Positions 1-64,000 of a stretch of DNA of 64,000 bases are shown piece by piece (the first letter of the stretch is position 1; the number at the start of each line of letters is the position of its first letter). The position numbers and the translations under genes were made by a program. Source of the stretch: Bugula neritina (lineage: Eukaryota; Animalia; Bryozoa); NCBI GenBank assembly GCA_964035545.1, contig OZ037771.1, forward strand, positions 11,474,480-11,538,479, written 5' to 3'. The notes under the pieces were generated by a model, which saw only the letters and a list, made by a program, of their open reading frames with translations, was not told the origin of the DNA and searched no databases.

Positions 1-509
1 ATAAACCTTCGTAAATTTTAAGTATTTACAATAATGTCATCACAGGACAAAGGCGGGTGAAAAATGTGATAAAAGCAGTGAAATAATTATTAATTATACT
101 ATACTTCTTTACATGTAAATCAGTAAATTCAAAACTCTGTGAAACCAAAGAATGCCACGTAATAAATTATCCATTTTTAAAGTAACATTGAGGAATCAGT
201 ATCAGGGATCACGTCTAAACTTTTATAACAAATACTATGGGCTCTAGTTTATTGTTAGAAGATTTAAAATGCAATGGCTGCAACAGTATTTCTTGAATTT
301 CAGATGAATGACAGGTGCACCCTGTTCTTAGTGTGAATAACTGTCAGGCGCTACAGCTATGGAGTACGCGACACACAACACACATGATGTTGCTTGACTC
401 GACTAGAGTCAGCACTCAGTAAAGCTCCTCTAGTGCATAATGCTGCCAGTCAAAGGTTAGACAGCAGCAGTTAATGTCAAACCACACGAGTAGCAAAACA
501 TCATCTAAC

Positions 510-2952
510 CTTGACATTTAGCCTCCATTCCAAGTCCCGATACTGAACAGGATGTAGACTGAGCTCATCTAAGATTAACCTGATCTCCCCTTTGTTATCC
601 ATGTAAATGCTCACAAGCTCCTTGCAAATATCTTCAGACACTCCGAGTGTTAGAATTGAATCATGGAAGTCCACTTCATTGATCTAAAATAATAGGAACA
701 GACTGCTGTGTAGATCACAGTCTAATGCTGTGTAGATCACAGTCTAATGTTGTGTAGATCACAGTCTAACGCTGTGTAGATCACAGTCTAATGCTGTGTA
801 GATCACAGTCTAATGTTGTGTAGATCACAGTCTAACGCTGTGTAGATCACAGTCTAATGATGTGTAGATCACAGTCTAATGCTGTGTATATCACAGTCTA
901 ATGCTGTGTAGATCACAGTCTAATTCTGTGTAGACCACAAACTACATAATAAGGCACTACATGAGAGAAAATTTGTCAGTCTCTAGCTAAAGTTTCTAGA
1001 TAATTTACATCCAAATAATTAAACTGAAGTAACCACAAATCTGAGAATTGCAGCAAAGCTAAGCACAGCGCTAATAATTATATTGAAAAGAAAGCACAAC
1101 TCCAAAAAATGAGTTAAAGTCGCGTGTCAGCATATTGTAATGAAGGCTCGGTATTTGAAGGATGACTGAAGTTTGACGCCAACTCTTTGGCCTTTTACCC
1201 TTTGACCTGTGTGTCGTACCCTTGACCCCTGCCCTGTGTGTCGCACACCATGACCCTTACAAGCTCATACCATCAGACATTTGAAACTGAAAGTTGAACT
1301 GCAAGAACAGAGAAGGTAGGATCTGAAGGAGCACTATCAGGTCCGTCATGATGTTAGAAAACAAGTTATCTGAGTGCCAAAAAATCAGTTAGTTAATTCT
1401 AAGAATATGCAAAAGAATTTAGTCACCAATCATGAAATATTTCTAGCTCCAACATAATTACAAGTGTTAGAAGAGGGTCATTCTGGAAGTTGACATGACG
1501 TAACACAAGGTGTAAAAGAATAGCATATTTAAACTTCTAAAACCCACCTCTTATAATCAGTAAAAATTATACACTTAGTGTCCCTTCGAACTGCTCAGGA
1601 TTTTTGTTTTAGAATGCATATTTGATCGATTGACCACTTTCATTATTGAACAAGAGTTACAGGGGAAATTCATTGTTAATCTGCATTGGCTTAATAATTT
1701 CAATGCAACAAAAACCTGATTTATTAAAAGTTTTAGTTTTAACAAATAAAATGGTCGCTTTCTTACTACATTCTTAGGTTGAAATAATATTTACCATCAG
1801 TTTTGCACTTTCAGCCAGCAAAAACATAAGCCCATCAATTAGATTTTCAACTGTGGATAACTCCAGCTTCAACTTGTCTACAGAAAAAATTACAATGAAT
1901 TTAACAGGTATGAATATCACATGTCAAAAATCAACTAGCAGTTACTTTGCTCTTCAAATAGCAACTTAGATAAAAATAAAACGCAATGCAAAGGAAACAA
2001 TCTGATTGATTCTAGATTCATACAACATATATTCCTTTTATTCAAAAGCCTTAACAAATTTCATAAGAAATTAAAAACCTAAATATGTACTGAACAGTAA
2101 TTTAATTAAAACGTAGCATGGATTGCTTCAAATACTAAATTGAATAAAGTAACTTACGAGCAGCGGTCTCCAACTTAGTACTGTTAACTCCATCACTTAT
2201 AAAGTTTATAGCCAATTTGAAAAACTCAACCACAACTAAAAAATATAGTCATAATATAAATAAGCTTTAGCATTTAATATTTAAATCAGTGAGCATAAAA
2301 AGTAATTTTGTTCATAGCATTTATTGTAAGGACGACATAAAATTCCAAGAATTTGAACGGATTCAAAATGAGAATTTGAAAGAGATGTTTTGAACCATGT
2401 ACGATAAAGATTGCACAGGTAACAATGGCACAGGTAGTAATGGCACAAATGGCAAAGTAGGTAAAAATGGCACATTTTTAATATTAGGGTTTGGAGTGGG
2501 GGTTGGTGGTTTGGAATGGAGTTTAGGTTTGGGTATGGTGGTTTGAGTCTCAGGTTGGAAGTTTGGGTTTGGAGTTTTGGAAAATTTAACATCAGTGTGC
2601 CATTTTTACCTCCTTTTCCATTGAGTCATTACTACCCATGCCACTTTTACCTAAAACCGTTTTAAACATAGTGATATTAAGACGCAAAGTACTGCTATGA
2701 AACAATCAACTATTTAAATTTTTAACAACAACAAAATATCAGTTTCACTCTTTGAATCAATAACTATAAATCTAGCTTTATCTTAGAGTGATTTTATAAT
2801 TCTTATTGCCAATTTGAATACATTACTAATGCTCAACATCCAAAACAAATCATAAAATTGAAGAATTGCAGACAATGTGGCTTACCTTCTTTTTCCAGGG
2901 TTGACAAAATTTCTAAATGAAGTTTGTGGTTCTCATCAAGTAATAGCAACAT
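510..2952 (-). CDS. COMMD2: COMM domain-containing protein 2, exons 1-4 (last exon not found, probably left of window)
   Basis: Exons 2952-2886, 2235-2158, 1877-1795, 683-510 with GT-AG junctions and consistent phase. Translation MLLLDENHKLHLEILSTLEKEVVVEFFKLAINF...DGLMFLLAESAKLMINEVDFHDSILTLG...YRDLEWRLNVK matches the COMMD2 N-terminus and the COMM-domain EWRL motif. Confidence 0.93.
705..940. repeat. 22-bp minisatellite (ctgtgtagatcacagtctaatg), about 11 copies, in COMMD2 intron 3
   Basis: Direct tandem copies visible; each unit contains ctgtg-tagat-cacag, a small inverted repeat. Confidence 0.95.
2417..2652. mobile_element. Small inverted-repeat (MITE/Helentron-like) element with G-rich telomere-like core, in COMMD2 intron 1
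   Basis: aggtaacaatggcacaggtagtaatggcac...gtaggtaaaaatggcaca is inverted at tgtgccatttttacct...cattactacccatgccacttttacct; the core is (ttaggg/tttggg)-like. Confidence 0.65.
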
Positions 2953-5900
2953 GTTGGATTCAATACTGATATTCAATTTCAACTTCAACAGTTGATTTTA
3001 CTATTTGGTATTTAATATTTTATAATAATTTAAATTATCAAGTATTTATGTTAAATTTACGAGTCTTATTATTATTAATATTATCTTTATTATAATATAA
3101 CTAATATTGTAAATGCCAACTAGTTGCACTTAGTTTTACACTAACAGTATGACTATGGGTATGACTATGGACTTCCTCTTACAATCAGTATACCGTATCT
3201 GTATTCTTATAGTTTTAAACTAGTTAAGTTCAAGTTATTCTAACTCTAACTCTAAGTAACTAACACTGTTAGTAACAGCAGGCGTGGCTGTAAAAACCCC
3301 AAAGTCAAACTACTGCACTCATTCACCCCCAAATTGGAGCTGCTTATAGAAAAAAAATCTATCAAATGTACGTACTAAGTACAAATTTAAATTGTTATAA
3401 CGTGTTTCACAGTAGTTGTTTTTTAGAATTCCGGGTCTAGCAGTAGCTGGAAGTCTAAAATCTCTCAATTTTAGTGAGTAGTAGTAGCAGTCTACTAGTA
3501 ATAGAAAGTATAGCCTTCGCGTTTCAACTTAATAATTAGGAAAAAATCAGATTTTGGTTCCTCAAGTCTCAGAACTTCATGAACAAATTCACACATTTTA
3601 GGCTATACTCAGGCTATTCAATTTAAGTTGGTTTTAGCGTCTTCCCAAATAGACACAAATCTTTCCCTCCTGATGTGGAGGGTCTCCCGCCACGTAAAAT
3701 CTAAAGCTTCTTCAGCCTCTACGTCTACAGCATTTTTTAACAAATTACTTTTTTAGTAATATAATTTCAATTTGTCGTTAATTTTTTTGTATTATAATTA
3801 CGATTATTCAAATCATAATCGATATCATAAAATTTAATATGATAAATAAAATATCAATATGTTTATAATATTCATTATATTCATATTCAATACCGACATT
3901 GACAATCGCAATGAATATCAATATGAATATGATTATCAATTATCATAATGTTAATCATAGTGATAATCATTATCATAATGATAATCATAATAAGTATCAA
4001 TATGAATGGACATTGTTCTACTTCTAATAATTTTATGTACCAGTAGCCATAGATGTTGTCATAGTGCAGTTAGTGTTACTGTTAGTGTTAGACTTAAAGT
4101 GAGTAAGACTAAGAGTAAGAGTAAGTGTAAAACCAAGTCTATGACCATCTAATTCTATGACCTTGATATTAATAAATCATATTGGTATTCATATGGCCTG
4201 TTGTAATTGTATTAGTATTATTATAGGTCTATATCTAGCATTTACTTTTAGTTTTAGTAACAACTGTAGGTGTATAAATCATTACTGTAAATCAAATTAT
4301 AAGTAAATATAATGCTTGTAGTTGTACTGTTGTAACTATACTATTTCTACTATTAAGTGGTACTGGTAGTGATACTGATGATATTACTATTGTTATGAGT
4401 ATTAGTATTACTATTACTATTTTTAAATGTAGCAGTAATGCTGATAGTAATACTAATAATTCATCATTAATAATGTTTAAATTTATAATATTTGATTATA
4501 TCATTGACATTGACAAGAAGAATAGAAGAAAAGACATTGACAACATAAATTATATTTATTACAAAGTGGCAAAATATTTTCCCATTTTAAATTTATTATT
4601 ACTATGTATATTAGCACTAAGAGTAGAGTAAGTTCAACAGAAATGTTAACTTGTAAGTGTAACACTATTAGTATTACTATAACTAATAGAAATATTATTG
4701 TTAGGTTTAATTATATTTATACCTGATAAACTATTATTGATGGTATTATAATAATTAGTTTTGCTGTTAGATTTAGTTTTACTATAACTATTACTATGGT
4801 TGTTATTATTACTAATACTGATTACATATATAACTGGATTATAGTCACCACAAGTTGCTCAAATCAAATTGAAATTCGAGTTTAGTCAAATTATTCACCA
4901 AATCGAGTCATACTCTCTCGATAGTCCATAGGCAGACGATAAAATACGAGTCTTGTCCAGGCCAAATAACTGACTCACTCAATAGATCATTAAATGAATT
5001 CAGTCAATTTGAACTTTCCTGCATCTGGAAATCTTCATCAAATTGAAGTAGCATTGTTATTTGAGTTTTACTCTGCTATTCAGCTCACAATTACATAGGT
5101 CCAACTATGATGTGCGATTCTCGAATACAGTCTATTTGGAATTTATAATCTACGAATATCACTATTCATAACTGTCTGTATTCATATCGATTACCGTTGA
5201 CTCATTGTATATTTCATACCATGCAATATCATTATTAAAGTAGGAAATGCATCTTGTATTCATTTCCTGCAGGCTAATTTGAAACAACACATGATTGTTT
5301 TATATTGACTATAGTAATAAAGAGTAGCTGCTGGTTGTTCTGCAAAGGTATAGAGTGTATTGCTGAAATATTTAAGTGCCATGAGTTGTAACTAATGCAA
5401 ACCATTAGTATATGTTCATATACCCCTAAACTTACAATTTTACAAAACATTTCATAACTTCATCTAGATTAATAATTCTGGTTAGCAGTTACATCAGCTA
5501 TTATTTACCCCTGTCTATGTTTTTTATTATTCATTTTGATTTTTTGTGTTTTTGCAAATGTTATTTTTTAATATTTATGTAGATTTATTAATTGGCATTG
5601 CAGTAGTAATGAACTATACTGAAACACACCTGTATACATAAAACAGAACCTTTCACATCTGTAATCTCTGTAGTTTAGCATGACAAAATAGGTTTATATT
5701 TATCTCTCAAACACTATATTTGATGTGCTTTATCCTGCTCCCTATTGTTCATGTAATTTGTGAACTATACACACTCTTGAGAATTTTAAAATCATTTTTT
5801 CTAAATCATAATATTATATCTGTGATTTATATATGAAGTGTTCAATCAGCTTTTGCTCTCCTAATATAGTACTTATCTTGGCTTAATAATATTTGGTAGT

Positions 5901-6308
5901 TGTTATCAACTTCGTACGCCATTGAAAATCTATAAAATTATTCAATCAACCATAACCATGTATAATTAAACATTCTATTTTTATTAGAATAAGATTGTTA
6001 CACAAGATACTGAGCTGTTATCACGGGCTACTTCCATGTCAACACAATACTCAAATTAAGTGATGATTTGTGTTTATATTCTTAATATGTAAACTTATCA
6101 AATCGCATATCATTTCATTTGATTTCAACATAAATCATTGTTTTGGCACCTAAACTTAAAGTCTCGAACTTCTTTTAGGCATCATTTCCCATGTACTTAT
6201 TTAATATTGTATGACATATTATTGGGTAAAAAGTTACAGTAATTGGTAGTAAATTTATATGTTAAAATTCGAGAAAATCAAGGAGATATTTTGATACTGG
6301 TTTTACAG

Positions 6309-9300
6309 ATGGATGATGGAAGTTGCAATGACTGTGCAGTGTTTGGTCAGGAAATTCAAGCTGTAGCTGATAAACATTTTAAATCTATGTCGAAACATGC
6401 AAGATGTTTTAAGAACAGGGTTATCTTGAAACGACCCAAGTACACACAAATGATCATATGGTGGGAGTTTACTCAAATGTTTGATAAACTGCATCTAATG
6501 CCTATAATTAGCAAAGTTCTATATGCACGACACTACTTTTGTTGATCATTTCTGGGGCTATAGAGAGCTATTGTTCTGTTGTTGAGATAGATTGTGTCTA
6601 GTAAAGCTCTTATTGATGAGTCATGTTTGTAAGTAGCTAGTCCTGCTCTAGCACTCTAACATAATGCCCAACATCAAACTGTTTAGGTTTGCTAATATAA
6701 TTTCTAAATTGAAGAAAGGTTTTATGGTCTAAATGAAGACTACTATTCTTGATAGATATGTTGAACTACTAACGACATATTGAAGTATATTTTGTGTTTC
6801 TCTGGTGGTAGTCGTGGGAGTTATGTCCTCTAATTAGTGAGATGTTTTCCAGTTCTAAGTTGAGCTCTACGAACTATCCTTTATACTGTAGTAGTGGTTT
6901 TGTATTGGCAGGCATTTTGAGTGTCACCAATGTGACTACAGCTCCTTCTATGCGAGTGAGATTGAGAAACATGTCGACTCGGAGCACCCTAGTCCTGCTG
7001 AAGAGCCGCAATCATTACCTCCACATGCTACAGTACCTTTTAGCAGCGCCATGTCCGATAGTAAAGGTTGGAACCTTATTAATAATTAATTTTTTATTTG
7101 TACATACTTTGTGTAATTGAGTTAACCTTTATAGCTGCACACCAGAAATGGAAATTTCATGTGTACTGTTAAGTTGCGTTTGTACCTCATATTTTCGGTC
7201 AGAAATTTAATTTGGCCAAGTTGAAATTTCACCGAGTTGCATTGCATTGTAAAACTGTAAAAGCCACTCGTCAAAATTTTTGTACTTACATAACTTAATC
7301 GGCTGAGTTCAGAATAATAAGCAAAAGGAATAATAACTCCTTGTAAATATCTGTATTTAAAATGATTTTCGCGATTAGATGACGTACTTATATGTGTATA
7401 ATTATATCAGATACGCTTTTTCAATTATCGCTTTTATGCTGTCAACTTTGTTAATTCACGACATTTTCAAAGGGCGTCAAATAGAGATTAGGCGATATTT
7501 CACTTTTAAAAAGTAAGCTTCTGCATTAATATAATTTCACCAAGTTTCAGTTTGACTATAAAGGGATACTCGGACAAGTGTTATTGACTGAAACTCGGTA
7601 CTTTTTTAGCAGAGGTATAAACACAACTATAAAGTTACTTTGAGATAGCTAGACCCTCCTTCGAATTATAAATTTGCTAGTTAGTAAAACTAATAGCTGT
7701 TCCATTTCTCATGATATTTATGCATTTAAGGGGCCAAACTAACTAAAAATACTTTTTTGTGTTGATTTTATTGGTTTCCTATTTGTAGAGTGTCTCCTTA
7801 CTGAATCGCCTTCACTCACTTTGAGTATCGCCCATCTGGACTCACCGGAGAAGACAGTTGATAGCCGAACTCCCTCACCCCCTTCACAAGCTTTTCAAAA
7901 CCCTGTTATACTGTCATCTAGCAGTGACTTTTTACTTGATGTACCACCACCTGCACACTCTGTATTGTCTACACAACCTGCACACTCTGCATTGGTTACA
8001 CAACTTGCACACTCTGCATTGTCTACACCACCTGCACACTCTGTTTTGGTTACATCATCTGCCACATCCTCTGTCGTATCTTCTGCCACATCTGCTACAG
8101 AATCTCTTACTGTTGTATCCAGTGCCACACCTCTTGGAGGCACCATCTGCGAACTTTCCCAGACTACTTCTAGTCCCGTGATACCTCTCCCTACAAGTTC
8201 ATCTGACTCTGTATGTAGTCCTGTAACACCTCCGTCTACAAGCTCAGTAGCAAATAACTTACAAAAGCCAGTTATTGTTAATGTAATTTCTTCGCCCAAG
8301 ACTGTTGCAACTGTTTCCATAATTACGACCACGGCAGCGGCAACTAAGGAGCTACGAACAACTAGAACTGCTGCCAATGCCTCTTTGTCAAAAACTTCAG
8401 TCATCACTACAACCGGTGCACTAACAACAACTGCTCCACAACCTAAAGCCGCTGTAAATAGTTCAACTCCTCAACGGACTATGCTATGTATAATTAAAAA
8501 AACTTCCAATACTGCTAAAACCATCGGTGAGTTTATTTAAATCTCATAAATATTCTTCAAAGAAGCTTTTTATTGCTTTTAGGCTTTTTGATGCTTAGTT
8601 GTAGATTTTGTATATTTTCTATATAGGTTATCCAGTCAATTGTCCGATGGCAACTTCTGAAGCTAGCCCTGCTCAAAAACGATCAAAACCTAAATTGCTA
8701 CCACAGAAACGAACAGAAACAAAATTGAGACAAATTACAAAGCCTGCTACTGCCAGAAATGATGTAACAAGTGAAAGTTTGTCACCATCTGCCCAAGTGC
8801 GAAAACAACCATCTCCTTTTACAAGCAACTCTATAAAAAAGAAAGCACAAACTGAGGTGTCTATAGCATGCCGTCCTCCGGCCAATATAACCCCAGGCGC
8901 TGGCTCCAATCTCAACTCATCTCCGGCCAACACTGACACCATCAAACCTTCTGTTCTCAGTCCTCCTGGACCTGAGGTTAAGTCACTCAAGTCTCCTACA
9001 CTAAATCTCAATGAGTTCACTCATATATTAGGTCTAAAACAATTAGCTCCGAAAGACTCCGTTTCTAAACCTTCTGTTGAATCGCCAGTTATTAAAAACT
9101 CTATGGAAGGTTCGCAGTTTAGCAGCCGTCGAGCACACAAACGGAAACCTAATGTCCGGAAAGAGCCTAATGTGTCTAAGGCGGCGAAAGTGTCAAAATT
9201 AACACCCAACTCCCGGCAATGCAAGAATGTATCTGCTACACCTGTCGATACTTCAATACAGTCCAAGTTGAAATACCCTTGCATGTCGTCAGCTCCTACC

Positions 9301-12300
9301 AGATCAGAAAACTCAGCTACTGATACTTTGGCAGCTGACTTACCTAGCAGAGTGTCGGCCAGTAAATCTAGGGATTCTTCGATTCTCCAAATTCCAAATC
9401 TTGCTTGTTCAAACACTCTGCCTACGATTCCGCTGTACAGAGTTACCACCCCTCAATGTATGTGGTATTTCTCTACCTTTCTAGCTACGGTTACAGTTTA
9501 CTATATTTAACCATTTAGCAGTAAGATATATGTATTGTGAATTTCAAAGAGGCCAGTTAGGGTGTCAGACAATGACTTTTGTGCTGAAAAATTCCATATC
9601 TTCAGATTTTTGGCTACATATACCGAAAGCAAGATATTTTATAATTATTTAATTGGTATGTTCATTCCTGAAGTTAAAGACGGAGTTGGTGACAACATGC
9701 ACTAGTGTATCATGCTCAAACACGTCTTGATAATCTTTTAGTCTAGGCGTTTCCGGAATTGTTGCATTTATTCAATGGAACAAATCGAATAATTATTTAG
9801 TTAGTGCTGCCACGGTTGTCTATTCTCAATAGACTGAATAGCTTCATAAACTGACTCACCATTATTAGGACCAAGTGTTAGCTTGTTGAATATTAGTAGC
9901 ATTCAGAGCTTTGGGTAATGTCACCTTCACACAGAGCTTAGTCTTGTCAGTTGGATGAATGCGAAACATATCTGTTGAAGACATTTTTCCTCAGTTGTCC
10001 TGTAAAGTGATGTTTTCTAAAAAATCATTTTGAGAAGGTTGTTTCAAGTTTGTGAATCATGGTAAAATTTTTAATGCAACTCTATTTGTAGCTTCAGTCA
10101 CCAAAAGTAAGAACGGGACGGACACTGATTCCACGCCCCTAGATCCATTTGAGTTTGTTGAGTCAAGTATGTTTTGTAGTTCTGGTAGTAAATCTGTCAC
10201 CTGAGTTGGTCTCGAGGCCACTGTTTTCTGTTTTGGTTTCAGTTTTTTATGATTTTTAAGTTTTGTTTCAAGTGCTAATATTTTCTTTATCTGCAAGTTT
10301 TCAATTGCTAAAACTGACCAGATGTACAGTAAGGTGTGTAATGGGTTAAAGTGACTACTGTGTCAAGGTGACTAGTGTGTCAAGGTGACTAGTGTGTCAA
10401 AGTGACTAGTGTGTCAAGGTGACTAGTGTGTCAAGGTGACTAGTGTGTCAAAGTGACTAGTGTGTCAAGGTGACTAGTGTGTCAAGGTGACTAGTGTCAA
10501 GGTGACTAGTGTCAAGGTGACTAGTGTGTCAAAGTGACAAGTGTGTCAAGGTGACTACTGTGTCAAGGTGACTAGTGTGTCAAGGTGACTAGTGTGTCAA
10601 GGTGACTGGTGTGTCAAGGTGACTAGTGTGTCAAGGTGACTAGTGTGTCAAGGTGGGCTGAATATTTTGCTTCAACTTCAGTATATTGTACTGTTAACAG
10701 GAGATAGTAATTACTTCTAAATATATTTCATAATTGTATAAAGTTGTGGCTCATCCCTTGTGATATCTCTTGAGAATTGGCTAGCATTAAATCCAGAGCA
10801 ATCCCATATAGTAATTTATATAGTTTCTGTAGTAACTTATGATGATTATTAATATGCTGTGCAATAATAAGTTACTGTTGACTAGATTTATCTTCTCTGT
10901 TGCTCTTGGAAAATGTTACGTTTTCCCACCCTTACAGTATTTTAAAGAATTGACTTTATATCAGAAATGTTGCTCCATCAATGGGTTGCTAGTTCTGTCA
11001 TTATTTTATAAACTGCATGAATAGTTTCTTTTTAATATCTATTTTTAGGTCCAACCTCAAACTCTAGAGGAATGTTTGCCTTCAAAAGTACAGGGGGCCG
11101 CAAATGTAAGATTATTTGTAGTGTCTTAGTCATCATCTTGTAAATGACTGCTGAAATCCTGCCATAATATTACAGCTGCGTCATATTCATTGATTTTGCA
11201 CAGTTTTGAACACGTTTTATATTTGATTTATCAGCCCAGAGTTTAAACAATGATAACAGATGAAAGGAAAAATTTATACTCTATACTGATACTTAGTAAA
11301 AACGTTGAGCTGGTGTTTGTATAATAAAATACGTGTTATATTATGAAGTACTGTGGCTCAACAGTGCTAATCATGGCTTGGTCTGGTGGTGCTGTGCTAA
11401 ACTCGATGGACAACAAATTGCTCTCAAGTTGTATCAAATATAGCTTGAGAAACTACTTGTAACTTAACTGCACAATATTTAATATTCTGTCTAATAAAAT
11501 AAATTCTTTGACAAATATTTATAGATCAGCGGAAATTGCGGAAAACAACACCCGCAGGTGACAAAAATCTTTGCATGCGTGCTATGTGTTATGGGTGACT
11601 TGACTTTATATAGTACACACTGCATATCTTCACTTTTCTTCTATTCTATGAAATTTTAATTTCAAATATATCTAATTTATACCTACAACGAAGAGTGTGT
11701 GGACAAATAAAACTAAACAATTGCGTATTTCCCATTTTTTGTTGAATTAGTAGTAAAAAATGAAGGTTTCGCGGCATGATGGTATTCAATTATCAAAGTA
11801 AACTAAATTATAAAAAATAGTAGTGCACAAAATTTGAAATTTTTAATGAATGATGCAGCCTTCAATCGTTTAACTGAGATACCAGCTATACCAATGTTTT
11901 GTCTAGTAACCATAGTATACACGAAATATCTTTTAACCTGCCAATATAACAGAAGCATCACACTTTATTGTTGCAGGACTTTTTTTCAACTAGTTTTTTT
12001 ATACATATTTTGGATCAGCATATGAAAATACCACCAAATGTTATATTTTCATGAACTGTAGATTTTAATTTGAATTTCTGCGTTTATTTGGATAGGGTGT
12101 ACTGAATAAAGTAAAATGACCCATATACATTGCTTTACATTCACAAAACCCAGCTTAAGTACCTTAAAACCATCAAATGGTTCTTTCCTGCTATTGATTT
12201 GTTCTCTCTGTTGAAATCTCTTTTCTTTCAAGTTTTGAGAATAGACACAAGTTTTGGCTGATATGCAGTGCCATGCAGAGATGATAGAGATTCGAGTTCT

Positions 12301-13782
12301 GTTTATTTACATATTATTGTCAAGGACGTATCCTATCCTATTCCTATTGCTTTGAGAAACTAAAGGCCAGGGCACACTTTTACCTGATGTTCGACGTTAC
12401 GTCAAAGTGTGCCCAGGTCTTAATTGTTCTCAATTGATGTAGAACACCTCTGTATTGTAAGCATACTAGTTAGTAGTTAGTGCATGTATGCTTGTATTGC
12501 CTCGATGGTACCAACTTTGATTTTATACCAACTCGATGAGTTTTGTGATCAGTTTAATATGTTTAAACAGACAAAAGAATTTGGAAACCAACGTACAGGA
12601 AGGAGCGTGACCGGCCATCTTCTTCAGCTGTCACTCGTCGTGTAAGTTTCTCTCAGCTCCGCATCATTTTTTGCTTAAATATAGGTTTATATTTGTTTTT
12701 TTTTGCTGATTTGTTTATCCTTTTTCCTGAGTGTTTCACAAAGGTAATGCAATGTTTTAGGTTATTGGCAGGCCACGTGCTATTTCATTAACGATTTTTG
12801 AAGTTTGTAAAAATTGGCATTACGCTTTTCACTTTAGTTTCAGCAGTGAAAACTTGAAACAAGTTTCTCAAAAAGCCCTCTTGTGTCTCTAGGAGGCCAG
12901 GATAGACAAGGTCAACATGTCTTTTGTCTTTTGGCAACGGTGTCAAGATCAAAACAATTTATTATATTTCTATTTATTAAAATTAAAATTCACTTGACTT
13001 GATTAGTTCAGGATAATGATGTTTTTATTTAGGCTTCAGCAAGAGCAGCTACTCCCTTGACACAGCCATTACAGCCTTTAAGTATTTCTACTAATTTTAA
13101 ATCTAACGCTCAACCTCTCCCTTCTGTTAGAGTTGTCTGCTCTCCGGCAGAGAATGAAATAGATCCTTGGCCTTTCCCCATGTCTCCAGACAACTGTCCC
13201 ATTTCTGCTGAACCAGAAGTTACAACTAATGTCTCTGTTAATAAACCGTCCACTACCTCTACAGTAAGTACAATCACTAGTAGTGACTCTATTTGCACAC
13301 CGAGTGTTACCAGTCAGCCTGTTACAACCACCCCCTCATCTACAGCCAACAAATTATGTTCAACTGAGAAAGTCATCTGTAATGATCAATTTAGTCAATA
13401 TGCCTCCACGCCGTTACTCACCATTGGTGTTCCTTCCCCATCTGTCTTTAATCGCCAATCTCCTCGACAAAACGTAAAACGAGTCAGTAAGGAAACGGTG
13501 TGTTGTGCCTTGGAGACTTTTAAGCTGCCTGCTTTAATTTCACCTTCACCGGGAAATAACTTTGCTAATGTTGTGAAAATGGAAGCAGAAAAAGTGGCCC
13601 AGGGTCTTAAATATATTGACGACAAGCTATGTAAGTCTATACAAAATACCTCAAGAAAGATAAAACCTATGAAAGAAAGTGACTACGAGTTGGAAAGTGA
13701 CCCTGTTTGGCCCGGGCCAGTTTTCTCCGATGATGAGATAATAACGTCAGCCAATTCCACAGACAACTCTTCGTCTCCATAG
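6309..13782 (+). CDS. Uncharacterised ~953-aa Ser/Thr/Pro-rich protein with one N-terminal C2H2 zinc finger
   Basis: Nine phase-consistent exons: 6309-6460, 6912-7066, 7789-8526, 8627-9457, 10092-10166, 11049-11105, 11525-11557, 12571-12641, 13033-13782 (2862 nt). Finger FECHQCDYSSFYASEIEKHVDSEH is in exon 2. The ATG directly follows an acceptor, so upstream exons may exist. Confidence 0.8.
10350..10655. repeat. 17-bp minisatellite (aggtgactagtgtgtca), about 18 copies
   Basis: Direct tandem copies in an intron of the zinc-finger gene. Confidence 0.95.
12364..12420. mobile_element. 57-bp micro-MITE with PIF/Harbinger-type ends
   Basis: TIRs aggccagggcacacttt / aaagtgtgcccaggtct, flanked by TAA on both sides (12361-63, 12421-23). 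Confidence 0.6.
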
Positions 13783-15778
13783 TATACCAGACTCTTCACA
13801 GCAGGCCTTATAAACAGTGCACATGTCACAGCATGTCACATGTCAGAGCATGCCATATATCTAGTGTGTCATTTGTTGGAGCATGCCACGAACTTATAGC
13901 TTGTCACATGTCATGGCATGCCACCTGCCAGAGCATGCCTACGATATTCTGTATGGAAAACTTTTATCCGGCCATTTTCTATTCTAATAATGAATCTCCT
14001 CAAAAATTATGAGACAAATTTTTTTATCTTCTTTGGCTAGCTCTGTAAGATCTGATGTGGCTCTAAAAGTGACAGTCTTAAGTCATACAAGCTTTTTAAA
14101 GGCCCTAGTTAGTTTTTAGTATACAGCTATAATTTTTTAATTTGAACATAGATTTAAAAAGCTGGTTTAAAATCAATTTAACAGACGAGTATCTCTGTGG
14201 GTCTATATTTGTTCTTATCCGCTATTGAAATACTGCCAGTAATGATTCTTGCAATTTACTCGCCAGCTGCTATAGTGTACATCTCATCTTTTATCTATGA
14301 TTTTATTAAAGTATTTTATGATGTTTTTCTTTCATTTTAAAGGAAATTATTTAGTTCTCCTTGTTATAAACATTCTTTTTGCAATAACAATCCAACTGCT
14401 ATAATGCAAGCCTTTTTGTACATCTCGTGCACTTACACCTAGATATAGTAAATTATCAACAGTTTAGAATGTGGAAGCTATTCTACATGTTGCAAGTAGT
14501 TATACATAACTGCTTAGAATAACACCTCTGGAGTAGTTGAACCCTCCGTACAAGGCCACCTTATCTGTTGCTTCAAAATCTGCCTCTGCTAGGGTTGCAA
14601 TAAGATGCATGATCAAGGGGCTGTCTTGCCATTGTCTTTGAGATTAGAATACCTTGAGATTTGTGGATTCTGACTAACGTAAATCTTTTACCTGTAAAAG
14701 TGCTTTTCTGTTCACAGAAAGACAAACATGTCAAAAAGGGTACTCTTTCAATAATACATTCATGGTCACTTTAGTCTTTTTATATATTTAATCTCATTTT
14801 CTAATTCAAGTACCTTAACACTGGGACATTCAATAATTATAAAAATTTTGAATCATAAAAAGTGGAAAAATCATTCAGAAGTGATGGGAAGTGCAACTTC
14901 TTATACACTAAAGCTGTGGTTCGATAATTTGCAAATCAAACTTTCTGTACAAATTTCCTTTGAATTTTTTTTCACACATTAACCTTGAGCAACTTCTTTT
15001 ATTCACTTTTGATTAATTTAGTAAGGCTGCTTTAGTTGAAGTATTGGAAATCAATGTTTATCCTACAATGACCTGTATCTAGCGGGCATGCCTTTTTCCA
15101 ACAGTGTCAACGAAAGAACCAGGTATCTATGCAATATTATTGATTAATTTATTTGTTTTTGAATCATATTTCTGGCATTTTATCTTTCGAGTTGATTCCT
15201 GTATCATGTAAAACCATCAAGTTCCAAGTCGCTGCTTTTTAGAACATTTCCTCACAGGTATTTCATCACCTATATCCACTCTGTCCTGCGCAAGTATCAG
15301 GTATTTCATAAACTTGAAATAAAGTTGTGCCATTACTTTGTGCTGTTATAGTAGTATTTTATACTCGCTCTGTTATATAGTAGTACTGTGTACTCTTTCT
15401 GTTATATAGTAGTATTGTGGTTTAAAATTATTAAAAATATTGCTAACAGAAATAAATGGGTAAACTAGCAACATTAAATTTTAACTCTTATGCATTACTA
15501 TATATTCATTAAACATGTGACAAAAGTACTATAATAGCTTTTCAGTATACCGTATGTGTTTTTTCTAGCAATCTTCTATATATTACAGAGGCAATAGGTG
15601 GTGTTTTTCAACTATAAGCCGAGAAAACACCTATTTGAGACAATTCTACTTGGCTGGAAAAACACTCCTCAAACATATGTTCTATTACAGTTTTATATGA
15701 TTTAGATATTATCTGCCGTTATCCCACGACATCAATGCTTTCTTCAGTCTTAACCAATACACATCTGTAGGCTCTAGC

Positions 15779-23358
<7,580 letters not shown>

Positions 23359-24129
23359 CTCTAACCAGATTTACCAACCTCTATATGATTGTTTAAAGAC
23401 TATTGTGTTTATATTGTATTGTGCAATACTTCGGGATTATGGCAGGTCTGATTGTTATTAGAAGGCAATCCTGAAAAAGTTTGCTCAGCTTATATTTACT
23501 TGTATTATTGTGCGGTGATTGTCCATTTTAACAAATTGTTCTTAATGCAGCTGTAACAACAGTTGCATAATTGCATTGCCCTTCGCTTTTCCATGTTCCA
23601 CATGAAGAGATATTTTCAACAAGCGAGATTGCATTCGGCTCAAGTATTGCATTTCAATTTTTGATTCTTGGGAAATTATAATGTGTATTACAGGCATAAA
23701 GTACCCAAAACATGAGTAGGTGTATGGTAAGCCTAAACATTAAAATGACTGTGTGTGCAATTTAGTTCAAAAATAGCTTGTGAAAATGGCCATAAATTGA
23801 TTAATTGCGCAATGTTTTCCTCATAACAAATTAATTTATCACTTGATTATTGATTCAATTTATAATTTTCTTATTTTCGGTTAGATTTCAGTTTTTCTTC
23901 TGATTGACATAATGATTCTTTAAAATTAATCAATTATTTTACACTTTTATGTTATATTGGTAAATGTTGTATTTTTATTTATGTAATAAATTCATTACAA
24001 TAAAATTTAAAAATAATATATACAAAACATTGCTTTGGCATGTTACTGGTACTTCTCAAAAAAGTTCTGTCGATACGTGATGGTGGCGTCTCTTTCTCTA
24101 AACAGTCCTCACAAGGAACTTTTCTAGTA

Positions 24130-27100
24130 CTAGTAGTAAAAGGATCCAAAAGCAGTGGCCACACAGAAGAATGAATCCTACAATGTTATGCAATTATGTA
24201 ACATACAGTGTTGATATATATAATTAAAGTAACTGTTTACATCTACTAAACTTAAACTATAAAAGTAGAACAGGGAGCAGCCATGGTCTAGGGGTTAGAG
24301 CGTGCCTAGTAAACACGAGGTTATGGGTTAGAGCCCTGACAAAGGCCATTGGTGATGTTAGGAAGCGCATTCAGTCATAATTGCTTCTGTGCCTCATATG
24401 AATAAGTCCTTAGCCCGCTTTAACAAAAACCCTTTCTATCAGGGGTTTCTCACAGGGATAGCGACTACAAACTTGCATGAGTTTATAAAAGTAGAACATA
24501 ATATGCTAGTAAATGTAATTATATCCATAAATATAATTGAGATTTACTAGTTTACTCTAGTAGTATGTGTCCAAAACATAAGCTCCAGAAAACATGCCAC
24601 AACTTATTATTTGGCATATACCATGTTACTGAATGTAATCATAACTAATGACATCAAATATAAATACATAGGCGCACCAACAGCTATTTGGGGTATTAAA
24701 TGTATGGCACAAATCATAGCCACTCTTACCGACATAAACATATCTTGCGCATAGTTATCAGTATCAGAGTCCCAGTAACATCTGGCTGCCATCCTGTAAG
24801 AAAGAAAAGCATCTGGTGTAACTAAATTATACTACCAGTTTCTAAAATACAGTTTATTATGTCAACATATATCAATTTATATTAATGTTCGGTAGAATTC
24901 CTTTTAAAAAGTTAAATAGAAAACACATCATAAAAGCATCAAGCATATTGTTTTACCTGCAAGTGTTTCCATTATTGTCTTTTAAAACTAAAATATCAGT
25001 GACAGGAAGTGACTTACAGATTATCGCTTTTTCAAGTCAGCAAACAAAATGAGACCATTCTAGCTGTTTATATAGTAACCACACATTGAATATTTTCTCT
25101 ACTATGTTTGTTTTACTGTGTTTTATGTAATATAAATGTTACACCACGTTGAGCAGACAAACTTCTATGTTATGTAATCAAGTTAGTATTGTAAAAGCAT
25201 CCTGCAATTTTGGAAACATGTAAGCAGTTTAATTAGTCTTTTTCCTAAACTAAAACAAGACTCAAGTCAAATGTAGACGCCTTTAAATTAAATATAAGTG
25301 TAAGCACGAGCAAAAAACATATCTAGTAACTTGGGAAATAGAACACTTTACTCTTTTATCAGCTTCGTTGAAATATATTTATATAAAATTCAATTCATTT
25401 GGTTTTTTTGTGCTGTGTTGATATATCTAATTGAGAAAATTAATAACTTTCATTGGAAGCAGTGTTACACAGCTTCAGATTTTTGTCCTTTTAAAAATTG
25501 AGTTAATCATTGCCGAAGCTATTTACAAGAAAACTGGAAATGCTTATTGAAAGGTGAAGCAGTAATTATTGACTGCCATGCAGCCCTTTTACTTTGCTCT
25601 GTTTTTGTTATTATTTTCTAGAAACTAGATATTAGTATGATGCCTTAACTTAGTCAGCTGTAAGTGAATATGGGACTCAATAGCTAATAACTCAAAAGTA
25701 TAAACAGTTGCATGTACTTACTTCACGCCTTCCCCTTTCTGTTCACCAAGTACAACTTGTACAACAAACTTGTACCTGTCATAGCCTACTTCTAAAACAT
25801 AGTAAAGGAAATGTGATATTACCAATAAAATGCTAAAATCTAGACAAACGGTTACAGACTGCTTATGTATTTGAGTTGACTTCAAATACATTCTCTGATA
25901 AAAATATCAATTGTTGGTAAAGCTGTCATACAATGGAAGCATATTAGAAACTGTTGGACTTGCCATCTTTGCTACAATTACCATTGAAAACCATTATGTC
26001 TTTAGTTTCCGAAAACTTTCCAGTAGCTTACCTTTCAGTTTAGATTTTATTTCATCACCTAGTTGTTTAGAAAGTTCTGTTGACTCTTCTTGGTTATATG
26101 ATACACCAGTAAGTTTTTCTTGCAACACATTGTGTATTACTTCTTTCACTATAGCTGGTCGAAACCTACAAGGTTTATATTAATTTACAAATGAATATAA
26201 ATATAAACTCAACTTCTAATAGCAAAATAAAGCTGTAAATAATAAATAGTACATAAGTTGATAACTAGGGAGCAGCCGTGGTCAAGGGATTAGAGCATTT
26301 GCCTAGTAAGCAGGAAGTCACGGTTCGAGCCCAACAAAAGCCATTGGTGATGTTAGGAAGAGCATCCAGTCATAATTGCTCCTGTGCTCCATCTGAATAA
26401 TTCCTTAGCCGGAATTGAAAAAATACCTTTTCCATCAGCGGTTTCTCACAGGGATAGTGACTATAAACCTGCGTAAGCTTCTTAATTTACTCTAAGTTTT
26501 ATATGAGTTGGTAACTGAATAGAAATATAGAGTATATTCCGATACTTAAAGTTTTAGTATAGTATGTGAATTTAAGTAATACATCTGATATTCAAAAAAA
26601 TAAAATAAAACTTAAGAGTTTAAGCCAAAGAGATAATTGTATTTTACTTCGAATAGGCTTTGTTGAGTGTGAATTGAGTTAAGAATTTTAGAATTTTTAT
26701 TATTTTCTATATAATTATGTTGTTATTGGACTGACACTTTAGCTACACTTGTCAATCAGGTTTTATAATCTGCTTCAAACCTGTTAGATTCTTAACTTTG
26801 AGTATACTTAAAAGTATAAATAATTAAACAACTCAAATATGTATTACCATCAATTCCAATTTGTTATAGTCACTTAACAACTATAGGAAAATGATAGCAG
26901 TTACAGGTTATATACTAAAAAACTGCTACATAATAATAAAAATAATTATAAAAAGTTGAATAATAATCACTGCAATTATAAACATGTGCAAAATGCTCAA
27001 CACTTAGAGATAGTTACAACAAGAACATAAAACTCTTAAATGTTTGCCATGTATACAGAAGTGATCAGTGATCACTACACACAGAATATCATTATGATTA

Positions 27101-27453
27101 TGAGAAAAGAGTAGCGAAAACGTTCACAGAGAAAGTGATATCTTCATTTACACTATTATTCATATCAATATATGAAGCATACTTACTTACTATTGTTATT
27201 TTCATAATAATAATTTAGAGTCACAATAAAATTACAAATGCAGATGGTTTTACTCACTATTACTAAGTATTACTATTAGTATTATATGAGATTTGGTGCT
27301 AGTAGTAGTACAATAAATATAAGTATAACTAAATTAGCCATACTTGTGTTGGTAATTAGGTCGGATTATATAAGTATTTGAAGGTTGTTCCTCTTCTTCT
27401 AGCTGCACATTTTCAGAATCCTCTAAGTTTTCTTTGGAAGGGTCGGCTGCCAT
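24130..27453 (-). CDS. DYNLT2B: Dynein light chain Tctex-type 2B (TCTEX1D2), 141 aa
   Basis: Exons 27453-27344, 26165-26032, 25791-25722, 24793-24730, 24177-24130. Translation NTYIIRPNYQHKFRPAIVKEVIH...DRYKFVVQVVLGEQKGEGVKMAARCYWDSDTDNYAQDMFMSDSFFCVATAFGSFYY* is typical of TCTEX1D2. Confidence 0.95.
24273..24481 (+). mobile_element. tRNA-derived SINE, full-length copy
   Basis: gggagcagccatggtctaggggttagagc (A box), a degenerate B box, then the shared body. Confidence 0.85.
26268..26478 (+). mobile_element. tRNA-derived SINE, full-length copy
   Basis: gggagcagccgtggtc...ggttcgagccc (B box) plus the shared body. Confidence 0.85.
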
Positions 27454-27725
27454 TTTGAAGCGAGTAAATAGTTACTATGCGCAATGATCTCTAACATCTC
27501 GCGCAATTTCGTCTACGAAAGCGTACAGTTTGCAAGAGAATATGACTCCAGAGTCATAAAACGAATGCGCGTCATCGTTGCTCCTTCCTCTTTATCAACA
27601 TTCACTGAAAAAAAAACTTATAATAAATGGCACTATCTGCCTAACTACAAAGCTATCGCTAAATGCAACAGAGAACCTAGAGTCACTGAGTGCAGATTTT
27701 GTAAAAGCTGACCTCTACACGCCTA

Positions 27726-28481
27726 CACGGGCTTTCCATGTACCGATCTCAGATCGATCTCGCTGAGATCGATCTGAGACATGTGCTCAGATCGATCGTT
27801 TTTCCATGAGAGTGTCAGATCGACCTCGCGAAGTTGCATCCTCTTGAGTGAAGTATACTTTAAAAGTATAATTTGTTCACCTATTTGAGTGATTACAGCT
27901 ACTACTGTTGAAAAAAAGATGGCCGTAGTCTAAAATTTAATCCCAGCTATAAACTATGCGCAGCAAAGCTTTCAGTGTATAGTAATTTGGTCAATTTAAA
28001 ATAATTAACTTTAATTTTTTAGCTTGACAGCTTATATAAAATTAATGGCCGTCTTGCAGATTATTAATAGACTTATAGGACTGTTGGGCTTAAAATTACA
28101 AAGAAAATAGCTAATGAAACTAAGTTTTAATAGTCATTTAAATTCCCCCATTTTTTTTTACCTTCTACTGCATATAATTGAGTTTTCTTAATCATTGTAC
28201 TGAAAGTCAAAGTTTTGGCATCTGAAAAGGTGGCTATCATGATTATTTAATACTTTGCTTAGTAATTATCAATAAGTTATCATTTTTATTAGCAGACAAT
28301 ATTGTAGCGCGCAGTCTTTTTCTACTTCTCAGATCGATCTGGCGTCTTTCCATGGTCTTATTGACATGGGATCGATCTGAGTTCGAGCTCCACAGACCGA
28401 CCAGCTCAGATCGACTGAGATCGATCTTTGGCGTCTTTCCATGGATCGATCTCGCTGAGATCGGTCCATGGAAAACCGGTG
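27726..28481. mobile_element. Non-autonomous CACTA/EnSpm-like DNA transposon
   Basis: TIRs cacgggctttccatgtaccgatctcag / ctgagatcggtccatggaaaaccggtg; 3-bp TSD cta (27723-25, 28482-84); many subterminal agatcgatct palindromes. Confidence 0.8.
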
Positions 28482-28720
28482 CTACACTCCGAACATTGCA
28501 GTCAGTGACTTGCCAACTAAGCGCTGTTTCAAGCAAATGCAAGCAATGCTATGATGACCTTGCATTCTAGCCGCCATGTTACATGTCAAAATCTAAATTT
28601 ACGCGGGGGTAAGCACGACTAATTTGCACAGCAATTTTACCTTAATATCATTTTAGTTTAGCTCCATCGTTTATTATTTTCCCCATGTCTCAATTCAGCA
28701 TTTATCTACATCCTTGCAAC

Positions 28721-30650
28721 ATGAATAAGCCAATTAAGAGCACAAAGCCAAGAAGTAGAACAACTGGTTCTCAGTGTTTTGCGTACAACTGCTTCAACTA
28801 CCAATACAGCATTCGCAGTAAAGAAAAACGTATCTCATTTCATAAGTAAGTAAATGTTTTTTACTAGTAATAGACATGATTATGCTTATAGTAAATATGT
28901 TAGAGTAGCATTAGACTTTCATTTAGCCATAGAAACCGTAATAGTAATAATTATAATAGTTGTACTTGTAGTACTACTACTAGTACTAGTAGTAGTATTG
29001 CACTTTGACTTTCAGTTTCTAAAACTAATGCTACTACTACTGGTGGTGGTGGTGGTACTGGCGATAGTACTAGCAGTAGTAATAGTGTAGTGGCTGTGTG
29101 AAGTATACCCCCAACCTCCCATGTATTTAATATATGCAGCAGAAGACATGATATCATATATTGTAAAAGTTCCAAAAGACAATAACTCCGTTAGCGATGC
29201 CCACCGGCCAATAACATCCAGCCCTTCAGATATAAACAGCGCCTTGCGGCGCTCAGCCTCAGTCAAAGGATGACTGCCATGTAGACTAGGATAATATTGT
29301 GCAGCTGTTCCATATGTGTATTCTTCTGCAATTGCTGATAACTTTACTTGTATCTAATTAAATTTAAAATATAGATCTTTCACCAACGCTAAGTACTTCA
29401 GTTTTTCTCTCAAACCTCGTAGTAGATCATGCAGCAGTGATTCATGTATGCAATAATACCCCACTCTCGTTGTGCACAAAACTACAACAGTAGTACTAAC
29501 ACTAACAGTAGTACTAGTAGCAGCAGTAGTAGTATTGTATTTTGGTGTTACGCAGGGCCAGGCAATATCAGTATGATGTCTTTACTATTAGTATTCATAA
29601 TACGATTGATCATAACAGACACCAGTTAGTAAGACACTTGAATAGTAGCAAATATATGTGTTTAGGTTTCCCAATAAGCAAAAAGAGTTCAATCGCTGGA
29701 ATGTTTGGTGGAAGGTTTCTAAGCGGGTAGAAGAACCTAGTCCACGCTCTCTCCTGTGTAGTGATCACTTTTATGACAATTGTATTGAAAGCTCAGGCCG
29801 AAGTCGACGTCTGCTAGATGGAGCCGTTCCAGCAGAGGAGTTGGTTCCTCTTTCAGGGCCACCTGTAGTAAGCTGAATTTCTACTGCAGTGGTGACATAA
29901 TAAGATACTCCTTAGACATACTTTGCTGCATCGTACACCGTAATGTAAAATGTCAGCCATTTTTACAAATGTCCAAGCTTCCTGTGCGGCGTTGCTGTAC
30001 GTTAGGCTCAAACACTGATCATTTTAAAAAGTTGCGACGGGCTCCTATTAGACTGAAAGACGTTTGCGTCAATTCATTGGATATAAATGTCTAATGAAGT
30101 GTCATAGATCGTACCCACTATACAATAGCGCACTTTGAGAACTTTAGCCTGGACACATTAAAATGTCTGACATTTTACATTGTGGCAAAGTGCGTTTAGG
30201 GAGTAAAGCATCTGTTGATCATTTTATTTCAGAAGAAAAGTGCTCCACCTGTTACCGATGCTAATCAACATGCGGAGGAACCAGATATTGTTTTAGTTGA
30301 AGAAGCTGAAGCTAACCTGAACACCTCACCAGATGTAGTTCTTCAGGTTATTCAGATAATTTATATAGCTAATCAATGGTGTGGTATTTTTGTTATGTTG
30401 TAATAGGTTGTTGTATTGTTACTAGAACATAATTTTTTTAGTGGGTTATTCTCCTATTGGAGTAGAATAATTTATTATTATGTAGGACCATTGTTATAGT
30501 GCTTCTGTCGATGGGCTCAAGCAAAGGGTGATGCTTCTGGAAGAAAAAGTAAGCCAGTTGCAGAAGCAAGTTAGCAATTCAACTAGAAGGGAGATGAGGT
30601 CGAAAGTTAAGCTTGCGCAATTCAGCAAATTGGTAAAGGAAAATAATTGA
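28721..30650 (+). CDS. THAP zinc-finger protein with HCF-1-binding motif and C-terminal coiled coil (~200 aa)
   Basis: Exons 28721-28845, 29666-29867, 30233-30346, 30486-30650. Motifs CFAYNC...ISFHKFP...W...LLCSDHF...AVP, then DHCY and a heptad region. The start may be further upstream (in-frame ATG 28685, or a small exon 28583-28608). Confidence 0.85.
29907..30204. mobile_element. MITE, same family as 42838-43130 in opposite orientation
   Basis: Internal sequence (cattggatataaatgtc.aatgaagtgtcatagatc; gggctcctatt) is the reverse complement of that at 42930-43070; degenerate TIRs. Confidence 0.7.
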
Positions 30651-31681
30651 ATCAATAGTTGATTAGAAAAAAATTGAAGTAATTTACTGGCTTTGAATTA
30701 ATAAACTGATTGATTGACGATGCTATTGGTTAAGTAATCTGCTGCTAGTGTAGTAGTATTACCATACAGATATTCCAGATGGCACATTGAACCCCCCCTA
30801 CTTTTACTAAATCATTAGCTACATTTTATGATGCCGATTGATGAATCTTTAGGTGGGCTGAAATCTCAGGCTATGGCAAAGAAGAAAGATAAATTACAAC
30901 TTACACCTGATAGGTTGGTGTTTTATTTTTCATAATTTTTTTTAGCATTTTTAAAATTCTTTTCGACAAGCAATAGTTCTTTATGCTGTATATGTAACAA
31001 GTTGTGTTGCATGGTTAGGACGTCATGTACAGTAGTGTGGTTTATTCTTTTAGTTGTTGTTGGACCTTTGGATGCCATGAGTATGCCTCCGAGTGCCAAT
31101 TCAAGATGGAAGGTAATGCTAGGCTGTGTAGACCTGCATTGCGACCTGAAAGACGGACGATGACAACTGAGCAGATGGCGCTTTGCCAACTAACTTGTAA
31201 AGATCATGGACAGCTGCAGACTGTTGCTCCTTCACACACTTGAACATTTCCATTTAAATGCTTTTTCTATTGATTGTGTGGCTTTGGATGCATATAATGC
31301 TTCAAATCTCCCTCTGTGTAAAAGTTTGGGAGCACAAATAAACTTGGACATTTTTTATTTTAAAGGATGTAAAGTTTTTATTTCACCTGTCACATGATAA
31401 ACTATTAAAGTGCATATGTGCACTAAAATAAACCAATTGTAGTTGTTCATAATTATGGTAAAACTAAAATAAAATTAACTAAAAAATAACAAAAATATAC
31501 ACACACATGTGCATTATGTTTGTGCATGCACTGCAGCCAGCCTTCAGAGTAAAAAAGTTGTAGTAGTTAATGGTCAAAATGTAAATAAAAAAGAAAAAAA
31601 TTAAGGTTTTAAAAATAAACAATGCATCAATTCCATGATTTTGCAAGCTGTGAGTGTTGAATGTATGGTAGCATAATCATA

Positions 31682-32142
31682 CTAGTGTGTCCAGAGTTTA
31701 GTAAGAGTGGGCAATTCCAAGTTCATAAGATCAGTGATATAAGCAACAAGCTCTTCGTGAACAGTCTGAATGTCCTTAGACGCGTCTACAATCTGCAACA
31801 TGGCTTACAGTTATATGCCAAGAGTAAACAATAATAACTGGTCAGAAATAGATAAAGTAAATAAGTTAAATTATAAACCTATGGGGGAATCAGATAGTAC
31901 CTTCCAATAACTAAGGTCTTCCTTGCTCATGATGGATTTGAAGTTCTCAGCTACTCTTAGCTGAAAATCTGTTTGCTCATATCTCTCGTTTCCAAAGTCA
32001 GCTCTCTTGGCAGCGTCTTCAGAAGACAGTTGGAGATAGAGAACTAAGTCTGGACGTGGTAAACCTACCTCTGGTTGCTTACACCAATCTATGGTAAAAC
32101 CCTGTTAAAAAAAGATGGTAGTTTTGTGATTTATATATGATT

Positions 32143-32182
<40 letters not shown>

Positions 32183-32608
32183 GCTTGTGACTCCTAGAGT
32201 CACTTGAGCACTCTGGCTTGAGTTTACACACCTTTTAAATATGCTTTAGTAAAACTATAAGTTTCTACTATTGCGAAGGTGTGGGTCATGGTACTCTGTT
32301 CTGTGCTGATGAGGGGACAAATCCCGAAACAGCTGCTGTCCACAGATTGAGATATTACGCTCTCATTTAATGCTCAGCAATGACATTAAATGATTGAGCA
32401 CTCTCACCATGGTCACAAACTCAAGCTGCTAGCATTTTGCAATGCTCGTGACTCCTAGAGTCACTTGAGCACTCTGGCTTGAGTTTACACACCTTTTAAA
32501 TATGCTTTAGTAAAACTATAAGTTTTACTATTGCGAAGGTGTGGGCCATGGTACTCTGTTCTGTGCTGATGAGGGGACAAACCCCGAAACAGCTGCTGTC
32601 CACAGATT

Positions 32609-32691
<83 letters not shown>

Positions 32692-34667
32692 ATTCATGGT
32701 TAGACTTTGTAAAGCAGTCAAATACCACAACGTATATCTTATTCTTAGGTTATATAATGTGCAGTCTGCAGAAAAGATTCATGAGCATTTCCCAATATAC
32801 ATACATGTTACTAAGCAGCTATACTATTTCTCATGCAGTTATATTATATTTAAAGTGAGATTCACTATGCATGCATGTAATTTCAAGACAGTTGCATATC
32901 GTAGTATAAATATTCTTTAATTTTAAATGTTGGAGCTCTGTGAAAACTCAGAAGTTTGGAGTGTTTAGGTAAGATAACAAGGACTCTGCCTAACACTATA
33001 TTGTCAACATGGTTTCCCGTGGTGCAGAATCAATGATTGCATGTTTACTTTTTGTGACATCAGCAATAACCTAAATACCGTAAGCATGTTGCTTATAAAA
33101 GAGCACGCTTGTCCCATCACCATACTTTGACTGTTTTACTATATGCTACATCACATACATATTCTTATTGTCTAGTGTACATGTCCATTCGCATTGCTAG
33201 CACATTATAATATAATTATATATAAGTATAGACTATAGACTATCTCATACTGGCTTAGCTGCAGTGAAGGCAACTCCCGAATATGCGTATCTGTCTATAA
33301 TCACAATGGTTCCTTTTTTTATCAGCTCTAGGATTTTTGGTCTACAGGAAACAAGATCACAGTCTATTACTCAGCTTGCTACAGAAAAGGTAAACTCATC
33401 AGCATGTCTACAAAGGCTCAGGTCACACTTGAAATGGTTTCTAACTAACAAAACATTGAGTCAATTATTAGAAGAAAGCAATCCTTGATTTTTCATCAAT
33501 TGTTCATTTATTCAACGTTAAACTTGCATATTATCCCATCAATCTGTATGTAATGAGTACATGTGAATATAGTAATGCAAGCAGCAATTTAATTGGCCAT
33601 CTTGATGCTACATGCTCCGAGATAGGACAGAATAGTTGCATAATAAACTCACATGTTTTCCCATCTGTTTGCTGAGAAGAGCAGGTGCACAGCGTGGTCA
33701 TCCAGTTCACATTTCTTAGACAAGTAATCTTTAATTACAGCACCAATGGCAGTAGTCCTGTCTGTAAACGCACATTACATGCAATCACATGTAATAGACA
33801 CAGCCACATTTCTTTTATTTTTCAATCATGTCATAATATATTAATTTATCAGCGCATTGCTTATATATATTGATCCCTAAGTTGGAATTTATCATAGGAG
33901 AAAATCTCACAGGTCAATAAGCAATAAATTTAAATTAATTACTAATCGTACTTTCTAGCTGCAGGTATGATCATAATGTATTCCAAATAATCAGGAAATA
34001 CTATATATAAGCTTGGCATGACTTAGAAGAAACAGGGAGCATCACGCTAACTTAAAGTAAACACGGAGTCATGGGTTCGAGCCTTAGAAAATTCCATTAG
34101 CCACTATAAAAAAACCTTTCTATCAGGGGGTTCTTGTAGTGTACAGTTTACCCAGTGGCCTCCGTGGTGTAATGGTAGCACACTTGCTTGCAAGCCAGAG
34201 GACTCGGGTTCGATTCCCAGTGGGGGCAATTATTTTACAAGCTATTTCGGCCTTTAGTGAAGTGTAGTTGAAGTACTCCGAGGGAGTTGAGAGGCCAGGA
34301 GAGCCTGATGACTGAAGGAGTAGTAGATAGGCCAGTGGAGTTCAGAGAACTGGGTGGGATGTAGTGTTGAGTTTACCCAGTAGTCTCCGTGGTGCAATGG
34401 TAGCACACTTGCTTGCAAGCCAGAGGACTCGGGTTCGATTCCCAGTTGGGGCAATTATTTTACAGTTCTCACAAGGATAGTGACTATAAGCTATAGGTTT
34501 TATAAGGTAAAAGAAGTAAGCGAAAGGGTTGCATATCTACCTGGGCAGCTAAACAGCTCAACCGTGTGACCATTCTGTGAGAGAGTATCTTTCAGCAGTT
34601 CACACTGAGTAGACTTGCCTGCTCTGTCACAGCCTTCCAATACTACCAGCACTCCTCTTTGTGACAT
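31682..34667 (-). CDS. DTYMK: Thymidylate kinase, paralog A (212 aa, diverged)
   Basis: Exons 34667-34541, 33761-33653, 33341-33251, 32101-31901, 31792-31682. P-loop [42 protein letters not shown]; intact ORF. Confidence 0.93.
32300..32346 (+). ncRNA. Type I hammerhead ribozyme, copy 1 (predicted cleavage after C32340)
   Basis: Stem I tctgtg/cacaga; core CTGATGA; stem II gggg-acaaa-tccc; GAAA; minimal stem III cagc.gctg; GTC cleavage triplet. Confidence 0.85.
32560..32606 (+). ncRNA. Type I hammerhead ribozyme, copy 2 (predicted cleavage after C32600)
   Basis: Same architecture, with a perfect stem II gggg-acaaa-cccc. Confidence 0.87.
34158..34228 (+). pseudogene. tRNA-like unit in LTR1 (intact A/B boxes, defective anticodon arm)
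   Basis: Acceptor stem gcctccg/tgggggc, D arm gtgt-aatggta-gcac, B box ggttcgattcc; anticodon loop has only 6 nt; followed by TTTT. Confidence 0.7.
34383..34453 (+). pseudogene. tRNA-like unit in LTR2
   Basis: As LTR1, with D stem gtgc/gcac. Confidence 0.7.
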
Positions 34668-35022
34668 GGCGGCACTACTCTGTATATCTATATATTATGT
34701 AATATATAACTTGCTATAGAGATCATATGAAACCCGGCAAATTATACACTAACTCTAATATATCTCACCATTATAATTTATTTTAATTTCATATCTGCTA
34801 GTTTGAATACGAATACACATTTGCTTTTACTTTTTTCCTATCTGAATTCACTGCGTATCCTAAATTCTTTATTTCTCATTACGAATATGAAATATGTTAT
34901 AAAATTACAATTAAAATTACATAATGTGTGCAAGAAACACCTATAGATAAATTTTACAAGAGCTGCTGCATTGCTTTCAGCCTTCCAATATTCACTGCCT
35001 TATAAAAAAGACTTCTAGGTAA

Positions 35023-35366
35023 GCCTAGGGCCACACGGTGCGTATTTTCGCATGCGAAAATTGAAACCACAAGTAGCAAAGGTGTCCACTGTGCGCGTTG
35101 AGAAAACATTCGCACTTGTCGCTCTGCATTTTCAACGCAGGTGCGAATCGTCTCTGTCGTCGTCACCTAATTGGCTGGTAGTTATTAAGCGAGCCCAATT
35201 TCTTTATTTTAGTGCTAAATTCCAGTAAAATGCGTTTTATTGAAATCGAGTGCGATTTAAAAATGAAAGCTTTATTTATCACGCATCACTGACGCTACAG
35301 TGGACGCCTTTGCTACTTGTGGTTTCAATTTTCGCATGCGAAAATACGCACCGTGTGGCCCTAGGC
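35023..35366. mobile_element. PIF/Harbinger-type MITE
   Basis: ~58-bp perfect TIRs gcctagggccacacggtgcgtattttcgcatgcgaaaattgaaaccacaagtagcaaagg; TAA TSD; near-identical inverted copy at 43569-43911. Confidence 0.92.
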
Positions 35367-35847
35367 TAAGAGAGTGCATGTGGGGGAATGTGAAGAATAT
35401 AGAGAGATTGCATAATTGTGCAGAGATGAGGAGTACGCCAGAGTAGAGCTGAGATTGTGAGCGGATATAAATTGAGAATGGGTTGAGGTGTACTAGCGAG
35501 TGTTCAACCCAGTAGCCAACTGTTGTGGAGCACCCCAGACGAGCACTCAGGAGTCTTACTCCCTCCCTCTACACATAAGGAGCTGAGGCTAGCATTGCAG
35601 CCAAGCAGAACACCAACCCCTAAGCTGTACCATAGACAATGTGACTTGATAGCTGATACCAGGTCCTTAGGTATCAAGATGAAGAGAAGAATTTGACTAT
35701 ATTTGTTGCAGTGCAGATGTTGAGTTTATGACATGGTATCTATAAATGTTGAAATACTCAAATAAAGCAGTATACTTTGACTTTGACAATAGAAACCAAA
35801 GTTATGTGAAAATCCTTACCATAATATGATGTATTAACATTAATTAT

Positions 35848-36243
35848 ATTTACCAATATACAGAAATATAACCCATATAACTGACTCACAAGTTAGAAAG
35901 AACAAAATAGGAGTTCCTACCTCATCAAGCTATCAATCTACAGCGCATGGATATATATCGCTAATATGGTGTTAAGTTTGTGACACTGTATTAATGATAT
36001 GTTGCTAATCTGCATGAAACAATCAATTAGAGCAGTACAACCTCCAAACTCAAATTTCAGCACTAAAGTTATATGAAAATCCATACCATATGAATTATAA
36101 TGTCTTTGTAATTGATATTTACCAATAAATATACAGGGATATAACACTTATAATATAACTGACTTACAAGTTGGAAGATATAGTTTAGAAAGAACAAGAG
36201 AAGAGTTCCTACTTTATCAAGCTATGAATATACAGTGTGCAGA
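35848..36243. repeat. Imperfect ~110-bp direct duplication (35848-35950 vs 36117-36243)
   Basis: atttaccaata...tataactgact.acaagtt...agaaagaacaa...gagttcctac..tcaagctat occurs twice. Confidence 0.7.
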
Positions 36244-36945
36244 TGCACCCTTGAGTGGTCACAGCAACACTATATTATAACTTGTGACTGAAGTACATAA
36301 TCATTACCAGGGATATTTGAGACTGGGGAATTCCCTAAATCTGCCTGACAGCTGTTTAAATTGGCTATCAGAATGATGACACCCAACAGATAGCTAAGTA
36401 TTAAGTATGAGATGGCAAATAGCCTGAAACTTTATTTACATAAATGCAAAATGAACTAAAAAACGCAAGTTATGGAAAATGTAATGAATTCTCTATACAC
36501 ATATGAATACAAATAGCCTATAATAAAATTATACATCAGGATTAATTTAATTATATACAATAAAACAAGTTGCAAGGATGGGTGTCTAGTTTCTACAGCA
36601 CATCACGATATTACTTATGTATCAGGTGCTGTGCTTATCCGTGCATACAGTTATACAGCTACATGTATATTACATATAGACATAACAATAGTTAAACACT
36701 TAGCATTAGATGCTTTACATGCCTTGCAGGAGGACAATGATCTCCATGCTCTCAGAAAGTGTATAATGTTTATATAATGAGGTAATTCGTTTATATACAA
36801 CTAAGACTACCAGTACTGTGTGTCCATACTGAGTTTACAGTACTCCGTTATTGATGCAAATGTTCACTTGGCTTTAAAAGAGAATAACTCCTGATATATA
36901 AGCTTCCAATGAATATCAACGCAGTATTTAATAGCCGTGGAGTGA

Positions 36946-39666
36946 TTACACAACAACTGCGTCGCCAGAGAAACATGGCTTCTTCTTAAGAGGAGAGTCA
37001 CCAGCACGTGATGAGCTCACTTCCTTTTCAACCCACAGTGAAGAAAGAGGAGGCAAATCTGAATTCATCAGGTCGCATATTACATCGGTGAGTTTAGTGT
37101 GAAGGCTGTCCACGTCTGTGGCAGCGTCTATTATCTGTAGGACAATAAACAGATATCTACTGTAAAATACGAACTCAGATTGCATTCTGTGCTTTTCCAG
37201 TAAAGTTCTTAAAATATACACAAGTTCCAGTAATCTGGTGAAAATTGTACAGAAATGTTGTTATCCAGTGAATAAGACTTTTCAATTTTCACATTTACTA
37301 CAAGTGACACCACAGGGGAAAAATGAAATTTGATAACCTAGAACTTTAAAAACTGTGTTGTCTCAAACAGAAACAATCAGAGTAATAGTGGGTTAAAGAG
37401 ATACAGTTTAGATGTGGTTGTGTAAGAGAATGTTTACATTGAAGATAAGAATATTCCAAATGGAGATTCGCAGAAACGTTTACTGCGTATCTATATAAAT
37501 ATAGCGAGTACCATTTAGTAAATTATTATTCTATTGAACTTTTGAATGTATTTACTGCAGGACTAGCAAGAATAATTTGAACCACTAAAAAACTAGACTT
37601 TATCGCAGCGAAAACCAACTTCTTTTGTTTTGCAACAAAACACTGACATTTCACCAGCTTCAACCACACAGAATTGGAGGAGCAAAATTCTACTAATTCT
37701 AGAGCCAATTTTTTCAGCTTCCTTGTTACACGGCAAAGTTTAAAATGGCAACCAGGGATGTCTAACCTTCCAGTTGTCATCCTTATTCAACACTTCATAG
37801 TTGACAGCAACTCTCTTCTGAAACTCTGTCTGTTCGTACCGCTCCTTGCCAAACCCACCTCTCTTTACAGCCTCCTCAGACGGGAGAGTTAGGAAGAGAA
37901 CAAGATCCGGCCGAGGTAAGCCCACATCTGACTGCTTGCACCAGTCAATGGTGAAACCCTACTCAAATGTTACAGTCTATAGCTTTAGACTAGAGATCAT
38001 GAGCAGAGAACTACTACATATATTCTGAGTTGTCTTTTCAATTAATTTACTTAGAGTTTGCAAGTTAATTGCACCAGCAGTAGAAACATACTTCTGTATA
38101 GCACACCAACTATCTCTCTAAGTATAATGAATTGGTGAAACCAACAGAGATATATATTGCAGACAGAGGATGCTATATTATCTAGTTTAGGCTGCATTAT
38201 AGACAAGAGCGGACAATTTCTATTTTGACTTAAAAATATTATACTCTTGACACTGTCTTGATTACAAAAATAACTAAACTATGTATTGTATATACAGTTG
38301 AAATTAGAAAGCTGCCATCAACTAAACGTGTAGCAGTGATGGCATAAACTCGGAGTGACCCTCTGGAAAGGACACAAGTATTGTACAGGAAGTTATATAA
38401 TACTTGTATTCACACAGAGGAATTAATGTTAGAAACGCTAACAGTAGGAAGTTCAAGTAATTCAACTCAGACTTACTGGTTTAGCTGCAGTGAAGGCAAC
38501 TCCCGAGTAGGCATATCTGTCTATAATGACAGTGGTGCCTTCAGAGATCTTCTTCTTTATATTCGGTCTGCAACACGTGACAGGTGTTATGGGGGACAGA
38601 CAGACACCCCCCCCTCCTGCCTCGCTATTCACTTATGTACAGCATGCTGCTTTGTCATTAGCTTTTATTAGCTTTTTGAGAAAACTGCATCAAAAGGATA
38701 ATACATTTCTTAAAATTTAGACATGGATGTTTTTTAGCAAAGATATGCCAAACTGTATAAAATCAGACAATATACTAGAGCCCAAAGGAGGCCAAATAGA
38801 ATTTTCTAGACAGTAAAGCACATGATATAGCAACAGAAAACCGGTAGCTGCGACTACATCAAGCCTAAGTATCTGAACTCCATGCAAGCAGCCATTTAAT
38901 TGGTTATCTAAATCCTACACGACCTGGGATAGGACAGAAAAAGAACTAAAACTCACACAAGTTCCCATCTGTTTGCCGAGAAGAGCAGGTGCACAGCATG
39001 ATCATCCAGTTCACATTTCTTAGACAAGTAATCACCAATCACAGCACCAATGGCAGTAGTCCTGTCTACAAACGCAAGAGTATTCTATTACATTTATTAG
39101 ACCTACTTGTGAACGCTTGTCTACTTGATAAGGAACAGGAGTAGACAACTTTAAAATATGGTTCAAAAAAATGAAACTCGCGAATTAAAAGATGTGGAAT
39201 ACCTATTTATAGAGCAGATTATGAGTGTAGGTTGTATGATATTATGATAGTTATTTCTGCAGTTTATGAGTAATGAGTTTCAAAAGTTATGCTGCGTAAT
39301 GTTTTATTTAGCTAAAAAAACATTATTTAATTGAATGCTTAACCCATCAAATTTTAAAAGAAGACAATTCCCAATTTCTTTAAAAAATAAATAAAATTAG
39401 CAAAATTATTAATTATAAATTTTAAGCTTGCAGCAAATGACTGATAAAGCATAATAACATGTGAAAATAAAGTGAGGAAATTTTCTGAGTATCATGAAAG
39501 TGAATCTTCAAATAAACTAACCTGGAAATCTAAACAGCTCAACATTTACTCCCTGTTTAGTGAGAGTGTCCTTCAACATCCTGCACTGTGTAGACTTGCC
39601 AGACCTATCACATCCCTCCAGCACAATCAGTGCCCCCCTCTTCAACAGATCTGACGCTGCGGGCAT
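36946..39666 (-). CDS. DTYMK: Thymidylate kinase, paralog B (241 aa, canonical motifs, C-terminal extension)
   Basis: Exons 39666-39522, 39065-38957, 38567-38477, 37958-37767, 37134-36946. [34 protein letters not shown]. An in-frame upstream ATG at 39717 is also possible. Confidence 0.95.
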
Positions 39667-40579
39667 GGTCAGAGTGTATGAGCTAAAGCCAATAGCAGAC
39701 GTGGAATAGAGATTCATATGAACAGTTGAACGGAACTCGAAAGCTGTGGCCCAGTAGACAAAGGTACAGGTTGGACCCTAGTAGAACCTTTGGTACTGCC
39801 AGGGCAAGACACATGCTGCTGTGCCACTTTGTAAATGCTTACAAAATTTTGTAAAAATGGTTTGTAGCAAAACCTAAAGTGACTGTAAACTGTAATTGTC
39901 AGAGGCTCTGCTTGACTTCGAGCAATACATAAGTATATAGAATTACACGAGAAATAAAAATTGCAAGCAGCCCATTTTATAGGAGCCTTTGTCACCAGAG
40001 CAAAGATGTGCATTCAGGATTTTGAATAAACTGTACAATAAGGGAGCATATTAATTGAGCATTTTCTCAGTATAAATAATTATTCAACATGACATCTGTT
40101 GAATATTATTGACAATTAGTTGAAACTTTATATTTTGCTAATAAATCTTTGCAGCTATATCATTAATATTTAATAACTTACATTTATTTACTACTAATAG
40201 TAGTAAATCACCCAGAGTAAATGTAACGCAATATATTACAAATATATTCTGATTCTATGATTCATACTCATACTGATACCCATACTGCTACTTACAGTTG
40301 CTACTTAGTACTTACTACTTAGTACTTAGTCTTATAACTATAAGACTAAGTTATAAGTTATATTAATATTAAAACGTGTGGTAACATTCGGTTACATTAT
40401 ATACTTACAACTTACTCTGATAGTTACATTTACAAGTTAATTAATAATTATAACTATAAGTATATATTATAATTTTAGTTGAAACCAATGAAGTAAAACT
40501 TTTTTATACTTATACTTAGAGACAGTTATAGTTCAACTTCAATGGTTGAAACCAATTCAAAAACAAAGCAACAAGGCCT

Positions 40580-40679
40580 TATCGATTTCGCGCAATAGTT
40601 GAGTTTAAAGTGATTTTATAATAATCGTGTGGCCTTATTTAACACCCGCAAGAGTAAAGACGGAGACATTTGCGCGAAC
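40580..40679. promoter_or_regulatory. Candidate cell-cycle promoter elements upstream of DTYMK-B (E2F sites, DRE-like)
   Basis: TTTCGCGC at 40586-40593 overlapping TATCGAT (40580-86); a second tttgcgcgaa at ~40669; CpG-enriched patch in AT-rich DNA. Confidence 0.45.
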
Positions 40680-42150
40680 ACATTTTTGAACACTTCTTCC
40701 TAACCTATTTAATGTAATTTTATTTTAGAGTTATTCGTTTATAGTTTTAGAATTAGTTACAGTGACATTTTCAATAATTTCAATTAATATTATCATTATG
40801 ATTATGCTTTATGGATTTCAATTTAAAGTATTAACATTAAATTTGATGAGTGATTGATATTCATATTCAATACTGTATTTTAATTTAATAATTAGTTACA
40901 CCTAGGGCTAGTCCTACTCTTAGTCGAAGTCTAACTCTAACTCTTAGTCTTAGAGTTAGTCTTAGTCTTACTGATACTTAATGATACTGATAGTGATACA
41001 CTGATACTTATACTAATAGCCTAGTGGTAGTAGTCTGATGGTCATCACAGTCATGCATATTCATAACCATTACAGTTACCATTACTCATAGTTATTGCCA
41101 CAGGGCTTTCAAATTGACTTATGTCTGTTATGATTTATGATAATCAAAAGGATTTTATTACTATCAATATCACCATGACCAGTGACTAAATGGGTAAATA
41201 ATAATAGTATTAATTCAATCCTATTGTAGTTGTCATTGTGTAGTACAATATGAATATGTAGTTGTATAGTTTATTTGAACAGTAAGTATAGGCCTAGGGT
41301 GATGGCCATTGGTGAGTTACTAAATACATCATTGAATGACATTGACTGGTGATAGTCTTAAGCATTTTTTGATTTTAAGAACTACAATAAATATAATTGA
41401 ACAAGGCACTATAGTCTACTTATAGACTATAGTACTACCACTTAAAATAATATACTTCATCAGACACAGTTATTTTCATAATGTTAATCATTGTTACAAA
41501 AATATAAGTTTTAGTCCAGGATGTAAATCATTTAATTCTAGTTAGAGCTAAAATAAAAGTTAACATTTTCGATTCCTTTAAATTGTTTTATTTCACTCCA
41601 ACTCTTTGATGTTTTATTAAGTGCTCTCTGTGGTGTTGTCCTACCACTGTTTTATTTGAAAAATCATTTAACAAATTGGATAAGGATAATATTTTAAATT
41701 ATATTCTTATAATTACAAGAACTGTAATACATTTAATTTTAGTCAATAAAATGAAGCTAAATAACAGTGATGAGATAAAAGTTTTATCTCGTCATAGCTA
41801 ATCATCTATAGCATAATGTGTTTGGCCATGCCAAGCAAGCTCTATCTATTAAACTTAAGGACACACTCTATGTTATACAGCACTAAACTTGAAGTTGACA
41901 ACTATATATAGCTATATTTATGCTCTTTGTAGTGTTGAACTAAGACAGCTAAACTCAAAGCAATAAATGTTTAGTTGTAGAGATATAAACTAAGCAACAT
42001 TTGTTTTGCTGGTATTTGAGTCAAAATATTATCCATTTATTTTAATTTATTTATAGGTGCAGATTCTGATTACTTGCCTTTTTTAGGCAAGCTAATATCT
42101 GAGTACCTGAAGTTTCTGTTTTTGTTTTGAGAGTGTCTCAAATTTCTAGA

Positions 42151-45100
42151 ATGGGAGGCGTGAGTGAGTATTCCTAAATAGTTTGATATCATAATGGCAT
42201 GTTTTCAATGTTGATTGTTAATTCTTTAATATTTTCCTAAGCAGACATTTAGGGATACAGTTGTATGGTCTTTGCTATAACCATGCTGTATGATGTATTC
42301 ATGTTGTATAATCTTTGCTATAACTATGTTGTATCCTATATTAATACTGTATAGTCTCTGATATAACTATGTTGTATACTATATTCATGTTACATGGTCT
42401 TTGCTGTAACTATGTTGTATGCTATACTCATGTTGTATAGTCTTTGCTATAACCATTGCACTATCTTTACAGCTGAGAGTTGCTGGACCAAGGTGCCGTA
42501 TGCCTCACTATTTGCCTTGCTGATTCTATTAGCAGGCTTCGGTCTGTTCACGGTGCCCTTCTATATGGGTCTTGACGAGCTGGAGATATTCCTGAGGAAG
42601 GACGACGGCTTCAACCTTGATAAAGAATCAGAAATCCTGTGGTTAGTGAAATTTAAAATTTCTCTTTGGTTGAAATAATAGATGATGATAGATTTTGGTA
42701 TCACATGTAGATGAGAATTGTTGACACTCGTGAGGTTTTACAGTTTCCTAGTTTACTAAATTTGTCATACACTGTTTAATATGAATCTGTAGTGTGAGTG
42801 TGTAATGTGAATGTGCAGTGTGTAGTGTGAATGTTTACCCCCTATTCACGCTTACCGTACGTCGTAACGTAAAATATCAGCCATTTTTAACGTGTCCGGG
42901 CTGAAGTTTTTAAAGTCCGCTATTAGGTATGATCTATGACACTTCATTGGACATTTATATCCAATGAGCTAGCGCAAAAGTTTCTCTGTCGAATAGGAGC
43001 CCGCCGCAACTTATTTGAATCAAGCAGTGTTTGATCCTACCGTACCGCAACGCCCTACAGGAAGCTCAGACATTTGTAATGGCTGATATTTGCTGTTACG
43101 GCGTACGATACGGTAAGTGTGAATGAGGGGTTAGTGTGAATATATGTAGTATGAATTATAAGTTCAATGTCTCACAGGGTTGGTCAGCTGAAAATCATCC
43201 TGACTATCGTCGCCTCGGTTACGGCAGTTATTGGGATTCTGCTAGTTGTATTTGGAGCACTGGCGACAGGTGCCACTAGGAGAAATGTCTACTCTGGAGC
43301 AAAGTGCATCTTGGGTGGCAGGTGCTCCGCTGTGTTTGTAAGTCACTCGCAGCTAATTATTTCATACTTCATATGCTGTCTGTAACAATCTAGCTCCTCC
43401 CATTAAGTGCAATAATCTAGCTCCTCCCACTAAGTGCAATAATCTAGCTCCTCCCACTAAGTGCAATAATCTAGCTCCTCCCACTAAGTGCAATAACCTA
43501 GCTCCTCCCACTAAGTGCAATAACCTAGCTCCTCCCACTAAGTGCAATAATCTAGCTCCTCCCACTAAGCCTAGGGCCACACTGTGCGTATTTTCGCATG
43601 TGGAAATTAAAATCACGAGTAGCAAAGGTGTCCACTGTAGCGTCAGTGATGCGTGATAAATAAAGCTTTCATTTTTAAATCGCACTCGCTTTCAATAAAA
43701 CGCAATTTACTGGAATATAGCACTAAATAAAGAAATTGGGCTCGCTGAATAACTACCAGCCAATTAGGTGACGACGACAGAGACGATTCGCACTTGCGTT
43801 GAAAATGCAGAGCGACAAGTGCGAAGGTTTTCTCAACGCGCACAGTGGACACCTTTGCTACTTGTGATTTCAATTTTCGCATGCGAAAATACGCACCGTG
43901 TGGCCCTAGGCTAAGTGCAATAATCTAGCTCCTCCCACTAAGTGCAATAATCTAACTCCTCCCACTTAACACTATAATTTGGCTAATATAATATTGTTTT
44001 CAAGGTTTGTGTAAAAAACATTTTATATACTGGACACGTCAACATTAAGTTTGCTAACATTGTCAGTTTTCTTACATTCAAACTTTATTTGCTATCCATA
44101 ATTGTGGAGTATTTACTCATTTCAAAAAGTATTTTGTTTAAATCTTGTCATTTAAAATAGTCTCTACTTGAAAACTTCTGCAGTTAACCACTAGCTGGCT
44201 GTGAATTTGTAGATGACACTCTTGACCTACATATTCAACTTTGCGTGGATGGCCATTACGTCGGGTCTCTCAATCCCTGTCATATTCTTTCTTATGATGA
44301 AGAATATTTGTGATACAGAGTTCACGTACCAGGGAAATCAACCAGGGCCAGACGGCAATGCCATGTTCTGTTACAATCTCACTAGAATCGGTAAGTTGGT
44401 AAACTGTAATGTCAAGACCGTCGAATTAAAACTCCTTATAGTTATATTTCAGTTATTTCAATGAAAGTGTAGTGATGTTGTTCTGCTTCAAGTAAAGTTG
44501 GGAGTTGTCGTACTAACACCTATTTCGGATAGAAAATTGTAGAGTTGTCTGTCTTTTTTACTGAGCGTTGACGTAAGTAGCGCAAGTGTGTGACTTATTC
44601 ATTGTAAATGCTTAACCGTAAAGTTCTATAAACTGCCATTGCTGCCTTTCTGGACAGACAGTTCTGTATATTGTTTTCCCTAAGGACTAAGTTTGCCTGC
44701 ATCCATCAAATTTGTTTATGATTTCTTTAACCAATTTTTTTGCTCGAAGAGAATTTTGATTTCAATATATTTTTGTTGAAAGCTGTGAAGCCTACTTTTT
44801 CTAAGACAGCTTCAATTGTTTCAATGTTATCAAGTATATTTGCACTATTATATCGTCATGCATCTACACTACACCAAGTACTTGGGTTAATTAATGGTAT
44901 TTTCTCTTCTCCAGGAATATACTTTCCCGGATTCTCGCCAGACGAGAGGTTAAAAGACCAGTTTTGGCACGGCCCAGCCATATGCTCGCAGGGTGTGCTC
45001 ACAGAGATGTGTGCTCTCGTCTCCAAGGAGATTTCTCTCATGAGTGCGGCTTTTGCTGGAGGTTTTCTCATCGTAGTAGCTTTGGTAAGGGAGTTGTCCT

Positions 45101-45671
45101 CACTAACTAAGGGTATATTTCTCTCACTCTGCTGTTGTATTCTGGTGAAATTGTGTTATATTTTAGTATGAATATAATTGCTACTATATACAAATATTTG
45201 TCCTGTCTCACTGAAACCTGTTGAGTTATTAACAGCACCACATAAAACAGATCTGAGGTTACTAATAATAGATTAGTATCAGCTATAAAAAAAATTTCTC
45301 AGTGAACAACTATTACTTTTTTTATCCACATACTTGCCAGTTTTATTTTATTTTTCATGAATGCTGCTTATATCCGTATACACACACGCATAAATGCATA
45401 CACACACGCACACACACGCACGCATGCACACACACACACACACGCACACACACACACACACACGCACACACGACTAAAGATGTGCTATATGATGTGAATG
45501 TAGGTGTCGTTTCTGATGATAAGCAGTTCTAACTACCAGAGAATAAAGACAGCGAAGGAGCTGAGTGACTATCGTGATGCGTACGAACAAGACCACACCG
45601 AGATGGACAATATTATCACCAGCAGACGACCTTTCAACAGTTCGTATGCGTCAGAGTCAGTCCTTACCTAA
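42151..45671 (+). CDS. M6 / myelin proteolipid (PLP/DM20) family four-TM protein, 285 aa
   Basis: Exons 42151-42163, 42473-42641, 43178-43337, 44213-44390, 44915-45084, 45504-45671. Motifs CWTKVPYASL, FGALATGATRRNVYSG, C..FCYNLTRIG, FLMISSSNY are typical of invertebrate M6. Confidence 0.92.
42838..43130. mobile_element. PIF/Harbinger-type MITE in M6 intron 2
   Basis: TIRs cccctattcacgcttaccgta / tacggtaagtgtgaatgagggg; TTA TSD. Confidence 0.82.
43385..43966. repeat. 27-bp minisatellite (taagtgcaataatctagctcctcccac) interrupted by a MITE
   Basis: About 7 copies left and 2 copies right of the MITE. Confidence 0.92.
43569..43911. mobile_element. PIF/Harbinger-type MITE (same family as 35023-35366)
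   Basis: TIRs gcctagggccacac.../...gtgtggccctaggc; TAA TSD taken from a minisatellite unit. Confidence 0.92.
45380..45470. repeat. (CA)n microsatellite
   Basis: Imperfect CA run in M6 intron 5. Confidence 0.9.
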
Positions 45672-45677
45672 CATTCT

Positions 45678-45752
45678 ACTTACTCTACATAGCACTAGAT
45701 ATTCTACTCTACATAGCACTAGATATTCTACTCTACATAGCACTAGATATCT
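45678..45752. repeat. 24-bp tandem repeat x3 in the M6 3' UTR
   Basis: tactctacatagcactagatattc repeated. Confidence 0.85.
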
Positions 45753-47952
45753 GTATTATAGTGTTATTCTACTTACTTTATATATAGATAGAGTACTATA
45801 CAACGCTAGATATATGTACTATAGTCTTATACTATAGTACATTACATGCATTAGTTATATTTGGTAGCATGCCATGCTGCTATGTGATATTTTCTGCTTA
45901 GCTGGCAAACATCAGTTCAAATATTCCACTTTCTTCTAGTGGTGGATAATGAATCATATTGTCAGCTTGAACTCACGTGATTTAATCATACTCTTACCAT
46001 TCCATACACTAGTTTATATCTTAGACAAATTCACTTCACAAAAGTTTTACTTGCATGGTGCAGACTATCTTACCACTAGTTGTACACAAACACATGTTAC
46101 TGACGTTTTTACGTCATTTTTGAGGAAAAATAGGTTGTTTTCAAAAATCAAATGAATACTGAAAGCATCTAGTTTTTTATCTTTGGCTTGAATTAACTTA
46201 TTTTGTGGTTAGACATTCCATGTTTCACATTCCAGTAAATAATGTATACAGCATATTGCCTGTTCAACGCTGGCAATAGACACTCTATTTTCAGATGAGT
46301 AGGTGTGAGTAGTCAATCAGGGGAAGTGGGTTTCATTATCTGAGTCTTATAACTTATATATCTCTTTACCTTCTAGTTTTTACCTTTATTGTATCTACTT
46401 AGACAGTTTTATACTATAAAACTATATGTTATTGTTACTAAGTTTACTGTATTTTAGTATTTTGTATAATTATTCTGTTGTTAATAAATCGGTACATTCC
46501 ACTCCAAGAGTAGTGTGGGTTTTCTTCAGCGCCATAAGCAGCTCTCTCTCTCTAACTACTGTTGAAGTTTGTGGTTATTGAAATATTATGAAGGTGGTCA
46601 TTTCCTTTGCCGATATATATTGATATACATCAGTATGTTGGGTTTTGCCACACTGTGTTGAGTAATAGGAAAAGGATTATTACACTGATATGGGGATCCT
46701 ATATCCTCAACTCTTTCCTTTATCTTCTAGCACTATCTCACATCTGACTTTTCTCATTGCTATAATATCTTACTGTGGTCTCGGAAAAACAACATGCCAC
46801 ATCTCTACTAGTTTATGAATAGTTTTGACAAGAGTTCTTTTAATTATTCAGCATTGAATCCATGAATCACATGACCTCATACTTAAGATTTGAAAACGCA
46901 ATACTTGATCCAAATATATTGTTTAAAGTTATTTAGCTTAATTAACTAAATGTTGGCATATTTTAAAGTTATGCCCCCTCTTTAAATATCTTTTAGAACT
47001 TAAGATATGTTACTGAATTTGCTAAATATGAAGATATCAACTTGAAGTTGTAGAACAGCAAAACGATGCTATGAATGCATTATGTAACAAAATCAATACA
47101 TAATATCCTACTTGAACATTTATATCCTTCTAGGCTGTAGCATCATGTATTTCTTCTGTGTACATAATGCAATAGAATCAATAAACCTCGAGTTTCCAAG
47201 ATTTTTATGAAGTGCTTTTGAAACCGATTCATGGAAATGTTATGATTTTTTTCCTTGTTTCACCTATCTGTATACATTATTGAGCAATTAATAGCAAAAG
47301 GAAATTTTTGTTGTTGGTGTATTCCTTATAGCCATTTTGACTGTATGATGGCTACAATTACTTTAATTCACTTGTTTTTCCCTTTTTACTTAACTATTCC
47401 TTCAATAGTAATGCCACCCACCTTACATATAAATCCTACTAATAATTTGTTGTAGTTTTGCTATAAAAAAAACAGTTTAGTTTAAAGAGGCCTAACAAAA
47501 AGCATGTAGTCTCTTAAATTTTCCCAAGCTGACAGCTGCATTGTTTCCAGTTTTTCTGAAAGTAGGAGTACAAGTAAAGTAATGCTTTAGAATAGTAGAC
47601 ACCAAAGTCAATTTTCTCCCACAATGTTGGAAATATTTCGTTAGGTTATTTCAGCAGTCAGATTTGGTTGGATTTCCGTATCAAAATAATAAGATTTCGT
47701 CATTCTCTTTTCTTCACAAGATAAATAATTGTTCTCCATATCAACGATTTTTATTATAACAGCAGTTAGTATCAGTAACAGTGAATTGTTGGAAAATGTA
47801 CGTGTACATTGCTTGTACTTAGTGTTTACATCTAAAAAATTTTTGTACCAACATGTGTTGGTACCCATGATAACGTCTACGTGGTCTGATGCTTCATTTC
47901 TCAATGTTTATGTGACGCAAGTGTGGAAGCTAAGGACACATGTAAGATGGAG

Positions 47953-47990
47953 TATATAATCTCGGTATCGTCTAGTAACGTGTCACTTTA
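47953..47990 (+). promoter_or_regulatory. TATA box plus Initiator of EF-hand gene 1
   Basis: TATATAA at 47953 and TCACTT at 47983; identical spacing in the paralog (60309 / 60339). Confidence 0.7.
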
Positions 47991-48034
47991 ATAATACTAC
48001 TTCAACAGTTTGGATCTTCAGCTCAACTCTGAGA

Positions 48035-51000
48035 ATGAAGTTTCTGGTATTTGCTGCCGTTCTTGTCGCTGCCGTCCTGTAAGTATATATGTTTTATCAA
48101 GTGTAAGTATATATATTTCATCAGGTGTAAGTATGTATGTTTCATCAAATGGTTACGTATTTTGTCAAAGTTTTTTTGCCATTTATAGTTGAACAACTTT
48201 TTACTGAAGAGTTTCCCTTAGAAAACAAAATAATACCTCATTATTTGTTTACTACTGTTTCAATTGATGCTTCTTGTTTTTAATTTCAGCTCAGATGATG
48301 CGGTGCCTCCCACATTTGATCCCCGACGGGCATTTGATATGGCGAATGAGAATAATGATTTGGTTGTCAGCAAGTCTGAGTTCAACAAATATATTACCTC
48401 ATTCGATGATAATAGTAAGCCTTAGTGTAATAATACATTACCTCATTCGATGATAATAATACTACTTGTAATTATAGATTTGATTTTAAATTTGTGGTAT
48501 CAGTATTGTTTACTAAAACTAAGTTTTATAAATATAAACTGAGATCTGTAAAAAAAATGGTTGCCAGGTAATTTGCTGAAAATCTTTTTTACAAATTTCA
48601 TTTGGATTTTTTCGTTGCCAAACTATTTTAGTAAAGAGGACCACTCTATGCACCACAAAGAAGTTTTGTAAATGGGACTCTGTCAGTTTTCAGCTTGTTT
48701 TATTGTTTCAGTTATACTCATACAATTTTTAAATTTAATTTAAAAGCTCAGTTATCGGCAAAACATGTGTAAATATTCAAATTTGGTTTTAATCATGAGT
48801 CAGTTTACTTCATTTAATACACACCAGCAACTCACGACCTAACATTAAAGTTTGCTCAAAATCAATTGAAATTTACTATACATGCTATTTTTATGTGCTG
48901 GTTTTAACTACGCATAACAGAAAAGGCTGGAAGGGAATTCCCCAACATTAAAGCACAGGTCATTGTCATATGCACTTAATATTCTATATGTGCGGACCGT
49001 TACGAAAAAACCGTAAAGGTCCGCAACCAAAACTAGCTGAATAATTAGGGAAAAACATAGGAAATGAAGCAAAATTAAAAAGAACTTTGATTATTTAGGT
49101 GTATATATTGGTGTTTTACTAGTTTTGGCCAAAAGATCATGTTCATTACCAGCTAAATTGTGAAAAATAGCCAAAAACTGAAGATATCCAGTGTGTACTA
49201 AATTAAGTAAAATGACCCTCATGCAATCATCTCGAAAATTATTTTTAAAAAAGTCGAAACTATGCATCAATACAGATTAGCATTTATTTCTGTTTATCTC
49301 GTAATCACAGGTCAAATTCAATATTTTCTTATGTATGTACGTTTGTATAAACAACACATGTTCGTTGCAGAAGACGGGCTGGTAAATGGTCAGGAGTTTG
49401 CTCTCCATTTCACTCAGACTGGTATGTCGGCAGAGGGATCATTTTACGTCTTCTATAAGATGGACTCCGATGATAACAAGCGAGTCGAAAGCTCTGAAAT
49501 AGACAGAATATTTTCTGTTTTTAATAATGGTTGGTATATGAATATATTAATTATTAAATATTTGTAGGTTTCACTAAGCAACTAATGCATACTTTTATAC
49601 TTGTTTTCAATTATCAATACATTTTCTAAGTTTTGTGGAAATTACACTTAATATTTACAATGATGATAGTAGCTAAACATTGATGTCGCCTACATTGTAA
49701 TAACCTGTCAGAAAGCGTACACTTATTCTGTATGTAGTGACACCAGGTAACATGTGACTGTTAGATCTCTCTGTACATTGACACTCCATGACAGGTTGTT
49801 ACTCTTCTTTCTGCATCACCATGCTGTCTGTCGCAGCTCTGCTATGGCTTTTGTAGGCTGTTGTCTTGCAGCAGGTTCTCTCTACTCTATTTATAGATAT
49901 GGACGTGACCTATGACCAGTTTGTCCAGACATTTAGTGCCATCTTAAGCGAGTTGGAGATTGCCAGAACTGTGAAGGTCAAGTTGGATGTTTTGTTCAGT
50001 AATTCTGATAATGATAACGATGGTTCCCTGTCACTGGCAGAGTTTCTGGGTTTGCTGAATCAACCAGATAAAGATGGTAAGTCAACAAACATTAAACAGA
50101 CAACACTTTGTTATAGGCTGAGAACACCTGCTGCAGACTAAATCAGCTGTTATGACACATTGTATCAGCTGTTGTGACACATTGTATCAGCTGGTATGAC
50201 ACATTGTATCAGCTGGTATGACACATTGTATCAGCTGGTATGACACATTGCTATGGTTGTTATGGCACATTGTATCAGCTGGTATGACACATTGTATCAG
50301 CTGGTATGACACATTGTATCAGCTGGTATGACACATTGCTATGGTTGTTATGGCACATTGTATCAGCTGTTATGACACATTGTATCAGCTGTTATGACAC
50401 ATTGTATCAGCTGTTATGACACATTGTATCAGCTGTTATGACACATTGTGTCAGCTGTTATGGCACATTGTATCAGCTATTAAGACACATTGTATCAGCT
50501 GTATGACACATTGCTATGAGTTGTATCACACCCAAGACACTGCTCTGCTTTGGTTTAGGCAATGACGATGTTTCCTACGAGGAATTCAAAGAGTTCTGGA
50601 TGAGAGAGACGGGAGAACCAGAGGACAGGACCCGAGCTCTCTTTGACCTGTTTGACAGAGACAACAGCGGCTCTCTGGGTGGTCCTGATGAGAAGGCAGC
50701 CCTACTTGGACTGTTTGATTGGGATGGTAATTTTACTGCTTCATTCAGTATTAGGGAAGACAACTTACTTTGTGTTGTGTTTCAATAGATGAGGTGACCA
50801 CCAAACAATGAACGAATGAATGACATAAAGTGCTGAATTTATATAATAGTCTAAGAGTTAATTTTTTGCTGTAGTCAGGGTAGCCGTACCATACAAAATA
50901 CAGAAGAGCATAAGATAGCTCCTTGCTTGCATATTAACATAATATAACAAAAGCTTGGAATGTCCCAACAATTCGCATACACTTTATATTTCACTATTTT

Positions 51001-54000
51001 AATTACCTGAAGTTTATTAAATACAAACTAACTGAATGCTCTCAGTATTATAATCAGCTGAATGTGTGTCAGTGATATGCTGACTCTGCTGCACCAGAAG
51101 TATGTTATGCTGCCAGGAAACAGTTAAATGATGCCAGTTTCCTAATTACTGTGTGTACTAATTTGCCATTTGTTATTATATAATACATGTTGTTTTCCTT
51201 TGGAGCGATCGGGTCACATTTGTTTTGTTTGTGTTTCAGTTGACAATGTAATATCCAAGTCTGAATTTGATTTGACGATGCTGTGGGTAAGTAGGTTGCT
51301 ATTTCTACTCCTTTCATAGTTTGCTCTAACACTAGTATATAGTAGATACACATGTTTACTCTAACACTAGTATATACACTTGTACTTTCAAATGTTAGTA
51401 TACATATTGTTTGTTTCCATAGTTCTTTAATACTGTTTAATCTTAAAGTGGTCAAAGCAATAGTAAAAGCTACTATCTGAAATTTCATTTTTTAATTACT
51501 GTTCTTGAGGAAATTTTCTATAGAAATGACTGAACTGGAATTGATAACATTGGACAGCAACTGATGTAGTGATTTTGCCCACTTTTGGTATTTTTAGTTC
51601 CTTCACAAAGTGATCCAGGTTTTAACCATTGCCCCTGGCGCAGCAGCTGTGAATTACCAGAAGTACTTTGATAGCATGGATAAGAATGCTGACGGTTTTG
51701 TTGATCTCGCTGAATACAAGGCAGCCTACCTGAGTGGAGACTCTAACAGTAAGAACTTAGTCTAATTAGCGATAACCACCTCAGACACTAACAGCTTATA
51801 TTGATTCCAGGCAATCTTTGTGTGACGAAATTTACTTTAGTTTACTATTTCTGTAAATGAATTAAACTTTTCTACTAGAACTGACCTAAACTTAAACTAT
51901 TCTCTGAAATTTCAACCTTGTAAACTTTCAGACTAAAACATATTGACCTTTCACCTCTGCTACTTTATTCTGCTACTACACATGCGTGTACGGCTGGGTT
52001 TGCATTATAACTTCCTAAGAAGTTGCAAGCATACATCTGTCTTTGGTCTCATAGTGGACGGAGCTATTAGTATGACGGAATTCATCAAGAGATATGGCGC
52101 TCCTCTGGGACTCTCTCAGAAGCAAGTCATGGCCCTGTTTTTCTATGCTGATAGGAATGATGACAAAATCATAGATGATGCAGAGATCAATAGAAGTTTT
52201 GATGAGTTTGACAGAGACCGTGAGTGATCATATTGATAACTAACACAGTCTCTGTGTGCTCTACATATTTGAGAAACCGTATTAAATAGTAGAAGGTGAT
52301 AGATTTATCCACCCTTGAAACTTTTCAACTCTACTGAAAGTCAAATATGATGAGATAGATTTGATGTTAGCAACAGCTCAATAAATCCCCTAGTATTACT
52401 GGTTATTGCTTATTATCACTTGTATTCATTGGCTTATAACTGCTCATTGGAGGTTTTTACTTCACTGAAAAGACAACTTCTCATGCTTACTAAAGCGCAA
52501 GTTTTTCAAAGTAATAAATGGTTGATTTTCATATTAGCAATTTTAAAATTAGCTTGATATATAAATGGTGAAGGAGGTGTGGGTCTTGTCTAGTTACCAT
52601 CTACAATTCCTTCTAAATTCTAGTAACTGAATATTTATGTGTAATAACTGTTGTATACTGAGCTATCAAGTTGAAATTTCTAATGTTAGTAGTAACCTTA
52701 TTTACAAGACTTTATATTAGCCTGTCTGCTTATGGGTCATATGAGGATAAAATATCATATAATGAATAATTTATTGCAGTTTTACAGTTCGTTACAGTGG
52801 ATGATATGATGTAATCACTTTGTGTTACAGTGGATATGATGTAATCACTTTGTGTTACAGTGGATATGATGCAACAATTTTGTGTTACAGTGGCTGATAT
52901 GATGTAATCACTTTGTGTTACAGTGGATATGATGTAATCACTTTGTGTTACAGTGGATATGATGCAACAATTTTGTGTTACAGTGGATGATATGATGTAA
53001 TCACTTTGTGTTACAGTGGATATGATGTAATCACGTTGTGTTACAGTGGATGGAATGATGACAGTTGGTGAATACGAGACGACTGAAAGGGGTTATGGAG
53101 TTATTCTCGGTGAACTTAGCGTCATCATCGAAAAACTTTCCAAGAAAATCGATGAAGTAGACACAGACAAGGATGGTAAACTCACGTTTGCCGAGGCCTA
53201 CAGTGTCGTGGATCAGGCTGGTAACTATTAGAATTCAGTTTACATCTGCTAGATTCTAAGTAACAGAATGTGTTTGGGTGTGGTTATCTAACTATGTGCC
53301 TTATATGATGTACAGTGTGCAATGTGGAATTGTCTTTTCAAGTGTTATCATTGTAAATATGCAACTTGTGGCCACTTTTTCTATGATCAATCTAATTCTG
53401 GCAATTACTCTGTGAAGCTTCTAAGTTAGTTTGCAATCTATAATTAACAATAATGCATTTTGCTCAGATTAATAATTCAGCATTAATAATTCTGCAACTT
53501 TATGCTAAACTTTGTGGCAGATGATGGCATAGATCTCTTTTAGCTGTATTAGTGTATGAATATATATTGTGTTATCAGGCGATGGTATAGACCTCGCGGA
53601 ATTTCAAGCATTCTATCAGGAAAATCTTGGAGCCACTGCCACTGAAAGTGCTAATTTCTTCTATTATTACGACACTGACAAGAATGGGAAGATAGAAGGA
53701 GATGACGAGGTTAACAACATCTTCTCTTCATTTGATATCAACAGTAAGTTTTCTATTAAATTTTCAATGTTGAATTTGGTAACCGTGTTTAGAAATAGCA
53801 AACAGTTCCATACTGCATACATGTATATCTACACAGTTCTACACATTTTACATGTATACCTACAAATCTTGACTGAAGTTTGTGTTTAGGGGGTATATTT
53901 TATACATGTGCATATATATTAGTGTAGGCTGTAACATGCATTTATTACTAGGACTATTTCATTAGATATTGTTACTGCACACTCCGGTAACTAAAAAATA

Positions 54001-57000
54001 TACTATTTATAACTTCACTAAACAGCCATCGTGCTTTACCCATCATATGTACAGGTCTGACAGTTTACCAACTGTAGTAATAGCTTAGCATAGTATAGCA
54101 AGATTTTACATCAGGTATTATATTATTGAATTTACACATGATGACAATGTAGAATTTAGACAATTATACTGTGAGCTTGATTTCTGTTGGCAACTTGATG
54201 CAGTGAAACTGTTGTATAGTTTTGATAAAACCATTGAAAGAATTTCTAATACACTCAACGTGATTGGCTATGCGTTCTTATAATTGACCTATTACATGTG
54301 TTGTTTCTTCTACAGCGCGTTTAGTTACCACTTATTAACCAGCACATTATTTCATCCTTTTTTATAAATTGTAGAGGACGGAGTTTTGTCAAAAGATGAG
54401 TACATCAACGCTTTGGTTTATGTAAGTATCCTAGCAACTAGTAAACATTACCTTGCAATGATCTCGTAGTTATTTTAATTCACATGTCACTCAGTGAAGA
54501 GCTCATGTGCAAGTTTGTATGTTACACAGCAAGGTGCATACATTCTGAGGAACAGACCTGTTCCAGTCGCTGCCACCAACTCACTGGGTTTCTCCATAGA
54601 GGCAGCGTTCAAAGCTGCAGACAACAACAGCGATGGCGTCATCACCAAAGATGAGTTTGCTCCTGCAGGTAATAAACTGCTACTTTGTCTACTTGGGTTT
54701 TATTTGCATGTTTTTAAACTTTTGTTATAAAAAATATTGTTCTGTCAAAATGAATCTAAAGCAATGGTGAAGCTGTTTATCGCGGCAGATGCTAAAATTT
54801 TCTGTACTAAAACCTTATTTACATCCTTTTGTATTTCAAAGTGTTTTATTCATGTGATGCAGTTTTGTAAATTTAGAGTAAAATAAAAAGCTTGCGCAGG
54901 CTTATAGTCACTATCCCTGTGAGAAACCTCTGATGGAAAAGTTTTTAAAGCAGGCTAAGGACTTATCAGATGTAGCACAGGAGCAATTATGACTGGATGC
55001 TCTTTTCAACACCACCAATGGCCTCTACTGGGTATTGAACCCGTGATCTCAAGTTTACTAAGCTAGTGCTCTAACCCCTAGACCACGGCTGCTCCCTCAT
55101 ATTTAGAGTAAAATACTGTGTGTTTATTTATATAACAAAAAGCATGCTAAATATGATTATGTGTTTACCAGGAGAAATCAGCATCACTCAGTTTGTCCCC
55201 GCCTACGTGGCCGCCGGACTTAACAGAACACAATCTCTTTACATCTTCTTCCTTATTGATGACAACGAAGATCAAAAGGTTTCTCAAACTGAATTAGAAG
55301 ACACTTTTGACAGTATTGATGGTGATGGTTAGTAGCTCAGTATTATCTGTATGTTGTTTTGACACTGAAAGCAGGTAGTTTGGCACTGGAAGGATGTAGT
55401 TTGACACTGAAAGCAGGTAGTTTGACACTGAAAGCTGATAGTTTGACACTGAAAGCATGTAGTTTGACACTAAAAGCATGTAGTTTGACACTGAAAGCAG
55501 ATAGTTTGATACTGGAAGCAGATAGTTTGACACTGAAAGCATGTAGTTTGACACTGAAAGCAGATAGTTTGATACTAGAAGCAGGTAGTTTGACACTGAA
55601 AGCATGTAGTTTGACACTGAAAGCAGGTAGTTTGACACTAAAAGCAGGTAGTTTGACACTGAAAGCTGATAGTTTGACACTGAAAGCAGGTAGTTTGACA
55701 CTGAAAGCTGATAGTTTGACACTGAAAGCAGGTAGTTTGACACTGAAAGCTGATAGTTTGACACTGAAAGCAGGTAGTTTGACACTGAAAGCTGATAGTT
55801 TGACACTGAAAGCAGGTAGTTTGACACTGAAAGCTGATAGTTTGACACTGAAAGCAGGTAGTTTGACACTGAAAGCTGATAGTTTGACACTGAAAGCAGG
55901 TAGTTTGACACTGAAAGCTGATAGTTTGACACTGAAAGCAGGTAGTTTGACACTGGAAATTTAATATGACATGTGTTACAGATGATGGGAAAATCACTCT
56001 CCCAGAATACACAGTCATGGTTAATCTGACCCTTGCAGAGGTTGAGGAGGCGGTAAGAATATACCCCAGAATGGCTGCCTTGTTCATGAGAGCAGATGCT
56101 GACAGTGATGATAGTCTCACACGAACCGAGATGAGATCTCTCTTGTCTGGTGCTGACCTGGATAGTAAGTAGTATTTACCATGTCCCAGCTACAGCTAGG
56201 ATATATTTACCATGTCCCAGGAGCACAATTCCAAATCAGCCATAATCGTAATGTCTTTCTAACATTTTTGGACGCAATATAATGTTGTAAGATTATAATT
56301 TTAAGACAAATATAATTTTTGTTATATAAAGATGCAATTTTGCTTTTCATAACTAATTTACTCATGTTTGGCGATAATATAATACTCATTCGTATGTGTG
56401 TTCCTCAGATGATGGACTAGCAAGTGAAGCTGAGTTCAAAGAATTCTGGAGAAATAACACAGGGGAGCCTGAAAGCCGCACCGACCTTTTGTTTGGGTAC
56501 ATAGATCTGGATAGTGATGGCTACTTTGGAAATGACCTTGAACCAGCCAACCTCTTTGATGGGTTTGATTATAATGGTGAGAGTTTCATGGTGTTAGATA
56601 CATGTTATAATCAGACTGTCTATTGAATAGTACTAGAAGACTCTAAAGTTAACTTCAATATTGTTTATTTGTTGCTACTATTAGTATAACTGTCCCAGCT
56701 CTACTGTTACTATTAGTATAACTGTCTCAGCTCTACTGCTACTATTAGTATAACTGTCTCAGCTCTACTGTTACTATTAGTATAACTGTCCCAGCCCTAC
56801 TATAGACTGAGCTCTTTTATTTTAGATGATGATTTGGTATCCTCCCAGGAATTTGCTGATAGCATGCTCTTTGTAAGTTATATTATATTTTAGATTTAGT
56901 TTTGATTTGGAGAAATATAACATAAGAGTAATGCCATCCTTGCAAGTTGATATTAAATGTTGTGTAATGTTTGCATGTTGCAATACTAGTCACAAGATAT

Positions 57001-57860
57001 ATTCATGTTCAAGTGTTTTAAATGTGTTTTAAATCTTGAAATCCTTCGTAAGCTTCAAAGTTATTATGTTGTACAGTCCTGAGAGTTTTATTTCAATTTC
57101 TTCAATCTTTTGATACAGATTATATTATATTATATCACATTATATTATAATATATCACATTATATTACATTATATTATATTATATTATATGCAGAAGTAG
57201 TTTTAGCTACTAACTTGTTATATTATTTATTGGTACTTTTATTACTATATACTACACTTACTATATACTATACTTACTATATACTTACTATATACTATCC
57301 TTACTATATACTATACTTACTAAATACTACACTTACTATATACTATCCTTACTATATACTATACTTACTATATACTACACTTACTATATACTATACTTAG
57401 TATATACTACACTTACAATATTATACTTACTATATACTTAGTATAATATACTACACTTACTATATACTATACTTACTATATACTTACTATATACTATCCT
57501 TACTATAATTATACTATACTTACTATATACTACACTTACTATATACTATATTTACTATATACTATACTTACTATATACTATACTTACTAAATACTATACT
57601 TACTATATACTACACTTACTATATACTATACTTACTATATACTACACTTACTATATACTATACTTAGTATATACTACACTTACTATATTATACTTACTAT
57701 ATACTTAGTATAATATACTACACTTACTGTATATTATACTTACTATATACTTACTGTATACTACACTTACTGTATATTATACTTGCAGTTGTTCGCCAGG
57801 GCTACCGGTGATCTCAAGATGGCTGCCGATGCTGGTCAAATCCTCGGGTGGTTTTTCTAA
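48035..57860 (+). CDS. Secreted multi-EF-hand calcium-binding protein, paralog 1 (729 aa, 3 x 8 loop positions)
   Basis: 17 phase-consistent exons: 48035-48078, 48290-48414, 49371-49529, 49897-50076, 50559-50726, 51240-51286, 51598-51748, 52055-52219, 53047-53220, 53579-53743, 54375-54421, 54530-54668, 55172-55327, 55982-56164, 56409-56576, 56826-56872, 57789-57860 (2190 nt). Signal peptide MKFLVFAAVLVAAVLS; loops such as DNDNDGSLSLAE and DTDKDGKLTFAE; AATAAA near 57914. Confidence 0.9.
50143..50520. repeat. 22-bp minisatellite (tatgacacattgtatcagctg[g/t])
   Basis: About 17 tandem copies in intron 4. Confidence 0.95.
52790..53050. repeat. ~30-bp minisatellite made of the exon-9 splice acceptor
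   Basis: Unit gatatgatgtaatcactttgtgttacagtg, about 8-9 copies; the last copy supplies the real acceptor. Confidence 0.93.
54892..55096 (-). mobile_element. tRNA-derived SINE, full-length copy
   Basis: Reverse complement of the 24273/26268 family (ends ...ctagaccacggctgctccc on the + strand). Confidence 0.85.
55358..55960. repeat. 21-bp minisatellite (ttgacactgaaagc[aggt/tgat]agt), about 28 copies, filling intron 13
   Basis: Tandem array with an alternating 42-bp dimer in its 3' half. Confidence 0.97.
56675..56800. repeat. ~32-bp tandem repeat x4
   Basis: tactattagtataactgtc[c/t]cagctctactg[t/c] repeated. Confidence 0.9.
57120..57785. repeat. AT-rich 16-bp minisatellite (tatactatacttacta) reaching the last acceptor
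   Basis: Degenerate tandem array in intron 16. Confidence 0.9.
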
Positions 57861-58597
57861 AACTGTCCTCGGAAATGTGATTTAACTATATATGTCTACT
57901 TAAATATCCTGTAAATAAACACTAAAACCCAAACCTAATATTCTTTATAAATTTTATATACACTAATAACAAAAAAGTTATATGTGAATAATTTCTGATA
58001 CAGAATAATGAATATAAAGTTAGTTTGTTATGAGGAACTGGTATTCATGTTTATTAGCTACTGTGAGGATGCTACTACCCAATCAGTCAAGCTCCTATGA
58101 ATATAACGTCACAAGTTGAGCAGCTTAGCCTGAAAACTGCAATACTGTTGCAAAATTTCAAAGTAAACAAAATTGGCTTGTTACATCCAAATGTTTTTTT
58201 AAACACAAAATGTTTTAAGATTTTAGCTAATTACATTATTAGCTAGTTATCTTCAGTACTGCAAAAGTAATGAGACATTATGTAACATTTGCAATGCGTA
58301 TATGCGTTTAGGATTAGTGTATGCAAATAGTATATTATGGTAAAAGATTCCCTTGTGGAATTTATTGTATAGCAGTTGCCATGTTAGCTGCTTAATACCT
58401 GCAGTATGCACTTTCTATATGTTCAATCTGACAGAATTTAAATATGATAGTCATATATTTCTTAAATACTGCAACAACCAGTTTTAATCTGAAATATTTT
58501 CCAATATCCCCTGTTTTCTCCTGTACTGCCAATAAATAATCCAGTAAAATAACAGAAACATGGTGTATTCTCACAATGTATATAGGTGCAGTATAAA

Positions 58598-58787
58598 GGG
58601 AGTGTCGTGGTGTAGTGTCTAGATCGATGGTCTAGTGAACATGACGTCAGTGGTTTGAGTTCCAGTACCAGCTGGGATGTTAGGCCATAATATCTCTTGT
58701 ATCACATATGAATAAGTCCTTAGCCGGCTTAAAAACTACTTTCCATTAGAGGTTCTTGCAGGGATAGTGACTATAAACTGGCGTGAA
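58598..58787 (+). mobile_element. tRNA-derived SINE, degenerate copy
   Basis: gggagtgtcgtggtgtagtg...ggtttgagttcc...atgaataagtccttagccggc...gggatagtgactataaac. Confidence 0.75.
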
Positions 58788-60308
58788 TTTTATGTATTAC
58801 AATATATAAGCAACACAAAATTTTTAAGATAGGCGCTGCATAAAGTGGGTTTTCAACAATCTACTTGATTTAGCAGCTAATTTTAGAGATCCTGTATGCA
58901 AAGTCTGAACCTGTGACTAAAAGCCTAAATTAGGCACAAAAAAACCTTCCTACAGCACATTTCAAACTGTAAATACACAGAGGCAGTAAAAAAGTTCAAA
59001 ATAGAAAATGTCGCAGTATACTGTAAGTAAAACGTGAATAGTTATATAGAAAAATCCTGAGTTAACTAAAATTAACCCCTAAAATTGGATTTTGTAGTAA
59101 CTGTGGGCTGAAAGCTTTAGTTCAGCAGATGTAAGAAATATTTTGCCCGTTGCTGTCACCAAAGTGTCTCTTAAACTAGCTGAGTAGTGTCGTTGTTACT
59201 CATGTTCGTGTCTATTGAACTATCTACAACCATGTCATATGTTGGAGATTTCTAATTTGTCTCCCCCTTCTCACATTTGCTCTCAACATTCAGCTGTAAC
59301 GCTGGCTGATCTTTCTTACCCAATAGTTTCAGGATACGACTCATCATCACACTTAGCTGCTCGAGAGTTGGGCCGGCAGGTACACCAGCTGACGGACATA
59401 TCAGGTGACTGCTATTTGGTACTGGCATCAGCCTAGTTTTCAATGTTTGTATCAGTTTTTGCTTTGAGTCAACTTGAAGCACTTTTAATTTCTACAAATA
59501 AAATACTAGTTCTGATCTAATGGGTTTTCTTTTTGACCTTGTTTCAGTTTCTTGCTTACAGGCCTGGTCCAGCAGTTTTTCTACTTGCTTGCAAGAACAA
59601 ATTTTCATCTAAAAGTGCCACCTAAACAGCTGTGTTTTTCTTATCCTGTGAATAAAAGAGTGTTTCCATTTCTAGCACATTAGCTCCTTCATGTTAGTGT
59701 GATAAATGGCAGTGATGAGTCGGGTGCTGTGGTTTTTTGGTGCACCATCAATTTCACTGTTTTGGTGAATAACTCACAGCAGTAACTCACAATGTATTCA
59801 AATTTATTATAATTATATGTTTTGTTACAGTTGTTTGGAATATTCAGCTTTTATATTCTTTTTGTAGGATAATTTGAATTTTCACGCAATTTTGGGTGTA
59901 GAAAACCATCATTGAATCCATGTTTGTTTAAAAACAGCGAATAAGAGATATGTAAAAGAATAAATACAATATGATGTGACATAATTCAGATTATATTAAA
60001 TTTCTTTCTTAAACTTTGGTGATTGTTGCAACTTAGCATCTATTACTTTCTTAGCTTCTCTTCTTTTCTTGTCTTGGCGTAGCATGATGGACTGGTGATT
60101 GTGTTGCGTGGTGAGATGATAACATCTAATCAGAAGGATTCATAAGCATTTGCTTTGTCAACAACGTGTTTATGAATAGCATCATCATGTCATTCACACG
60201 TGTTTATTCTCAAGGTAGCCTGATATTTCGTTGTGAATTGTAGTGTGGGTAGCTAAACCCCCAGTATGCTATGATAAAGACACGACAGACCCAGAGCTAC
60301 ACCTGGAC

Positions 60309-60346
60309 TATATAATACCGGCATTGTCTGGCATCAGGTCACTTTA
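60309..60346 (+). promoter_or_regulatory. TATA box plus Initiator of EF-hand gene 2
   Basis: TATATAA at 60309 and TCACTT at 60339. Confidence 0.7.
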
Positions 60347-60390
60347 ATAATACTACTTCAACAGTTTGGATCTTCAGCTCAACTCTGAGA

Positions 60391-63300
60391 ATGAAGTTTC
60401 TGGTATTTGCTGCCGCTGTGGTTGCTGCTGCCTTGTAAGTATAAATATATTTTACCAGGTGTAAGTATAAATGTATTTCATCAGGTGTAAGTATATATGT
60501 TTCATCAATTTTAACTATATATTTTTCATCAATTTTAGTATATATTTTTCCGGTGTGAATATATATTTTTAGATTTAGGTATATATTTATAAGCATACAT
60601 CTATAACATAAACTGTTGAAGATTTGTCAAAGAACAAGTTGTTACTGTACATAATATTTTCTATGTTTCATTCAATTCACAGGTCAGCTGACCCAACAAC
60701 TGTACCTCCTACTTTCAACCCAAACGTAGCCTTTGACCAGTTAGATGCCAATAAAGATGGAAAAATTGAGAAAGTAGAGTATGACTCTACATTTGCATCA
60801 TATGACGCCAACAGTATGTATCTGTATCATCACTATTTTATCTTATTACCATGTACACTCATTGTGAGTAGATCTGCTCTGTCACCAGCAAATATCAACA
60901 CCCTCAGGCCTAGTAGCAACACCCTCAGGTCTAGCAGTTACACCCTCAGGTCTAGTAGTTACACCCTCAGGCCTAGCACTTACACCCTCAGGTCTAATAG
61001 CTACCTGTCAATCTTACCCTTTCCTGTCATCAAAACTCTATTGTTATTAATGCACTTTATAAAAAGCAAACTAGTGTAATACTATTGTATTGCACTATTG
61101 TATTATACTGTATTCACACTCATCAAAAGATATTTGTCATGATTGCAATAGCTGGGTAAATGCTATATATGTATGTTTCTCAATGTGTTCAAATTGTTTC
61201 AGCTATTGTAATTTTTTAGATGATATGTTGATAAATGCATCTGAGTTTGCTGTCAATTTTGTCAAAACTGGAATGTCCGGTGAAGGATCTGTCTACGTAT
61301 TCTACAAGCTGGACCAAAACGACAATCAGCAAGTTGACAGTGCTGAAATAGATATGTCGTTTGCTTCCTTCGACCTTGGTGAGTAGCTGGGTGTAATAAT
61401 TGATACATAACTAATACATAGCTGACACATAGCTGACACATAACTAATACGTAGCTGACACATAACTAATACGTAGCTGATACATAACTAATGTGTAGTT
61501 GACACATAACTGATCTATAGCTAATATCTATATCTTTTCTCACAGGCATAGTATTAATGTTATTATTGTTGTTGCATAGTGTTAATATTATTATTGTATG
61601 ATGTTAATATTATTGTACAATAATGATATTATATAAAAATATTATTGTATGAAGATATTATTTTAGAGTAGCTAATTATTATGTTATTTTACTTGAGAAA
61701 TTTATAAATTGCTCTATCTTCTAATAAGTATCAATTACTTTGCTGTTTGTTTTATAATTAAGATGATAAAATTATAACATTCTGTTTGCAATGTTGAGAT
61801 CTGAGCTATGGAAAGGCATATGGCACCTGAAGGTTGCCGTACCTACTTTTCAAGCCCTTAAATATGCGGCACAGTAAGAAAGGTGTGCCCCCCACCCCCC
61901 ACTGCACCAAAAAATCTTCTGTGTCAACCACTTTTACTGTTGCTATGGCTTCTATGCTTCTGCAATGTTTTATTATGTATTACTCAAGTGGAAACACATA
62001 TAGCTAAATTAAACCATCACCAAATAGAGGCTATAACAATCCTACCATTACTACTTCTATGCAGTTTTTATGACGTTTCACTACGACAATATGAATATCA
62101 CATTTTATTCCTAGATAAAAGCATGACCATAGAAGCTGCTGAATTCAATTATGTTTTCAAGAGCATCATTTATGAATTGAGTATTGCCAAAGCTGTGGGA
62201 ACTAAACTGGATGTGCTGTTTGCTGCTGCTGACACAGATGGCAGCAACTCTCTCAATGCAGTAGAATTCTCATCTTTACTGGCACCTGCTAACACTGATG
62301 GTAGGTGCTCCGTGACATGATTCAAACAATAAGGGCATTCCCTCATACCTCCCAACCATTTGCTTGTTGAACTAGTAGGATTCTGAGCTATTACATAAAA
62401 TATTATTTGCAAAAGTTGTTCTGATGATAGCAGTATGCAGGTGTGGAAAAAGTCTGAAAATTGATAAACAGGTTCTTGGGCAAAACACTATTTTAGCTCT
62501 AGTAACATTTGGGTTGTACACACAGCTTGTTGTGTTCATAGTTTGTGCATGAGTTCTCCTTGGTCAGTGTAATGATAGCTATTACTTTCCTATTTTTTAT
62601 TGGTCAATTTCATAATGGTTACCACTTCTATTAGTACAGCTAGTACAGCCAAATTAACAACCATTACTGTTTCATTAGTACTACTAGTATTGTCACGTTG
62701 ATAACAGTTACTATAACTTTCTTGTCTGGATTTAGGAGATGATGTGACTAGTTTCAATGAATTCAAAGTTTATTGGATGGCAAACACAGATGAGCCAGAG
62801 AATAGGACCAGAGCTCTCTTCAATCAGTTCGACTTCAACAAGGACGGTTTTATTGGTGGAGCTCAGGAAGAGGCTTTATTATTCCAAGCATTTGATAATT
62901 CTAAAAGTAAATAAGTTTCATATATTCTCTGCTACTAGTATATGCAAGGTGCTGCCTGTGTGTGGTTTCTCTTTATTTATATTTCTTGTAGGAATACTAA
63001 ATCGAAGAGCAAATTAACTAGATTGCATCATCTTGAGTCTAATCATTGCATAGTTACTTACCTATGTTTACTATAAAATAGGTTAGGCTTACCAGGTTTC
63101 AATCGTCCCATTTTGGAGCTGCCCATTTTTAAGTGTGTATTTTTGAAATAACATTTTTGAAAAAAGTCGAAGTTCTCCTCATTCTGATCGTCACATGATT
63201 GCTCCTGTTTCAATGTCTTCTAATAATTGTTTAGTAGTCAGAATGTAGCAATCTTTTCATGCTCTACTTGTTGCTTCATTTTAGTTGACGGAGAAGTAGA

Positions 63301-64000
63301 AAAATCCGAGTTTAATTTCGCCATGCTTTATGTAAGTATGATTTTGTTCAAACTATTTTATTTCATCAAGATTGTGCTTCCCAAACTGTTTTCAAGTTTT
63401 CTGCATTTTAAATCTCTTTCTTGAAGCAGAAATGCATGCCTTGTTCAAAATCTAGCCAAAGCAGAAAATTTTTACTTATTTTTGCTCATGCAATCTTTAT
63501 TCAAAGCTCGTATGAAGTTTGCCTACACTTTAAAAGAACAACTCGCACCTGAAGTTTTTCTGTTAGTTGCTAAAATTTTTAAACAAGCCTAGAAACTTTT
63601 TCACTCACCAACACATATATTCTGCATTGACTGTATTAAGCAGAAAAGCATGCATAATGCTTGTTGGAATTGTTTCATAAACGTGGCTTGAAAACTTTTA
63701 AAACTTTTTATATACCTAATCAGAGAGCCAAACATCTTTTTGAAATTACCTTGCCATACGAGTATAAGCATTGGAGAAGCTAACTTTTAATATAAGGAAG
63801 CAACAGATCTTCATAAATGTTTGTTGCCTATGTTAAGAATTTTCTGCATTCCGAAATTTCAAAAGTATAAGCAAGTTTGCTGACAATGATTCACTAGAAT
63901 ATGGCCGAATCATATACTTGCAGTTTCTTCACAAAGTGATGGATAGTCTGAACAGTTCCCCTTTGGAAGGCCTAAGTGCTACCTTCAATGCTATTGATGT
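60391..64000 (+). CDS. Secreted multi-EF-hand protein, paralog 2 (5' part; continues beyond the window)
   Basis: Exons 60391-60434, 60683-60813, 61220-61378, 62115-62300, 62736-62906, 63285-63331, 63924->64000; same exon plan as paralog 1 (VPPTF, TGMSxEGSxYVFYK, KLDVLF, EPExRTRALF, FLHKV). Confidence 0.9.
60897..61000. repeat. 21-bp tandem repeat x5 (acaccctcaggtctagcagtt)
   Basis: Direct copies in intron 2 of paralog 2. Confidence 0.9.
61400..61525. repeat. 22-bp tandem repeat (gacacataactaatacgtagct)
   Basis: About 5 imperfect copies in intron 3 of paralog 2. Confidence 0.8.

Follow-up and report, generated by a model that had tools for sequence, protein, structure and literature searches.

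LTR retrotransposons include TRIMs, the terminal-repeat retrotransposons in miniature. Those with tRNA-like LTRs were recently named Helenus, or TRIMp3, by Kojima (2024; PMC10886601). Published animal Helenus elements make 4-bp target site duplications (TSDs), carry primer-binding sites (PBSs) for tRNA 3' ends, and have Gypsy partners. Fungal Helenus elements make 5-bp TSDs, carry PBSs for either the anticodon loop or the 3' end of a tRNA, and have Copia partners; plant Helenus elements also make 5-bp TSDs (PMC10886601). The six animal phyla listed for the group do not include Bryozoa (PMC10886601).

Two other TRIM groups, Cassandra in plants and Ajax in nemerteans, hold a Pol III small-RNA gene unit, with its promoter and terminator, in each LTR. 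The Ajax PBS is canonical, matching tRNA-Leu at its 3' end (PMC10886601). Priming can also take other routes. In Tf1, the PBS and the 5' end of the element's own RNA form an 11-bp duplex, and an RNase H cut at the duplex end makes the primer (PMC7175516).

The Bugula neritina element described here lies in a window of 64,000 nt, the whole stretch of DNA analysed; positions are those of the window (Table 1). Residues 34135-34464 form a single 330-bp unit: an LTR of 105 bp, an internal region of 120 bp, and a second LTR of 105 bp. The LTRs are direct repeats with starts 225 nt apart, identical at 99 of 105 positions (94%), and have TGTA...TACA ends: both begin TGTAG and finish TTTTACA. A sequence-only reading of the window had described two 105-bp TG...CA direct repeats with a gttct TSD, and a 120-bp spacer with a purine-rich end next to the 3' LTR. 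All of this is present, the purine-rich end being GGGTGGGA. Open reading frames in the element reach at most 66 aa and merely read through the tRNA-like repeats; none is meaningful. The 23-nt leader of the LTR starts TGTAGT, as do the LTRs of two autonomous elements (L083 and L084), and is a candidate integrase end (att) plus minimal U3.

Table 1. Features of the element, in window coordinates
Feature	Position	Strand	Basis
Left TSD copy, gttct	34130-34134	.	Sequence
5' LTR, 105 bp, TGTAG...TTTTACA	34135-34239	+	Direct repeat; boundaries identical in all family copies
LTR leader, 23 nt, 5' of the tRNA-like unit	34135-34157	+	Kept among copies and sister subfamilies
LTR1 tRNA-like unit, 6-nt anticodon loop	34158-34228	+	Rfam RF00005, 43.3 bits, E 1.8e-7
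LTR1 A box, TGGTGTAATGG	34165-34175	+	Within the tRNA-like unit
LTR1 B box, GGTTCGATTCC	34207-34217	+	Within the tRNA-like unit
TTTT run, 3 nt before the 5' LTR end	34233-34236	+	Sequence; candidate Pol III terminator
Candidate PBS, AGCTATTTCGGC	34240-34251	+	Exact reverse complement of tRNA-Phe(GAA) nt 1-12; conserved among copies
Internal region, 120 bp, non-coding, G/A-rich, without TTTT	34240-34359	+	Sequence
Hairpin with 5-bp stem, AGTTC aga GAACT, directly 5' of the PPT	34339-34351	+	Fold
Polypurine-type tract (PPT), GGGTGGGA, adjoining the 3' LTR	34352-34359	+	Sequence; almost invariant among copies
3' LTR, 105 bp	34360-34464	+	Direct repeat; tRNA-like unit 34383-34453, TTTT 34458-34461
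Right TSD copy, gttct	34465-34469	.	Sequence

Each LTR is essentially a degenerate tRNA gene set between the 23-nt leader and a terminal ACA. The Rfam tRNA model, with a gathering score of 29, matches the first unit at 43.3 bits and the second at 33.9 bits. In the Rfam alignment, both units have a one-base gap in the anticodon loop along with mispairs in the anticodon and T stems. ARAGORN calls the first unit alone as a tRNA, and assigns it no anticodon. The tRNA-like unit fills 71 of the 105 nt (68%) of each LTR, in line with the cloverleaf share of about 70% first estimated; the A and B boxes, the broken anticodon arm, and the trailing TTTT described with it are likewise all seen. No other Rfam family was matched, and the LTR holds no 5S unit. 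Hammerhead ribozyme families, scanned as a test for a retrozyme, gave no match at gathering score in 30000-39000.

The locus might be read instead as a tandem pair of tRNA pseudogenes, or as two tRNA-derived SINEs that inserted independently 225 bp apart: each repeat scores as an Rfam tRNA, and ARAGORN calls one tRNA gene. However, the genome contains at least 40 full-length copies, 86-96% identical, so that the whole 330-bp unit recurs with its internal 120 bp, and the 5-bp TSDs flank the pair. Moreover, a PBS and a PPT lie between the repeats, which have TG...CA ends, and a tail of the A-rich or LINE type is missing. Copy number and the TSDs around the whole unit refute the pseudogene and paired-SINE explanation, to which we attach almost no probability. 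They also bear out the original view of the locus as one mobile element, for which a genome search for copies with the same boundaries and variable TSDs had been proposed; distinct 5-bp TSDs are present in most of the full copies compared, and such recurrence goes well past what chance could produce. Nor is the unit itself a tRNA-derived SINE. A SINE2 has one tRNA-related head and a tail that is LINE-derived or A-rich; it lacks LTRs, and the length of its TSDs varies. Here, a PBS and a PPT lie between paired LTRs, and the TSD is fixed at 5 bp.

TSDs are perfect in 15 of 23 full copies, all different and exactly 5 bp, and six more of the 23 match at four of five positions. LTR-LTR identity within single elements ranges from 85 to 100% across copies. 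An LTR 24-mer has about 563 genomic matches, and a 24-mer across the junction of the internal region and 3' LTR (PPT/LTR) has about 155, each against 0 in the control. Solo LTRs are probably present in the genome, because LTR matches exceed internal-junction matches by 563 to 155; no tandem arrays were seen among 30 loci examined. The copy in the window is a moderately old, inert one, from a family of hundreds that inserts with 5-bp TSDs. It sits within a transcribed gene region. Its right flank matches only itself, and its left flank matches itself and one 47-nt partial paralogue (L080). This paralogue, the one paralogous empty site, continues uninterrupted across the insertion point and so confirms the insertion boundaries. 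The flanks are low-copy rather than part of a multi-copy SINE, contrary to the suggestion that the insertion cleanly splits such an element.

As judged from its sequence organization, the element is a Helenus-type (TRIMp3) TRIM. The resemblance is extensive: a short non-coding LTR element; LTRs whose tRNA-like sequence is non-functional and keeps its A and B boxes; PBS and PPT placed between these LTRs; multiple copies with TSDs; several subfamilies in one genome; and a length of 330 bp, within the published range of 311-1263 bp (PMC10886601). Unlike published animal Helenus elements, the Bugula element has a 5-bp TSD, a PBS for tRNA-Phe nt 1-12, and signals in common with a PR-RT-RH-IN group marked by Pfam DUF7047. 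The 5-bp TSD is a real difference, because animal Helenus elements make 4 bp, as the sequence-only reading had correctly stated (PMC10886601). That reading also raised the prospect of a new lineage, which fits: Bryozoa, tRNA-Phe, and the PBS motif are all absent from Kojima (2024) and its supplements (PMC10886601). Cassandra and Ajax resemble the element in design, each LTR carrying the unit of a Pol III small-RNA gene together with its promoter and terminator, and Ajax resembles it in its 5-bp TSDs too (PMC10886601). Their LTR units, however, are 5S-derived rather than tRNA-derived; Rfam finds only tRNA here, which excludes the element from both groups. We are fairly confident that it represents a non-autonomous LTR retrotransposon of the Helenus/TRIMp3 kind, ordered as LTR, PBS, 120-bp core, hairpin and G-rich PPT, and LTR, which would work by the mechanism set out below.

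The lack of a TGG-type primer site, noted from the start, is real: TGG is absent from the first 35 nt 3' of LTR1, which rules out a canonical PBS. It is explained by complementarity of another kind. The 12 nt flush with LTR1, AGCTATTTCGGC, are complementary at every position to nt 1-12 of tRNA-Phe, for which this genome has five identical genes. The match spans the LTR edge to the first base of the tRNA; on the tRNA it covers the 5' strand of the acceptor stem, nt 8-9, and the start of the D stem. By chance, a 12-nt match would arise with a probability of about 2e-4 if any tRNA window is allowed, and of about 3e-6 if the window must be 5'-terminal. Outside the main subfamily, the motif occurs 60 times in the genome versus 3 in the control. 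Of 37 sites inspected, four are apparently random matches, and every other one is either a tRNA-Phe gene or an LTR...ACA junction. Among unrelated families, the sequence diverges right after PBS base 12.

The region after LTR1 had also been proposed as a place to look for complementarity to internal tRNA regions or to the element's own transcript; the match found is to the 5' end of tRNA-Phe, not to the transcript's own 5' end. Watson-Crick pairing of the PBS region with the LTR extends over no more than 6 nt, which rules out self-priming as well as a primer made from the element's own tRNA-like RNA. Autonomous LTRs contain no 8-mer of the PBS complement.

The same PBS 12-mer follows ACA in at least four intact gag-pol families of the same genome. 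Four autonomous elements (L074-L077) are 4.3-5.3 kb long, with LTRs 100% identical, 5-bp TSDs, a gag with CCHC, and a pol. The TRIM and the autonomous elements have four features in common: the 12-nt PBS; TGT...ACA ends; the hairpin-PPT layout; and the 5-bp TSD. A hairpin followed by a G run, with different stem sequences, is present in L074-L077, L083, L084, L086, and L091. A search for autonomous elements sharing LTR termini, proposed at the outset, thus succeeded and yielded the same PBS and hairpin-PPT layout as well. Beyond these two, the internal part of the TRIM has no similarity to the autonomous elements; short signals alone link it to its partners, and they single out no one autonomous family. 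The TRIM appears to depend on autonomous LTR retrotransposons that share its PBS.

The partner pol is ordered PR-RT-DUF7047-RNase H-IN. In an AlphaFold model (pLDDT 91), three helices make up the DUF7047 stretch, and a lone RNase H fold comes straight after them. The group is therefore not Odin-like or retrovirus-like, which would call for dual RNase H, with a degenerate tether domain and a second RNase H. On Pfam markers it is provisionally kept apart from Copia, BEL/Pao, and classic Ty3/Gypsy as well, since RVT_2, Peptidase_A17, and RT_RNaseH are absent. The best fold matches are the RTs of HIV-1, CaMV, foamy virus, and MMLV, with none clearly closest.

The motif extends to other species. 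Upstream of gag, the exact PBS motif was found in the bryozoan Watersipora subatra, the leafhopper Macrosteles quadrilineatus, and five other assemblies; environmental assemblies are among the sources of these related elements. Three more elements carry a variant PBS, AGCTATCCCGGC, AGCTATCACGGC, or AGCTATCGCGGC, and these forms differ solely at tRNA acceptor-stem positions 4-6. In every family, across unrelated LTR sequences, the motif is flush with the LTR end.

These observations suggest priming chemistry based on tRNA-Phe. The tRNA-Phe 5' end, paired with the 12-nt PBS, would prime minus-strand synthesis, and the priming 3'-OH would come from a cut after tRNA nt 12, by analogy with the Tf1 RNase H cut after its 11-bp duplex. 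The proposed 12-bp duplex would thus work like that of Tf1/sushi elements. The Tf1 partner is its own 5' end, whereas here it would be a host tRNA acting in trans, because neither the TRIM nor the autonomous LTRs hold a PBS complement; own-transcript complementarity to the PBS, which characterizes Tf1/sushi-type self-priming, is not found. The need to cut the tRNA recalls Copia, Ty5, and fungal Helenus elements, which also use a part other than the 3' end; their PBSs, in contrast, match the anticodon stem-loop, mostly of initiator tRNA-Met (PMC10886601). The PBS pattern implies what would be a distinct route for RT priming: in the literature searched, the coverage of which is incomplete, we found no description of a PBS matching a tRNA 5' end. 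A primer from tRNA nt 1-12 requires a cut in the D stem, of a kind not known from any element.

The primer might instead be another RNA ending ...GCCGAAAUAGCU-3', such as a host 5' tRNA fragment or a small RNA, or the motif might serve packaging or tRNA capture with no role in priming. A pre-cut fragment would spare the element the cut, and known non-canonical priming uses the tRNA anticodon region (PMC10886601) or the element's own 5' end (PMC7175516). However, in every family the motif occupies exactly the PBS position against the LTR, and no alternative PBS candidate is seen. On its far side it stops precisely at base 1 of the tRNA, and its variants change only within the acceptor stem. Even a host 5' fragment of tRNA-Phe would leave tRNA-Phe as the source of the primer. 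We therefore consider another primer, or a non-priming motif, improbable for this Helenus-type TRIM, and return to tRNA-Phe below.

Conserved A and B boxes and T run suggest that Pol III transcribes the TRIM. Sister TRIM subfamilies that are otherwise 70-80% alike keep A box TGGTGTAATGG, B box GGTTCGATTCC, the T run, the ACA, and the same PBS. In almost every copy, TTTT runs occur solely at the two LTR positions; the absence of further runs is not significant (P ~0.5 by element composition, 0.13 by window composition).

Transcription by Pol II, from a cryptic LTR promoter or by host read-through, would instead mean that the tRNA-like unit has no promoter role and is left over from a SINE or tRNA that inserted into an ancestral LTR. 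With the layout of a standard tRNA gene, most Pol III transcripts would be expected to end in the TTTT of the 5' LTR, before the PBS, and the window copy does lie inside a transcribed gene region. Even the Helenus paper asks for experimental validation before a Pol III promoter is taken to be functional (PMC10886601). Yet both boxes and the T run persist across subfamilies that have otherwise diverged. The T run is also specific to TRIMs, kept in their diverged subfamilies and absent from autonomous LTR ends, and a Pol II promoter would have scarcely any space in the 23 nt 5' of the tRNA-like unit. For Cassandra, the counterpart with a 5S unit, transcription from that Pol III unit is reported (PMC10886601). 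On balance, we consider Pol II transcription unlikely.

Under Pol III transcription, initiation would occur at the tRNA-like unit of the 5' LTR. Some transcripts would pass the first TTTT and end at the TTTT of the 3' LTR, giving an RNA whose R is the tRNA-like unit and whose U5 is nearly absent; the TTTT at 34233-34236 would be the Pol III terminator that sets the R/U5 border. Proteins of autonomous elements would package and copy this RNA, and integrase would insert the TRIM copy with a 5-bp duplication. The most general form of the proposal is tentative, possible rather than probable: an unnamed, widespread animal clade of DUF7047 LTR elements, together with its parasitic Helenus TRIMs, primes from the 5' end of tRNA-Phe after an RNase H cut past base 12, with the TRIM driven by Pol III and its terminator acting as the R/U5 border.

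Through this element the Helenus/TRIMp3 group, itself only recently defined, gains a phylum, Bryozoa, and a third type of partner; the element also breaks the published rule that animal Helenus elements make 4-bp TSDs and depend on Gypsy. Counts of tRNA genes will come out too high in this genome, because LTR copies score as such by the hundred. The PBS motif is placed exactly at the LTR border, and is conserved in bryozoans, an insect, and environmental eukaryotes. If the proposed priming is true, the tRNA 5' ends GCCGGGAUAGCU, GCCGUGAUAGCU, and GCCGCGAUAGCU are expected in the source organisms of L084, L088, and L089/L090, respectively. Such priming would amount to Tf1 self-priming carried out in trans, and would give retroelements a third use of tRNAs, next to 3' ends and anticodon-loop cuts. 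Priming from the 5' end of tRNA-Phe would also let these elements escape the silencing by 3' tRNA fragments that is aimed at canonical primer sites.

Helenus elements are TRIMs, miniature retrotransposons with terminal repeats, with tRNA-like sequence in their LTRs, and are placed in TRIMp3 together with Cassandra and Ajax (Kojima 2024, PMC10886601). The window element displays every structural hallmark of Helenus, and its repeats, ends, flanking pentamer, tRNA-like units, T runs and spacer are as the sequence-only reading described them. LTR1 and LTR2, which start 225 nt apart, are identical at 99 of 105 positions (94%) and share the termini 5' TGTAG and 3' TTTTACA; the 120-nt spacer between them ends in GGGTGGGA. 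Each tRNA-like unit has an anticodon loop of only six bases, and neither its anticodon stem nor its T stem is free of mispairs (Rfam; tRNA gathering score, 29). ARAGORN calls the LTR1 unit alone as a tRNA, and could not name its anticodon.

Features of the element, its neighbouring exon, and related loci (window positions unless a C-number precedes them)
Feature	Position	Details
Direct repeat 1 (LTR1)	34135-34239	105 nt
Direct repeat 2 (LTR2)	34360-34464	105 nt
gttct pentamer	34130-34134 and 34465-34469	flush with outer edges of LTR1 and LTR2
tRNA-like unit, LTR1	34158-34228	71 nt; Rfam tRNA, 43.3 bits
A box	34165-34175	TGGTGTAATGG
B box	34207-34217	GGTTCGATTCC; perfect
tRNA-like unit, LTR2	34383-34453	71 nt; Rfam tRNA, 33.9 bits
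TTTT runs	34233-34236 and 34458-34461	3 bases short of each LTR end
Putative primer-binding site (PBS)	34240-34251	AGCTATTTCGGC; 12 nt flush with LTR1; exact reverse complement of tRNA-Phe(GAA) nt 1-12
Thymidylate kinase exon 1 (first coding exon)	34542-34667	minus strand; Pfam PF02223, E 2.5e-7
L074	C2:25607000-25616500	own genome; intact gag-pol LTR retrotransposon
L075	C2:20498500-20508499	own genome; intact gag-pol LTR retrotransposon
L076	C1:14642500-14652499	own genome; intact gag-pol LTR retrotransposon
L077	C1:12509200-12519199	own genome; intact gag-pol LTR retrotransposon
L082		leafhopper Macrosteles quadrilineatus; exact PBS motif
L083		Watersipora subatra; exact PBS motif
L085, L086, L087, L091, L092		other assemblies; exact PBS motif
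L084		ENA/Logan contig; PBS variant AGCTATCCCGGC, same position
L088		ENA/Logan contig; PBS variant AGCTATCACGGC, same position
L089 and L090 (same element)		ENA/Logan contigs; PBS variant AGCTATCGCGGC, same position

The element belongs to a mobile family. At least 40 full-length copies of the 330-bp unit, at 86-96% identity, are present in the 216-Mb assembly (1264 candidates at first look, 40 of them scored). Among 23 full copies with both ends present, 15 are flanked by perfect target-site duplications, each exactly 5 bp and all different, and a further six by duplications that agree at four of five positions; the other copies with variable duplications that the sequence-only reading proposed to look for do exist. 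A 24-mer from the junction of polypurine tract (PPT) and 3' LTR has 155 genomic matches at ≤3 mismatches (reversed control, 0), and an LTR 24-mer has 563 (control, 0). This leaves about 250 LTRs beyond the needs of full elements; they may represent solo LTRs or belong to sister subfamilies. Within copies, LTR-LTR identity spans 85-100% (median 93%), and in two copies the LTRs do not differ at all, which points to family activity that was prolonged and lasted until fairly recently. Judged by its LTR identity (94.3%), the window copy is middle-aged.

One earlier claim is unsupported: the insertion was said to split a SINE cleanly, but the left flank matches only itself and one 47-nt partial, and the right flank only itself. 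That partial match, a genomic paralogue of the flank (L080), runs unbroken across the insertion point, and thus confirms the element boundaries independently. The TRIM lies 78 bp past the end of the thymidylate kinase exon, in opposite orientation, and probably within the gene's first intron. Nearby, two candidate hammerhead ribozymes at a (TA)n tract (32181-32612) are unsupported by Rfam at either threshold: no hammerhead family reaches the gathering score in 30000-39000, and none is found at E ≤ 1 in 32000-32800, where the only matches are low-complexity noise.

The primer site is the element's unusual feature. No TGG occurs within the first 35 nt after LTR1, as had been noticed, so the CCA 3' end of a tRNA is unable to pair there. 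The 12-mer that does follow LTR1, an exact reverse complement of tRNA-Phe nt 1-12, is likely a PBS that pairs with the 5' end of this tRNA. The genome carries five identical tRNA-Phe genes with the matching 5' start, and the pairing runs from the first tRNA base to the LTR edge and no further: the terminal ACA of the LTR has no complementarity to tRNA nt 13-15. The chance of a fixed 12-mer matching any 12-nt window in ~50 tRNAs is ~2e-4, and ~3e-6 for the 5'-terminal window alone. Moreover, the site is near-invariant across family copies. The sequence-only reading had proposed to check 34240-34260 for complementarity to internal tRNA regions or to the 5' end of the element's own transcript. 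The tRNA match is to the 5' end, at nt 1-12 of tRNA-Phe. With the element's own LTR the region pairs over at most 6 nt, which rules out its tRNA-like RNA as the primer, and self-priming of the Tf1 type as well.

The same site marks autonomous elements. Not counting the main TRIM subfamily, AGCTATTTCGGC has 60 occurrences in the genome, versus 3 for a control. Among 37 of these sites fetched are five tRNA-Phe genes and four random-looking matches; the rest are LTR ends (...ACA plus motif), whose sequences part ways immediately after the motif. Some are diverged sister TRIMs in which A and B boxes, T run and ACA are all retained, and the others are full-length elements. The intact gag-pol elements L074-L077 represent four distinct families of 4.3-5.3 kb, with LTRs of 211-445 bp that are 100% identical within each element; they look to be active now, or to have been very recently. 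All have TGT...ACA ends, 5-bp duplications and the tRNA-Phe 5'-end PBS, the complement of which is absent from their LTRs. Each encodes a gag with a CCHC knuckle and a pol of 1016-1107 aa, ordered protease, reverse transcriptase (RT), DUF7047, RNase H and integrase.

The sequence-only reading proposed a search for autonomous elements with like LTR termini and PPT; these four families have like termini and a like PPT layout. In the TRIM and all four families, a hairpin of 5-8 bp places its 3' arm against the G-rich tract that precedes the 3' LTR, with a different stem sequence in each family. The TRIM thus has every short cis signal in common with this group, namely the end sequences, the PBS, the hairpin-PPT layout and the duplication length; no longer sequence is shared. 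Other TRIMp3 elements and their partners likewise share short signals and no longer sequence (PMC10886601). We infer that the DUF7047 elements mobilise the TRIM.

Conservation of the site extends to other organisms. The RT-RNase H region of pol has 937 relatives at E ≤ 1e-10, the nearest named ones from the bryozoan Watersipora subatra. Eleven loci were fetched, representing ten foreign elements, and the exact motif lies upstream of gag in seven: six right after ACA, and L092 after ...CAGA. The other four loci carry variants that depart from the main form only in the three bases opposite tRNA positions 4-6; bases facing nt 7-12 and 1-3 are unaltered. Positions 4-6 belong to the acceptor stem, a region variable between taxa. 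The elements vary as if the site tracked host tRNA 5' ends. In the short environmental contigs L089 (a TARA metagenome scaffold) and L092, elements are arranged head-to-tail or circularly permuted (for example, 1-2296 is repeated at 3859-6154), an arrangement that would result if LTR repeats had collapsed, if copies lay in tandem, or if the DNA were in circular form.

In the partner group, the Pfam markers RVT_2 (Copia), Peptidase_A17 (BEL/Pao), and RT_RNaseH and RT_RNaseH_2 (classic Ty3/Gypsy) are all absent. Its integrase is closest, among solved structures, to retroviral integrases. In a confident model of the RT-RNase H region (pLDDT 91.1), DUF7047 forms three helices after RT, and one RNase H fold comes immediately behind them, which rules out the dual-RNase-H architecture of the Odin type (PMC9040795); the RTs of HIV-1, cauliflower mosaic virus, foamy virus and MMLV match the model about equally. 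An Atlas search returned clusters with the same domain set, mostly arthropod and none named.

The sequence-only reading proposed a possible new lineage with non-canonical priming. The TRIM type is already published, and the element is a new member of it. Published animal Helenus, however, have 4-bp duplications (as the sequence-only reading stated), primer sites for tRNA 3' ends, and links to Gypsy, whereas here the duplications are 5 bp, the site matches the tRNA-Phe 5' end, and the partners are DUF7047 elements. Bryozoa is not among the six animal phyla listed with Helenus (PMC10886601); "Bryozoa", "tRNA-Phe" and the motif are absent from that paper's text and six supplementary files. Neither there nor in the literature searched (coverage incomplete) did we find any PBS reported to match the 5' end of a tRNA.

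How might such an element replicate? Pol III transcription would start at the tRNA-like unit of the LTR. This is suggested by retention of both boxes (A and B) and of the T run across subfamilies otherwise 70-80% alike; by the mere 23 nt of LTR upstream of the unit; by the T run itself, missing from autonomous LTR ends; and by the fact that, in nearly all copies, TTTT occurs at the two LTR ends and nowhere else. Against this stands the first TTTT, at which most transcripts should halt before the PBS. Read-through RNA alone, from the LTR1 tRNA-like start to the LTR2 T run, would then be the template; its R would be the tRNA-like unit, and its U5 ~3 bases. Cassandra reportedly is transcribed comparably, from the 5' LTR's 5S unit through to that of the 3' LTR (PMC10886601).

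Priming needs a 3'-OH where LTR and PBS meet, which would require a cut in the tRNA after nt 12. RNase H may make this cut, acting in trans, after which tRNA-Phe would prime the minus strand. The nearest precedent is Tf1, in which the PBS forms an 11-bp duplex with the RNA 5' end and RNase H cuts between bases 11 and 12 (PMC7175516); here, the same cut is proposed in trans. By this analogy, Tf1-like cleavage of tRNA-Phe is a tentative candidate for the priming chemistry, at slightly below an even chance.

Several older, diverged sister subfamilies (L043, L067-L069, L071-L073) have the 12-nt PBS, B box and T run in common, and the Helenus population of this genome is thus a diversified one. Finders of tRNA will call hundreds of such LTRs as tRNA genes or pseudogenes.
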